This document shows, in pieces, positions 1 to 52,974 of a stretch of 52,974 nucleotides of DNA. The notes beneath the pieces were generated by a model. The model saw nothing but the letters and a program-made list of their open reading frames with translations, was not told where the DNA came from and made no database searches. Within the stretch, counting starts at the first letter, position 1. The number at the start of each line of letters is the position of its first letter. Source of the stretch: a virus (taxonomy: Duplodnaviria; Caudoviricetes); IMG/VR virus record IMGVR_UViG_3300048837_000214, positions 1-52,974 of that record; one strand, written 5' to 3'. The position numbers and the translations under genes were made by a program.

Positions 1-127
1 CGTAGTTGGACGGGTTCAATTCTGGCGCGTCTTGTAGTGCGTCCCACACCGCTTCTTTCGTCGCCTCCAGTTCCGCACACCGCTCGTTCGCGGCGGCGAG
101 CTCGGTTTCGAGGGCGGCGCGCTTCGC
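1..127. repeat. 127-bp direct terminal repeat (circular assembly overlap), copy 1
   Basis: 1-127 is identical to 52848-52974, and an ORF reads across the join. 127 is a common assembler k-mer length, so this is probably an assembly overlap rather than a biological terminal repeat. Confidence 0.95.
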
Positions 128-274
128 TCGATGCCGCTCAAGATCCTCATTGCTCTGCTTCTGGATCGCCGTGGTGATGGCGTCAACCAGACCCGGCTCA
201 CCAACGCTAAGCCCAGACCTCCACTGTGCCATCACACCCTCGGCCTTCTGCCGTGGCGTCAATTCACTGTCCAT
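1..274 (-). CDS. hypothetical coiled-coil protein, 5' part (continues across the join to 52609; about 170 aa in total)
   Basis: GGAGG RBS then ATG at 274 (MDSELTPRQKAEG...). The frame stays open through the repeat into VWDALQDAPELNPSNYDHEQ of ORF 52609..52896. Confidence 0.8.
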   Translation of the reverse strand, partial: MDSELTPRQKAEGVMAQWRSGLSVGEPGLVDAITTAIQKQSNEDLERHRAKRAALETELAAANERCAELEATKEAVWDALQDAPELNPSNY

Positions 275-435
275 CTCGTACCTCCATGTGTTTTTTCAGC
301 TTCGATCTGCACGCCCAGCATGTCACCGCTTCGGTCGTCACAAACAGCGCGTCGAGGTCCACCCGCCGATCTGGCCGGCACAGTAACTCCCCGGCCTCGC
401 GCTGAAAAGCGTTCTCGCCGTGCCTGACCCACTTC

Positions 436-768
436 TCAAGCGTCTTTGCGTGGACGGTGGCCCTCCGGGGTACTCCTGGGGGCAGAACGTCGCGCTACGG
501 CCACCCAGGCGCTTCCTATGGCCGCTTCTGTCTCGCTGGCCGCCCCGCAATGCGGGCAATCCGGCTGCTCTGCGTAATACGGCCGCCACTGACCGCATTT
601 CCGGCACCAGCCCGCGCGCCTCGTCGCTGCCGTCTGGCGGCGGGCCACGACCTCGCGCAGGACGACGGCGCCGTGCTGCTCGCGAAGCTCGGGCGGCCAG
701 TCGCTCGGCAGGCCTGGTGGGGCTTGGTGGAACAGCGCTTTCACGCGGGCCTCGAAGGCGGGGTTCAT
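436..768 (-). CDS. hypothetical Zn-ribbon protein (possibly frameshifted)
   Basis: ATG at 768 overlaps the upstream stop (ATGA). Contains CRKC...CPHC. Confidence 0.6.
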   Translation of the reverse strand: MNPAFEARVKALFHQAPPGLPSDWPPELREQHGAVVLREVVARRQTAATRRAGWCRKCGQWRPYYAEQPDCPHCGAASETEAAIGSAWVAVARRSAPRSTPEGHRPRKDA

Positions 769-1628
769 ACTCCACATACCCCCATACACTCAGCCGCGAA
801 GTTCATGGCGAGTTGCCTCTTTCGCGGGTCTTCGGACACATCCAGTTGCACTAAATCGAGCGGCTGGCACGACCGATGTAGGTACATGCGTTGGTCCATC
901 TTGCGGTTGACGACCGCGCCAGCCTCGCGCAGCCGATGGTCGAGCCGCACCGACAGCGCCCACCCCTCCGGGTCTTCGCGCTTGATGCGGTCCCACTCAA
1001 GATCCGAATGGTACGGACAGAACACGCACGCCGAACGCGGCGTCTCGTGCGGCACGCTGCCGTGGGTCAGCAGCCACTCCAAGCAGTTCGCCCGCGTCAT
1101 GAAGTTCTCAATGAGGGGGAATCGCACGGCAAACGGCGACCGCTTCTCGCGCTTGTTTCGCTCGATCCGCATGGCGCGTCCAGCCTCATCGAGCGATATG
1201 CCGATGATCTGCGTGACCTTGACGTGCTTCGGTATGCGCTGCCGTTGTTCAAGCCCCAAGATGTCGCGGCGGACGGTCCGCTCGATCACGTCGATCTTGT
1301 ACTCTTTTGAACACTGGCGGCGAATCTTTCCGGCACTTTCGCCGACTGCCACAGTGAACGCCGGAATGGAAGCAAACCGCTGTCTAGTCGGGTTCTCCCC
1401 GCGCATCAGGTCATCGCTCAGCCGCCCCTTCGCCCGAATAAGGATCGGCGGGCCGTTGAGCGACTGGAGCCATTCGAGGTGCCTGTACACCGCCTTCGGT
1501 TCGTCGCCCGTGTCGGCAAAGATCGCGGCGTCGATGGTGTGGTCGAGGAACCCGCCCTTGCAGTACATGAGGTACAGAGTGGTGGACTGGACGCCCGCGC
1601 CAAGCGAGAGGATGTTCATGCGCGTCAT
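765..1628 (-). CDS. PAPS-reductase-like / adenine nucleotide alpha-hydrolase family phage protein
   Basis: N-terminal ILSLGAGVQST PP-loop-like motif, IFADTGDE, R-CSKEYKI, SACVFCPY and C-terminal ECMGVCGV. Start MTRMNIL at 1628 by ATGA overlap. Confidence 0.75.
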   Translation of the reverse strand: MTRMNILSLGAGVQSTTLYLMYCKGGFLDHTIDAAIFADTGDEPKAVYRHLEWLQSLNGPPILIRAKGRLSDDLMRGENPTRQRFASIPAFTVAVGESAGKIRRQCSKEYKIDVIERTVRRDILGLEQRQRIPKHVKVTQIIGISLDEAGRAMRIERNKREKRSPFAVRFPLIENFMTRANCLEWLLTHGSVPHETPRSACVFCPYHSDLEWDRIKREDPEGWALSVRLDHRLREAGAVVNRKMDQRMYLHRSCQPLDLVQLDVSEDPRKRQLAMNFAAECMGVCGV

Positions 1629-2134
1629 TGCTCGCCCCTCGCGGCGACCATCTGCCGCAGCCTGTCGCCGTAGTCGCACGAGCACCAGCCCGCCATCATC
1701 ACGACCCGCTTGTTGATGCCGTCCACCAGCTTCGCCACGGGCGGATCCTGCACCAGCCACATGTTCAAGTCGCCGCTCGGCTGGATTTCCTCGACCTTGC
1801 GCCGCCGGATGCGGCCCGTGTCCTCGTACCGCTCGACCATCACCAGCGCCCAGAACGACCGCCGACCGGTCCCTGAGCAGTCCCGGCAGTCCTGCGCCGG
1901 CCTGGCTGAGTGCGTCGGCGTGGCGTCGATCATGGCGCGCAACTCTGCCGGCGAGGGCGCGAACGTCTGGGAGTCAATCCAGGATGTCACCGCGGCGGCC
2001 ACCTGGTAGTCCGTCTTGGCCGCGGCCTTCGCCACCCGAAGGTATTCGGCGGCCTCGGCCTTGCCCATGTTCTTGCCACCTGTGCAGGACGACAGGCGGG
2101 CGATCTGGATCACGGCGTGGCGTTCGGAGATCAC
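1625..2134 (-). CDS. putative helicase loader/inhibitor-like protein with Zn finger
   Basis: Directly downstream of the initiator. FAPSPAELR motif resembles phage loader-inhibitor proteins; also CRDCSG...WCSC. Confidence 0.5.
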   Translation of the reverse strand: MISERHAVIQIARLSSCTGGKNMGKAEAAEYLRVAKAAAKTDYQVAAAVTSWIDSQTFAPSPAELRAMIDATPTHSARPAQDCRDCSGTGRRSFWALVMVERYEDTGRIRRRKVEEIQPSGDLNMWLVQDPPVAKLVDGINKRVVMMAGWCSCDYGDRLRQMVAARGEQ

Positions 2135-2979
2135 TGGATGCCTCGCTCTCGCTCGTCGATCTCGGCCAGCAACTCGTCAAACACGGTGCGCTCCTCCTTG
2201 GCCTCGGGCGGCTCGGTCATCCACAGGCCATTGACCGGATCGAGGTACTTCAGCAAGTGGTGGGTATACCGCCCGCCCTCCCGGGTCCACTCGGCAGAAC
2301 AGACCCACCCGGCGTGACGGTCGTCGATGCCTTGGGCGGTCGCCAGCGGGTCGGGCGTGTCCATGCAGATCTGGGCCAGGGCTCGCTCGGTGGCCTGGAG
2401 TGTCGGTCGGCGGTGCCTCGGGTGACGGGCGTGGATCGAGTGGGCGAGGTCGCTCAAATCGGGCGTGGAATCGGGCGGCGGGACGCTCCGCAGAGAGTCT
2501 TCTTCCCTTATTACTTTCTTCTCTTTATTAAGTTGTTGCCCTCCCCCTGCCCTAACTATGCCCTCGCCCATACCTCGCCCTGCCCTCAGCCCTGCCCTCT
2601 CTATGCCCTCCACTCTGCCCTCGTCGTTTGTCGGAATCTGATAAGTCTCGTAGTTTAAGACAGTTACCTTAGTCCATTGCCCTGCCCTTGAGTATGCCAT
2701 GATCGATAAATTTTCAAGGTGTTTCCAAGCTGTACGAACTTGTTTAGTTGAGACTTTACAAACCTTACTCATTTCGCCGTAGCTCGTGACGAAGCTGCCG
2801 CGCGGGATCGGCACCTGCTGGGTTCCGTCATACCAGGACTTCTCTTTCCAGTTGGCCTGGAGCAGGCAGCCGAGAAAAACCTTCAGGGTCGCGGCTGGCA
2901 ATTGGGTCCAAATCGGGTTGGTCAGTAGGCGGCGCCAGAGGCAGATGTAGCCTTGCGCCGCGGGTGTCTCTGTGCTCAT
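2131..2979 (-). CDS. phage replication initiator (lambda O / replisome-organiser-like, N-terminal winged helix)
   Basis: GYICLWRRLL..PIW...LKVFLGCLLQANWK...PRGSFVTS...T...VR...L...NYETYQ pattern, followed by a low-complexity linker that carries DNA iterons. Confidence 0.8.
   Translation of the reverse strand: MSTETPAAQGYICLWRRLLTNPIWTQLPAATLKVFLGCLLQANWKEKSWYDGTQQVPIPRGSFVTSYGEMSKVCKVSTKQVRTAWKHLENLSIMAYSRAGQWTKVTVLNYETYQIPTNDEGRVEGIERAGLRAGRGMGEGIVRAGGGQQLNKEKKVIREEDSLRSVPPPDSTPDLSDLAHSIHARHPRHRRPTLQATERALAQICMDTPDPLATAQGIDDRHAGWVCSAEWTREGGRYTHHLLKYLDPVNGLWMTEPPEAKEERTVFDELLAEIDERERGIQ
2505..2700. promoter_or_regulatory. putative replication origin: TGCCCT iterons beside AT-rich DNA inside the initiator gene
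   Basis: TGCCCT at 2537, 2548, 2559, 2581, 2593, 2604 and 2616 (11-12 bp phasing, degenerate copy at 2570), with further copies near 2678. AT-rich flanks at 2505-2535 and 2640-2770. Confidence 0.75.
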
Positions 2980-3041
2980 CGACGAACCTCATTTACTTCA
3001 GCCCGGTACGGTCCAGTTACTCAGGACTCGCCCAATGAGCG

Positions 3042-3782
3042 TCAGTCAGCCAAACTCTCAAACTCTGCGGGCTTGTACACCCGCGCAATCCACCGCGCCA
3101 GGTCAAACGGAATCATCGCGATCTGTGCTGAGGCGGCCTTGCGGGCGGGGGACCTGGACGAGAATCGGCGCGTCATCGACTCGGGATCGTGCCACCACTC
3201 ACCGCCTTGCTTGATGCCTGTCACCGCCGCGCTCCGGAACGACCGCCCCGGCTTCCCGGTCTTCTCGTGTTCGTGGAAGTTGAAACCGGGGACCTTGCGA
3301 TGCAACGCCCGCGGCATCAGCGCCGGCACGTCGCCCCAGAAGTAGAACGACCCGTACCGCCACTTCGCCCGGCCCACCCAGGGCTGTGCGCCGCGAACAT
3401 TCTCCACCACCATCGGAATATGCCGCCCGGCCGCCTCGCACGCCTCCCGCTGGATGCGGAAGCAGGCGTCGAACAGCGCCGTCAGTTCGGCCACGTCGCG
3501 CGTCCCGTCCCGGTACTCCGCCGCCATCTGCTTCGCCCGGCTCCAAGGCATCGCCATGTAGGAGTACTTCTGGCACGGCGGCGAGGCGACAATCACATCG
3601 GCGTGGCGGAGCTGCGAGCCGTGGATGGTGAGCGCATCCTGGAGGACGAGTTGACCGGGATAGCCCCCGGCGCCGTAGTCGTGGCGCTCGATGTCAAACC
3701 CATAGCACTCGTACCCCTCGGCGAGGAATCCAGCCGACCAGCCGCCGAGGCCACAGAAAATGTCGATAACGACTGGCTTCAT
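3042..3782 (-). CDS. DNA cytosine-C5 methyltransferase-like protein (short phage type)
   Basis: Motif I IDIFCGLGG, motif IV ASPPCQ, motif VI VENV. Confidence 0.8.
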   Translation of the reverse strand: MKPVVIDIFCGLGGWSAGFLAEGYECYGFDIERHDYGAGGYPGQLVLQDALTIHGSQLRHADVIVASPPCQKYSYMAMPWSRAKQMAAEYRDGTRDVAELTALFDACFRIQREACEAAGRHIPMVVENVRGAQPWVGRAKWRYGSFYFWGDVPALMPRALHRKVPGFNFHEHEKTGKPGRSFRSAAVTGIKQGGEWWHDPESMTRRFSSRSPARKAASAQIAMIPFDLARWIARVYKPAEFESLAD

Positions 3783-4045
3783 GCCGCCCCGCCAAGTAGC
3801 GGCTCGGCCGCACACTTCCCTGCCGTCGACTTCCGCTCACGGCTCCGCCACATACTCGCTCGCTCGCGATCCCGAACCCACGCCTTGTACTCAGGCAACT
3901 GCCGGCAGCACGGCCCCGCCAGCGCCTTGCCTCGCCCGTGTTCCCAGTACTCCCGTCCGCAGCACCCAGGCCAGGCGTCGGGGTGCTCGCCGCAGCGATG
4001 GCGCTGGAGGCGCATGACGACGCCGATGGGCTTCGCGGGGGTCAC
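3779..4045 (-). CDS. hypothetical Cys-rich protein
   Basis: Fills the gap with 4-bp overlaps to both neighbours. Confidence 0.55.
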   Translation of the reverse strand: MTPAKPIGVVMRLQRHRCGEHPDAWPGCCGREYWEHGRGKALAGPCCRQLPEYKAWVRDRERASMWRSRERKSTAGKCAAEPLLGGAA

Positions 4046-5022
4046 GACGCGGCCTCCATGCCCTCCTCAAACATCCCAATCTGGGGGTCATCCGACGAGG
4101 GCTTCGCCTCCGCCAAGTTCCTCATGGCCTGCTTGAAGTAACTAGCCTTTAGTTCAACTCCAACGCCACGGCGACCACCACAGACGGCCCCAAATACCTC
4201 AGACCCGACGCCCATGAACGGAGTCAACACAACCTCGCCAGGATTACTCCAAAGCACCACGGCCCGGTCAATCACGTCCAATTGCAAGGGGTGAACATGT
4301 TTCTCGTCGTCTGATTCACGGGCGGGCTTGAATGGTAGAACGCGGTCGATCCGCACGTCATCCCAGAAGGCAGAAGCATACTGCCGCCAGATCCAGTGCG
4401 AGTAGCGGTTCTCGATCTGGTTCCCCTTCCACCCCCGATAGCACATAAGTTCGGGCGGGATCTGCCGCGCCCCGGCATAACTCATTAGTCCAGTCGGATG
4501 CTTGATTGGGACGGCGTTCTTCCCTGACCGTCGAAAGACCAGCATGTAATCGGCTGATGCCACGGTACAGCGGCTAGAGTCATCCACAATCGTCTTGTGG
4601 GCAAGGGCTTTGGTCATGGTCCGGTTGCGGACCCCAAGTGGCTCCTTCCAAACGCTGTACCGGGCCACGTACCGCCACCCCATCCGCTCATGCAGTCGAA
4701 TGATGTCGCCAGGGAAGTCAATTAGGTAATCGAGCCCACTGTTGCCGCTTGGCACATCCATGCAGTGAACGCAGGTCATGCGCCCCGGCGCAGTGATGCG
4801 GTGGAGGCCGTTGACCACAAACTCGTACTGCTGGAAAAACTCGGCATAGTCCCGGCAGTTCGATAGATCACGTTCGCTTGATGAGTAGTGGTACAGTCCA
4901 GCGAATGGCGGACTGTAGATCGAGAGATGGACAGCGTTCTCCGGTAAAGTCGCCATGACCTCGATGCAGTCGCCGTTGTAGAGTGCGTACCGTTCGGTGA
5001 TGCACTGGTCTTTTACAGCCAT
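4042..5022 (-). CDS. N4-C/N6-A DNA methyltransferase (beta class)
   Basis: YNGDC, catalytic SPPF near the N-terminus, KHVHPLQLD, and SAM-binding VLTPFMGVGS near the C-terminus. Confidence 0.88.
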   Translation of the reverse strand: MAVKDQCITERYALYNGDCIEVMATLPENAVHLSIYSPPFAGLYHYSSSERDLSNCRDYAEFFQQYEFVVNGLHRITAPGRMTCVHCMDVPSGNSGLDYLIDFPGDIIRLHERMGWRYVARYSVWKEPLGVRNRTMTKALAHKTIVDDSSRCTVASADYMLVFRRSGKNAVPIKHPTGLMSYAGARQIPPELMCYRGWKGNQIENRYSHWIWRQYASAFWDDVRIDRVLPFKPARESDDEKHVHPLQLDVIDRAVVLWSNPGEVVLTPFMGVGSEVFGAVCGGRRGVGVELKASYFKQAMRNLAEAKPSSDDPQIGMFEEGMEAAS

Positions 5023-6527
5023 GATGGGATGATCTCCTTGCTCTCAAATTTCTCGGAACGGTCAATACGGATGGCGTCGTTCATGTGTTCGACCAGCGAC
5101 GAAAACATCCGGTCTGCCGCCTCGGACTTTCGCCGCAGGTTGTCTTTGATGCCAGCCTCGCCCTCGGTCGCCACTAGATCCACTGTGACGGGATACTTCT
5201 GCCCAAACCGCCAGCACCGTCGAACCGACTGGTAGTATTGCTCGTAACTGTGGCTGGCGAAGGTGACGATGTGCGAGCAGTGCTGCCAATTCAGTCCCCA
5301 CGCCCCGATCTTCGGTTTGGTAATCAGCACCCGCAGGTCGCCACTGGAGAACGCGGAGTAGATGTCCTCTTTCTCGTCATCCGGAGTACTGCCCGCAATC
5401 TCACGCGAACCTGGTATCAACTTCTCAAGCAGTTTGCCCTCTGCGTTCATGTGACACCAGACCACGGCGGCTTTCTCTGTATCGGCAACGAGGCTAGCGG
5501 CTTTCTCGCAGCGTTCCTGGAGGGTGCGCCTACGTTCTTCGCGCTCCTCCCGCATGTCCCGCGCTGGCATGGCAAACAACATCCCAGGCGCAAGCGTGCG
5601 GGTCTGGACGATGTGCTCGTTTTCGATGAGCGGCGGCAAAATGAACCCGTCATCCTCAAAACCCAAATCGGAAGGCTTACGGCAGGCCCGCGCCCATGAC
5701 GATACCCACTTCCAGAAGGCGTGTTCGGCGTGGCCCTTGAAGCGCCACTTGACTCCAGCCCCGCCGCCATACCTTCTACCCTTTGTGTCGCTGGTGCTTT
5801 GGTCGTTCTTGAAAAACCTGTTGAGCATGTCCATGTGGCCCAACTCGCCCAGGGCTTCGCTGGACGTGCCCAGTTCGATGTAATCGTTGGGCGCTGCGGT
5901 CGCCGTGCATAGCAGCCGGTACTCCATCGTGCGAAGGAACTCAGTCACCTCGGCCCGCCGCTTGCCGTTGAAGCTCTTGATGGCGCTGGACTCATCGCAG
6001 ACCACACCGCCAAAGTCCTCGGGTCGGAAGTGGTGCAACTTCTCGTAGTTCGTGACCACGATGTGCGCTCCGGCTTCGATCACGCCAGACGACCGGCGGC
6101 AGTCCAGATCAAACTTGGCGGCCTCGGTTACCGTCTGCCGGGCCACCGCCAAAGGCGTCAGGCAGAGGACCGGCTTGTTCGTCTTGCGGACCACATTCTC
6201 GGACCAGACCAGGTGCATCGGCGTCTTGCCCATGCCGCAATCGGCAAGAATGGCGGATCGGCCCTTGCGCACCGCATGGTCTACGAGGTATCTCTGGAAG
6301 CCAAACAGAAACCCCGGCATCAGTAGCGGCTCAAACCCGCCGAAGTTCGCCCGTTGTTCCTTCGCCTTCAGGAAAGCGCCGTATTCGTTCTTGGTCAAGA
6401 TTGCGTACTCCATAATCCAGTCAGTCACCCCTTGCCATGCCCCGGCGTCGTGGTCCAGCGTGTCCCAATTCCGCTTGCACTCGCCCTCCTGCTCGACGCA
6501 GCGGGCCAGTTCGGAGTCGAGGGTCAT
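5013..6527 (-). CDS. SF2 (SNF2-like) helicase
   Basis: Walker A ADCGMGKT, DESS motif II, TAT motif III, GLNWQ, and QSVRRCWRFGQ motif VI. Confidence 0.88.
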   Translation of the reverse strand: MTLDSELARCVEQEGECKRNWDTLDHDAGAWQGVTDWIMEYAILTKNEYGAFLKAKEQRANFGGFEPLLMPGFLFGFQRYLVDHAVRKGRSAILADCGMGKTPMHLVWSENVVRKTNKPVLCLTPLAVARQTVTEAAKFDLDCRRSSGVIEAGAHIVVTNYEKLHHFRPEDFGGVVCDESSAIKSFNGKRRAEVTEFLRTMEYRLLCTATAAPNDYIELGTSSEALGELGHMDMLNRFFKNDQSTSDTKGRRYGGGAGVKWRFKGHAEHAFWKWVSSWARACRKPSDLGFEDDGFILPPLIENEHIVQTRTLAPGMLFAMPARDMREEREERRRTLQERCEKAASLVADTEKAAVVWCHMNAEGKLLEKLIPGSREIAGSTPDDEKEDIYSAFSSGDLRVLITKPKIGAWGLNWQHCSHIVTFASHSYEQYYQSVRRCWRFGQKYPVTVDLVATEGEAGIKDNLRRKSEAADRMFSSLVEHMNDAIRIDRSEKFESKEIIPSWL

Positions 6528-6847
6528 GCCGCCCCCCGCTTCTTCCGCATCAGGTACGACTGCACCGTCTCGTAGGAGACATGCAGTTGCTTCGCAATCC
6601 AGTAGCTGCCGCCAGCCGGCCAACGGCGGCTCAACTCCTCGATGCAGGCCCGGCGCGCCGCCACAGTGACGCGGTGACGCCGCTGGCTCATGACTTCCTC
6701 GACCGGGACCGACCGGCTCGCGCAGATGCCCTCGATGACCTCTCTCGGCAGTTTGGGGTCCAGCGCCAGCGCCGCCTGTTGAACGCTCAGCGGCATGACC
6801 GACAGGCCGAGGGTCTGCTGGCAGTGCGGGCAGATGGTGGTCAACAT
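6524..6847 (-). CDS. DnaA C-terminal-like HTH DNA-binding protein
   Basis: V..EEVMSQRR.R.V.ARR...IAKQLH.SYETV pattern resembles the DnaA domain IV/TrpR-like HTH. Confidence 0.55.
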   Translation of the reverse strand: MLTTICPHCQQTLGLSVMPLSVQQAALALDPKLPREVIEGICASRSVPVEEVMSQRRHRVTVAARRACIEELSRRWPAGGSYWIAKQLHVSYETVQSYLMRKKRGAA

Positions 6848-7473
6848 GGGTCCACCCGCCTGAACTCGACGACCCAGCACCAGGGGTTCGACTCCCACCC
6901 GTAGCCGCGCTTGGCGTTGATGGAGTTCCAGAGTTCCGCGTAATTCATCTGCGGGGTGAAGTCCAACTCCCACGTCACGCCCTCTGCAAGTGCATCCTCT
7001 TCCGTGATGCTTCTAACCCGCTCGACGCGGACGCCAGTGACTTCGAGTGTGATGCGGCTGTACTTGCGCGGCATATAGATGGAGGGACGCCAGGTGTCAA
7101 TCGTTGCGAGTCCAACGCCGCCGCCAAAGCCGCCAGCCCCACTGACTTCGTAGGGAACGTGATGGCCGTCGTCTGAATCGGCGCGGTAAAAGCACCGATT
7201 GTGCTCAAAATCTTCAGCCCACGTTTCCCGCACCCAAAGCGTGTCGCCAGGATCGTAGGGGCAGTAGAGCCGCTGAACCGTCTTGTCCCCGTACTCGCCA
7301 CCCGCCTGTGGAACGTGGAGGTATGGCGTCGTGAGGCCATCGGGGAATGCCCGTTCCCAGTCAGGTTCCCCGTAAAAAGGGTTGTGCTTCACCACCCGCC
7401 GCGTCTGCGTCTTGCGCCCTTCGAGAATGGCCCGCACCATCGGGCCCTTGAAAAGAATAGGCTTCTCAGGCAT
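6841..7473 (-). CDS. ASCH/PUA-like phage protein
   Basis: KPILF..PMVRAILEGRKTQTRR, GDTLWVRETW, WRPSIYMPR..SRITLE and W..NPW.WVVEF are hallmark motifs of this common phage family. Confidence 0.8.
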   Translation of the reverse strand: MPEKPILFKGPMVRAILEGRKTQTRRVVKHNPFYGEPDWERAFPDGLTTPYLHVPQAGGEYGDKTVQRLYCPYDPGDTLWVRETWAEDFEHNRCFYRADSDDGHHVPYEVSGAGGFGGGVGLATIDTWRPSIYMPRKYSRITLEVTGVRVERVRSITEEDALAEGVTWELDFTPQMNYAELWNSINAKRGYGWESNPWCWVVEFRRVDPC

Positions 7474-7801
7474 GGTCACCTCCATCAATCCGCAGCTGCC
7501 CCACCAGTTCCCGGTACCGCGCCTCGGGCAGCATCAGACGCACGGTGCGGAGTTCGCTAAGGATCTGCCGCCACAGGGGACGGACGGCTGCCTCGGCGTC
7601 CTCCGCGGTCCTGACGAGGTAGTAGCCCGCGACGGCGCCGCGGGACGCCCCGATGGGCTCGCCGTCGTTTCGAAGTCGCTCGACGCTGGCTTTGACGGCC
7701 CGCGCCGACATGCGGGTCTTCAGCTGGATCTCCGCGATCGGCACCGGCGAGTCGTGACGGCCGGCGCGGATGAGATCGAGGATGTAGGGGTCGGTGGTCA
7801 T
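7466..7801 (-). CDS. winged-helix HTH protein
   Basis: IAEIQ...MSARAVK..VERLR..G.PI.S....GYY pattern. Confidence 0.7.
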   Translation of the reverse strand: MTTDPYILDLIRAGRHDSPVPIAEIQLKTRMSARAVKASVERLRNDGEPIGASRGAVAGYYLVRTAEDAEAAVRPLWRQILSELRTVRLMLPEARYRELVGQLRIDGGDHA

Positions 7802-7802
7802 A

Positions 7803-8264
7803 CTACTCCTCCCGCGTCCGCTCCCATGCCCCGTCCGAGTCCTGCTTGTGGACCAGGCACTTGTCGCGCAGGCCCATCAGCGCCATCGACACCTGCTTGT
7901 TGCCGAGCCCGGTTGTGCGTTCGATCCCACTCACGCCGCTCGGTTCGATGCCGAGGGCATCCCAAACAGCCCGGAGCGTGGTGGACCTCGGATCACGCAA
8001 CGCCTCCGGGTAGCCCCGCAGCCGCACTTCCGTCGCGAGTCGGCTGCCGGTGCTGGACTCCGGGATACCGTTGCGCTTCACGAAGCGCTTCTGCGGTGCT
8101 GGGGCTGGGGCGTCCTGCCGTTTCGGCGCTTCCTGGAACAGCAGTGTGAACCACTCGGCGGGGATGCAATGCGCCCGCCCGCCCGCGTTCACCGCCATCA
8201 GGGCCTCGCCGCTCAACTCAACCGGGACGGCCTCGACCTCGTTAAATCTCGACTCAAATCTCAT
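7803..8264 (-). CDS. hypothetical protein with C-terminal winged helix
   Basis: Tight operon packing; VSGIERTTGL...QVSMAL..LRDK.LV helix-turn-helix. Confidence 0.6.
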   Translation of the reverse strand: MRFESRFNEVEAVPVELSGEALMAVNAGGRAHCIPAEWFTLLFQEAPKRQDAPAPAPQKRFVKRNGIPESSTGSRLATEVRLRGYPEALRDPRSTTLRAVWDALGIEPSGVSGIERTTGLGNKQVSMALMGLRDKCLVHKQDSDGAWERTREE

Positions 8265-8692
8265 ACTTGTGGCTCCTTCAACCCATCAACCAACTCAATG
8301 TGTGCGCACGGAACATCCACCCCGTCTGGCCGGCAGTAGAGCTTCCGCGCCTGCAAATATGCCACCCGCGCATCGTCCTCAATGGCCCCGCCCATCACCA
8401 AGGCGTCGAGCGTGGACCGGACGAGCTTGTCCAGGTCAGGCTTGCGGTCGGGCAGTGTGCGGGACTTCGGCGCAGACTTGGGGCGCCGGAAGTAGAACGT
8501 GAGGCTGACTCCAATCGCGCCGTCGAGCGTGACGCGCGGCCCCTCACGGACGGCCCAGATGACAGCCTCGCGCCACGGCTTGACCTTCTTGCACGACTCG
8601 ACCATGATGGCGCGGCCATTGGGCAGCCTGCCCTTCGGGGACTTTGAGCCCTGGGGCGCGGGCTCACCGATGACGTCGTAACTCAGTGTCAC
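8261..8692 (-). CDS. rusA: RusA-family Holliday junction resolvase
   Basis: G.PAPQGSK, K.WR..V, KPDLDKLVRSTLDAL and IEDDARV catalytic motifs. GTG start overlaps the upstream stop. Confidence 0.9.
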   Translation of the reverse strand: MTLSYDVIGEPAPQGSKSPKGRLPNGRAIMVESCKKVKPWREAVIWAVREGPRVTLDGAIGVSLTFYFRRPKSAPKSRTLPDRKPDLDKLVRSTLDALVMGGAIEDDARVAYLQARKLYCRPDGVDVPCAHIELVDGLKEPQV

Positions 8693-9105
8693 CACGTCCC
8701 CCAGCCGAGCGCGAGCATGATGGCGAGGATCCAGCCGCCGGCGCAGAACAGGCCCAGCACCCACATACGCCCGACCAGCGCGTAGTGCCGCCGCTCGACG
8801 TCGACCAGCCGCGCATGGAACGCGGCATGGGCGGCATCCACGGCGGCCTGCGCCTTGTGCTTGACATCCTGCCGCCACTGGTGATTGTCCAGGCAGTCGT
8901 CGCAGCAGAACACGCTGCCGTCGAGAGCCACGCCGCCCCCAAGGCAGGGGTTTCCGCACTCGCCGCACTCCACGGACACGCCGGGCAGCACGGCCTCGAC
9001 CTCAGCTTCGGTGGGGTTCAGCTCCCGGTAGCCCGCCGGCAGGTTCGCGTTCAGATTTCGTCCGTCGCGGCCCCAGGAGGCACCGCGGAAGTCGGCGTTG
9101 TGCAT
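8689..9105 (-). CDS. hypothetical Zn-finger protein with C-terminal TM helix
   Basis: CGECG...FCCDDC and a hydrophobic C-terminus. Confidence 0.6.
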   Translation of the reverse strand: MHNADFRGASWGRDGRNLNANLPAGYRELNPTEAEVEAVLPGVSVECGECGNPCLGGGVALDGSVFCCDDCLDNHQWRQDVKHKAQAAVDAAHAAFHARLVDVERRHYALVGRMWVLGLFCAGGWILAIMLALGWGTW

Positions 9106-9317
9106 GGTGTTACCTCGATTTCCAAATACTCACAGGCGAGGACGTAGGCCGCATCGCCGGCCCGTTTCCGCGCGATTTCAGCCGCCTCGACCGCCGCCGC
9201 CCGCCGGATTAGGCAGGCGGCAGCGCGGCGCATGGTGGGGACGGAGTTGCAGGCGTACCAGGCCGCGAAGCCCAGGACGCCGGCGCCGAGAAGGAAGGCC
9301 CAGTTGATCTCGTTCAT
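9051..9317 (-). CDS. hypothetical membrane protein
   Basis: MNEINWAFLLGAGVLGFAAWY hydrophobic N-terminus; TAATG coupling to the upstream gene. Confidence 0.55.
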   Translation of the reverse strand: MNEINWAFLLGAGVLGFAAWYACNSVPTMRRAAACLIRRAAAVEAAEIARKRAGDAAYVLACEYLEIEVTPCTTPTSAVPPGAATDEI

Positions 9318-10021
9318 TACTGGACCCCCTCGGTGATGTGGTGCGGCGTGCCCTCGGCGATCTCCTCGGCCGTGCGCCACTCGGCTGAACCCGGATCGGC
9401 CGGGATCGGACTGCGGCTCTGGCGGTCGCGGCGGGCCTTCCGCAGTTTGTCGGTGTTTCCGGCGACCTGGACGGCGCTGGCCAGCGGCGGCTCGACCGAC
9501 ACCGGTGCGTCGGCCTCGTCGTCTCTCTCCTCGTCGTCTGCGGTGGCGTCGGGCATCTCGACGAGATTGCCCTGTCTGTCCTCGCCCTCGAGCGTGGTCT
9601 GCTCGGCGAACGTGACCTTCAGTGCCGCCGTGCCCTGGCCGATGGTAACGAAGTATTGACCCAGCGCCGCCCAGGCCGCGCTCTCGTTCGTGCGCAGGAC
9701 GAACCGGAGTTCGTGGCCGGTGACGTCACCCGCATCGTCCTTCGTCGGCGCCAGTGTGAAGTCGCCGACCTCGCTGGCCTCCATCTGGATCTCGGAGCGG
9801 CGAAGCGCCGCGTCGGTGGGTGTCAGGACCATGTTGACGGCGTTGACTTTGCCGCTGAGTTTGCAGGTCGTGACGCTCTCGGGAATCGGCTCCCAGCCCA
9901 TCGCCTGCTGGACGGGTTCGGAGTAATCGGCGGTCAGGTGGAGGCGCGTGAACGAGCCGCCCTCGTCGCGTCGAAGGTCGATGTAGCGGAGGGTGGTTCC
10001 GCGGAAGGTGATCTGTGGCAT
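9317..10021 (-). CDS. hypothetical protein (beta-rich N-domain, acidic tail)
   Basis: 234-aa ORF with AGGAG RBS, abutting both neighbours. Confidence 0.75.
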   Translation of the reverse strand: MPQITFRGTTLRYIDLRRDEGGSFTRLHLTADYSEPVQQAMGWEPIPESVTTCKLSGKVNAVNMVLTPTDAALRRSEIQMEASEVGDFTLAPTKDDAGDVTGHELRFVLRTNESAAWAALGQYFVTIGQGTAALKVTFAEQTTLEGEDRQGNLVEMPDATADDEERDDEADAPVSVEPPLASAVQVAGNTDKLRKARRDRQSRSPIPADPGSAEWRTAEEIAEGTPHHITEGVQ

Positions 10022-11290
10022 TTAGTTGTCTCCTGTTTCGTTGTCTGCGGGTTGCGTGATGGCCAGCGGTTCGCCCGCCGTCGCCCTCGCCGCCACCACT
10101 TGGTATTTGCTTCGTTTGGCGCCGGCCAGGAACTCGTCCCAGTTCTCGCCGACGATAGCCTCACAGTGATCGCAAACCATGAAGTCGAGCTTGCCGGGAA
10201 GCAAACTGGCGACCTGGAATGCGAGGAAGACTTGCTGCTGCGTGTTGACGTGATCGAGCGGCACGCCCTGGTAGTAGATCTCGCCGTCCCGCGGCTCGAC
10301 TCCCTCGATCGGCAACTGGCTCAGCTTCCGCTTCTTCAGTGCGTCGATGGCCTCGATCTGCCGGGACAGTTCCAGCGCCTCGCCGACCAGCGCCTTGGAC
10401 TGCGCCCGGAACTCGGTGATGCTGGCCTTGGTTTGCTTGGCGCGGGTCGCCTGTTCTGCCACGGCCTCGGCCACGCCGATGTCGTGGTTGATCGTTTCCA
10501 ATTCAGCGTTGATCCCGGCTGTGGCCTCACGGGCCTGCTTGGCGGCGTCTTCGGTGATCGCGTCGATCTGCCTCTGTGCCTCCTCCCGAATCCGCTGCTT
10601 TTCGATGGACGCCCAGGAGTTGATGCGTTCGTGGGTCGTGTGCAACATCGCCTTGGCCGCGTCCTGCCGCTGACGGATCACACGTAAACGCTCAGCCGCG
10701 TCCTCGTCGACCTCTGCCGGCAGGCTCTGCTGAAGGGTGGTGATCGTCCCATCCAGATTCTTCATCTGGAGGTTGGTTGCCGCCCGCCGCTCGTAGATGC
10801 CCTGCCGGAACGCCGCCAGTCCGTCGATATCCAACTGCTTCGCCGGCCGCGCGCCGCACTGCGCCTCGACCTCTTCCGGCGTGAAGTAGATCGGCATGGC
10901 CTTCAGTAGGAACGCCAGCCGGTCCTTTGGTTTCGCCGCCAAGAATGCCAGTGGGTCGTAGGCGAAGCCCTCGGCAAGTTGCTCGACGAACCGCTTGGGC
11001 GCCGGGATGACCGAGCCGTCCTCGGACTTGACCACTAGTGTCGAGCCCTTCTCTGTGACGGTCTTGGTGATAAGATGGCCGTCGCTGAGCCGGATCGCCA
11101 CGTAGCCCGACTCCGCGCCGTTTCTGAGCAGGGCGGGGTCATGCCCGCCCTCGAAGATGGATCGGATGGCGTCGAGCACGCTGGTCTTGCCGGTGCCGTT
11201 GTCGCCGCTCAGGATGTTGACCGAACCGAGTTCGAAGTCGAGCGCGTCGATACCCTTGATGTTGCGGATGCTGACGGACTCAATCTTCAT
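10022..11290 (-). CDS. SMC/Rad50-like AAA ATPase with coiled coil
   Basis: MKIESVSIRNIKGI start, Walker A GDNGTGKTS, long coiled coil and a degenerate Walker B (MVCDHCE). Confidence 0.82.
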   Translation of the reverse strand: MKIESVSIRNIKGIDALDFELGSVNILSGDNGTGKTSVLDAIRSIFEGGHDPALLRNGAESGYVAIRLSDGHLITKTVTEKGSTLVVKSEDGSVIPAPKRFVEQLAEGFAYDPLAFLAAKPKDRLAFLLKAMPIYFTPEEVEAQCGARPAKQLDIDGLAAFRQGIYERRAATNLQMKNLDGTITTLQQSLPAEVDEDAAERLRVIRQRQDAAKAMLHTTHERINSWASIEKQRIREEAQRQIDAITEDAAKQAREATAGINAELETINHDIGVAEAVAEQATRAKQTKASITEFRAQSKALVGEALELSRQIEAIDALKKRKLSQLPIEGVEPRDGEIYYQGVPLDHVNTQQQVFLAFQVASLLPGKLDFMVCDHCEAIVGENWDEFLAGAKRSKYQVVAARATAGEPLAITQPADNETGDN

Positions 11291-12237
11291 TGCTTCGCCG
11301 CCTTTCCAAACTTGACGCCCGGCTGCGTGCCCTGGAGTTCGGCGAGTTTCTTGTCCCGCACTTCGTCTTGCAGTTCCTGCGAGCCGGTTGTGGCCTTGCC
11401 CTCTAGAACCGCGTCCCACGTCGCCTCGCCGTCTTTGACCGTCCGGTAGACCTGGCGCAGTTCAGCCATCTCGGCCGGCTGGATCCGCTCGAGCGGGTGG
11501 CCGAGGTAGGTAGCGAGGTCACGCGGCCCGACACCGATGGCGTCGAAGGCGTCGATGAGGTCCGTCTTTTCCTTGTCGGGGTCTTTCGCTGCCTCGTTGC
11601 GCAGCGTCTTGCCGATCTCAACCTCGGCCTCGTCCGCGATGTAGCCAGGCAGAAGCCGAAGCGCCGCGGTCCGGATGGCTTTGCTGACCAGTGCGCCTTG
11701 CTTCTGGAGCAGTTCGTCCTCTGTCGCCACCACCACGAACACGGTGTCGCCGTAGGAGTTGGTCCGCTCGGCCAGCACCTCGCGCCCTTTGCGGTCTTTG
11801 CGTTCTACCGTCTTGTCAATGACAATCTGATTCGAGTAGGTCAAGTTCGCTTCCAAATCCGTCACCATGACCTGCAAGATCCGCTTGCCTGCGTCCTCGT
11901 AAATCACGCTTACGTCTGGCATCACGTTGCCCATGCTGCGCAGCGCGGCCTCGGCAAACCGAACCGACAAGCCCACGATGGTCTTGCCGCCGCGCGGCAG
12001 CCGGTACATGGCCGACGCCGCGAATGTCGGGCGCTTGCAATCGTGCAGGATGCGGCGCCGCACCTCATCCATGTCCCGCGGCCTCTGCATCGCCAGGATG
12101 TAGCGCGCCTCGACCGCGGCTTTCGCCTGCGCGGCCACCGCGGCCGTCGCTGTTTCCGCGCGAAGTTCAATCTCGCGCGACCCAAAGCCTTGTGTTGCCA
12201 CCGCACCCGGCTGGATGACGGCGAGTTCCGTGCTCAT
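11287..12237 (-). CDS. putative single-strand annealing / recombination protein
   Basis: A..PRD...F.A.AMY..PRGG..I.G.SVRFAE..GN pattern of a widespread phage family, located next to the SMC-like ATPase. GGAGG RBS. The function is inferred. Confidence 0.55.
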   Translation of the reverse strand: MSTELAVIQPGAVATQGFGSREIELRAETATAAVAAQAKAAVEARYILAMQRPRDMDEVRRRILHDCKRPTFAASAMYRLPRGGKTIVGLSVRFAEAALRSMGNVMPDVSVIYEDAGKRILQVMVTDLEANLTYSNQIVIDKTVERKDRKGREVLAERTNSYGDTVFVVVATEDELLQKQGALVSKAIRTAALRLLPGYIADEAEVEIGKTLRNEAAKDPDKEKTDLIDAFDAIGVGPRDLATYLGHPLERIQPAEMAELRQVYRTVKDGEATWDAVLEGKATTGSQELQDEVRDKKLAELQGTQPGVKFGKAAKQ

Positions 12238-12412
12238 TGTGTCTGCCTCCGTTTGTCGGGCGGCTGAGCCTGAGACATTTCCGCAGCCGCCCGTGCCGTT
12301 TGTGCGTCGTGGAATCGGCCACGTCCTACCCTGGACGCCCCAGGTCGGGCCCCTCATCTGTCGGCTTGCCTGCCATAGCTACCGAGCCATGAGGGTCTGA
12401 GAATTGGGTGAC

Positions 12413-12594
<182 letters not shown>

Positions 12595-12607
<13 letters not shown>

Positions 12608-12891
12608 ACCGGGACCGCCATAATGATCTTTGCCGCCGCTGGCGTCACGTTGAGAATCTCAATCGCTTCGGTCAATACCACGCCAGAAACAGGTTCCGGG
12701 AACTTGCAGTTTTGCGGCTTCGATGTGCCGCTCTGCGCCAACTGAGACAGGCTGGCCGCACCATCCCAGTACCACAGCCGCCTCGCATTTTTCATCACCA
12801 CTTCCTTGCCCTTCCGGGAAACAATCTCCCCGAAGAACACGCCCGCGCTGTAGGTGCGGACTATCTTGTATTTCGATCCACTGGTTGCCAT
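12595..12891 (-). CDS. DUF6948-like small phage protein
   Basis: IVRTYSAGVFFG...ARRLWYW.GAASLSQLA motif; GGAGG RBS before MATSGSK. Confidence 0.75.
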
Positions 12892-12912
12892 ACAACCTCC
12901 CTTCAAATTGAA

Positions 12913-13005
12913 TCGAGCGGCGCCGGTGCGCCAGGTTCTACCCCTGTCGCGGTCCACGCAAAAGGCGTCACCGAATGAGGTGGCCCCCATAGCTCCGCCG
13001 CTCGA
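12913..13005 (-). ncRNA. candidate multibranched structured RNA
   Basis: Perfect 10-bp closing helix TCGAGCGGCG/CGCCGCTCGA enclosing hairpins CACC-TCATTC-GGTG, ACGC-CTTTT-GCGT and CAGG-GGTAGAA-CCTG. Intergenic. Confidence 0.45.
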
Positions 13006-13007
13006 AC

Positions 13008-13066
13008 TGGTTGGCGCGGTCCGGAGTCGAACCAGGACCAAGGCCCCAAAGTTACCTTCCGCGCCA
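13008..13066 (-). ncRNA. 59-nt tRNA-like element lacking a D-arm
   Basis: Minus strand reads TGGCGCGG-AAGGT AACTTTGGG GCCTT-GGT-CCTGG TTCGACT CCGGA-CCGCGCCA-A-CCA: 8-bp acceptor stem, T-loop GGTTCGACTCC, one central hairpin and an encoded CCA. Confidence 0.6.
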
Positions 13067-13073
13067 TAAACTC

Positions 13074-13090
13074 TATTCAGTTGTCAAAGA
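13074..13090 (-). promoter_or_regulatory. boxA-like antitermination site
   Basis: TCTTTGACAACTGAATA resembles rrn/lambdoid boxA (E. coli rrn TGCTCTTTAACA) and sits just upstream of the structured RNAs. Confidence 0.5.
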
Positions 13091-13248
13091 TGGGGCGGCG
13101 TAGGAGATAAGGAAGAGCAGACCCGATCAAAAAGGGATTGAGACACCGCAGCGTTCAGCGCCTTGACCGTATCGTCCAACTGATGCTGGAGTGTCGTGAT
13201 CTTCTCCTGCGCCCACTTGGGGAGTCGGCTGAATTGCTCTGGTGTCAT
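13084..13248 (-). CDS. hypothetical small protein
   Basis: GGAGG RBS, ATGA overlap, MTPEQFSRLPKWAQEKI... Confidence 0.6.
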   Translation of the reverse strand: MTPEQFSRLPKWAQEKITTLQHQLDDTVKALNAAVSQSLFDRVCSSLSPTPPHL

Positions 13249-13610
13249 CTCGTCCTCCAGTTCCGCGCCGCGACCCCCGCCGTCGCGCCGGCCATGCCGA
13301 AGTTCACGATGGCAGCCGGGATCTTCGCCTTCGGGTTGCGCCGGATGGCCCATCGCTGGACGAGCAGGCAGCCCGTCACGATGCCGAGCTTGATCCCCGT
13401 CGCCTGCCAGCCGTACCGCTGGCCCCTGCCGAGGATGGGGTTGGCCTCGATCCCGCCCCAACTGCTGGCGATGTCCGCGCCCTGCGCCCCGATGGCGACC
13501 GCAACCGACGTGCGGTACAGCCTGTCGCCGGGGGACTGGCAGTGGGCCAGTTGAGCAAACCCAATGAGGCCGATGAGGATCAGTCCCCACCCAACGGTCT
13601 TGGGGCTCAT
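13245..13610 (-). CDS. DUF5658-like membrane protein
   Basis: N-terminal hydrophobic segment, AD..SS...EANP.L motif and three further hydrophobic segments. Confidence 0.6.
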   Translation of the reverse strand: MSPKTVGWGLILIGLIGFAQLAHCQSPGDRLYRTSVAVAIGAQGADIASSWGGIEANPILGRGQRYGWQATGIKLGIVTGCLLVQRWAIRRNPKAKIPAAIVNFGMAGATAGVAARNWRTR

Positions 13611-13768
13611 GACGCCCTCCTGCACGCCTTCTCGATCAGCGTTTCAATCCACTGCGCCATACTCATGCCGGCGAGAAACGCCGCGCGCCTCGCCTTGCGC
13701 CAAACGGCGACGTTCACGTTCCTTATGTTAACGTCTCTCCGTTCCTCATGCTTAACTCGTGTAGCCAT
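13607..13768 (-). CDS. ribbon-helix-helix (Arc/CopG-like) transcriptional regulator
   Basis: VNIRNV beta-ribbon, helix VWRKARRAAFLAG, then MSMAQWIETLIEKA. First gene after a sigma70-type promoter. Confidence 0.7.
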   Translation of the reverse strand: MATRVKHEERRDVNIRNVNVAVWRKARRAAFLAGMSMAQWIETLIEKACRRAS

Positions 13769-13812
13769 GTGTCCATCATGGACCCGTGGCGTTGGAGCGG
13801 TCAAGTAAAAAA
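13769..13812 (-). promoter_or_regulatory. early promoter (leaderless) with operator palindrome
   Basis: T-tract, TTGACC (13804-13799), 18-nt spacer, CATGAT (13780-13775), then ATG 7 nt downstream with no SD. Perfect inverted repeat GTCCAT-C-ATGGAC (13771-13783) covers the -10. Confidence 0.65.
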
Positions 13813-13863
13813 CGTGTTGGGATTGCCTAGGATAAATCCGAGGCGAGGATGGTACTTAGAAAC

Positions 13864-14337
13864 TTACGGCTTGGCCGGCCAGCGGTCCCACGCGAACGCG
13901 AGCACCGACGCCAGCGCGACCAGTGCGACCCATATGGCCCGCCACATCCGGGCAGAGCCCTCGCGCTCGCCGGCGTCATGGGCCTGCTGAACTTCGTCGG
14001 TCGTGTCCGACCGCTCCAAATCCTCGAGAACCGTGCTCAGCCGCTCGTGTCGCGCATTGCACGCGGCTTTAATGTCCTCCAGCTGCTTGAACATCGCGGG
14101 CGTGAAAGCATCCTGCGCGGCCTGGTTGACCATCATGCGGCCCCTGTCTGCCTCCAGCGACGTCACCCGCCCGTTGGTCAGATCCTGCCTTTTGATGACG
14201 GCGGCGAAGCCGGTATCGATCTCCCGGCGGATGCCCGCAAGGGTCGCGGTCGTCGCGGCGTGTGAGCCCTCCAGCCGGCCAAGACTCGCCAGGATGGACG
14301 TGAGCAGTTGATCGTGAGATTCCACGGCGTTCTCCAT
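13864..14337 (-). CDS. coiled-coil protein with C-terminal TM helix (holin/XhlA-like candidate)
   Basis: Heptad-rich body ending in MWRAIWVALVALASVLAFAW; last gene of the late block. Confidence 0.6.
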   Translation of the reverse strand: MENAVESHDQLLTSILASLGRLEGSHAATTATLAGIRREIDTGFAAVIKRQDLTNGRVTSLEADRGRMMVNQAAQDAFTPAMFKQLEDIKAACNARHERLSTVLEDLERSDTTDEVQQAHDAGEREGSARMWRAIWVALVALASVLAFAWDRWPAKP

Positions 14338-14341
14338 TAGT

Positions 14342-14488
14342 TCATTTCACCCGGTAATTCCGCCCGCTACCCACACCAGCGCCCCCGCCGTCGCAAAGTT
14401 CACCACGGTCATCCACCGCGATGTCCTGACTGGCGACCCGGGCCGCGAGGGGGAGGGAGAGCATCAAAAAACAAATCAGTCGAGCCAT
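14342..14488 (-). pseudogene. degenerate paralog of the DUF5658-like membrane gene
   Basis: AGGAG RBS and signal-like MARLICFLMLSLPLAA. An alternate frame gives VVNFATAGALVWVAG and the ORF frame ends RNYRVK, matching IVNFGMAGATAGVAARNWRTR of 13245-13610. Confidence 0.55.
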
Positions 14489-14537
14489 GTTGGCTCCTAG
14501 TAGATGGCAATCACAACGATCTCGTCAGCCCCGATAA

Positions 14538-15785
14538 TCATTGAATCCTTGCGTTCCCGGTCAGCGACACCTTGCCCGCCGTTCGCGCCGCTGGCCCTGC
14601 CGGCGGTTCGCTCTCTCCCTCCACCGCCTCCCGCGCTGGATGTGGGTAGGTGTACTTCGTGTAACTGGGCTTCGCCGCTGCCCCTACGAACACTTCGCGG
14701 TCATCCTGAACGATGGCATCCCACCCGTTCTGGTAGGCGTAAGACGTAGCCCGCGCCCCGGTGTTGTTCCAGGCGTAAATCGGATCAATGACGTTGTTCG
14801 TCCCGTTGTGGCCCCACCCCGGCTGCCGTGCCTGCGGGTAGGAACCCGGCGTCGTGTTGTCGCCAATGTCGAACAGGTTGGTGCTGCCGTAATCTGACGG
14901 CGCGGTCGTGTTGTTCACCACGTTGTCCGTAAAGATCCCGCTGCCGGCGCGAAACCAAAAGTACCTCGTCACGTTTCGCGGGGTGACCGTCATGCGGAAC
15001 GTGTTGTTGTAGGCCTCGAACCACCGGCCGCCATAGGTGGACGTGAACCCATGCGTGATCCAGGTGCAGCCGTCGATGAGGGAGTAGCGGCCCACCAGCC
15101 GGGCATTGTCGTCGATGTCCACCCCGCCCGTGTTCAGGAATGACGAGTCCTCGATGTAGACGTTCACGGCGCCGCCTGTATCCAGCGTGCCCATCGTGCT
15201 GGCAGTCGCCCATGCGCGGGGGGACTTCAGGTGGATGCTAACCGATGCGATCGACGGCCCCAAGTCTTCTCCCGGCGTGCCGAAGTCTGACCCATCGATT
15301 GAGATATTCCAAGCCACCCCGCCCTGCGAGAGCCATGCGATAAGCGCCACATCCTCCGCTGACCCGAAGCGTTCCTTATTCTCGAAGTGGCAGTCGAACA
15401 ACAGGGGAACCTTGCTGCCCGTGCCGGTGAACCGCACGGCGTTCACGTCGCCGGTCCCCTCGTCAAACCGGATGCCGCCCACCCCAACGTGGTAGGTATT
15501 GCCGCTCTGCATCTCGAACAGATTAGATGACGAGTTGTTGGTCAGCACCACGTTCCGCGTGGCCGTGCCCCCCGAAGTCGGCGTGTAGTTCTGCGCCCGG
15601 ATGATGATCTGCTTCGTCGTGGTGATCCCGGAAGTCCAAGTGCAGGAGCCGTTGGGGATCAAGACAGTATCCCCGTCCGAGGCCGCGCCGACTGCTGTGT
15701 TGACGTGATCCCGGCTGCACGATGAGGCCACGACCTCAGTGCCCCAGGCCGAGGCGGCAACCAGGAGTGCAAGCGCCAGTTTCAT
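14538..15785 (-). CDS. secreted pectin-lyase-fold (beta-helix) protein
   Basis: Signal peptide MKLALALLVAASAWG; SCS...VN.AV.AASDGDTVLIP.GSCTW beta-helix cap; YTYPHP near the C-terminus. Confidence 0.75.
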   Translation of the reverse strand: MKLALALLVAASAWGTEVVASSCSRDHVNTAVGAASDGDTVLIPNGSCTWTSGITTTKQIIIRAQNYTPTSGGTATRNVVLTNNSSSNLFEMQSGNTYHVGVGGIRFDEGTGDVNAVRFTGTGSKVPLLFDCHFENKERFGSAEDVALIAWLSQGGVAWNISIDGSDFGTPGEDLGPSIASVSIHLKSPRAWATASTMGTLDTGGAVNVYIEDSSFLNTGGVDIDDNARLVGRYSLIDGCTWITHGFTSTYGGRWFEAYNNTFRMTVTPRNVTRYFWFRAGSGIFTDNVVNNTTAPSDYGSTNLFDIGDNTTPGSYPQARQPGWGHNGTNNVIDPIYAWNNTGARATSYAYQNGWDAIVQDDREVFVGAAAKPSYTKYTYPHPAREAVEGESEPPAGPAARTAGKVSLTGNARIQ

Positions 15786-16471
15786 TGCTTCGGCCCCGCC
15801 ATGCCGATTGCGATGGAGTTGGTCCCGTATCCGGACCAGGTGAATGTCGAACTCGCCGCCGTGCAGGATGCCGCCGAGATGCCGACGCCGCCGCCATCAA
15901 TTGCAAAATGCTCATCGGTCGTGCAGCCCGTCACCGTGCGGATATCGGTCGTGTCCATCTGGATCGATGTGCCGATGCCACCAGCCGGCACCGTGAGGAC
16001 TTGGTTCCCTGAAGTGGTGATGGTGCAGGTATAGTTGACCGCTGACTGGCTGGCATTCTTCAGGTGCACAACTGTTCCAACCACGCCGTAGCTTGGCCCG
16101 CTGCTATATGTGACCGTGAGGTTTGCCGCGCCTGTCGCTGTCGGAGCAATGCCGACGTAGCAACGCCCCCGCATGAAGCCGTTGCCTGCCGTCGCGCTGC
16201 CTACGGCGGTCCACGTTGCACCCGCACCGGAAATCCCGGTCGGGTCTACCGCGCCCTCTGTGGCGGTCCCGATCATGACGAACAGCGCCCGATTTGTCCC
16301 TGCCGTCATGCTGGGGGTGACAACCGTGACACTGGTGCTTGCTGCATAGCCGTCGCCAGAGATGGCTTCCAACGCAACATCCGCACCCGCCGCCGCTTTC
16401 TTCTTGGGCAGGATGATAATTTGGGGCCACGCGAGAGCGGCCCCCAGGATGAGGGTGAGTAGAAGTCTCAT
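15782..16471 (-). CDS. secreted beta-rich adhesin-like protein
   Basis: Signal peptide MRLLLTLILGAALAWP|Q followed by a Thr/Gly/Ala-rich beta-strand body. Confidence 0.72.
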   Translation of the reverse strand: MRLLLTLILGAALAWPQIIILPKKKAAAGADVALEAISGDGYAASTSVTVVTPSMTAGTNRALFVMIGTATEGAVDPTGISGAGATWTAVGSATAGNGFMRGRCYVGIAPTATGAANLTVTYSSGPSYGVVGTVVHLKNASQSAVNYTCTITTSGNQVLTVPAGGIGTSIQMDTTDIRTVTGCTTDEHFAIDGGGVGISAASCTAASSTFTWSGYGTNSIAIGMAGPKQ

Positions 16472-16472
16472 G

Positions 16473-19385
16473 TTAGTCGGTCACCACCCGGAAGGTCACG
16501 GTGATCGTGAGGAACGTGGGCGTTCCAGAAACGCTGGTGGTCTTCCAACCAATCCAGTTGCCCGATGCGATTGTCGAGTCGGTCAGCGATCCGTCGTCGG
16601 CATCCTCGTCGCCATTGAAGGTGATATCGGAGTCAAGGTCGGCGCACGATGCACCCGCCGACGTACACTCCTGTAACTGCCCCACCACGTTAGTCGTGCC
16701 TTGCAGCACGCCCCTGATGGTCAGGATGGACATGCCGTAGGGAGCCTTCATGAGCAGCATGTCGTCTGCTGCCGCTGGTGCGGGGATTACGAACGAGACG
16801 TGCTGGATCGAGGGCAGCGCCCGCTTTGCCCCACCGTAGAACTGCAATTGGTCGGTGGTGGTGTCCACAGCGATCTCACCCGCAGCATCCACCGTGGGGC
16901 CTGTGCCGTTGGGGATCTGAATGCTGGTGCTGAACACAGGGTTGGTGCCAAACACTAGAGCGCCGCTGCCTGTCTCATCAGTCACCGCCGAAGCAAGGTT
17001 CGCACTCGACGGAGTTGCCAGCGCCGTTGCCACGCCTGTACCAAGTCCGCTCACGCCTGATGCGATGGGGAGGCCCGTGGCGTTGGTGAGCACACCCGAT
17101 GCCGGGGTGCCGAGTGCCGGGGTCACCAGCGTCGGGGATTCAGCAAAGACAAGCGCCCCGGTCCCCGTCTCGCCTGTCACAGCCGAGGCAAGGTTGGCAC
17201 TTGACGGAGTGGCAAGGAACGTCCCGACGCCCGTGCCGAGCCCGCCTATGCCGCCGACCGGAACAGCCGTAGCCGTGATGGTGCCGGAGCCCGTGGCCCC
17301 AAGCGAACCGCCTGTGCCAACGACCATTGCTGCCGAGGTGTTCGTGCCGCTGCCAATGCCGTCGAACGTGGGCGATCCTGCCGTCGCGTCAGCCGCGCAC
17401 ACCCACGCGCTTGCACCGTTGCGCTTGATGATCTGGTTCTCAGTACAACTCAGGGCCGCGATAGCAGTCAGGTCGGCGTCTGACGGCTGGTAGTCTCCGG
17501 TCACAGGAACTTGCCCCGCGCCCGTGCCGAGGGTAGCCGCCGCTGCTGTTCCCAGAGTCGGCTTGTTGGCAATCGAGGTTCCGCCGCTCCCAGAGTTCCA
17601 GTCAATGTACTGCGCCGCCAACCCTGCCGCCGTACCGCTGGCGTTGCCCGTGATGTTGCCCGTCAGTGGGCCTGCAAAACCCGTAGCGGTCAACACCCCA
17701 GTTGAGGCGTTATAAGCCAGCCCCGCGTCTGTCTTGGGTTGAAGGTTGCCAGTTGCCGAGTCGAAGATCCCAACGAAACTCGTGGAATCTGTTCCGTCCA
17801 CTACCTGCACAGTCTGAGGAACAATGGCGGCTGATCCGTCAAAGTTCACCCCGCCAATAGCACGAGCTGTCGCCAATGCCGTAGCGGTAGATGCGTTACC
17901 CGTCACCGCTCCTGTCAGCGGTCCAGCAAACCCTGTCGCCGTCAGCACTCCCGTCGAAGCGTTGTAGGTCAGCCCTGCGTCCGTCTTAGGCTGCTGGTTG
18001 CCTGTTGCCGCGTCGAACATGGCGATGTAGGAGGAGGCGTCCGTGCTGTCAACGGTCTGAATGGTTTGGGGGACAATCGCCGCCGTGCCATTGAAATCTA
18101 CCCCGCCGATTGCACGGGCGGTTGCAAGTGCCGTAGCCGTGCCCGCGTTACCGCTGATGGTGGTCTGGGGATTCGCCGTCGAATGGTAGGTCACCACCGA
18201 GCCGCCATTCTCGTGCGACTTCAGCAGCGAGTCGGCGCTGTCGAAGTAGACGCTATGCTCTCCCGCCGATGCGCCTGCGCCAGGCGCTGTTCCCTCCAAC
18301 AGCGTGACCACACCCGTCCCACTACCGGATACGGCCAGCAGCGTCCCGCTGGTCGGCAGTGTGAGGCTTGTTGCCCCAGTTGCGGTCAGTGTGACCGAAT
18401 AGGCCCCGGAGGTCGTCAGGCTTCCACCGCTTGCCGCCGTCGCCACGTTGGGCTTGTTGGCGATGCTCGAACCACCACTCCCAGAATTCCAGTCGATGTA
18501 TTGGGCGGCGAGTCCTGCCGCTGTGCCTGTCGTGTTCTGATTCAGCGTAGGGAAGTTGGTCAACAGCGCCGCTGAAACCGCTGGAAGTTGTGCTGAACCG
18601 TTCAACTGAACAAGGTTGCTCGCCGAGGTCCCGACCGTGTACGAGGTTCCCCATGCCGACCCCGTGGAGTTTGCAACGCCAGCGCCGGGATACGTCATGG
18701 ATCCGCCTGCGCCGATGTCCGAGGCAGAGGCCACGACGTTACCCGAAGCGTCGAACGCGAGTTGCTTGTTGACGGTCTTGGTGCCGCTGACCGTGGCAAA
18801 TTCTGTGGTGTTGCCGGATCTCGATCCGATGTCGGCTGTCCCGTTGAAGCTCACCCCAAAGATGCTTCGCGCCGTAGCAAGCGCTGTAGCTGTTGCCGCA
18901 TTCCCCGTCGTGCTTTGGTTGAGCGTCGGGAAGTTTGTGAGTAGCGCCGCGCTGACCGCTGGAAGTTGCGAACTCGCGTTGAGTTGCACGAGGTTGCTTG
19001 CCCCGGTCCCGACCGTGTAAGACGTACCCCAGGCTGAACCCGTGGAGTTCGCCACTCCCGCACCCGGCCAACTCAGACTGGCCCATCCCACAACCCCCGA
19101 CCCGTTGGTCGCAAGGTACTGTCCCGCCGTGCCATCCGCAGACGGGACGGTCCACAGCGTCTGCTCAACTGCGCTACTTGCGCCGAAGCGCAGCAAGCGC
19201 CCTTCGGTCTTCGTCGCTGGCACAATGGACGCTACGAAATTTCTCATGTAGGCAGGAGTAATGCTGCCCGCCGCCTGTCCATCGGCGAAGTAGCCGAGCA
19301 GGGTGGATTGAGTCTGAGCCGTGCCAGTCTGTGCGTGTGCGGCAATCGAAAGAACCACCGCGAGAAGAATGAGTCTTGCCATCAT
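16473..19385 (-). CDS. secreted tail-fibre-like protein (970 aa)
   Basis: Signal peptide MMARLILLAVVLSIAAHA|Q; multiple ATALATARxIxGVxFxG fibre repeats; LATPSSANLASAVT repeats; C-terminal beta-sandwich. Confidence 0.78.
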   Translation of the reverse strand: MMARLILLAVVLSIAAHAQTGTAQTQSTLLGYFADGQAAGSITPAYMRNFVASIVPATKTEGRLLRFGASSAVEQTLWTVPSADGTAGQYLATNGSGVVGWASLSWPGAGVANSTGSAWGTSYTVGTGASNLVQLNASSQLPAVSAALLTNFPTLNQSTTGNAATATALATARSIFGVSFNGTADIGSRSGNTTEFATVSGTKTVNKQLAFDASGNVVASASDIGAGGSMTYPGAGVANSTGSAWGTSYTVGTSASNLVQLNGSAQLPAVSAALLTNFPTLNQNTTGTAAGLAAQYIDWNSGSGGSSIANKPNVATAASGGSLTTSGAYSVTLTATGATSLTLPTSGTLLAVSGSGTGVVTLLEGTAPGAGASAGEHSVYFDSADSLLKSHENGGSVVTYHSTANPQTTISGNAGTATALATARAIGGVDFNGTAAIVPQTIQTVDSTDASSYIAMFDAATGNQQPKTDAGLTYNASTGVLTATGFAGPLTGAVTGNASTATALATARAIGGVNFDGSAAIVPQTVQVVDGTDSTSFVGIFDSATGNLQPKTDAGLAYNASTGVLTATGFAGPLTGNITGNASGTAAGLAAQYIDWNSGSGGTSIANKPTLGTAAAATLGTGAGQVPVTGDYQPSDADLTAIAALSCTENQIIKRNGASAWVCAADATAGSPTFDGIGSGTNTSAAMVVGTGGSLGATGSGTITATAVPVGGIGGLGTGVGTFLATPSSANLASAVTGETGTGALVFAESPTLVTPALGTPASGVLTNATGLPIASGVSGLGTGVATALATPSSANLASAVTDETGSGALVFGTNPVFSTSIQIPNGTGPTVDAAGEIAVDTTTDQLQFYGGAKRALPSIQHVSFVIPAPAAADDMLLMKAPYGMSILTIRGVLQGTTNVVGQLQECTSAGASCADLDSDITFNGDEDADDGSLTDSTIASGNWIGWKTTSVSGTPTFLTITVTFRVVTD

Positions 19386-19386
19386 G

Positions 19387-22300
19387 CTAATTACTCCCTA
19401 TTCCGAAATCAGAACTGAATGCCGCATCCCACGGATTAGCGGGGGTTCCGACGGTTACGGTTCCGGCGACACGCGCGGTCCCGCAGGTGATTCGATAATG
19501 GTTTGTCCCGGTGTTAAGTCCGGTCGCCGAAAACGTCTGATAGCGGGCCTTCGTCGCGTCGGCCGCGGAGTCCGGGGCATCACTGGAACTCGCCGGCGCC
19601 GTGGCCCCGATGTACACTTTGCAGACCGTCGCGGGAGGTGCAATCCACGACAGCGAAGCCGCACCAGCGCCACCCGTCGCCGTCACAGATCGGATCACCT
19701 CGTAAGGTGCCGTCGCCCACTGTGGATTGCCGACCTTCGCGTTCTGGTACGGCAACGCGCCCATGAATTGATCGCGGGCACGCTTGGGCGAATACGTTCC
19801 GACCTGAGTCCGTGCGGCCATCAGGTTCAACGCCGCGCCAGTGACCACCGGGTAGCCGCCCACGGGATCAGACGCCCAACCAACCATGAATCCCGGCAGC
19901 ATCGTGACGGTTGCACCAGCGGTGTGAGCCGCCGCTGTCGATCCCCAGACGCCACGGGCGGAGATAGTGAACCGAGCCTTGCCGCTGGACGGCGTAGAGA
20001 GTGCGGGGCTCCCCGTGAGCCGCACATACTCGTCGTCGATCTTGGCCCAGGCGATGTTGAAGTAGGAGTCCCCGCCGTCCTTCCAGTCCAGACCCGCCAC
20101 CACGTCGATGGTGGTCTGAGAGTCGTTCATGTCGGCATCGAGGGGCCATGAAACGATGGCCGAACTCGCGCATTCATCGAACGTCTCGCATCGCAGTTTG
20201 TCCCCCGGCCCCACCCCGATGTCGATAATCCTGAACTGCATCATGCTGTTGACGCTCGACAGCACGCGCCCCGCGTAGTGCGCCGCCATCGAGTTCGAGA
20301 CGTGGTGGAACAAAGGCAGATCGTCCGGTCCCTCGAACGTGCCGCTTTCAGCAATCCATGCCCAGACGTTGGCGACGTAGCTCATCATGTAGGACGGCGT
20401 GCGGCGGTGGCCGTCTACAAAGCCGTCGTTCGAGGTCTGCGGCGAGGCGTGGTAGGGGACAAATGCCGGGTTCGTCTCAGGGATCACGCCGCTGTTGATC
20501 AGCCCCATGGTGTCGCGCCCCGCGCACCACATGTCAGCGGTCAGGGCGGTCGAAGTGCTTGTGGGACGGGTCCAAGACGCACAGGTCGGATCAACGGGCG
20601 CGTGCGCTCCGTCAAACACCAGCATCGCGCCCTCGAAGAACTCCGCGTTGTTCTGGAGGCGGTTTTGGAAGTAGGCCCGCTCCACCGTGCTGTCAGGTGA
20701 CACCAGCGCGGCCAGCCAGATGTTGCGCTGCGTCCAGGCGATTGCTCGCGGCGCGTATGGCTGGTAGATGATGCCGCGCCCGTGCATCCTGGTCGTGATG
20801 GTCCCCGACTCGTTCACTCCCGTCGTAGTAGTCGCCATGCCGAACGCGCCTTCCATCTGTGCCCCGACGAGGTAGTAGTGGTAGCCCGTCAGCAGGTACG
20901 GGATGGCGTAGAAACTTGGCGCGTGGGTCGTGTAGTCGGTCAGGCCCTCGGCAGTCCAATTGTTCTTATAGGTTGAGGATGTGGCGTTGATTCGCCCGTC
21001 ACAGGGAGACGAGGCGCAAACGTGGGTGGCAGGGGTGACCAGCCCCTCTTCGCTGCTCCCGTACAGCGGCCACCAGCCACGGGTCTCATCCAAACTCACA
21101 ACGCGCCCAAGCGTCGAATCCTCGCCCGCTGCCGGGTAGAACGTCCCGGTCGTGGTCATCATGTAGTGGACCGGCGCGTTGCCGGCAGCGTCGGCGTTGC
21201 CGATGACCAACCTGTCCCATACGTCTTTTTTCTTTGCCACCGTCGCGGTCCCGTGGCCCATCAGGTAGAGGTACTCGAGATACCAGCGCGGGATCAGTGC
21301 AATGTCGCCCCGCGCTCCGGTCCCCCCGACGCCCTTCTGCCAGGACGCGCAATGGGAGGTCGATGTCTCGCACCATTGGGCCTCATCGCTGCCAAGCCGG
21401 GAGGCGTAGGATGACAGGTCGGAATCCGCCAGCGTCGATGCCACGGGCAGCCGATAGTCGTAGGACGGGATGACCCGCGTGTGGATGAGGTAGCGGAAGT
21501 TGTAATCTGTGACGATGGCTCCCGGCGCGGTCCCACTCCAGACGAGTTTGTGTCTGCGGGAACGGGCGTGGAAGGTCTTATCGCTCACTGTGTAGGCCGT
21601 TGTCGCCTCGCTTGCCCCCGTCTTAAGCGTCAGCGTCAGTCCCGTGATCTGCTGGAACCTGTGCATCGAGGCGTTCGAGATTTGGGCGTCAATCTCCACA
21701 CCCGCATACGACGGGTAGAACCGCGCCTCGAAAACGGGGTGCAAGGACTTGTACTTGTCCTCAGAGGGTGCCCCCCACGCGCCGCCGCTGTACTGCCAGC
21801 CGAAGTCGTAGGTGAGCGCCGTGGAACGGTCCTCGATGATGACGCCTGACACCACTGGCCCCCGCAGCCACCAGCGCCACGCCCCCGCGTCCAACATGGT
21901 GCGGGCAGAGGCCGAATACTCCACCGAGTTCACTGTCCCGTACCAAGTGGCGGACCATGACCCTGTGCCACCGCCCGTGTCGAAGTCGAGCATCTGCTGT
22001 TGAGTCAGCGCCGCTGCCTCGCACGTTGCGAGGTTCCCCAAGTGGCAAGGGTCGGAAGATGCTACGAAGTCCACGACTGCCGAGCCGTTTGCCGAGAGGT
22101 CCAACCGGAACGAGACGATGGCCTGTTGAATGGAGCCATCCGGCCAACTCGTCTTCACGTCCACTTGCCACGCATCCGGTACGGTCCCGCCGATGCGCGG
22201 TTTCGGGTACGTCCCCGTGGCGAACTCGCCCTGTGCGAAGAACCTCATCAAACTCATGGGCCGAGCGGTCTGTCCGGACCCGGACGCCTCGTGGATCGTG

Positions 22301-23409
22301 ACGCTATTGCTCAGGCCCGTGGATGGTTCCGGCTCTCCGCCGCCGCTATTCTCTACTTCGTCCCCAACCGCGTAGAAGGTTGATGGGTCGTTCTGGCTGT
22401 TATACGATGCCGTCACATACGACGAGGACCGCACGGCGTTCGACATTCTCATCTCGTCGATGTCCCCGGCCATTGCGCGAGCGTTGTCCGACAGCCTGTT
22501 CCCGATCAGAAGGGTTGCGGACCCAGTTGATATAGCACTCGCTGGAGCCGCCACTTCAGTTACACTTTGGCTCACGCCATCGAAGTAGATGACGGGATCG
22601 TTTGCCGTGCTGGACCCGTCGTGAGCGACGACGACATGGACCCACTGCCCGGTCGAGGGAAGTCCCGTTTTCCATGCGGCCAAACCGCCGCCGCTGTTCT
22701 CGACCTGGTAATAGAAGGTGTTGGTGGTGTCCATCAATACCTGGTCTTTTAGTTCTCCGTGCTGGAACCAGCGCCGGGAGGTGCTGTCCACGGAATCGAC
22801 GTAAAGCCACGCCTCCCATGTCTTCGCAGCGGAGGCCGTCAGTGCCGACACAGAGATGCGATTCGTTGACGTGGAACCCGCGAACGAAGCTGCGCCATCA
22901 ACCTTGCCGGATGCCGCCACTGCGCCAGTAATCGAACCGTCCTTGTTGTTGACGGTGGAGTCTTCAGCCGCCAGCGTTGTCCCATTGGGGAGGTGCCACA
23001 CCCCCTTGTAACTGGAGTCCCACACGTTCGTCGGATCGGCCTGAGTAGTCGAGACGCTAGCGTCCCCGTATGCGATGTAGATGATGGTATTGGCGGTGTG
23101 GGAGACGGACGGCACTTTGACCCACATCTCAACCGCGCCCGTCGCGGCGTCCCACGAGACAACCTCGTGTTTCAGTTGGGTCGATAGGGCCTCGTCGCTA
23201 TAGAACGCAATGTCATAGCCGCTGGCACTCTCGACCCTGCCGCCGTTGGCGACGGTGGCAAGCCACGAATACGTCCCACTGAACAACACGGGGAAGTCCG
23301 TCAGCGTTGCGGTCCCTGCCTTCGTGTAGTCGATGGTCAGGGTCCGCTTGTACCCGTAGGCTCCCCACGCGGGCAGGGCCAACAGAAGCAGAATCAGGAG
23401 CCGCGTCAT
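19387..23409 (-). CDS. secreted multidomain glycan-binding/lyase-like protein (DUF2341 + LamG + YetA/PcRGLX-like region)
   Basis: Signal peptide MTRLLILLLLALPAWG; YKR.LTID...DFPVL...DI.F...WVKVP (DUF2341); GQWVHVVV...IYFDG...GDIDEMRMS (LamG); FAQGE...QVDVKTSWPDGS..A (RIFT-barrel-like). Confidence 0.72.
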   Translation of the reverse strand: MTRLLILLLLALPAWGAYGYKRTLTIDYTKAGTATLTDFPVLFSGTYSWLATVANGGRVESASGYDIAFYSDEALSTQLKHEVVSWDAATGAVEMWVKVPSVSHTANTIIYIAYGDASVSTTQADPTNVWDSSYKGVWHLPNGTTLAAEDSTVNNKDGSITGAVAASGKVDGAASFAGSTSTNRISVSALTASAAKTWEAWLYVDSVDSTSRRWFQHGELKDQVLMDTTNTFYYQVENSGGGLAAWKTGLPSTGQWVHVVVAHDGSSTANDPVIYFDGVSQSVTEVAAPASAISTGSATLLIGNRLSDNARAMAGDIDEMRMSNAVRSSSYVTASYNSQNDPSTFYAVGDEVENSGGGEPEPSTGLSNSVTIHEASGSGQTARPMSLMRFFAQGEFATGTYPKPRIGGTVPDAWQVDVKTSWPDGSIQQAIVSFRLDLSANGSAVVDFVASSDPCHLGNLATCEAAALTQQQMLDFDTGGGTGSWSATWYGTVNSVEYSASARTMLDAGAWRWWLRGPVVSGVIIEDRSTALTYDFGWQYSGGAWGAPSEDKYKSLHPVFEARFYPSYAGVEIDAQISNASMHRFQQITGLTLTLKTGASEATTAYTVSDKTFHARSRRHKLVWSGTAPGAIVTDYNFRYLIHTRVIPSYDYRLPVASTLADSDLSSYASRLGSDEAQWCETSTSHCASWQKGVGGTGARGDIALIPRWYLEYLYLMGHGTATVAKKKDVWDRLVIGNADAAGNAPVHYMMTTTGTFYPAAGEDSTLGRVVSLDETRGWWPLYGSSEEGLVTPATHVCASSPCDGRINATSSTYKNNWTAEGLTDYTTHAPSFYAIPYLLTGYHYYLVGAQMEGAFGMATTTTGVNESGTITTRMHGRGIIYQPYAPRAIAWTQRNIWLAALVSPDSTVERAYFQNRLQNNAEFFEGAMLVFDGAHAPVDPTCASWTRPTSTSTALTADMWCAGRDTMGLINSGVIPETNPAFVPYHASPQTSNDGFVDGHRRTPSYMMSYVANVWAWIAESGTFEGPDDLPLFHHVSNSMAAHYAGRVLSSVNSMMQFRIIDIGVGPGDKLRCETFDECASSAIVSWPLDADMNDSQTTIDVVAGLDWKDGGDSYFNIAWAKIDDEYVRLTGSPALSTPSSGKARFTISARGVWGSTAAAHTAGATVTMLPGFMVGWASDPVGGYPVVTGAALNLMAARTQVGTYSPKRARDQFMGALPYQNAKVGNPQWATAPYEVIRSVTATGGAGAASLSWIAPPATVCKVYIGATAPASSSDAPDSAADATKARYQTFSATGLNTGTNHYRITCGTARVAGTVTVGTPANPWDAAFSSDFGIGSN

Positions 23410-23410
23410 G

Positions 23411-25075
23411 CTATTCCAAGACCTCCAAGCGGGTCACCGTGTAGGTGCCGTCCAAGTCCGCTGAGACAGCGGCGTTGCCCACATTGCAGAGCGTCACGAC
23501 CGCCAGATCCGTCCCCGGCGTCACCTTCGCTATGACCGTGGCCGGGAGAGCCGATGGCACCCCCAGGATCAGCCTTGCGCCGCTGACAACACCCGTGAAG
23601 GAGATGTTCTTCGCCACGCAGTTCCCCGCGCTGCCCACCGCCGCCAGCGTCCCCCAGGACGAAAGCGTGGCAGTGTTCTCCGACCCCAGGACGTTCGCTA
23701 GAGAGCTTCCCCCAGTGCCCGCCCCGATGTCTGTGGTGGACGCTACGATATTGCCGCTGGCGTCGAACTTCAACTGCTTATCAACAGTCTTTGTCCCGCT
23801 GACTGTCGCCATCTCTGACGTGTTGCCAGACCGGGAGCCGATGTTGGCTGAGCCGTCGAAACTCACGCCAAAGATCGTGCGGGCCGTGGCGAGGGTCGAG
23901 GCGGTGGCGGCGTTCCCGGTCGTCGATTGGTTGAGCGTGCCTACCGCAAGAACCCCGTCCGTCATCGTTAGGCCGCTCCCCACTTTCACGCCACCGAGGA
24001 CGGAATCTGTTGCCGTGGGCAGGCTATACGCGGCGGGCTTGTTCGCTATGGATGTGCCGCCACTGGAGGCGTTCCAGTCGATGTACTGTGCAGCCAAGCC
24101 AGCCGCTGTCCCCGTGGTGTTCTGATTGAGAGTCCCCACTGCCAGCACGCCGTCCGTGATGCCGAGGCCGGATCCGACCTTAACGCCGCCAAGGGTATCT
24201 GCCGAGGCCGTTGGTAGGCTGTAGGCTGCCGGCTTATTGGCGATTGAACTGCCCCCGCTCGATGCGTTCCAGTCGATGTACTGGGAGGTCAAGCCAGCGG
24301 CGGTCCCCGTCGTGCTCTGGTTAAGAGTCGGGAAATTCGTGAGGTTGGCGGCGCTCACGGCGGGCAGTTGCCCAGATTCGTTGAGTTGCACGAGGTTGTT
24401 TGCCGACGTGCCCACAACGTAGGACGTGCCCCACGCGGAGCCCGCGGAATTAGGGACGCCTGCGCCGGGGTAGCCTGCCTTCGCCCCAAGCGCGGTCGTG
24501 AGGTCCGTCACTTGAGACTGCGCAATAGTGATGGGGTCCGATCCTGCCGCCGCGTGAGTCGAGGCGTGCGGGCCGACTTCCGCGGTGATGGTCCCGGCCA
24601 CCCAGTTGTCGCCATTGAAAACCAGCCCCTGCCCGGTCGTGGCGCCGGCGGCCGAGATTTGGGACGGCGAGATCATCACGGTCGCAGCGGAAGGGATCGC
24701 GGCCCGCAATGCGCTGAGCGATACCGGCGTGGCCGAAACTGGGACCACGAGAGTCTCAATCATCGTGAATCTGCTGGCAACCCATCGGGCCGTGTAGTAG
24801 GTCGCGGGCTCGCCTTCAGAGTCCACCGGCAGGCACGAAGCATTCGGCACCAGCGCGGTCGAAAGCACGCCCTTGGTGACCGTCACAGATACCGGCTGCG
24901 GGAGATAGGCGTTGTCGCCGCACGTCATGTTGTGCGACGGGATGAACGTCACAGTGCCCGTGAAGAGCGTGTTGTTCACGGGCGTGCGAATGATATCGGA
25001 GATGGCCGTGGCGGTCGTCTGGCCGTTGGCGGCGAACAGGCCACCGACACAAAGCAGGATCAGTAGGTATTTCAT
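23411..25075 (-). CDS. secreted tail-fibre-like protein (554 aa)
   Basis: Signal peptide MKYLLILLCVGGLFA; stf-N-like VTVTKGVLSTALVPN domain; HASTH...VTDLTTAL, LPTA...LGGVKVGSGL and LATARTIFGVSFDG fibre repeats. Confidence 0.78.
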   Translation of the reverse strand: MKYLLILLCVGGLFAANGQTTATAISDIIRTPVNNTLFTGTVTFIPSHNMTCGDNAYLPQPVSVTVTKGVLSTALVPNASCLPVDSEGEPATYYTARWVASRFTMIETLVVPVSATPVSLSALRAAIPSAATVMISPSQISAAGATTGQGLVFNGDNWVAGTITAEVGPHASTHAAAGSDPITIAQSQVTDLTTALGAKAGYPGAGVPNSAGSAWGTSYVVGTSANNLVQLNESGQLPAVSAANLTNFPTLNQSTTGTAAGLTSQYIDWNASSGGSSIANKPAAYSLPTASADTLGGVKVGSGLGITDGVLAVGTLNQNTTGTAAGLAAQYIDWNASSGGTSIANKPAAYSLPTATDSVLGGVKVGSGLTMTDGVLAVGTLNQSTTGNAATASTLATARTIFGVSFDGSANIGSRSGNTSEMATVSGTKTVDKQLKFDASGNIVASTTDIGAGTGGSSLANVLGSENTATLSSWGTLAAVGSAGNCVAKNISFTGVVSGARLILGVPSALPATVIAKVTPGTDLAVVTLCNVGNAAVSADLDGTYTVTRLEVLE

Positions 25076-25806
25076 ATAGCCACCCCTTCCGCCATCTGCC
25101 GCCACCGCGTCAGGTACTCGACGCTGGCCTTGTAGCCGCTGTGCTTGTTGATCTTGTCGGAGCAGTCCAGCAGGTCCACCCCCGCGACGATCGCGCCTGG
25201 CTCCTGCGGTCCGTGGCACCCAAGCATCCGATCCCACGAGGCGAACTTGTAGGGCCAGTCCACTGGGTCATGCCGCGAGTACGCCACGAGGATGCGGTTC
25301 GCCCGGTAGAGGTACGCGCCGTACCGGGAGGATGGCTCGAGGGCGTTATCCGAGACAGCAGGGGCCGACATGATGAGGTTGCGGCAATGGAGGCCCGCCC
25401 GCAGAGCCTCCAGTGCCACCATGCCGCCCAGGGAGTGCGTCTGCACGTCGATGGATGCGACGGGCAGGTGCCGGCAGACCTCTGCGATAAGACGCCCCGC
25501 TTTCCGCGCCCGATGACGGGCGAAGGTGAACCCGATCTTACGTTCGCTCAGCGGCATAAACGCGCCGATCACCACGTCATACGGCAGCGACCCTAGATCC
25601 TCCAGGTTCTGGAGCAGCACGCTGTACGCCCCCGCCGCGGCGTCCTCTGTGTTGTTGTAGCCGTGGAGCAGGAGTAGCACGCGCTTCCCGCTGAGGCGGG
25701 CGCTGACCTGCGTGGGCGTCAACACCTGCCCCATCGTTGTCCGCCAGTGCGGGGACGCGGCGAACCAGACCCGAGAACCATCGCGGCAGAGGTCGAGGTA
25801 CAGCAT
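25072..25806 (-). CDS. alpha/beta hydrolase (DUF900-like esterase/lipase)
   Basis: LLHGYN oxyanion motif, THSLG nucleophile elbow, S..D and H..Y acid/His candidates. Confidence 0.82.
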   Translation of the reverse strand: MLYLDLCRDGSRVWFAASPHWRTTMGQVLTPTQVSARLSGKRVLLLLHGYNNTEDAAAGAYSVLLQNLEDLGSLPYDVVIGAFMPLSERKIGFTFARHRARKAGRLIAEVCRHLPVASIDVQTHSLGGMVALEALRAGLHCRNLIMSAPAVSDNALEPSSRYGAYLYRANRILVAYSRHDPVDWPYKFASWDRMLGCHGPQEPGAIVAGVDLLDCSDKINKHSGYKASVEYLTRWRQMAEGVAI

Positions 25807-25807
25807 T

Positions 25808-26305
25808 TCACTTCTCCTTCATGGACCCATAGATCCGAACCCCAGCACTTGCGATCCCCGCCACGGCCGCGCCACTCGCGCCCGCTACAGCAGGGTCAGT
25901 CAGCGCCTCGATCAACCCAGGCAGGACGACAGGCAGAGCGGCGCCGCCCGTTGCGCCCGCGACGGCCACCGGGATAGCGACCTTCGCCACGCGCCTGGTG
26001 ATGTCCCAGAACTTCGCCCACTTCCCGGCCTTCTTCTCGGCCTCGGTCTGGGCAGCGGCTTCGATGCTTGCGGGCGCGGTGGTCACGATAGGATCAAACA
26101 GCACGGGTGCGGCGGCGGGTTTGATCTCTTCGACGGCGGGCGGCGTGGGGTCGTCATCGGCCAGCAGTTTCTCGATGTTTTCGAGTGAGCGTTTCATGGC
26201 AGCAACCTCCAATCGGATGGCCGCGAGTTTGTTGACTTCGGGCGCGTTGGCGAGAACCAACGGCAAAACGCGCTCGAGGATTGAGGCGATCTGTTGGGGT
26301 GTCAT
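25808..26305 (-). CDS. hypothetical protein with cationic amphipathic and hydrophobic C-terminus (lysis-associated candidate)
   Basis: KKAGKWAKFWDITRRVAKV followed by Ala/Gly/Val-rich segments; two genes downstream of the endolysin. Confidence 0.6.
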   Translation of the reverse strand: MTPQQIASILERVLPLVLANAPEVNKLAAIRLEVAAMKRSLENIEKLLADDDPTPPAVEEIKPAAAPVLFDPIVTTAPASIEAAAQTEAEKKAGKWAKFWDITRRVAKVAIPVAVAGATGGAALPVVLPGLIEALTDPAVAGASGAAVAGIASAGVRIYGSMKEK

Positions 26306-26308
26306 CAG

Positions 26309-26848
26309 TCAACCTCCCAGAACCTTCTCCGCGATCGCCGACAGCATGGCGCGGTCGGTGGCGGTGAACTTGCCCGATTCATCAGCCTCGACAGCCTGTT
26401 CCTCGGCGTAGAGTTTCATGTTGCGGATGACGAGGACTTTCCCGCTAAGAAAGCCCATTTCCGCGCCGGCCACCATAATCACTTCGTCGGGCAGCAGGTC
26501 GCGGAACGGGCAGCCGACCTCACCAGTGCCGGGCTGAATCGAAGTGTTGCCGCTCGGATCTTCGGGCGGCAGGTTCACGGTCTTGGCTTCCTCGACGGAC
26601 AGCACAAGCGGACGGACGACAGGCAGGCCGTTCTTCAGCGCCCATATCCCGTCAGCCTTGACCATGATGTTGTTGGTGTAGATGACCTCGGGCAAGCCGT
26701 CAGCGCCCGCTTCGGGGTCTCGCCACTTCTTGATCTTGCGGGAGGCATCCCACGGGGGAGCTTCCTCGCCGGTGCCGTCGCGGTAAGCCTTGCGGTTCGG
26801 GTAGATCGGGTACGCCAACGCCGCAGTCAAAAGTACAGTCGATTTCAT
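26309..26848 (-). CDS. hypothetical protein
   Basis: GAGG RBS before MKSTVLL; tight packing. Confidence 0.7.
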   Translation of the reverse strand: MKSTVLLTAALAYPIYPNRKAYRDGTGEEAPPWDASRKIKKWRDPEAGADGLPEVIYTNNIMVKADGIWALKNGLPVVRPLVLSVEEAKTVNLPPEDPSGNTSIQPGTGEVGCPFRDLLPDEVIMVAGAEMGFLSGKVLVIRNMKLYAEEQAVEADESGKFTATDRAMLSAIAEKVLGG

Positions 26849-26861
26849 TTCAACCTCTTTC

Positions 26862-27287
26862 TCACCCACGCCCTGCCCCGGAGCGGACAAACGGATCGGC
26901 CACGACTACAGCCCTCCCGTCAACGTATTTCCAGGTGACCGGCACGACGGCCTCTCGCAGGTCGATGTGGATGTACCAGCCCTGGTGGTCCACGCCGATG
27001 CCCTTGATCCGCTCATCCTGCCGGCAGAACTCATACAGCCGCTTGAGGTCACACTGGGTCGCGCGAATGTCCGCCGCGAGCCCGTGGAAGTGGTAACCCG
27101 GCTTCAACTTCGCCGCCTCGATCGGGTGCGAGGCGCAACGGTAGCCGGAGTTGATGACGATGGGCCCGGCCTTGGCGCGGAGGTCTTCGAGCACCTCCAG
27201 TAGTTCGGCTTTCACGCCGCCGCGGCCGCAGTGCTTGCAGCGGAGTTCCTTCGCCTTGAAGTGCTTGGACTCGATCTGGATGGTCAT
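26862..27287 (-). CDS. endolysin, peptidase M15A (Zn D-Ala-D-Ala peptidase fold)
   Basis: HF...EL.CK.CG, INSGYRC, H..G.AADI and YIHID metal-ligand motifs. Confidence 0.88.
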   Translation of the reverse strand: MTIQIESKHFKAKELRCKHCGRGGVKAELLEVLEDLRAKAGPIVINSGYRCASHPIEAAKLKPGYHFHGLAADIRATQCDLKRLYEFCRQDERIKGIGVDHQGWYIHIDLREAVVPVTWKYVDGRAVVVADPFVRSGAGRG

Positions 27288-27296
27288 GTCTTGTCC

Positions 27297-30200
27297 TTAC
27301 GCCAGACCGGTCACAATCCCGCGATCCGTCGCCAGGTTTTTCGCAGCGACTGACACCGATCGGACCACCGTTCCGCCAGCCCCAAGCGCACTGATGATGT
27401 CGTTGATCTTGTTCGCCAGCGTCAGGATGTCCCCGGACATTCCCGTCGTGTCAATCGCCGTTGGGACCGCGCCGCTTGCGGTAGCGGAAAGGCTGGTCAG
27501 CAATGCCTGCGAAGCGATATTCGCGCCAGTGACTCCAACCGTCAGCGAGTCCCCGTTTGTGACGACGGCCTTGTTCGCCCCAATTGACCCGATTGTCAGA
27601 CCATTGAGAATGTACGCATACCCGTAATTATCAATGGCAAATAACTCAGTTCCGCCACTGGCCTTCAGTAGCAGGACGTTCCCCGTCGAGTGGTTCTGTG
27701 CTGTGATCGCCCCGGTAGCATCGACCTTGCGGCATATCACATCTCCGTCTGCATTGACGCCAAAGGTTTTAGTTCCGCCTGCATTCTGCCCCTCAAGCAA
27801 GGCTGTCGTGGATTGCCCGGACCCGGCTTTCACCTTTACGAACGCAACGCCCGCTTCACCCGTGTCCTCCACTGTGATCGTCCCAAACACTACATCGTCG
27901 GCACCAAGCGCGAGCCATCCTGTGTTCCCTGCACCCGTCCGCTTCCTCCAGACCGTCCCGTTGGATTGCAAGTAGAGGCTACCGGGATATGCCGTTTTTG
28001 CGCCTTCGGGCGATATTGTCCCGGCATATAAACCACAATCACTATCTTGGTCGTCGCAGGGTAGAATCGCCCCGTCCTTGGTGATCTTCGCGCCGTTCAG
28101 AATAACGCTTTTGTCGTCGCCATAGAGCGCCTTGAAATAGAACCACCAAGCCGTGCCGTCGTAGGCATGAAGCCAAAGGTCTGTCCCGTTATCCAGGTGC
28201 GCCTCAGTGTATTGGACATTGCTCGCGCTCGTTGCGCCGGATTTCTTGACGGCGCGGACAGTCTGCTGTCCAGCCACGCCGTAAGTGTCTGCAGAGCCAA
28301 CCTCGTTCATCGTCCACCGCACGCTGTCCAGCAACTGTGCGTGCGTCAGTTTCTGTGGAGCGGCCCCAGTGGACCCCTTAATGATGAGCCGAACCTGCCC
28401 ATTGACATAGCTCGCCAGTAAAGCGGCGAAAGCGTTTGTCATTTTGTCCGTCTCACTAATCCAGTGCGTGCCATCGTATTTTGTATTCAGTCCGATAGCC
28501 ACATGCTTGTCGGTGCTGTTGGCCGCCCTTCCGACCAGCGAAGCCCCCGGCCCGGCTGATCCACTTGCCGTGACGTTTCTCCGCCACGCGAGATTGTCCA
28601 TCGTGGCAGGGAGCGCCCACCCTCCCTGCTCACTCGTCCCCATGTCAACTCCCCAGTGATACCCAAGGTGACTGGCTTGGGTGTGCGGTCCCCTGAGCAA
28701 AACGGGCTGGTCGACCTCGACCTGGTTCCCATCTTCGTTTTTGACCGAAAACAGAATAGCCCCAGATGCGGGCGCTACAAACTGGAACAGGATGAAGTAT
28801 TCAGTGCCGGTAACGACCTCAGCCAAGCCCATCTGGTTGGCAAGTATCACTGTCGCCGAGTCGTCCGTCAGTGTGTATGTGATCCAGTGCGCGTAGGCAA
28901 TAGACATCACCTTGAGCCGGAACCCAATTGAGTAGACCTCACCGGCAATTAGACCGCCAACTGCTGCTTTGATTTCTCCGCTGTCGTAGAGTTTGTACTG
29001 AGTCGCCGTCTCCCTGTATGCTTCCGGCGCTCCGGGCGTGAATGTCCAGGCGGCTGAATCGAAGTCAGGGATGAGGTTTTCGCTATCTAGTTTTTGGTCT
29101 GAGAACGCGCATGGGGTGTTATACAGCGGGTCTAGAATCCAATCGCTTTCGGTCTTGTCTCCAGTCGGGCATAACGCGATCCGCTTCCCCGTGATTCGTG
29201 GGCCGGAATACCAGTAGTAGAATGGTGTGGTCCCGTCTCCCTCTGCAATCCAGTTGTCGATCAGGATTCTACGGGCCTTCAGGTACACCCCACCAAGGAA
29301 GAAACTGCTGATGTTGGTCCAGATCGTCTGAATATTGTAGTCGCTGACAAACGGCGATTCGCCAATCTCTACCCGGTTCAACTGGCCGAAGGTGATGTTG
29401 CTCCACATATTACCGATCCCGTGGTACTCACGGACGGCAAACTCCCCGCTTCCCTCAATCAGTAGGTAATCGAATTTCAAATGGGCCGGCCCGAGATAGA
29501 AACGATCCAACGCATCGGATTCTGTTTTCTTGCTTCCGCACTTGATCGCGGTTCCGATGTTCTCGCAAATAATGTGAATGTTCCTGGCGGTGATATCGAC
29601 AGAATCACTCTGAAAACTCATCGCGCCGTAATGGTCGCAATCTCCATCGACCGCTTGCCCAACATGGTAGAAGTTGAGGTTTTCCAGCACGGACTGTCCG
29701 TTGAGTTTGTATGCGTAGAAGCCCCATCCCACGTTCTCGGCCCCACTAAACCCGCAATGCCGCAGGTAGAGGACGCCAGCACCGCCCGTGTTGTAATAAT
29801 CAACGGGGTCCGTTGCGGTCGTCAGAAGCGGCTTGTCGATTCTTCCCGCCCACACTAGCACTTGCTTGTCGTATGACGCGACCTCAAACAACTCAATATC
29901 CGTCTCTGTGCCAAGCCCGTGGAAGTGGATGTTTTCGATGATCGTGCCTGGGTATGGTTGCACCTCAATCGCCGGATTCGCGGTCGAAGCAATCACTGTG
30001 TAGTTTTTCTGCTGCAACCGGCTATAGAAAATGTTGTCCTGCCGAAAACCACGACCGATCCAGTGCGTGTTTTCTTTACTGGAAAGCGTTTCCGTGACGA
30101 TGTAGATTCCACCGGGCCAATCAAGCGCGTCTTTCGTCGTGGCCATCGACGCAATAGCTGCCAAGATGGCCGCCGTGTCGTCTGCCCCGTATGTAGCGAT

Positions 30201-30506
30201 TGCGACGGTAACCGTAGTCCCCGCAGCGTCGGCCAATTCGACCTCTGTTTCGCTCGTCACGGACGCGATTGTCGTGAACAGGTTTGTGCCCGCGCTGCCA
30301 GCACCTTGCACCACGCATATATTCCCAACGTCAGATGCTGTGAATGCCGCGGTGGCCGAGGTTAGAGTTTTGTCTGCGGCGGTTATAGCGGCGTCGGTGA
30401 GTTGGATGCCGTCACCCTTGGCACCAAAGTCCTTGACGGATGGTTTTTCGCCAAGTTTGTCGGAGAGCGATCTGGCGACCGCCGATGCGTATGGAGTGTT
30501 GGGCAT
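27297..30506 (-). CDS. tailspike / receptor-binding protein with beta-helix depolymerase-like domain
   Basis: SVKDFGAKGDG...DDTAAI.AAI...P.G.Y pectate_lyase_3-type start; SPEG...A.PGSLY...K.TG.GNTGW tailspike motif; follows the hub gene. Confidence 0.8.
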   Translation of the reverse strand: MPNTPYASAVARSLSDKLGEKPSVKDFGAKGDGIQLTDAAITAADKTLTSATAAFTASDVGNICVVQGAGSAGTNLFTTIASVTSETEVELADAAGTTVTVAIATYGADDTAAILAAIASMATTKDALDWPGGIYIVTETLSSKENTHWIGRGFRQDNIFYSRLQQKNYTVIASTANPAIEVQPYPGTIIENIHFHGLGTETDIELFEVASYDKQVLVWAGRIDKPLLTTATDPVDYYNTGGAGVLYLRHCGFSGAENVGWGFYAYKLNGQSVLENLNFYHVGQAVDGDCDHYGAMSFQSDSVDITARNIHIICENIGTAIKCGSKKTESDALDRFYLGPAHLKFDYLLIEGSGEFAVREYHGIGNMWSNITFGQLNRVEIGESPFVSDYNIQTIWTNISSFFLGGVYLKARRILIDNWIAEGDGTTPFYYWYSGPRITGKRIALCPTGDKTESDWILDPLYNTPCAFSDQKLDSENLIPDFDSAAWTFTPGAPEAYRETATQYKLYDSGEIKAAVGGLIAGEVYSIGFRLKVMSIAYAHWITYTLTDDSATVILANQMGLAEVVTGTEYFILFQFVAPASGAILFSVKNEDGNQVEVDQPVLLRGPHTQASHLGYHWGVDMGTSEQGGWALPATMDNLAWRRNVTASGSAGPGASLVGRAANSTDKHVAIGLNTKYDGTHWISETDKMTNAFAALLASYVNGQVRLIIKGSTGAAPQKLTHAQLLDSVRWTMNEVGSADTYGVAGQQTVRAVKKSGATSASNVQYTEAHLDNGTDLWLHAYDGTAWWFYFKALYGDDKSVILNGAKITKDGAILPCDDQDSDCGLYAGTISPEGAKTAYPGSLYLQSNGTVWRKRTGAGNTGWLALGADDVVFGTITVEDTGEAGVAFVKVKAGSGQSTTALLEGQNAGGTKTFGVNADGDVICRKVDATGAITAQNHSTGNVLLLKASGGTELFAIDNYGYAYILNGLTIGSIGANKAVVTNGDSLTVGVTGANIASQALLTSLSATASGAVPTAIDTTGMSGDILTLANKINDIISALGAGGTVVRSVSVAAKNLATDRGIVTGLA

Positions 30507-30507
30507 T

Positions 30508-33342
30508 TCAATAGGAGATGGTCAGAGATACTTCAGCGGCCTTGGCACCCTTGGATGCGAACAGGGTATCGAGATAAACGGCCCCGGCGGTCAGTTCGCC
30601 GAACCACGGAAAGAGTCCAAGGTACTTGCACCCAGCCGGGGCCGTGGCCGCAAGCGAAAAATTATCCCAGTCGGTTTTTGACGCATCGAGGTCTGCCGTC
30701 TCCGTTGGCTCTACGCGAACGCCACCCGCATCGTAGAACGCGATGCGGGCCTGTGCCGTAGTGGCGGCGCTGTCGGCGTCGAATTTGTAGCGGCCCGTGA
30801 AAACGTACTGCTCGCCGGGGGCGCAGGGATAGGTGTCGTACCCGTCGTCTTGGAAGTCGAGCGGCTGGTGAAGCTCGCAGGGGCCGGCGTGCTCGATCTT
30901 GAGCGCCCGCCGCCCTGTGTCTTGGCCTGTCGTGACGATGGAATAGTCTGTCGGCGGGATGTCAAGGCCGTGCCAGCCGACCAGCCCGCGCTCGAAGCCG
31001 GGATTGCGCAGCAGGTTGCCGCCTGTCGTGCCGGCGACTTCGATGTCGTAGATGGGCCGCGTGGGCAACTCATCCGGTGCCACGTCGTCAGGCTTCGGCC
31101 CGGTGGCCGTGTTGTACATCGAGTCGGTGGTCGAAACCCACTCGACATCGATCGACCAGTCGGAGTTCAGCCGCCATGACTGGACGCGGAACTCGCCGGC
31201 GCCACCCGGCATCTCGGGATGCGTGAGCGAGCAGACCATGCCAGGTTCCACGTTCAACGCCAGGATGGTGGTGCGGAACGACCCGCGCCGCGCCGCCAGT
31301 TTCTCGGCAGCGGAGACGCCGCCCATCGCCTCTCGGAATGCGACCGTGCAGACTCGCGCGGCCTGAGACTTCGACGTGACGCCCAGCAGGTTGATGTTGG
31401 CCTTGAGCGTCTGGCCTGACGCCGCAATGTGGTCGTCATCCTTGAGCGTCAGGGTGTTGCCCTGATAGGCGTAGTCGCCATCAGCGAAGCCGACCGTCAG
31501 ATGGTTGTACTCGGGCGTGCGGGACGAAAGCCGGAGCGAGTTGTAAATGATGTTGCCGGTGGTGAACGCCTCGACCGTGGACGAGTTGATGCGGATGCCG
31601 ACCTTCAACTTGCCGGCCGCGATGGTGTAGTAGCCCAGGCAGCCCGCCAGGATGTCGCGGATCCAGTCGGTGAGCGAGCGTTCCTCGCTGCCCACGATGC
31701 CGGTGAACGTGAACTGGGTCTCAGTCCCGTCGCCGATCAGTTTATCGACGGTCGTATCACAAATCGCCGCAGCCGCAACAGCCGATGCTGCGTCAAATAC
31801 CGCTTCCTGTGCCGCCTGCGCGGCCTGAGACAAGCCGAGAGCATTCAGGTAGGTGTTGATGCAGATCCAGATCCGATTCGTCAGGGAGGCGGTCCAGGCG
31901 CGCGCGTAGCCGCTTTCCTCTTCCTCGTCTGCCGTCCATGTCCAACCACCCAGCCCTTGAGCGACGTAGGCGACCATCTGACGCTCGCCGGGGCGCAGCG
32001 CCTGCACGCCCTTTTCGTCAGAGCGGCGGATCTGAAGGAAGGCCGCGCCCGTGGGTCCGGAGTCTGATTGCGGCCAGGACGTGCCTACGGCGTCGAGCGC
32101 AAACCAGTTCGAACCCTGGTCCGGAGAACTATTTGTCAGAGCCTCGCTGCCGGTCGCGGGGTTCCCGCCGTAGGATCGGCGAAGACCCAGCGCGCCGGGG
32201 CCGTGGTTCGGCTGATTGTCGAGCGTGTGGCCTGTGCCGTAGCCGCTGATCGGGCCGCGGCCGACCACCCCGAGGGCCGCGTAAAACTCGGATTCGTCGC
32301 GCCCGGCGATGACGTCGCAGGGAACGGGCAGCGGGTTCACGGAGTCGTTGACCCAGACGTCTTTCAGCGCCTTGCCGTAGGCGGTATCATTTGATACCGA
32401 AGTGGCCGTGAACCGGGCGATGCCCTTCTTGCCGCCCACACTGACGGGCTGCGCTCCGACCTCAAAGCCATCCTGCCGGGTAATCGTGCGCCGCGGGTAG
32501 GCCAACCGCAGGGCAGATACGCCGTCGCGGGCCTGGATGCGGAACTCGCCCAGTGCATCCATGTCCCAGGACTGAATGTGGCCCGCCCACAGATTCACCA
32601 GCGCCTCGGTTTCGACGTGGTAGAGACTGAACGCAATCTGCGCCCGGTCCAGATCCACGGCGTTGACGAGGCCCGTAAACACGCGGTCGGCGTTGCCGAG
32701 GGTGAACGACGCGGTGTCGGACGCCTCGCCGAGCGACTGCGAGATGCCGTCCCATGACAGAATGCGCGGCTGGTAAAGGTCGCCGCCGATGGTCACGCGG
32801 CGGTCGGACAGGTGGATCGTGTGGACGCCTACCGTGATGGTGACGAGCGGAATGACCTCCTGAACCTGCTCGAGCAGCGCGGTGGCCAGGCCCTCGGATG
32901 GAAATCGCGAAAGCGTCTCGGTGACATCGTAGGTCGGGGCGGTACCGGGTTCCTCAATGACGTCGATGGACGCCGCCCACTGGCCATCCTGCGCCCGCTG
33001 AAGCGCGGCCGCGGGAGCCTCAAGCCTGACCGTGAGGTTCGTTGACGTTCCATCGTTCTCCTTCCACGCGATCGTGAAGGGCTGGTATGAGCCCTTGCGG
33101 GCCTCAAGGAACGCGACCAGCGCGGCCTTTTCGGTCGAGTTCATCGCCGCGCAGTTGAGGCTCAGGCGCCGCAAGCCGTCACCGCGGTAGAACCGCTGCT
33201 CGACCTTGCAGTCCTGCGTGGCAAACTGATGCACCACGACCTCTGGCTCGTAGCGACGCGCCGTCCCGAAATGGACGGTGGCCGGGAACGTGCCGCTGGC
33301 AGCGATCACCGGGATTTCGACGGGGCCAATGTACTCGGGCAT
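30508..33342 (-). CDS. tail hub / central tail tip protein with C-terminal carbohydrate-binding module
   Basis: Follows Dit. N-terminal Dit-like repeat (AFLEARKGSYQPF), phage-tail hub pattern (GVTS..QA.R...VEPG.V) and GNLLRNPGFERG CBM-like domain. Confidence 0.78.
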   Translation of the reverse strand: MPEYIGPVEIPVIAASGTFPATVHFGTARRYEPEVVVHQFATQDCKVEQRFYRGDGLRRLSLNCAAMNSTEKAALVAFLEARKGSYQPFTIAWKENDGTSTNLTVRLEAPAAALQRAQDGQWAASIDVIEEPGTAPTYDVTETLSRFPSEGLATALLEQVQEVIPLVTITVGVHTIHLSDRRVTIGGDLYQPRILSWDGISQSLGEASDTASFTLGNADRVFTGLVNAVDLDRAQIAFSLYHVETEALVNLWAGHIQSWDMDALGEFRIQARDGVSALRLAYPRRTITRQDGFEVGAQPVSVGGKKGIARFTATSVSNDTAYGKALKDVWVNDSVNPLPVPCDVIAGRDESEFYAALGVVGRGPISGYGTGHTLDNQPNHGPGALGLRRSYGGNPATGSEALTNSSPDQGSNWFALDAVGTSWPQSDSGPTGAAFLQIRRSDEKGVQALRPGERQMVAYVAQGLGGWTWTADEEEESGYARAWTASLTNRIWICINTYLNALGLSQAAQAAQEAVFDAASAVAAAAICDTTVDKLIGDGTETQFTFTGIVGSEERSLTDWIRDILAGCLGYYTIAAGKLKVGIRINSSTVEAFTTGNIIYNSLRLSSRTPEYNHLTVGFADGDYAYQGNTLTLKDDDHIAASGQTLKANINLLGVTSKSQAARVCTVAFREAMGGVSAAEKLAARRGSFRTTILALNVEPGMVCSLTHPEMPGGAGEFRVQSWRLNSDWSIDVEWVSTTDSMYNTATGPKPDDVAPDELPTRPIYDIEVAGTTGGNLLRNPGFERGLVGWHGLDIPPTDYSIVTTGQDTGRRALKIEHAGPCELHQPLDFQDDGYDTYPCAPGEQYVFTGRYKFDADSAATTAQARIAFYDAGGVRVEPTETADLDASKTDWDNFSLAATAPAGCKYLGLFPWFGELTAGAVYLDTLFASKGAKAAEVSLTISY

Positions 33343-33343
33343 G

Positions 33344-33733
33344 TTATTCGACTTGGATCAGGCGAAGGTCAACGGACGAACGAGCGAGTTGCATAGAACG
33401 CGACAGGCCGGTTTCAAAGCGGACGCGGTAGCGGCCCGTGGTGGATGCGCCGGTCGGGTCATAGTCGTCTGCGTTGGGGTAGAAGAAAAACGGTTCTAGT
33501 GACCCCTTGCGGTCGGCGAAAAACTCCAGCAAGTCATCCCACTCCGAGGCTGTCATTCGCTTTGCCACGGACCACGCGCGGCGGCTGGTCGTGCCGTCGT
33601 AGCGCCGCTGGCTGGAGCTGTCGGCGTAGGGACCGCTTTCGACAATGGCCCAGGCATACTCCTCGCCGAAGGCTGCCGACAGTTCGATCGGCAGGACTTC
33701 CACGGCGTCGGCGAGTTGGACGTTACCAGGCAT
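33344..33733 (-). CDS. distal tail protein (DUF2460-like)
   Basis: Follows the tape measure gene; QR...RR.W...L.EFF..RKG..EPF.F...VRF motif. Confidence 0.75.
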   Translation of the reverse strand: MPGNVQLADAVEVLPIELSAAFGEEYAWAIVESGPYADSSSQRRYDGTTSRRAWSVAKRMTASEWDDLLEFFADRKGSLEPFFFYPNADDYDPTGASTTGRYRVRFETGLSRSMQLARSSVDLRLIQVE

Positions 33734-36700
33734 CAGATTGTGGCCCCCAGCGGATCCGTGAGGTTGACGGCGGCCGACGTGCGGCCGTAGTTCTGAGACT
33801 GCGCCGACAGGCTCGCGGCCTGGACGGCGCGCGGGTTCTGGACGATGCCCGTCGCCATGACGTCGGACCAGAAAGCCTTCGTGCCTTCGGAGTCGAGCAC
33901 GATGGGCGCGGCGGTCGGCGTGGTGAAGCGCGACAGGCCCGCGACCGGGGCGATGGACCCGCCGTAGTTGTAGCCTACGCCGTTGCTGTATGAGCCGGTC
34001 TGATAGAGCGAGCCGCCCATCTGAGACAGGTTGACGCCCATCGGGCGGTTGTCGAGCGCGGTCATCCGCTGGCCCGTGGACATGGCGTAGAGCTCGATCA
34101 GGTCGCGGATTTCGCGGGCGCGAACCGCCACGTCGAGGTTGCCGCCGTAGGATTGCTTGGCGAGGCCGACGATCTGCGACAGGATGCCTTTGTCGGAGAT
34201 ATCGATGCCGTAGTAGGTTTTGATCTTGGCGCGGGCCTTGTCAGCCGCGCCCTTGAACATCATGCGGATGAGCCCGACCGTAAAGCCGATGCCCGCGCCG
34301 ATGGCCGCTCCAGTCCAACCGCCGAACTTCGCGCCAATCAGCGCGCCGCCCGCCGTGGTTTCGGCGAGCCCCATCCAGCCGCCGCGGCGAAGGCCGTCAG
34401 CCGCGAGGATGCCGCCACCGGCCAGCATCGCGCCGCCAGTCGCGCCGCCGACACCGTTGGTCCCTTGATAGGCGAATCCAGCGTCATCGTAGCGGACGCC
34501 GCGCCCCAGGTTGCCGAGAGTCGCAAGTGAGCCCTTAGCGTTGCTGAACATGCCGCCGAATCCTGCAAACGTGCCGAAGCCTGGGCCGCCCGTACCACCG
34601 ACGAACGGGGCCGTGCCACCGGGGCCGATCATGGAGGCCGCGCCGAGCGCCGACGTACTCATGCTGGCGAGGGAGCCGAACGGAGCCATGCCACCACCGC
34701 CGCCCATAACTCCACCGCCGCCGCTACCATAGGCTCGCCCGCCCATCAGCGGCATCATCAGGTTGGCGAACATGGCCGAGGCCGCCTGCTTGATGGGCGT
34801 CAAAAGGGCCGAAAGGAACAGGTTGCGGAGCAACTGGGCGGCGTTCGCGCCGTTGCGGATGATGGAGTCGAAGGTGGACTCAAAGCCGCTGCGCAGCCGG
34901 TTGAACATGACGTCGTAGGCACGCTCCTGTTCGTCGATGGACTTCTTCGTGGCCTTCTCAATCTCGGACTGCTCTTCGATGGCGAACCCAGCAGCCTTGC
35001 CGAGCAAACCGATCTGGTCGAAGCGCTTCTGGTTGGCGAGAAACCTCTCATAGGTGGCGAGGCCCAGCGCATCCTGAGTTCCAAGCGGGCCGCCGAGGTT
35101 CAACTCAGACGAGATCGTTCCGGCTGTAATCCCGCCGCCGACCTCCATGCGCATGTCTTTGACGCGCCGCGCATTGTCGGCAACAAAGGCTTCGAGTTTC
35201 GCGCGCCGAAGGTCGCCTGCGAGTCCGACAAGTTGGGCTGTGTCAAGTTTCTCTTCCTTCAACTGTCGAAGCGTCTTCTGGTGCTCGGCGTTGATCTTGG
35301 CGATGCCCGTCAGTTCGCGCTCGCGGACCTGGGCGATGGACTCCATAATCTTGAAGCGCTCGGCGTCGATGCGCTTTTGCTTTTCGTTTGATCCTGTGTC
35401 AACGCCGCCCTTCTCTTGCGGGACAAACCCGTAGGCCGCGCTCAGCATCCCGCCGATACGCTGCTCTCTCGTGATCGGCGTAACCCGCGACCGCCAGGTG
35501 CCGTCAGCATTGCGACCCGCCAGGTTGATCCCGGTCGCGCCGTAGTTCGAAAGGATGGCGGCCTGCCTCGCCGCCGATAGTCGCGCGTTTTCCTCTTCCA
35601 TCCGGGCCGCCGTGGACACAAACCCGGTTGTGCCGCCCACGACAGCGCCGAGTTTCGCGCCGGCAACTGCGCCAGGCAGGTTGCCGAACATAAACCCAAC
35701 GCCGCCGCCGATGACTGCGCCAGCACCAGCCGCGCTGCCGATGCCAACCGCCTGCGCAACCAGCGGGTGCTTGTTGATGATGTCGAGCGCCCACATGGAT
35801 GTGGAGACGACGGCCCTCAGCGCCGGCAGGAAGTTTTCGCCGATGGCGTTGGACGCTTCCTTGGCAAAGCGGTCCATCGTCTGCATCTGCTTGCCGACGT
35901 CGCCCAACGCCGTCTCATACGTCCCGGCGAAGCGCGCGCCCTTTTCGAGCACGTTCTGCAAGCGGATCTGCGCCTTCTCGTTTTCCGAGAGGGAGTCAAT
36001 CGTGCGGTTGCTCGCCTTGGCGAAGGTCGAGTAGGACTTTTCGAAGTTGACGTTCACCCCAACTGTGCGGAGCATTTCGGGCTGCGCTGACTGGATGGCG
36101 TAGAGCATCCGGACCAGGGTGTCTGATGAGGTCGTGGTGGGGTTGAGGACCGCCACATCCTGCGCCATGCGCGCCAACTGTGGCAGTGCGGTCGTGCCGA
36201 TGCCTGCCGTGATGGCTTGGGAGATGGCGCGGCGGGATTCCTGTGTCGTGATACCGAGCGAGATGAGGCGCTTTTCGAGTTCGCCAATGGAATCGGCGGA
36301 GATGTTATTTGCTCGAGCGATGGCGCGCGCCGCCGTGCCGTACATCTCGGTTGCGGCGGCGTATTTGGCGGTGTGGACGATAATGGCCTGAAGCCCGGAG
36401 CCGAAGCGGTTGAGGACCTCCAGCGCCACGCCGGCCTTGAGGAATGACCCGAAAAACGACTCGTTTGCCTTGGTCGTCAGTTCGGTTTGAGAGGCAAGCG
36501 CCTTCTGCTTCTCAATCATGCCCTCAAGCGCCTTCTGGCCTCGGGCATAGAGCACTTCGTCAGATTTCAGCCGGTCGATCGACAGCCGCGCCATCGCAAT
36601 CGCCCGCTCGTTGCCGGTCAGCCCAAAACCGGCAGACTGACGCTCCAGCCGCTCGGCGATCTGCCGCATGGAGTTTGCGCTGCGCTGGACGACCTCGATC

Positions 36701-36813
36701 TTGCGGGAGTTCTTTTCGAGTTCGCCAAGCGCCTTGTTGGCCGCGTCGATCTGGGTCTTATCGACCGGGAGGGAGACGCGGATTTCTTCGTTGTTGCCGC
36801 CGCCGGGACTCAT
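33733..36813 (-). CDS. tape measure protein
   Basis: 1026-aa Ala/Gly-rich helical protein with G-rich hydrophobic repeats, between the tail chaperones and Dit. Confidence 0.88.
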   Translation of the reverse strand: MSPGGGNNEEIRVSLPVDKTQIDAANKALGELEKNSRKIEVVQRSANSMRQIAERLERQSAGFGLTGNERAIAMARLSIDRLKSDEVLYARGQKALEGMIEKQKALASQTELTTKANESFFGSFLKAGVALEVLNRFGSGLQAIIVHTAKYAAATEMYGTAARAIARANNISADSIGELEKRLISLGITTQESRRAISQAITAGIGTTALPQLARMAQDVAVLNPTTTSSDTLVRMLYAIQSAQPEMLRTVGVNVNFEKSYSTFAKASNRTIDSLSENEKAQIRLQNVLEKGARFAGTYETALGDVGKQMQTMDRFAKEASNAIGENFLPALRAVVSTSMWALDIINKHPLVAQAVGIGSAAGAGAVIGGGVGFMFGNLPGAVAGAKLGAVVGGTTGFVSTAARMEEENARLSAARQAAILSNYGATGINLAGRNADGTWRSRVTPITREQRIGGMLSAAYGFVPQEKGGVDTGSNEKQKRIDAERFKIMESIAQVRERELTGIAKINAEHQKTLRQLKEEKLDTAQLVGLAGDLRRAKLEAFVADNARRVKDMRMEVGGGITAGTISSELNLGGPLGTQDALGLATYERFLANQKRFDQIGLLGKAAGFAIEEQSEIEKATKKSIDEQERAYDVMFNRLRSGFESTFDSIIRNGANAAQLLRNLFLSALLTPIKQAASAMFANLMMPLMGGRAYGSGGGGVMGGGGGMAPFGSLASMSTSALGAASMIGPGGTAPFVGGTGGPGFGTFAGFGGMFSNAKGSLATLGNLGRGVRYDDAGFAYQGTNGVGGATGGAMLAGGGILAADGLRRGGWMGLAETTAGGALIGAKFGGWTGAAIGAGIGFTVGLIRMMFKGAADKARAKIKTYYGIDISDKGILSQIVGLAKQSYGGNLDVAVRAREIRDLIELYAMSTGQRMTALDNRPMGVNLSQMGGSLYQTGSYSNGVGYNYGGSIAPVAGLSRFTTPTAAPIVLDSEGTKAFWSDVMATGIVQNPRAVQAASLSAQSQNYGRTSAAVNLTDPLGATI

Positions 36814-37280
36814 GCTGCACGCTCCGTCCGCACAATTCCGCCTGATTTCTTCGACACGTCAAACACGTACTTGACCAACACGCTCATGTCCTTCGGGCTG
36901 AGGCCCCACTGGCGCGACCGGCGCTGGTTGTAGCGCATCCGCCACGCCATTTTGGGGTCCGCAAAGCCGAGGATGCAGTAGTTGTAGCCGGCCTGAACGA
37001 CCTGCGTAGCTGATCGCATCCGCCCGGTGCGGAGCAAGTCGCGGATCGGCCTTGCGCCCCACCGCTTGACCTTGCGCAGCGGGTAGGACCGGCTGCCGTG
37101 CTCCTGGCCATCCTTGCGGTAGGCTTTGACGAGCGGCGGCGCCGGGGTGTCGTTGACGGTTTCGGCGCGGTTGAGCCGGTAGAAGATGGTGCTGATGGCG
37201 AAGTTGCCGATTCGGATCATGCGCTGAGGATCGAACTCAGTGACGACGAAACGGCGCGGGTTGATGATTTTGACCGGCAT
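36810..37280 (-). CDS. basic virion morphogenesis / tail completion-like protein
   Basis: PL...Y...K...L.RTG.M..A pattern reminiscent of tail completion proteins; Arg-rich. Confidence 0.55.
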   Translation of the reverse strand: MPVKIINPRRFVVTEFDPQRMIRIGNFAISTIFYRLNRAETVNDTPAPPLVKAYRKDGQEHGSRSYPLRKVKRWGARPIRDLLRTGRMRSATQVVQAGYNYCILGFADPKMAWRMRYNQRRSRQWGLSPKDMSVLVKYVFDVSKKSGGIVRTERAA

Positions 37281-37650
37281 GGCTTGAGGCTTTTATCTGG
37301 TCCCGTTCGTACTGCGCTCTCTCGGTCCTGACGATCTCCCGAATCACCCACTCCCAACAGTCAATATCGGACTCGCTCAACAGGTGAGCATCCATCTTGG
37401 CGTCGAGGTCGATGGCGCGACGGACGATCTCGCCCGCCTCGGAATCCATCGCCTCATCCAACTGCGCGACCTCGCAGTCGCCGCCGTGAACCCACCGGAT
37501 AGCAACCCGACCGCAGGAAGGACACGGCCCCGCACGAGAGAGGTCGATTGGGGTCCATGTCTCCCCGCACTCACGGCAGACTGCGGTGCGGCTCGGGCAC
37601 TTCGTGGGACTCTCACAGAGTTCCTCTCGGCGCAACTGGAAATAGAGCAA
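37237..37650 (-). CDS. tail assembly chaperone extension (gpT-like) candidate
   Basis: In the -1 frame of the upstream chaperone and open across its stop; TTG start without an evident SD; CRECG...CPSCG. Confidence 0.5.
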   Translation of the reverse strand: MLYFQLRREELCESPTKCPSRTAVCRECGETWTPIDLSRAGPCPSCGRVAIRWVHGGDCEVAQLDEAMDSEAGEIVRRAIDLDAKMDAHLLSESDIDCWEWVIREIVRTERAQYERDQIKASSHAGQNHQPAPFRRH

Positions 37651-37670
37651 ATACCGCGGCCCCGGCTGCT

Positions 37671-38279
37671 CTACGCGACCGGGGCCGAGATTTCCGGGCG
37701 TGGCTCCTGCATGATGGCGTCGATGGCCTCAAACAGTGCGTTGACCGCCGCCCACTTGTGGATCAGCGGCACCTCACCCTCGTAACCCTTGGACGAGACG
37801 GCGATGTCGTCGTAAAGGTCGCCGCTCGGCTCGATGAAAATCTTGGTGACACGCTCGCGGTTGCCGTCGATGCTGCTGGCCGAAGCGTTCTCATGCTTCC
37901 GCCTCTGCTTCGACGACGGGATGCGCAGGACGTGCTGAACGTCGCCGCCGATCACGGCCTGGTCGATGACAAAGCTGGCGCCCTGACGCTGAATCTCGTT
38001 CAGTTCGCACTTGGTCAGGCGGGTGATAACATCCTCGGACTCGGCGTCGTCGAAGGCGGCGCCGTCCGGATCCAGTCGGATCTTCGACAGCAGCGCGGCC
38101 GACGCCTTGTCGTTGTCGGGAAACTCGGAAACCGAGCGCCCGCCGCCCAGTTGCCGGCGAACGATGCGCCTGGCGCGAAAGAAGGCGGCCCACTCCTCAT
38201 CCGTGGGCCACCGCACTTTGCACTCCTTGATGCCGTCGCTGAGGATTTCGATGATGTAGGTATTGGTCTTTCGAAACAT
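37671..38279 (-). CDS. tail assembly chaperone (gpG-like)
   Basis: Position between the major tail and tape measure genes; GAAAGG RBS. Confidence 0.65.
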   Translation of the reverse strand: MFRKTNTYIIEILSDGIKECKVRWPTDEEWAAFFRARRIVRRQLGGGRSVSEFPDNDKASAALLSKIRLDPDGAAFDDAESEDVITRLTKCELNEIQRQGASFVIDQAVIGGDVQHVLRIPSSKQRRKHENASASSIDGNRERVTKIFIEPSGDLYDDIAVSSKGYEGEVPLIHKWAAVNALFEAIDAIMQEPRPEISAPVA

Positions 38280-38309
38280 TGTCTGCCTTTCTGTTTCAGC
38301 CGCGACCGT

Positions 38310-39347
38310 TTAGGAAGCGGCGGTTCCGATGTCGTCCGTGGCCGTCGTGACCTCGTAGGTCATGAGGCCATTCGCTGAGTGTTCAAGCAACTCCACGTCG
38401 ATCTGGTAGACCGGGATGCCGTCGTTGTCGGCAAGTTGGACCGCCCTGAAGACGCCGCGCTCAATGCTGATTTCGAGCTTGTGGTAAACGCCGGTGGAGA
38501 TCAGGGCGCCGGGGACCACGATGGATGCTGTCCCCTCGGTCAGCGCCGTAGCTGCCGCGAGCTCGCCGCCGCCGTCGACAGCCTCGACGACCAGTCGCAG
38601 GCTGCACATCGGGTCACCGCGGCGCATCCGATTACGAAGTTGGAAGCCGTCCTGAGTTCCGGAGCCGGGGAAATACCCGTAGTCGGCGCGGATGTTGTTC
38701 TTCCACATGAACTCAGCCGAAACGAAGCCCTTGTTCGACAGGTAGTTCGTGCCGAGAACCGTGCAGGTCGTCAGGCCGCCGGCGTTCAAGGAGTGCTCGG
38801 CTTCCATCGCGGGGAGTTCGATGGTAGACGGCGATGCGTACTTGCCGCAGCCAATCCACGAAGACCGCATCTGTGCATTCTGCCGACCAGGGCCAGAATT
38901 CAGCGAGATCGAGAACTCTTCGAGGCAGCATCCGATCAAACCGAAGTCAAAGATGTCCGACGCGCCCTGGCGCATCGCCTGAACGATGGTCGTGGCTGGC
39001 ATGTCGACGTCGAACGACGCGCTGGCCTCGCAGGTGTATTTGTAGCCGTCGCCAGCGTCTGCCTTGGTGGTCAATCCGATGCCGAAGACACCCAGCATCG
39101 CGGCATTCTCCGACGTGAGGAAGTATTCCCACGGGATGCCGGGATCCAAGTGGCTCTTGAAAAGGCTCGTGGCAAAGGGCGTACCGCGCCCGACGTCATC
39201 CTTGTCGGACTCGGTGACGGGGTTGGGCTGGCCGATGCTGCGGTTGTTCTGGTGCAGCCTCCAGCAATCAGCAGCGACGAGTGCGGTCTGAAGCGCGGCT
39301 TGCTTCTTGTACCCAATCGCCATTGCGAGTTCTCTGATGTCGGGCAT
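38310..39347 (-). CDS. major tail tube protein
   Basis: 345-aa beta-rich protein after the head-tail genes; AGGAG RBS. Confidence 0.72.
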   Translation of the reverse strand: MPDIRELAMAIGYKKQAALQTALVAADCWRLHQNNRSIGQPNPVTESDKDDVGRGTPFATSLFKSHLDPGIPWEYFLTSENAAMLGVFGIGLTTKADAGDGYKYTCEASASFDVDMPATTIVQAMRQGASDIFDFGLIGCCLEEFSISLNSGPGRQNAQMRSSWIGCGKYASPSTIELPAMEAEHSLNAGGLTTCTVLGTNYLSNKGFVSAEFMWKNNIRADYGYFPGSGTQDGFQLRNRMRRGDPMCSLRLVVEAVDGGGELAAATALTEGTASIVVPGALISTGVYHKLEISIERGVFRAVQLADNDGIPVYQIDVELLEHSANGLMTYEVTTATDDIGTAAS

Positions 39348-39371
39348 TGTGATTCTCCTATTGGGTTTGAG

Positions 39372-39851
39372 CTACGCGCCTTTTTCGACGAAGCGCATCG
39401 TGATCTCGAAATAGTCCAGAACCTTCGTCTCTGAGACCTGAAGGCTCATTCTGCGGATTGAGGGCGTTTCCATCCGGTGGAGCGCCGAGTTGACTTCGGT
39501 GAACAGCATCTTCTGGCCGCCCATTGCCGTTGGGATGCCGTTGACAAAGTTCGACCAGATATCGGAGATGCCCGTCGCCGTGCCGGTTTCGGGCTTGGGC
39601 CGAACGATGACGGCAAACTCGTGGACCCAGACCTCAGACAACCCGCGCCCGTAGGGTCCGGTTCCGTTCCAGACGACCAACATCCCCGGAGGTGGCAGAT
39701 CTTGAATGGCTTGGAACAACTGGACCGACTGCGGGAACGTATCGGCATAGGCCGAGATCCGCGTGGCCGTCCCGCCCATCGCCGTAACGAGCGCGGGGAT
39801 GGCGCGCAACGCCGTGACGATGTTGCCTGCGAGTGTGCTGGGTGCGATCAT
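39372..39851 (-). CDS. tail terminator-like protein
   Basis: Size and position between the head-closure and tail tube genes. Confidence 0.6.
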   Translation of the reverse strand: MIAPSTLAGNIVTALRAIPALVTAMGGTATRISAYADTFPQSVQLFQAIQDLPPPGMLVVWNGTGPYGRGLSEVWVHEFAVIVRPKPETGTATGISDIWSNFVNGIPTAMGGQKMLFTEVNSALHRMETPSIRRMSLQVSETKVLDYFEITMRFVEKGA

Positions 39852-40162
39852 GCGATTTTGTTGAACTCGATACGAACACTGCCGTCATCGCCGTAGTGCA
39901 GGGCGTAGGCCGTGTACCACGTCGAACCGATCTGGATCTGGTCACCCTTGGCCGGGGCTGTCGTGAAGTCGGAGAGAATGGCTTCAATCGACGGCCAGCG
40001 CCCGACAGCCGCGCTTTCCCGATCGGAGTTCCACCGCAAAACGGCCGTAACCTCCGTGCTGGAAATTGCACCGACGTGCCTGTAGGTGATCGACTGGCTG
40101 AACTCATTCTTTGCGGCGGGCCAGAAAGCCTCAGCAAAGATCGCGTCGAAATTGGACCCCAT
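39848..40162 (-). CDS. head-tail joining protein (lambda gpFII-like)
   Basis: 104 aa directly after the capsid gene; P.KGD.I.IG..WY.....DDG motif. Confidence 0.7.
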   Translation of the reverse strand: MGSNFDAIFAEAFWPAAKNEFSQSITYRHVGAISSTEVTAVLRWNSDRESAAVGRWPSIEAILSDFTTAPAKGDQIQIGSTWYTAYALHYGDDGSVRIEFNKIA

Positions 40163-40176
40163 GTGGTGACCTCTCT

Positions 40177-40207
40177 AAAAGTCGGGGCGACTCCGAAGAG
40201 CCGCCCC
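40177..40207 (-). terminator. intrinsic terminator after the major capsid gene
   Basis: GGGGCGGCTC-TTCG-GAGTCGCCCC hairpin followed by GACTTTT. Confidence 0.7.
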
Positions 40208-40231
40208 AGGTGTGCGGGAGTCAGGGTTGGG

Positions 40232-41230
40232 TTAGGCCGTCACTTTGACAAGCACCTCAGGGCGCTTGCAGATCGGCAGCGGATTGGACTCGGCCCAGAG
40301 GTCAACACCCTGGCCGAACGGCTTCATTTCCTGCCGCGCGTAGTACGGCAGGCCCACGGTGTTGGCGGTTTCGATGAAGTTGCCGGGAGCAAACACTTCC
40401 TCGAACACGTCGCCAGTCCCTTCGGGGAAAGCGTGGCCTTCGCCAGAAGCGATGGCGAGGCGGGAGGTGCCGTCTTTGTCGGTCCACGTCGCCGGGTATT
40501 CCTCCCAGACGATGTCGCCGTACTTGAAGCCGCTGCGGTAGTCGCTAGCCAGATCCTGGCTGAGGGCCTGGTACTGGGCGAAAGCCACCACCACATTGGG
40601 ATGCGAGGTCAGGGCATCGTAGAACGTGCCGTCCACCAAGCATCGGACGCGCGACATGGACTCGCCCTTGAGGTTGAGCTCCATGTGGCGCTTCACCTCC
40701 AGGCACTTCGCCCGGACGTCGGTTTCGTCATCATCGAGCGCGAAATCGACGGTCTTCTGGACGATGCTGAACTCCGTGTAGAGGTTGTACAGCGTCGAAG
40801 CGTCGGCGTCGAGGATGATGCCCTTGAGCGCGCCCATGCGGAGGTGCTCGCGGGTCTGATCGAGGACGTTCTTCATCTTCTGGAGTTTGGCCGCCATCAG
40901 TGACGCCTGGGTTTCCGTCGCGTTCTCGGACCCGAAGGCCCGGACGTTCTGGTAGTCCTCGGGCAGCAGCACGTCGGCGATGGGCAGGTGCGGGATCACA
41001 AACGAGCGCAGCGACCGCCTGTCGGCCGTCACCTTGTCGGCGGGCGCGCCACGCGGGCGGCTCCGCACGATATTGAGCGTCCCGTTGCGCTGTTCGACGA
41101 GCAGCGTCGTGGTGGTGATTCCGGACGGCTTGAAGATCGAGAGCGTCCGGTTGTACAGGTTCGGCAGCTTGTTGATGGCGGTCGTCATCGCCGCCATATC
41201 GAAGCCGGTTCCGGTGAATGGATTCGTCAT
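40232..41230 (-). CDS. major capsid protein (lambda gpE family)
   Basis: F...MT.AINKLP, T.EHLRMGALKG.ILDAD, A.FIETANT.GLPYY and SNPLPIC.RPEVL motifs. Confidence 0.92.
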   Translation of the reverse strand: MTNPFTGTGFDMAAMTTAINKLPNLYNRTLSIFKPSGITTTTLLVEQRNGTLNIVRSRPRGAPADKVTADRRSLRSFVIPHLPIADVLLPEDYQNVRAFGSENATETQASLMAAKLQKMKNVLDQTREHLRMGALKGIILDADASTLYNLYTEFSIVQKTVDFALDDDETDVRAKCLEVKRHMELNLKGESMSRVRCLVDGTFYDALTSHPNVVVAFAQYQALSQDLASDYRSGFKYGDIVWEEYPATWTDKDGTSRLAIASGEGHAFPEGTGDVFEEVFAPGNFIETANTVGLPYYARQEMKPFGQGVDLWAESNPLPICKRPEVLVKVTA

Positions 41231-41234
41231 GGTG

Positions 41235-41606
41235 TTACACCCCCTCCACGGCGACGATGCCCAAGGCCAGCAGGTCTGCCAGGCCGTTGGTTTTGTCGGT
41301 CGCGTCATTGTCCGTGTGCCAGGTCAGCCCGCCCTTCGAAACAGTGCAGGGACCGCGCACGATCGCCACGGCAGCCTTCGCCGCCAGGCTCGCATCCACC
41401 GCCTCCAGCAGAATGCCGGCGGCCGGGGTGTCTGTGTCGTCTTCGAAGGCGACATACGAGCCGTCGCCGCCGACGTCTACCGCGATGACGGTCCCGGCGG
41501 TGAGGTCTTCACCGGCCTTGATCGTGATCTCCGCGCGGCAATGGTTTGGGGCGCCGAACTCGCTGATGAGAAAGTCGCCCGGATAGTTCCCTTGCGTGAG
41601 AGCCAT
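41235..41606 (-). CDS. head decoration protein (gpD-like)
   Basis: GDFLISE...R..IT..AG..L.AGTV...AAGIL..VDAS...L.ALGI; between the protease and capsid genes. Confidence 0.82.
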   Translation of the reverse strand: MALTQGNYPGDFLISEFGAPNHCRAEITIKAGEDLTAGTVIAVDVGGDGSYVAFEDDTDTPAAGILLEAVDASLAAKAAVAIVRGPCTVSKGGLTWHTDNDATDKTNGLADLLALGIVAVEGV

Positions 41607-42011
41607 CTACTTTTTCTCCTTTCCCACGTTGGCGAGCTCGTCGCAAGCCTTGACGATGGGGCTGTTCTGAACATCGGTTTTCGCACCCTTCCAGCCGGGA
41701 TCGGACCCGGTTTCAGGAAGTACGTGCGAATGGATCTGAGCTTCGGCTTCCGCCGCCGCCCGTGCGGACAGCAGTTGCTTCCGCACTTCGTCGAGACTCG
41801 TCCCGGCCTTAATGAACGCCGCCGCCCTGCCAGCCATGCCGGCCAGTGCGCAGTATTCGGCCACGTCCGCCGCGAAGTTCAGCACGGTCGCCCGCGCCTC
41901 TTCCGCCGTGGACGGTTCCGGCTGTTCGACCGGAGGAGCCGCCGTCTCTTCGGGTTGCTGTTCGACGGGCTGCTCTTCGACGACCGCCGTTTCTTCTGTG
42001 GTTTCAGCCAT
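41607..42011 (-). CDS. nested scaffold protein (Nu3-like), in-frame internal start
   Basis: AGAGGGAGG SD precedes in-frame ATG 42011 (MAETTEETAVVEEQP...), an acidic helical tail. Same layout as lambda C/Nu3. Confidence 0.65.
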   Translation of the reverse strand: MAETTEETAVVEEQPVEQQPEETAAPPVEQPEPSTAEEARATVLNFAADVAEYCALAGMAGRAAAFIKAGTSLDEVRKQLLSARAAAEAEAQIHSHVLPETGSDPGWKGAKTDVQNSPIVKACDELANVGKEKK

Positions 42012-42914
42012 TCTGGAAACCTCCCTCTTTTGGTGTTGCCTCGTGGCGGTCCGCGCCGCTCGGCCCAAACTTGCCGCACCCTCGATGGCCCTGCGCATGT
42101 CAGCCAGCGCATCGGCCACCGTCCCGATCTCATCGGCGAACCCGACCTCGGTTGCGTTCTCGCCGAAAAACAGGCGAGCTTCCGTGTCTTTCACGTCGCC
42201 CACCGACATGCCGCGGTACGTCGCCACGGAGTTGACAAACATCTCGTAGCGCCAGTCGATCTCCTTCTGGAACACTTCGCTGGCTTCCTTGGACAGCGGC
42301 TGGTGCGGGTTGCCGTCAACCTTGCGTGCGCCGGCGAAGATGTACGTCGGCTTGAAGCCCTGCCGCTTGTTGAACTCGCTTTGGTCGACGTGCATGGCCC
42401 AGACGCCCACGCTGCCGACGCCACCGCTCGGGATGACGTAGAGACGTTCCGCTGAACTGGCGATCGCGTAGGCCGCGCTGAAGGCATCCCCATCCGCAAC
42501 CGCATAGACGGGCTTGGATCCGCGCTGAGAATAGATTAGGTCGCTCAGTTCGAAGCAGCCGACAGCCTCGCCGCCAGGAGAGTCGACCTGAAGTAGGATG
42601 CCGCGAATCTTGGGGTCTGTGACGGCATCCATGAAGTCGTTTTCGACCTCGCCGTAGGTGGTCGGGCCCCCACTTAGAAAGTCGCCAGAGGCCCGCTTGA
42701 CCAGCGGCCCCACGACGTCGATAACGCCGATGCCGTCGGCGGTGACGTGGTAAGGCTTGCGCGCGCGGCCTTCCTCGCCTGTAACGGGCGCGGCGGCTTC
42801 CATCTCAATGCCGAGGCGCGGCCCCAGGACCGACAGGATGACATCCATCTTGGAGCGCTCGATCAGCAGCGGAGTGCCGAAAAGCCGGGTTGCAAGATGT
42901 GACAGATTACCCAT
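41607..42914 (-). CDS. S49 prohead protease / scaffold (lambda gpC-like)
   Basis: L.VDSPGGE, A.SAAY.IAS, GSVGV and AG.RK.DGNP motifs; start MGNLSHL. Confidence 0.9.
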   Translation of the reverse strand: MGNLSHLATRLFGTPLLIERSKMDVILSVLGPRLGIEMEAAAPVTGEEGRARKPYHVTADGIGVIDVVGPLVKRASGDFLSGGPTTYGEVENDFMDAVTDPKIRGILLQVDSPGGEAVGCFELSDLIYSQRGSKPVYAVADGDAFSAAYAIASSAERLYVIPSGGVGSVGVWAMHVDQSEFNKRQGFKPTYIFAGARKVDGNPHQPLSKEASEVFQKEIDWRYEMFVNSVATYRGMSVGDVKDTEARLFFGENATEVGFADEIGTVADALADMRRAIEGAASLGRAARTATRQHQKREVSRMAETTEETAVVEEQPVEQQPEETAAPPVEQPEPSTAEEARATVLNFAADVAEYCALAGMAGRAAAFIKAGTSLDEVRKQLLSARAAAEAEAQIHSHVLPETGSDPGWKGAKTDVQNSPIVKACDELANVGKEKK

Positions 42915-44439
42915 TTTTGTTCGCTCCTGTCGGCTGCTCATTGGCGGCCGCCGCCTGTCCCGCTCCGTTATTCTGCGTCTGGCGCGGGTCCGAATCCGAC
43001 ACGATGCCGAGACGGTCGGCCCGTTCGTTGTCGGCCGCAATCTCGGCATCGACCTGCTCGGGGTCGTAGCCGAGTTCGTGGATCTGGGCAGTCCTGGACG
43101 TAAAGGAGCACCGCACGGCCTCCTTCGCCGCCATGACATCCTTCAGCGGGTCAACCCACGCCCATTTCGGGGTGCGCCATTCAACGCTGTAGAGGTCGTT
43201 CCATTCAGCCGGGGTTCGTGGCTTCGGCAGCACGCCCGCCAGTACGGCGTCCTTGATCCAGCGCCGCCAGATGGGGCGGCAAACCTGGAACGCCATCATG
43301 GAGAACTGCTTCTGCTCACACCGGCGCCGGAACTCGAGCAATTCGCTGCGCTCGCTGGCAAACGTCGAATCCGACGTGTCCCAGTTCAGGCGAGTGTAGG
43401 GGACACCCACGCCGCAAGCGATCATGCGCAGCATAGCCTTCACGAAGTCGGGAAAACTTGACGATGGATCGGGCGGGTTAGACCAGTCGAGCGTGCCGCC
43501 GCCAGCACTGAGGTCAAGGATAGTGGCCGGCTGAACCTCGCCGAACGCCACGCCAGCAGGGGCCGTCTCGCCTGAGTTGCTTTGCGACTTGGACATCAGG
43601 ACGGCGGCGATTTCATCGCTCATCGCCCGGTACCAGCCCACAAACATATTCGAGATCTTCTGTTTCTTCAGGGTCGCGTCGACGTACTGGTCGAGTTCCC
43701 AAAGAGCCACCATCACGGGCGCAAGCCACGGCGTTCCGCGCATCTGGCCCGCGCGCAGCACGTCGAACGAATGAATCACGTTGGCGGCATCCACCCGCAC
43801 GATCTCGCCGGGGTTCAAGCCCTTGCTCATGTGACCCAAACCGGGGTGCTCGCGGTACAGGTGATAGGCCGCACGCTTGCCGAACGGCGTGAACTCAATA
43901 CCGGAGCGAATGACGTTGTTGCCGTTGTTGCCGAACTGCGTCAGCGGCAGGTGCTCGGATTCGATGACTTGCAGTTGAAGTGGTACCGACAAGCCGTCTT
44001 CCTCAAACCGCGGTCGGAACCGAATCAGCGACTCGCCGGCTTCGAAGTTCTCACGCATCACTAGCGCCTGCAGGCCGTAGATGTCGGTCAAGCCATCCGC
44101 ATCAGCTTCGTCGGTCCAGCGCTTCCACGCCTTCTGGACAATGGCGCGAACGTCTTTATTGGGGTGCAGGGACTCCGGCTTGATGCCTGTCCCGATCATG
44201 TTGGCGACCCAGATCTCTTCGGCATTCTTGGCCCAGGAGTTCTTGCGAACCAGGCCACGGCTCTTGCTGCGGAGGCTGTCTCCCTCGCTTGCCATGAGCG
44301 TGTCGATAGCGGAGTCAAGTTCGGTCCAACCGGCGATCTGGTGGCCGCGCGAGGCCGCTTCAAAGCCGGAAGTTGAGCCCATGACGGCGCGACCGAAGGC
44401 TCTGCCCGCCTGCGTGATGTTGCGAAGGTATCTGTTCAT
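42907..44439 (-). CDS. portal protein (lambda gpB family)
   Basis: LR.KSR.LV..N.WA, GIEF...G...AYH, RAGQ.RG.PW and W.WVDPLKD motifs. Confidence 0.92.
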   Translation of the reverse strand: MNRYLRNITQAGRAFGRAVMGSTSGFEAASRGHQIAGWTELDSAIDTLMASEGDSLRSKSRGLVRKNSWAKNAEEIWVANMIGTGIKPESLHPNKDVRAIVQKAWKRWTDEADADGLTDIYGLQALVMRENFEAGESLIRFRPRFEEDGLSVPLQLQVIESEHLPLTQFGNNGNNVIRSGIEFTPFGKRAAYHLYREHPGLGHMSKGLNPGEIVRVDAANVIHSFDVLRAGQMRGTPWLAPVMVALWELDQYVDATLKKQKISNMFVGWYRAMSDEIAAVLMSKSQSNSGETAPAGVAFGEVQPATILDLSAGGGTLDWSNPPDPSSSFPDFVKAMLRMIACGVGVPYTRLNWDTSDSTFASERSELLEFRRRCEQKQFSMMAFQVCRPIWRRWIKDAVLAGVLPKPRTPAEWNDLYSVEWRTPKWAWVDPLKDVMAAKEAVRCSFTSRTAQIHELGYDPEQVDAEIAADNERADRLGIVSDSDPRQTQNNGAGQAAAANEQPTGANKNG

Positions 44440-44496
44440 GGTGGTGCGGCCCGGCGACCAGATCGAAACCTGGCCGCCGAGCCTTTCGTCAGGGGT

Positions 44497-45459
44497 TTAC
44501 TTCAGGGTCGGAACGAGGATGCCAACGGCCGCGCCGGCGCTGTAGACATTGCCGGCATCGGTCGCATTGAGATCGGTGGCCTGGAATGCGCTGTTGGCAT
44601 CCAGAACCACGTCGCCGCCGGCGGTGGCCGAGACGGAAAATGCGTAGGTCAACTCGACGCCGCTGACGTTGCGCGACTGGGAGTTGACGCCGACGCAGTT
44701 CTGGAACACCACGGCGCCGTCAAGCGAACTTGCGGCGGCGCGGAGAAACAGGTGATTGGTCGCGTGGGTCGAGCACAGCCGGAAACGGCAGTCCTTGAAC
44801 AGGATGTTCTTCGCAGTGGCCGCGATGAGCACCTGGCTGTTCGAGGCCGCGCCAAGCGCCGTGCGATCCGAGCCGATGGTGCAGTTGTGGAACTCGCACT
44901 CTTCGGCTCCGGACAACAGGAGCGAGTACGCCCCGGCGACGTCGTTGGTGGCCGCGCCCATGCCGAGGATGTGGCAGTTGTCGAAGCGGTTACGCGCGCC
45001 CGTCACCGACACTGCGCCCAGCGGCGTGGTGCTGGTGACGCCCATGTAGATGGCGAGGTTGGCGAAGTAGCAGCCGTTCGCCGAAACCGTGAAGATCGGA
45101 GTCGCGGCGGCGTAGGCCGAAGCCGGCGCGATGCGCGACCGCGGCGACATGCTGACGCCCGAGTTGACGCCGATCAGGTGGACGCCATCCTTGTTCCAGT
45201 TCAGCGCCGTGGCCTGGTAGTCGGTGGTCTGCGCCGAGGCGTTGGACTCGGCATAGAGCAGCACGACGTCATTCTGGTTGGCGGTGGCCGATGCCAGGGC
45301 CTTGGCGAGAGTCTTGTACGCCCCGCTCGGGCTGCGCCCCGTGTTGGTGTCGGAGCCGCTGTACGGCTTGACGTGGAAGATGTTGCCCTGCGTGAAAGCC
45401 AGCCAGGGCGGAAGGCCCGGCATGACGGGGAAGCCATTGATGCGGACTGCTCTCTTCAT
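44497..45459 (-). CDS. pectin-lyase-fold beta-helix protein in the head module
   Basis: FHV....GSDTNTG.SP..AYKTL.KAL...DVVL cap, then repeated F.NC beta-helix rungs; AGGAG RBS; no signal peptide. Confidence 0.72.
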   Translation of the reverse strand: MKRAVRINGFPVMPGLPPWLAFTQGNIFHVKPYSGSDTNTGRSPSGAYKTLAKALASATANQNDVVLLYAESNASAQTTDYQATALNWNKDGVHLIGVNSGVSMSPRSRIAPASAYAAATPIFTVSANGCYFANLAIYMGVTSTTPLGAVSVTGARNRFDNCHILGMGAATNDVAGAYSLLLSGAEECEFHNCTIGSDRTALGAASNSQVLIAATAKNILFKDCRFRLCSTHATNHLFLRAAASSLDGAVVFQNCVGVNSQSRNVSGVELTYAFSVSATAGGDVVLDANSAFQATDLNATDAGNVYSAGAAVGILVPTLK

Positions 45460-45523
45460 CGTGTTGCTCCTATTTGATCGATCGTCAAGCCGTTTGCGTC
45501 GGGGTCGCCCGGCGGCCTGCGGC

Positions 45524-45745
45524 TCACAGGCCCTTCGAAGTCGCCATGCGGATCTGTCTGGGCCGCGTACTGGTTGTCGTGACCGAAGAGATCTCGCTGT
45601 CGATCCGCGCCAGCGCCTTCTCCATCTGGTCAACGGCCTGCCAGCGAGTCGTCTTGTCGCCGTCGCTCATCTCGGAACGGGCCAGCGCGATATCAGAGAT
45701 CAGTGAATCGCGCTTCGCTTGAAGTTGTTCCAGCGTCAAAGCCAT
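45524..45745 (-). CDS. head-tail adaptor gpW-like
   Basis: 73 aa right after terL; helix-hairpin-helix pattern ending in SKGL. Confidence 0.75.
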   Translation of the reverse strand: MALTLEQLQAKRDSLISDIALARSEMSDGDKTTRWQAVDQMEKALARIDSEISSVTTTSTRPRQIRMATSKGL

Positions 45746-47799
45746 CAGAGCGTCATCCTTCCCATGATTCGAGGCGCGGGAGGCGCTGGGGCCTGTGCGG
45801 GACGGTCGGTCAGTGATTCGGTGAACCGAGGAGCCGATTGCATTGAGCGCCCGAGCCGAAGCTCAATGGACGCCCAGTCGTGCTCCTGAAACCGATCCAT
45901 CCCGCACAAGTACGCGACAGCCAGGCTGTACCCGGCCAAATCGAGAGGTTCGTTGCGCGGCGAGTCCTTCCGCCACTCCACCAAGCCCTTCGCCGTGACG
46001 TGCCGGCTTTCAGCGGTCAGGCCCTGGAAGAAATCGAACGTGTAATCCGGGTAATGGTAGTAGCCAACCGGATACTCGCCGTTATCGACGGGCTTGTCGA
46101 GCCGGAGGGCGTCATAAACGCACTGCTTCGCGTAGGACGAGCCCACCTTCACGATCCGGAGGCCACGGCGCTTGCGGGCCGCGTCGGTGGTGGACACCGT
46201 GTCAATCAGTTTCGTAAAACTGGGGCCACCCTTTAGCGGCACGACGGTCCTGTCCGACAGCACAAACGAGCCGGTCGGACCATGCAGCGGCTGCGGGTAA
46301 CGCCGGCAGAAGTCGTAAACCGGATCGGCGTTGAAGCCAGTGTCCACGCCGACCGCCCGGATCGGCAACGTCCCGCCGCCCTCGACCGGCCACTCCTGCG
46401 CAATCAACTCGGCAAACCGTTCCCACGGCTCGGGCTCCGACGTGCGGCACGGAGTCAACTCGCCCTTCAGGTTGCGGCGCATCGGCTGAATGACTTCGTA
46501 GTAGACACTCCACCGTTGATTCCGGCGCCCAAAGGCCACCAGTTCGAACTCAATGCGGTCGGCCTGAATGTCGGCGGCTCCCACCAGCAGCAGCCCGCCC
46601 TTCGGGACCACGCCAATCTCGTAGGACTCGCGCCGGTCGGACAGCCGCCGCGGGTCCGGCGCATCGCCCTTTTCCTTCCACGCCTCGGCAAATACTGTGT
46701 TCACAATGCCCTTCAGGACGCGGGTATCGCCCTGTGCCAGTTCCCAGTCCTTTACGAGGTCTTCCCATCCGTACCAGCCCATCGGCGAGTAGTAGGCTGG
46801 CAGATGGAAGCTGGCAGACAGGGCCTTGCTCATCTGCCGGAAGATCGGCTCAAGCCCAATCCGCTCGGCCGGCGAGAATCCGTTCTCCATGAGGTCGGGC
46901 CGCCCGGCGCACGCCAGCCATGTCCCCTCGGCCAGCATCCGGGTCTTGTGCCGCTCAGTGATGTGGCCGCCGCACTCACGGCACTCGTAGTAAACCTGGG
47001 CTCGCCGGCTGGCGGCCTCGGTTGCCGGTTCCCCTTCGACACGCTTCGGCCAACGGAACTGAGCAAACACGAACCGCTGGAAGTGGCCGCACAGCGGGCA
47101 GGGCACAAAGTAGTATCGCTGGTCGCCCTTCAAAAACTCCCGATGAATCCGCGACGGCTCAAGCGTCGGCGTCGACACCATGAAGTGCTTGCCATTGGGG
47201 AAGTTGGTCGAGCGCCGGCTCAACAGGAACAGTGGATCGCCCTCACCCTCGGCATCCCCTACGAACCCGTCAACCTCATCCGAGAACTTGTTCGCCGCCG
47301 GGGTCGAGCGCATCTTCTTGGCGCTCGTGGACCACGCAATCTTGATCGTGGCGGCAGTCCCAGCGATTTTCTTGAGGTACGTCGTGTTGCCGGTGCCCTT
47401 GCGCTTGGTGTCCGTGATCTTGCCGGCCAGCGCGGGCGTGTCGTCGACCAACTGGGTCAGCCGCTGGTTCGACCACTCCTTCGCAACACCCTCGCTCGGC
47501 AACGTGACGATGGTCGGCGCCGGGTTCTGGTCGATGATGTAGCCCATCCAGTTCAGACCGATCCTGGTCCCGCCCGTCTGCGATCCTTTTTCGAGGACGA
47601 TATCCTTGGCCGGATGGGACGGCGACAGGCAGTCCATGATGCCGCGGGCGTAAGGCGTTCGGGCGACCCGATAATGGCCGCGCTCAGGGGAATCCCCGCC
47701 GAGCCAGACGTTCTTCTCTGACCAATCCGCCACCGACAGGTCGGGCGGCGGAACCCAGGCTCTGTTCGCGGCCTGGTTGACTGTCTGCCGTGCTGTCAT
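45745..47799 (-). CDS. terL: terminase large subunit (lambda gpA family)
   Basis: RTPY, K.SQ.GGT Walker A, DEVD Walker B, VSTPT, GDQR...VPCP.CG, AD.Q.DR, VDTG and RNEPLD motifs. Confidence 0.93.
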   Translation of the reverse strand: MTARQTVNQAANRAWVPPPDLSVADWSEKNVWLGGDSPERGHYRVARTPYARGIMDCLSPSHPAKDIVLEKGSQTGGTRIGLNWMGYIIDQNPAPTIVTLPSEGVAKEWSNQRLTQLVDDTPALAGKITDTKRKGTGNTTYLKKIAGTAATIKIAWSTSAKKMRSTPAANKFSDEVDGFVGDAEGEGDPLFLLSRRSTNFPNGKHFMVSTPTLEPSRIHREFLKGDQRYYFVPCPLCGHFQRFVFAQFRWPKRVEGEPATEAASRRAQVYYECRECGGHITERHKTRMLAEGTWLACAGRPDLMENGFSPAERIGLEPIFRQMSKALSASFHLPAYYSPMGWYGWEDLVKDWELAQGDTRVLKGIVNTVFAEAWKEKGDAPDPRRLSDRRESYEIGVVPKGGLLLVGAADIQADRIEFELVAFGRRNQRWSVYYEVIQPMRRNLKGELTPCRTSEPEPWERFAELIAQEWPVEGGGTLPIRAVGVDTGFNADPVYDFCRRYPQPLHGPTGSFVLSDRTVVPLKGGPSFTKLIDTVSTTDAARKRRGLRIVKVGSSYAKQCVYDALRLDKPVDNGEYPVGYYHYPDYTFDFFQGLTAESRHVTAKGLVEWRKDSPRNEPLDLAGYSLAVAYLCGMDRFQEHDWASIELRLGRSMQSAPRFTESLTDRPAQAPAPPAPRIMGRMTL

Positions 47800-48425
47800 T
47801 TGGACTTTGCCATTGACCGTTCCGTCATGAACTGCCGAACGTACTTCTCAAGCACCAACCGCGTGGTCCGTTCCTCGGATCCCAGTTCTGCCGCCACCTC
47901 CCGGTGGACGAGCAGTGGCCAGTTCAGCAGCGCCTCGGCATCGGCGCGAAACCGGGCCTCGGTTGCCGACTCCACCTCGGCGCGGTCCACCAGCCGGCGC
48001 TCCTCTTTGTCATTCCGCAGCCGGTCCCGGCGAATCCGCTCCAAAAGGGCTTCCCGCTCCAGATCGGCCTTGCTCTGCTCCCTGCTCGGCTCGACCTGCT
48101 TCGCAATCGCGGCCCGCTTCGGCTTGGCGACTGCCGCCAACTTCCGGGGCTTTGGCTCCACGACAGGCGCGACAGCGACCGGCGCAACGGGCTTCGCCGC
48201 CACTCGATCGCCCCGCCGCGGGACGCCGCCTTGCTTCGCTCCGAGGCTGTGACTCAGTGATGCCCGGCACTCATCCAAGTCGAAAAGCCCGTTGGCTAGG
48301 GGCCGAATCCTGCCGGCCGCCTTGTATTTGACGACCATCGGCGGGCTGACACCCAACTCGGCGGCAAGCTGTTTCCCGTTTAGCATCAATGACTTAGGTT
48401 CCGCCGAAGTGGTTAATCGGCCCAT
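47796..48425 (-). CDS. terS: terminase small subunit (Nu1-like)
   Basis: N-terminal HTH LAAELGVSPPMV, coiled coil and LVDRAEV motif; overlaps the terL start. Confidence 0.8.
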   Translation of the reverse strand: MGRLTTSAEPKSLMLNGKQLAAELGVSPPMVVKYKAAGRIRPLANGLFDLDECRASLSHSLGAKQGGVPRRGDRVAAKPVAPVAVAPVVEPKPRKLAAVAKPKRAAIAKQVEPSREQSKADLEREALLERIRRDRLRNDKEERRLVDRAEVESATEARFRADAEALLNWPLLVHREVAAELGSEERTTRLVLEKYVRQFMTERSMAKSK

Positions 48426-48533
48426 CGGTTAATCTTTCGACGCGCCAAAGTCGGTTAACTGCCCGCCACCCCTGAAAATTGGCGTATGTGTGCAAGGTAA
48501 CCACCCGCCCGCTAGATCCCGTCGGGAGTACCT
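48411..48533 (-). promoter_or_regulatory. putative cos packaging site
   Basis: Minus strand: AGGTACT (cosQ-like; lambda GGGTCCT), 16 nt, GGGCGGGTGGTT (lambda cohesive end GGGCGGCGACCT), then three plus-strand GGTTAA copies (48411, 48427, 48453) as possible TerS sites. Directly upstream of terS with a gpA-type terL. Confidence 0.5.
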
Positions 48534-48857
48534 TTGCAAATACTTGAATATGTCGATTTGACTCGCCTGGCTCGAGGCCGGCCGCGGTATCCGCCAAGGC
48601 GCCGGTCAGCCTGGCCGCCGGCCGCCGATTGCTACCGGCCGGTGCCTGCCAGCTCCGCGGTACCGTCTGTTTGCCGCGGCCGCCTCATGCTGGGCTCGAG
48701 CACCGCGCCCCTACTCGAGCTCGGCCGTGGTTACCGGCCGCCGAACACCCCCCCCTACCCCCCCCTCACCCAAGGGTCTACTCCAAAACAAAAACCCCCT
48801 GTCGGGGGCTACGGGAAGAGATTTTCGTCAGCCGCGATCTGACGTGCTATCGCAAAC

Positions 48858-48886
48858 AGGATGCCACTCTTTTGTTTCGGTGTCAA
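48858..48886 (-). promoter_or_regulatory. leftward (late) sigma70-type promoter
   Basis: TTGACA, 17 nt (ending TGG), CATCCT, pointing toward terS. Confidence 0.6.
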
Positions 48887-48941
48887 GCGCGGGAATTTGG
48901 CCGGCCTCGGAGCTCGCCTGGACTCGGCCTGGCCGCCTCAC

Positions 48942-49001
48942 TTTTTTTTACGTCTGATGTCGATTTTCCTTGACTCATGCTTAGCACTATGAGAGTATTG
49001 T
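48942..49001 (+). promoter_or_regulatory. rightward promoter candidate with inverted repeat
   Basis: T8 tract, TTGACT at 48970 and CTCAT-N10-ATGAG palindrome in the spacer; the -10 is ambiguous. Confidence 0.4.
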
Positions 49002-49057
49002 GTAGAGGCTACTTACCAGAAGCAGCCAGACGGCGCAGAGCGCTGAGAGGAGAGGAA

Positions 49058-49102
49058 ATGTTGACCGATGGATCGCTGGTCTACAACCTGAAACTGACGT
49101 AA
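49058..49102 (+). CDS. 14-aa mini-ORF MLTDGSLVYNLKLT
   Basis: Strong GAGAGGAGAGG SD directly before the ATG. Confidence 0.4.
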   Translation: MLTDGSLVYNLKLT

Positions 49103-49183
49103 CCCCGGCGGGCTGGCGACAGCCCCGCCCGTCCTGGCCTTCGCAGAGGCCGGAATAGGCGACAGCCGAGAGAGGAGAGAGAT

Positions 49184-49375
49184 ATGAGTACCGCACCATG
49201 GGATCAGCCGACAAACGGCACAACCGTAACGATTTGGGAGAGCGAATATTGCCCACTGCCAGCGGGCGCGACAATCCACCACTCTGCGCCAGTCTCTCGC
49301 AGGATCAACGGAGTAGGTGATGTTGGGGTCCGGTTGCTAATCTCGTGGCCGAATCCAGACTACCGCCCACAGTAA
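49184..49375 (+). CDS. small hypothetical protein
   Basis: GAGAGGAGAG SD; 63 aa; followed by a GC hairpin. Confidence 0.6.
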   Translation: MSTAPWDQPTNGTTVTIWESEYCPLPAGATIHHSAPVSRRINGVGDVGVRLLISWPNPDYRPQ

Positions 49376-49475
49376 ACCGCCCCTCCGGGCGGACCTGTGC
49401 CAGTGGTGGCCGGCAGAGGCCGTCCCCGGCCCCCCGCTGTTCGCAGACGGCGGAGGGCTGGAGATCAGATAGTGC

Positions 49476-49971
49476 GGCTCGTCCAGACGGGCGGGCCGCG
49501 TCAGTGTATCTAGGCTCGTCCATTGTGGCTCGTCCAGTGGATGTGATGCCTCGTCCATTACCTCGCCTCGTCCATTGAGAGGCTGGGCGAACGCGTAGCC
49601 GTGTCCATTGGGCGCAGAAAGGATTGACATGAAGAGAAAACCTATGCCCCGCGCCAGCCGCGGGCGACTCGGCGGCCTGGCGCGATCCGCGAACCTGTCG
49701 CCAGCAGAACGCAGGGAGGGAGCTTCGGCCGCGGCCAGGTCGCGCTGGGCTGACGTGACTCCGGAGCAGCGGGCGGAGATCACCCGCAAGATGGTCGAGG
49801 GCCGGAAGCGCTGGATCGAGGCGAAGGCGGCGGCGAAGGCGCAGGCAGCGGAGGCCCAGACAGGCTGAAGCCGGCCTCGTCCATCAGACGTCGGGCAGCC
49901 TCGTCCATTGATGCGCCGAGGTGATCGCCTCGTCCATCACCCTGCCTCGTCCAGTGGCTTGCCTCGTCCAT
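49476..49971 (+). repeat. two clusters of G(G/C)CTCGTCCA(T/G) direct repeats
   Basis: Copies at 49476, 49513, 49527, 49548, 49565 and 49874, 49898, 49927, 49944, 49961, all on the same strand; degenerate copy near 49600. Confidence 0.92.
49629..49868 (+). CDS. small basic helical protein (GRxGGxAR...L.P.ERxE.A..AA..RW family), putative nucleic-acid binder
   Basis: GAAAGGA SD, ATG at 49629; duplicated LSPAERRE/VTPEQRAE...RW unit. Confidence 0.72.
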   Translation: MKRKPMPRASRGRLGGLARSANLSPAERREGASAAARSRWADVTPEQRAEITRKMVEGRKRWIEAKAAAKAQAAEAQTG

Positions 49972-50209
49972 CGGCCTCCAACTCGCGGATCTTGCGCTCC
50001 CACCACGTCAGGCCGTCGGCCTCGACCATGCCGCCCTGAAGCGTGATGGGCTTGGAGTTGCCGTCCTCATCCGTGGATGTGAACTCAATCTCTATCGGTC
50101 GGTCAATGTGCGTCAAGTCGAGGCCGTCCACCGGCTCAAGTTTGAACTCCACATTGATCGGCCCCGGCTGCTCATAGCCGCGCGTCGTCGGGTTGCCTGT
50201 CTCGTCCAT
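49937..50209 (-). CDS. hypothetical acidic protein
   Basis: TAATG-coupled to the upstream gene; end of the early block. Confidence 0.55.
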   Translation of the reverse strand: MDETGNPTTRGYEQPGPINVEFKLEPVDGLDLTHIDRPIEIEFTSTDEDGNSKPITLQGGMVEADGLTWWERKIRELEADGRGKPLDEAG

Positions 50210-50469
50210 TAGATCTCACTTCCTCGCGCGCCCACCAGTGCGTACACCGGCCCAGTCGGCAAGTCCTGCGTGATACAGTAGCCCGTCCGCTCCAGGTGGA
50301 TCAAACCCGTCAGCCGCTCGATGACCACGCAGGCCTTGAGGTGCCCGCGTCTCCCGCGGACAGGCTTCAGGCGCCGTAATGTGACCAGTTTCTCGGCCTC
50401 GTCCGACGGCAGCCGCTGGATCATTTGGGCCTTGCCCTCGATGCAGATGTAGACAGGGACCTTAGACAT
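50209..50469 (-). CDS. hypothetical protein
   Basis: GGAGG RBS, coupled stop/start. Confidence 0.65.
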   Translation of the reverse strand: MSKVPVYICIEGKAQMIQRLPSDEAEKLVTLRRLKPVRGRRGHLKACVVIERLTGLIHLERTGYCITQDLPTGPVYALVGARGSEI

Positions 50470-50615
50470 CAGCCCTCCGCTCGCAGAACGACCGGCAGTG
50501 GTGCCCCAGATGAGATAGGCGCGGCTGCCGGTCGTGGTGTCTGGTTATGCCGGCATCCTACACCGAATCCGCCGGCGAAACAAGAGGGTATGGAAATGTT
50601 GTGGCGCGGGGTCAT
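50469..50615 (-). CDS. hypothetical small protein
   Basis: ATGA overlap; fills the gap. Confidence 0.4.
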   Translation of the reverse strand: MTPRHNISIPSCFAGGFGVGCRHNQTPRPAAAPISSGAPLPVVLRAEG

Positions 50616-50830
50616 GCGCCCCTCCGGATCAGGGTGGCGTGGAGGCACCATTTGCCCCAGTAACGCAAATCGCACTCATCGTCATACCTATACCCGTGGT
50701 TAGTGGTGGAGTGATAGACGATGGTCCCTGAAATCTTGCGTATCGCCCGCAGCACCCCCCGCGCCCACACGTCCCCCGGCTTCGGGTTATTGCGGGCGTC
50801 CCGGATCTCGGCGGGGGTGAAGTCAGGCAT
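50612..50830 (-). CDS. hypothetical protein (PKPGDVW motif)
   Basis: GGAGG RBS before MPDFTP. Confidence 0.6.
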   Translation of the reverse strand: MPDFTPAEIRDARNNPKPGDVWARGVLRAIRKISGTIVYHSTTNHGYRYDDECDLRYWGKWCLHATLIRRGA

Positions 50831-51077
50831 TGTCGCCCTCCTCGCAATCCCCGCAAACCCACGGCCCAATACGCCGCCCTGGAAAGTACCCGACCTCGCC
50901 GCATTTCTCGCAACGCTTCCGGTATGCGGGTTGGCACTCGCTTCCCAAATCCCCACAAGGAGCCAAGTCATTCACATCGCACCCGCACTCGCTATCTGGG
51001 TGGCACAAGCCATCCGCGCCCATTTCCACTAGCGCCTTGCGCACGATGGATTCGACCGTGATGATTTGGTCAGGCAT
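50823..51077 (-). CDS. Cys-rich hypothetical protein
   Basis: GGAGG RBS; GADGLC...ECGC..DLAPC motif. Confidence 0.65.
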   Translation of the reverse strand: MPDQIITVESIVRKALVEMGADGLCHPDSECGCDVNDLAPCGDLGSECQPAYRKRCEKCGEVGYFPGRRIGPWVCGDCEEGDNA

Positions 51078-52230
51078 TGCGGGCCTCCGGGAACTGCCGC
51101 ACTCGTAGGTCGTCGGGCCACTCAGTAGGGTCGCCACCCTTCTTGGTTGCCGGGTAGTCGTAAACTCCAAGGTCGCTACTCCAAAGAGCGCTAGTCAATC
51201 CTTCCGGCCAGTGATCCGAGGCGAATTCTGGGCGACTTCCGATCTGCTTCACGAAGCACGGCACGCCGGCCGCCGCGCACTGCTGCACTATCGACCTGAT
51301 CCACTCCAGCCGGCACGGCCTCGCCCCAGTCCCGGACTCGCCGCCGACTATGACCCAGTGCAGGTTTTGCGGCATCACGCCTGTCCCGTTACAAGGGCAA
51401 TCCTCTCTGTGGTAGTATGCACCGGGGCCGCACTCGTCAAGCCCGCCGCCAGTCCAATGCTCCGGCTTAAGCCAACAACTGAGATCCACCGGCCCCAACA
51501 GCGGCTCCACCGACAGGAACCGCACAGCCGCCGGCGTAGCCAGCAGGTGCGGTATCCGCTCGTCAGCCGTCGTCTGGTCCTCAACAGAGACGCCGAGCCA
51601 GACGTTCGGCAGGGGCCACAGTCGCCCATGCCGACCAGGTGCGCACCATGCGGAATTGCTATCCTGCCAGATGCGATCCGACAAATACCCCGCGTCCCTG
51701 CGGTCGTGCGCCCACTTGTAGGCCGAGTATGCAGCCTCGCGCTGAAACCACGGCGACCCCACAACCTCGCGCATTCTTTGCCCTCGCTTGGTAAGCACAA
51801 GAAACGTGTGCGGCCCCATGCCTCCGTAAAACCCGCGCTTCTGGTTGTACTTCTGGCCGAACAATGGGTTTTCGCCCTTTTCGTACGCCCCCGCGACGGC
51901 CATGATTCCAAACAGCGTGGCAATGTCTTCCCGCGAAACGCTGTCGTGGAACGTGTCGCTCATCGAGTTCACAAAGATCCGGCGCGGCTTCCTCCACCGC
52001 AGCGGCACGTCCAACTGGCTCTCGATCAACTCCACCTTGCCCGTCCAGCGCGGTCCCTGCGGCGTCATGATGGCGAAGGGTTCGCCCGTCGTGGGTGAGT
52101 TCAAACCGGGCAGACCACGCGCCGCCATGCGTTCGGCGTAGCAGTTCCGGCAACCTTCAGACACGCGCGAACAACCCCTAAGCGGGTTCCACGTCGCGTC
52201 GGTCCATGCGATCTCGGTTCGGTCACCCAC
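51070..52230 (-). CDS. DUF5131 (phage Gp37/Gp68, radical-SAM-like) protein
   Basis: IAWTDATWNP..GC..VS.GC.NCYA, IFVNSMSD.FH, LTKR, NVWLGVSVE, RFLSVEPLLG, WVIVGGESG and FVKQ.G motifs. Confidence 0.92.
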   Translation of the reverse strand: MGDRTEIAWTDATWNPLRGCSRVSEGCRNCYAERMAARGLPGLNSPTTGEPFAIMTPQGPRWTGKVELIESQLDVPLRWRKPRRIFVNSMSDTFHDSVSREDIATLFGIMAVAGAYEKGENPLFGQKYNQKRGFYGGMGPHTFLVLTKRGQRMREVVGSPWFQREAAYSAYKWAHDRRDAGYLSDRIWQDSNSAWCAPGRHGRLWPLPNVWLGVSVEDQTTADERIPHLLATPAAVRFLSVEPLLGPVDLSCWLKPEHWTGGGLDECGPGAYYHREDCPCNGTGVMPQNLHWVIVGGESGTGARPCRLEWIRSIVQQCAAAGVPCFVKQIGSRPEFASDHWPEGLTSALWSSDLGVYDYPATKKGGDPTEWPDDLRVRQFPEARNA

Positions 52231-52612
52231 GGGCCACCTCCTCCCCCGCGAGGGCGGCGTGGCGGGCGAGGACTCTTATGCCGCTACAGGACGGGCATAC
52301 TGCGTCAAGGGGCGTCCCGGTCACCGGGCCTGTTGAGTAGCAGTCGCCAGGGATGTTATGATCCCCAATTACAAATTCCAACGCCTCCCGCGTCTCGCAC
52401 AGCGCGGTGCGGAGCCGGCCGTTCTCCTCCCGCGCCTCGATCAACTTGTTGCCTCGTTCTGCTGACTGCTCAGCGAGGCCCAAACACTTAGCCTTTAGTG
52501 CGTCCCGCTCGGCGGTGAGGGCGAGGAACTCGTCCCGGTATTGGTCGGCGCGAATCATGGGCACCGCCTTTGCCGCATCAAGCACTTCCATAAGTTCTTT
52601 GATGGCGCTCAT
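52223..52612 (-). CDS. hypothetical coiled-coil protein
   Basis: GGAGG RBS, ATGA overlap. Confidence 0.65.
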   Translation of the reverse strand: MSAIKELMEVLDAAKAVPMIRADQYRDEFLALTAERDALKAKCLGLAEQSAERGNKLIEAREENGRLRTALCETREALEFVIGDHNIPGDCYSTGPVTGTPLDAVCPSCSGIRVLARHAALAGEEVARG

Positions 52613-52974
52613 CCCTTCACCTCCAGCGCTTTCTTGCGCAGCCATTCCTCGACACCGCCATGCGCCAATTCATAGCCACAGCAATCCGGACCATCGCGCA
52701 ACACGGCCCATGAGTCTGCGGCCTGATTCAACGCCTCCCGCCGCGCCTTCTCGCGGACGGCGGCGAGGATGGTGGATGGTATGTCGTGCTTGAGAGTCAA
52801 GTACGCCTCGACCATCTTTGAGTTCAACTCGCAGACCTGCTCGTGATCGTAGTTGGACGGGTTCAATTCTGGCGCGTCTTGTAGTGCGTCCCACACCGCT
52901 TCTTTCGTCGCCTCCAGTTCCGCACACCGCTCGTTCGCGGCGGCGAGCTCGGTTTCGAGGGCGGCGCGCTTCGC
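52609..52974 (-). CDS. hypothetical coiled-coil protein, 3' part (starts at 274)
   Basis: Same frame as 1..274 across the terminal repeat. Confidence 0.75.
   Translation of the reverse strand, partial: AKRAALETELAAANERCAELEATKEAVWDALQDAPELNPSNYDHEQVCELNSKMVEAYLTLKHDIPSTILAAVREKARREALNQAADSWAVLRDGPDCCGYELAHGGVEEWLRKKALEVKG
52848..52974. repeat. 127-bp direct terminal repeat, copy 2
   Basis: Identical to 1-127. Confidence 0.95.

Follow-up and report, generated by a model that had tools for sequence, protein, structure and literature searches.

Same-strand repeats around a gene for a small predicted DNA-binding protein upstream of the terminase genes of a tailed phage

What reads a dense group of short, same-strand repeats that brackets a small basic gene upstream of the terminase genes of a tailed phage, and what would such a reading achieve? 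The repeats lie close to one end of the window, i.e., the whole 52,974-nt stretch of the Caudoviricetes record IMGVR_UViG_3300048837_000214 that was analyzed. The array is real, exists at the DNA level, is polar, and is in statistical excess. Its sites are probably bound by a protein and probably lie near the packaging end of the genome.

Counts and layout of the repeat word

Exact copies of the word CTCGTCCA were counted on both strands of the window, the circular genome of an uncultivated phage, giving a total of 16 against a mean of 2.67 (sd 1.68, maximum 7) in 100 dinucleotide shuffles of the window, none of which reached 16. All 11 copies on the plus strand fell inside 49478-50208, a region of ~730 bp, and the five copies on the minus strand were scattered over positions 3155, 13357, 31578, 37790, and 47905. 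This genome-wide count, which the earlier note had proposed as a check, shows that the motif is not evenly common. Ten of the plus-strand copies form two clusters of five around a 79-aa open reading frame (ORF), as had been described. The earlier composition estimate of about one such octamer per strand per genome was right, since ~1.3 copies are expected per strand per genome, and a Poisson estimate for at least ten copies per 500 bp amounts to ~3e-26. All ten copies of the original count are present, but an eleventh exact copy and one degenerate copy had been missed. The array and the two ORFs that it touches are laid out as follows.

49476..49578, plus strand: cluster 1, five G-S-CTCGTCCA-K-Y sites 5' of the 79-aa gene, with cores starting at 49478, 49515, 49529, 49550, and 49567
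49598..49610, plus strand: degenerate copy GTGTCCAT (core 49601-49608) within GTGTCCATTGG, read from the sequence and lying 3' of cluster 1 but 5' of the 79-aa gene's ribosome-binding site
49629..49868, plus strand: gene for the 79-aa basic three-helix protein with two tandem ~20-aa units, which is predicted to bind DNA and may be what reads the sites
49874..49973, plus strand: cluster 2, five sites where the 79-aa gene and the 90-aa ORF converge at their 3' ends, with cores starting at 49876, 49900, 49929, 49946, and 49963
49937..50209, minus strand: 90-aa acidic ORF (pI 4.3) without a family, the last gene of a long minus-strand gene array, bracketed by motif copies
50199..50211, plus strand: eleventh exact copy (core 50201-50208), overlapping the ATG of the ORF at 49937-50209 (minus strand) and the stop of the ORF at 50209-50469 (minus strand)

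The final two copies of cluster 2 fall within the 3' end of the 90-aa ORF. Start-to-start spacings were 37, 14, 21, and 17 in cluster 1 and 24, 29, 17, and 17 in cluster 2, and the copies occupy all three reading frames, which bears out the earlier argument from irregular 14-37 bp spacing and differing frames to a repeat at the DNA level. The spacers between the cores are irregular (6-29 bp) and unrelated in sequence, and the repeats are neither contiguous nor phased. The array is the sole irregular dense 8-mer array found in the phage genome. CRISPR, already set aside in the earlier note for its short spacers, was dropped on the same ground and for lack of cas genes. Arm-type sites of an attP were dropped as no integrase was found among the ORFs scanned (PHROGs/Pfam), DnaA boxes as the box shares only GTCCA with the word and its CACA end is absent, and transposon ends as the clusters are direct and not inverted.

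Alignment of the 11 plus-strand copies revealed a conserved unit longer than 8 bp, namely the asymmetric ~12-bp G-N-CTCGTCCA-K-Y. Position -2 is G in all 11 copies, across a variable base from the core, while position +1 holds T (8 copies) or G (3) and position +2 holds T (7), C (3), or A (1). The octamer of the original description corresponds to the invariant 8-nt core and falls short of the ~12-bp unit. Sites that carry information over ~12 bp, with a variable base between a fixed G and the core, are common in protein-DNA recognition.

The same alignment bears on a function at the RNA level, in which AUGGA motifs in the 3' part of the minus-strand operon would soak up a CsrA-type protein, or C-rich motifs would act in the untranslated region of a plus-strand mRNA. 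On the minus strand, 8 of the 11 copies read AUGGA, a minus-strand terminator-like hairpin follows cluster 1, and the irregular spacing resembles that of sponge RNAs. However, ten invariant positions go far beyond the need of such RNA-binding proteins, folds of both strands were no better than shuffles (z of 0.39 and -0.41), and the region yielded no Rfam family, with no match at E<=1, and no tRNA. An RNA-level element is therefore considered highly improbable.

The surrounding cassette, its relatives, and the terminase side

The array belongs to an accessory cassette next to the packaging genes, and its surroundings comprise the following features.

45745-47799, minus strand: lambda-type gpA large terminase gene (terL), following the small terminase gene
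47796..48425, minus strand: small terminase gene (terS) with a called start at 48386, then the large terminase gene
48793..48810, minus strand: strong terminator-like hairpin with a T run, where the long operon would stop in relatives lacking the cassette
48890..50203, no strand assigned: accessory cassette of the 63-aa gene, cluster 1, the 79-aa gene, cluster 2, and the 90-aa ORF, skipped by a diverged relative
49184..49375, plus strand: 63-aa ORF with a ribosome-binding site, without a family, conserved in relatives
49377..49392, minus strand: terminator-like hairpin, 85 bp past cluster 1 in the minus direction

Relatives of the region were found as contigs from four metagenome studies (runs including X1, X2, X6, and X8). 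In the relatives from X2 and X6, all listed changes in cluster 2, six substitutions and six indel events, lay outside the four covered cores, and in one X2 alignment (record 12) the listed indels account for all 16 gap letters. The chance of 12 out of 12 change events landing in spacers is ~0.003, and judging from these alignments the cores are conserved against variable spacers. The proposal of a DNA-level, probably protein-binding array near the packaging end is thereby borne out in general terms, as the cores are kept while the spacers vary, the enclosed protein is a predicted DNA binder, and no RNA family or fold signal turned up; the cos end itself is assumed.

The X1 relative (record 1), which is ~88-91% identical in the flanks, is without the whole 1.3-kb cassette, with position 48889 joined to 50204 and three other letters between them. 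This comparison shows the cassette to be dispensable. The eleventh copy also forms the right-hand edge of the cassette absent from this relative. In an X6 relative, a motif copy precedes the 63-aa gene's ribosome-binding site by ~20 nt, so that copies are found directly 5' of plus-strand genes in two settings, cluster 1 before the 79-aa gene and the X6 copy before the 63-aa gene. An X8 relative contains the 3' part of cluster 1 and the region of the ribosome-binding site, followed by a different reading-frame start (loose end at 49623), which means that the array is able to move independently of the 79-aa gene. Additional G-S-CTCGTCCA copies, in different surroundings, are present at the loose ends of three contigs (X6, X8).

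This modularity is what would be seen if the sites served as operators of some other DNA-binding regulator, encoded elsewhere in the phage or in the host, which would control the small plus-strand genes, the 79-aa gene being merely one of the genes regulated. Distant homologues of the 79-aa protein occur without arrays, and other small unassigned proteins are present in the phage, one with a weak HTH match at 7466-7801. Against this, no repressor or other regulator family was recognized anywhere in the genome, the sites occur nowhere else on its plus strand, and the 79-aa protein is the cassette's only strongly basic predicted DNA binder. A separate regulator is thus regarded as unlikely.

The position of the array raises the question of packaging. 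It sits in the genome's one large non-coding gap, with cluster 1 ~1.05 kb upstream of the terS start, and short direct-repeat arrays flank the cleavage region in pac sites such as that of P1. As a possible packaging signal, the sites could be bound by the small terminase as an extended cosB/pac-like region, or they could act as a brake on the translocating terminase ahead of the terminal cos cut. The lambda cosB sites R3-I1-R2-R1 are bound by gpNu1 and likewise lie in a non-coding region upstream of the small terminase gene, but they are three, essential, and within ~200 bp of the gene, whereas the array described here lies far more distant at 1.05 kb, has 11 sites, brackets a gene, and is absent from one relative. 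Since this relative does without the region, an essential packaging site is hard to reconcile with it. Other short repeats (GGTTAATC x2) are located directly at the terS start, and a comparable irregular array was found in 0 of 18 loci of distant terS/terL relatives. The cos site would be expected in the gap 48430-48890. A packaging signal is distinctly unlikely on balance. A scan for sigma-70-like promoters across 48300-50600 returned no call.

The enclosed gene and the candidate reader of the sites

The ATG of the 79-aa gene is preceded at 5 nt by an AGGA ribosome-binding site, the GC3 of the gene is 0.80, and the encoded protein has a pI of 11.7. Homologues of the protein were found at 95 and 81% identity. 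All four isolated substitutions listed inside the gene in relatives (49703, 49706, 49742, 49862) fall on third codon positions, which therefore argues for a real gene, and the single deletion listed inside it is 6 nt long and in frame. By these substitution patterns, the gene is a genuine coding gene.

Its product is one of a family, as yet without a name, of small basic proteins with three helices; 60 representatives of it matched at E<=1e-3, mostly of 56-105 aa. Among the 23 larger representatives scanned, the unit follows GIY-YIG in five, accompanies HNH in two, follows VRR-NUC in one, and accompanies a Cro/C1 HTH in one. The C-terminal parts of the GIY-YIG and HNH endonucleases are filled with the repeat unit of the 79-aa protein, with 2-6 matched stretches in the GIY-YIG proteins, while one family protein without a nuclease domain has 18 stretches. 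NUMOD3-type nuclease-associated modules, short and repeated in the DNA-binding tails of GIY-YIG/HNH homing endonucleases, may be of a similar kind; Pfam NUMOD3 itself matched only 1 of the 23 larger representatives, below its cutoff (20.1 vs 20.4 bits).

NCBIfam gave no match to the 79-aa protein, no Rep family was found for it, and PDB sequence searches returned nothing significant. No relatives of the protein were found in the viral contigs searched, tblastn with it and with protein P0073 matched no isolated phage, probably owing to the low-complexity filter, and the ESM Atlas returned only unnamed clusters with scores <=0.90, some of them from Acidobacteriota or viral. The AlphaFold model (pLDDT 94.6) consists of helices at 8-21, 25-41, and 45-78 without a beta-strand, and Foldseek of this model against the PDB and against viral models gave nothing at E<=0.001. 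The best structural match was the Bombyx STPR domain on 13-bp DNA (5d23_A) with Z 5.4, rmsd 2.9 A, 61 of 64 residues, and 25% identity; it was the only one with a low rmsd and is weak, as a Z of 5.4 is common for helical models. Pfam STPRs (PF21107) scored 13.9 bits against the protein (E 0.075), below the gathering score with its cutoff of 27, and matched 1 of 29 family members at E<=1. Family context, model, and structural match together lead us to predict that the 79-aa protein binds DNA.

The STPR domain of Bombyx mori FMBP-1 (5d23) binds ~12-13 bp as a monomer, with each helix covering 4 bp of the major groove, and prefers AT-rich DNA through shape readout (PMC4856987). This footprint matches the length and asymmetry of the sites here, and in both cases tandem ~20-residue helices each have a T/S-P-E-type cap. 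FMBP-1 differs in that it is a transcription factor of an animal, has repeats of 23 aa, and prefers AT-rich DNA by shape, whereas the repeat here is ~20-21 aa long. The site is GC-rich, which counts against the STPR likeness.

The reading that we prefer, while it falls somewhat short of being probable, is that the eleven copies are operator-like ~12-bp asymmetric sites for the cassette's own 79-aa protein. That a protein binds, which protein binds, and what the binding achieves are all points that we infer. Three consecutive helices of a monomer would lie along the major groove of one site at ~4 bp per helix, and such an arrangement would explain the asymmetry, the one-way sites, and why no helical phasing is needed. 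The sites would be part of a dispensable, backward-facing accessory cassette between the last gene of a single long operon and the packaging region. Five sites over the 5' region of the 79-aa gene could provide autoregulation, while the five 3' sites and the one on the 90-aa gene start may form a nucleoprotein block, which would insulate the small plus-strand genes from the converging long minus-strand operon. The absence of arrays at distant homologues counts against this operator reading, as does the array of one relative that precedes another gene.

If the 79-aa protein reads the sites, an uncharacterized but widespread small DNA-binding module would be paired with a defined 12-bp target. 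The pairing would offer an entry point to how this module, found also in homing-endonuclease tails, recognizes DNA.

A centromere-like partition site for a plasmid-like carrier state, its clusters bound by a small adaptor protein, would have a similar layout. In R1 parC, 11-bp direct repeats, five on either side of the par promoter, are bound by ParR (PMC2241845). The array shares with it ten short direct repeats in two sets of five, and ParR is a small protein that autoregulates and builds a nucleoprotein complex (PMC2241845). However, the 11-bp repeats of R1 abut and flank a 39-bp promoter, whereas here spacers of 6-29 bp separate the cores and the clusters flank a whole gene; the R1 locus also has the ParM motor, and no ParM-like gene was found here. 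ParR is a ribbon-helix-helix dimer, unlike the 79-aa protein, which is all-helical in the model.

The parABS cassettes of actinobacteriophages such as RedRock and Miko, like the phage studied here, have 8-bp direct-repeat arrays in two loci. According to PMC7157519, which also mentions P1 RepA iterons, the ParB of RedRock recognizes a pair of parS loci that each hold an 8-bp motif in eight direct copies, and RedRock has no integrase and replicates extrachromosomally; in Miko and Rachaly, five further direct repeats make up an additional locus immediately downstream of repA. While the actinobacteriophages described carry parA and parB, the 79-aa and 90-aa ORFs here are without ParA/ParB families. 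The resemblance to R1 parC/ParR and RedRock parS-L/parS-R and the lack of a detected integrase speak for a partition site. Nonetheless, no ParA, ParM, TubZ-type motor, ParB, or ribbon-helix-helix adaptor was found in the ORFs scanned (PHROGs/Pfam), the repeats are not contiguous or phased, the protein model has no beta-strand, and nothing points to a lysogenic or plasmid state. The centromere-like function was one of five offered in the earlier note; no partition ATPase turned up for it among the scanned ORFs, and we consider it very unlikely.

Repeats of the same word on both sides of a gene whose product binds them are known from P1 oriR-repA-incA and F incB-repE-incC. Replication-origin iterons or a copy-control (handcuffing) array would fit two same-sense clusters that bracket a gene and form the only array of their kind in the genome, and the phage encodes a DnaD-like initiator or loader. 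Unlike in the iteron replicons, the enclosed protein of 79 aa is without a Rep family and no AT-rich unwinding element lies between or beside the clusters. GC content is 55-78% across 49370-50000, i.e., the clusters and the stretch between them. The helicase is of the SF2 DEAD type and not a primase-helicase initiator, and the cassette is absent from a relative. The reading is further weakened because a better candidate origin lies inside the initiator gene (~5.8 kb away), which holds five of the eight CTGCCCT copies of the genome at 2547-2688 with AT-rich stretches flanking. We rate it as extremely unlikely that the array is an origin.

Orientation of the sites and searches elsewhere

Simple operators have no need for a single orientation; the one-way arrangement of all 11 sites speaks against them to that extent and hints at a directional process such as transcription, translocation, or resection. 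In an extension of the preferred operator reading, the 79-aa protein would have been caught with its cognate GC-rich 12-bp word, and the one-way array would be a polar nucleoprotein barrier at the genome end leaving the capsid first, where it would gate early transcription, DNA entry, or end resection. The module as reused in GIY-YIG/HNH tails would in that case represent a programmable DNA-recognition code of ~4 bp per helix. We regard this extension as improbable.

On the terminase-sense strand, all 11 copies read 5'-TGGACGAG-3', and in the gap that precedes terS they sit on its terminase-distal side. This octamer could be a host recombination-hotspot or nuclease-attenuation signal near the terminase-distal end, and a Chi-like array would switch an entering RecBCD/AddAB-type enzyme from degradation to recombination. 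The invariant 8-nt core, the shared orientation of 11 out of 11 copies, the irregular spacing, and the unrelated spacers are consistent with such a signal. With the genome in lambda orientation (terminase left) and the position of cos inferred, the array lies at the right end with the motif on the top strand, an arrangement that PMC12315714 gives as active for lambda, LLS, and MD8. In the same paper, LLS (E. coli) and MD8 (P. aeruginosa), lambdoid phages without a Rec module, have a one-strand octamer concentrated terminase-distally, as is the case here. The phage has a lambda-type gpA terminase, and a dispensable cassette would suit an accessory protective feature. In our count of Pseudomonas phage MD8, all 32 of 32 'Chi' octamers were on one strand, with dense intergenic mini-clusters, e.g., five in 130 bp.

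However, the MD8 sites are spread over ~40 kb, and the MD8 octamer is the most frequent one of its genome, occurs genome-wide, and is abundant in the host. In the phage studied here, the octamer ranks only 72nd in frequency on its strand, with the array held within 730 bp, and outside this region there are 0 copies on the active strand and 5 on the other. That conservation runs past the 8 nt, to a G which never varies on the far side of a variable base, also speaks against Chi. The large terminase matched in 1 of 401 Acidobacteriota genomes at 43% identity. In this genome, a Bryobacterales MAG and candidate host, the octamer was not over-represented, with 693 copies against 782 of the reversed control. 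A Chi-like signal is doubtful. Were the word Chi-like, the recombination hotspot of an uncultivated host lineage would come to light through it, and phages with terminal Chi clusters, a class described only recently, would gain a member. Whether as operators or as Chi-like sites, the locus adds a further example of a backward-facing accessory cassette by terminase genes with one-strand-only words.

The repeat-gene-repeat unit, which the earlier note had suggested looking for in relatives, was not recovered at distant homologues, an outcome that the note had listed among those that would refute its reading. None of the 25 family-member loci, drawn from 19 of 121 Acidobacteriota genomes, had >=4 copies of any 8-mer in 600 bp, and in neither of the two viral loci with a family gene did an array adjoin the gene. 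Isolated phages gave no match to the DNA of 48400-50300. Scanning viral contigs for three cores within 6-30 nt yielded at least 118 stretches, 113 of which had all spacings in multiples of three (a coding-tandem pattern), while the remaining five listed formed regular or nearly regular tandem repeats. A search for pairs of GCCTCGTCCA within 3-32 nt turned up 69 stretches; in six the spacing was not a multiple of three, and each of these had only two copies. The array of a relative was not found in these scans, where near-identical records may be absent. The triple pattern occurred in 4 of 401 Acidobacteriota genomes, in all cases as regular repeats with spacings in multiples of three.

Relatives of the terminase genes were found in seven viral loci for terL (33-35% identity) and, by terS alignment, in three metagenome loci, seven viral loci, and one genome locus. 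Among these terS/terL-relative loci, one (L012) has a regular 12-bp tandem repeat and another (L010) has one 8-mer four times.

The repeat array and its genomic setting

The octamer CTCGTCCA occurs 16 times in the window, compared with 2.67 copies expected from the shuffle mean; this count was reached in none of 100 shuffles, the highest of which held 7. All 11 copies of the + strand fall within 49478-50208, and the 5 copies of the - strand are scattered. The genome-wide count, proposed as a check in an earlier note, supported its description of two clusters of five irregularly spaced copies in different reading frames. Both clusters lie exactly where that note placed them, all three frames are occupied, and the spacings of 37, 14, 21, and 17 in cluster 1 (49476-49578) and 24, 29, 17, and 17 in cluster 2 (49874-49973) range from 14 to 37. 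An eleventh exact copy (50201-50208, +) lies on the ATG of a 90-aa ORF (49937-50209, -), and a degenerate copy (GTGTCCAT) at 49601. The conserved unit is larger than the octamer, with position -2 always G, -1 variable, +1 T or G, and +2 mainly T or C; the site is therefore asymmetric and ~12 bp long. The array is a real and selected polar set of such sites, most likely operators bound by a protein, and lies in a dispensable cassette close to the predicted cos end. As for an element acting at the RNA level, both strands fold no better than shuffles, and the array region had no match in Rfam.

The virus record is complete at 52,974 bp (63% GC), and an identical 127 bp at both termini probably represents circular-assembly overlap. 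Nearly all genes are carried on the - strand, and the array is located in the sole large non-coding gap of the genome, 48430-49936.

Features of the window mapped with PHROGs and Pfam
47796-48425 (called start 48386), - strand: small terminase
45745-47799, - strand: large terminase, lambda gpA type
Portal, protease, decoration, and major head proteins
Large tail and fibre proteins, endolysin
Recombination and replication set: SF2 helicase, two methyltransferases, PAPS-reductase-like protein
2131-2979, - strand: DnaD-like initiator or loader
DUF5131 protein and small ORFs, spanning the record junction and reaching down to 49937

Integrase, repressor, ParA, and ParB families were not found among the phage ORFs with PHROGs and Pfam. 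In form the array resembles centromere-like partition sites, as two sets of five 11-bp repeats are described for R1 parC (PMC2241845) and eight 8-bp repeats for each of RedRock parS-L/R (PMC7157519), but the same searches found neither a motor gene nor a ParB gene.

Several other repeats were observed. At 48411-48460, right at the small terminase start, two copies of GGTTAATC lie 16 bp apart, with no other copy genome-wide, followed by GGTTAAC; the pair may represent terminase or promoter sites. A block of 73-78% GC (48560-48770), with the small terminase gene on one side and the - strand terminator on the other, has runs of C and several occurrences of GGCCGCC; cos may lie there. At 12415-12593, a hexamer that reads AGCCGG on the + strand is repeated approximately 30 times (84% matching) and occupies nearly all of a 64-aa ORF (12413-12607, -), which presumably encodes a dipeptide-repeat protein or linker. 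In L012, a distant relative by large terminase (33% identity), a 12-bp unit (GCGACGCTGTTC) repeated in tandem ~37 times at 1095-1533 lies ~4.5 kb upstream of the terminase gene.

Chi-like and origin readings of the array

A Chi-like polar signal would be consistent with the lambda orientation, in which the array falls at the terminase-distal end and the top strand reads TGGACGAG. This is the active orientation, and terminal, one-strand Chi enrichment is described for phages LLS and MD8 (PMC12315714). Counted in the genome of Pseudomonas phage MD8, 32 of 32 Chi octamers were on one strand, with intergenic mini-clusters. Here, however, the active strand has no copies beyond the array's 730 bp, the octamer is only 72nd in frequency, and the over-representation check suggested earlier, run in one candidate-host genome, gave no excess (693 vs 782 for the control). 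This host candidacy derives from a large terminase match in 1 of 401 Acidobacteriota genomes (43% identity); the closest isolated phages reached 35-37%. The MD8 mini-clusters (3 in 140 bp at 25173-25312 and 5 in 130 bp at 30426-30556) are dense and largely intergenic; the octamers form more than a broad right-end gradient.

A replication origin at the clusters is disfavoured by the lack of an AT-rich element there, by a phage helicase that is SF2 and not a primase-helicase, and by a lambda-like candidate inside the initiator gene instead. Five of the eight genomic CTGCCCT copies fall within 2547-2688 (142 bp) of that gene, on one strand, together with TGCCCTC variants and AT-rich stretches on either side, directly past the N-terminal domain. 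By analogy with lambda's O gene, 2500-2690 is a candidate origin.

Conservation among relatives and the cassette

Related sequence was found in four metagenome runs, each of a different study (groundwater, unspecified, soil, and wastewater). Two contigs of <95% identity, one from X2 (record 12) and one from X6 (record 19), run across cluster 2, and among the differences listed, 6 substitutions and 6 indel events fall in 49869-49953, none touching the four covered cores. The probability of 12 of 12 listed events falling in spacers by chance is ~0.003; the listed indels of the X2 contig cover all its 16 gap letters, 6 of its 15 substitutions lie outside the listing, and the core-versus-spacer result applies to the differences listed. 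The loose ends of three further contigs (one X6, two X8) bear G-S-CTCGTCCA copies in unrelated contexts: after 49134 in X6, ~20 nt ahead of the ribosome-binding site of the 63-aa gene (49184-49375, +), and before 49567 and before 49900 in X8, with flanks of their own. The word is therefore retained in surroundings that all differ. The 10-mer GGCGACAGCC occurs twice, ~45 bp apart, at 49112-49175 between a 14-codon ORF and the 63-aa ORF, and a relative's indels coincide exactly with this region.

In a diverged X1 contig, just three other letters separate 48889 from 50204, a join that leaves out both clusters together with the 63-aa and 79-aa genes and the 90-aa ORF. As the join skips the whole 1.3-kb unit, the unit behaves as a dispensable cassette, which from sequence would appear inserted between the last gene of a long operon and that operon's terminator; the join lies ~80 bp from a strong - strand terminator (48810-48793). 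A packaging signal is argued against by this relative without the cassette and by the 1.05 kb separating the array from the small terminase gene.

The enclosed 79-aa protein as candidate reader of the sites

The leading candidate for reading the putative operators, still tentative, is the predicted DNA-binding protein of the cassette itself. The protein's gene (49629-49868, +) has a ribosome-binding site, a GC3 of 0.80, and a product pI of 11.7; in metagenome relatives, all four isolated substitutions listed are at third codon positions and the sole listed deletion is 6 nt. Homologues occur at 95% and 81% identity, and a HMMER search run in full against 1.84 billion representatives matched 60 proteins at E<=1e-3; most of these are 56-105 aa long and share its pair of tandem units (G-R-L-G-G-x-A-R ... 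L-T-P-E-E-R-S-E ... A-R-W). This ~20-aa unit defines a large unnamed family (P0049-P0107), which includes stand-alone two-unit proteins. Among the 23 larger representatives scanned, domains were GIY-YIG (5), HNH (2), VRR-NUC (1), and Cro/C1 HTH (1), and Pfam NUMOD3 gave a single match below threshold. Homing endonucleases carry modular DNA-binding units after the nuclease domain, and the unit, present 2-6 times C-terminal to GIY-YIG in the five proteins, would by analogy occupy that position. One 1322-aa protein has 18 unit stretches without a nuclease domain, and also has below-stretch Pfam matches to NTP_transf_8 and PerC.

An AlphaFold model from 29 sequences (pLDDT 94.6) has three helices. 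Foldseek found no significant match in PDB or viral models, and the top match of an exhaustive aligner was the Bombyx STPR domain on 13-bp DNA (5d23_A; Z 5.4, rmsd 2.9 A, 61/64 residues, 25% identity), the only structural match of low rmsd. Pfam STPRs matched weakly (E 0.075). In STPR, tandem helices follow the major groove at 4 bp per helix (PMC4856987); three modelled helices would likewise span 12 bp, which would fit the length of the asymmetric site here.

Family members were present in 19 of 121 sampled Acidobacteriota genomes. The search for a repeat-gene-repeat unit in homologues, also suggested earlier, recovered no array at 25 such loci (in none did any 8-mer reach 4 copies within 600 bp, or any 7-mer 5 copies) and none adjoining the family gene at two viral loci. 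An X8 contig continues from the cluster 1 end and ribosome-binding-site region into the start of a different ORF. The 79-aa gene is therefore not accompanied by the array across its family and, given this contig, the array is recombinable next to other genes. At locus L248, eight GAAGCAC heptamers lie 1.0-1.5 kb downstream of the family gene.
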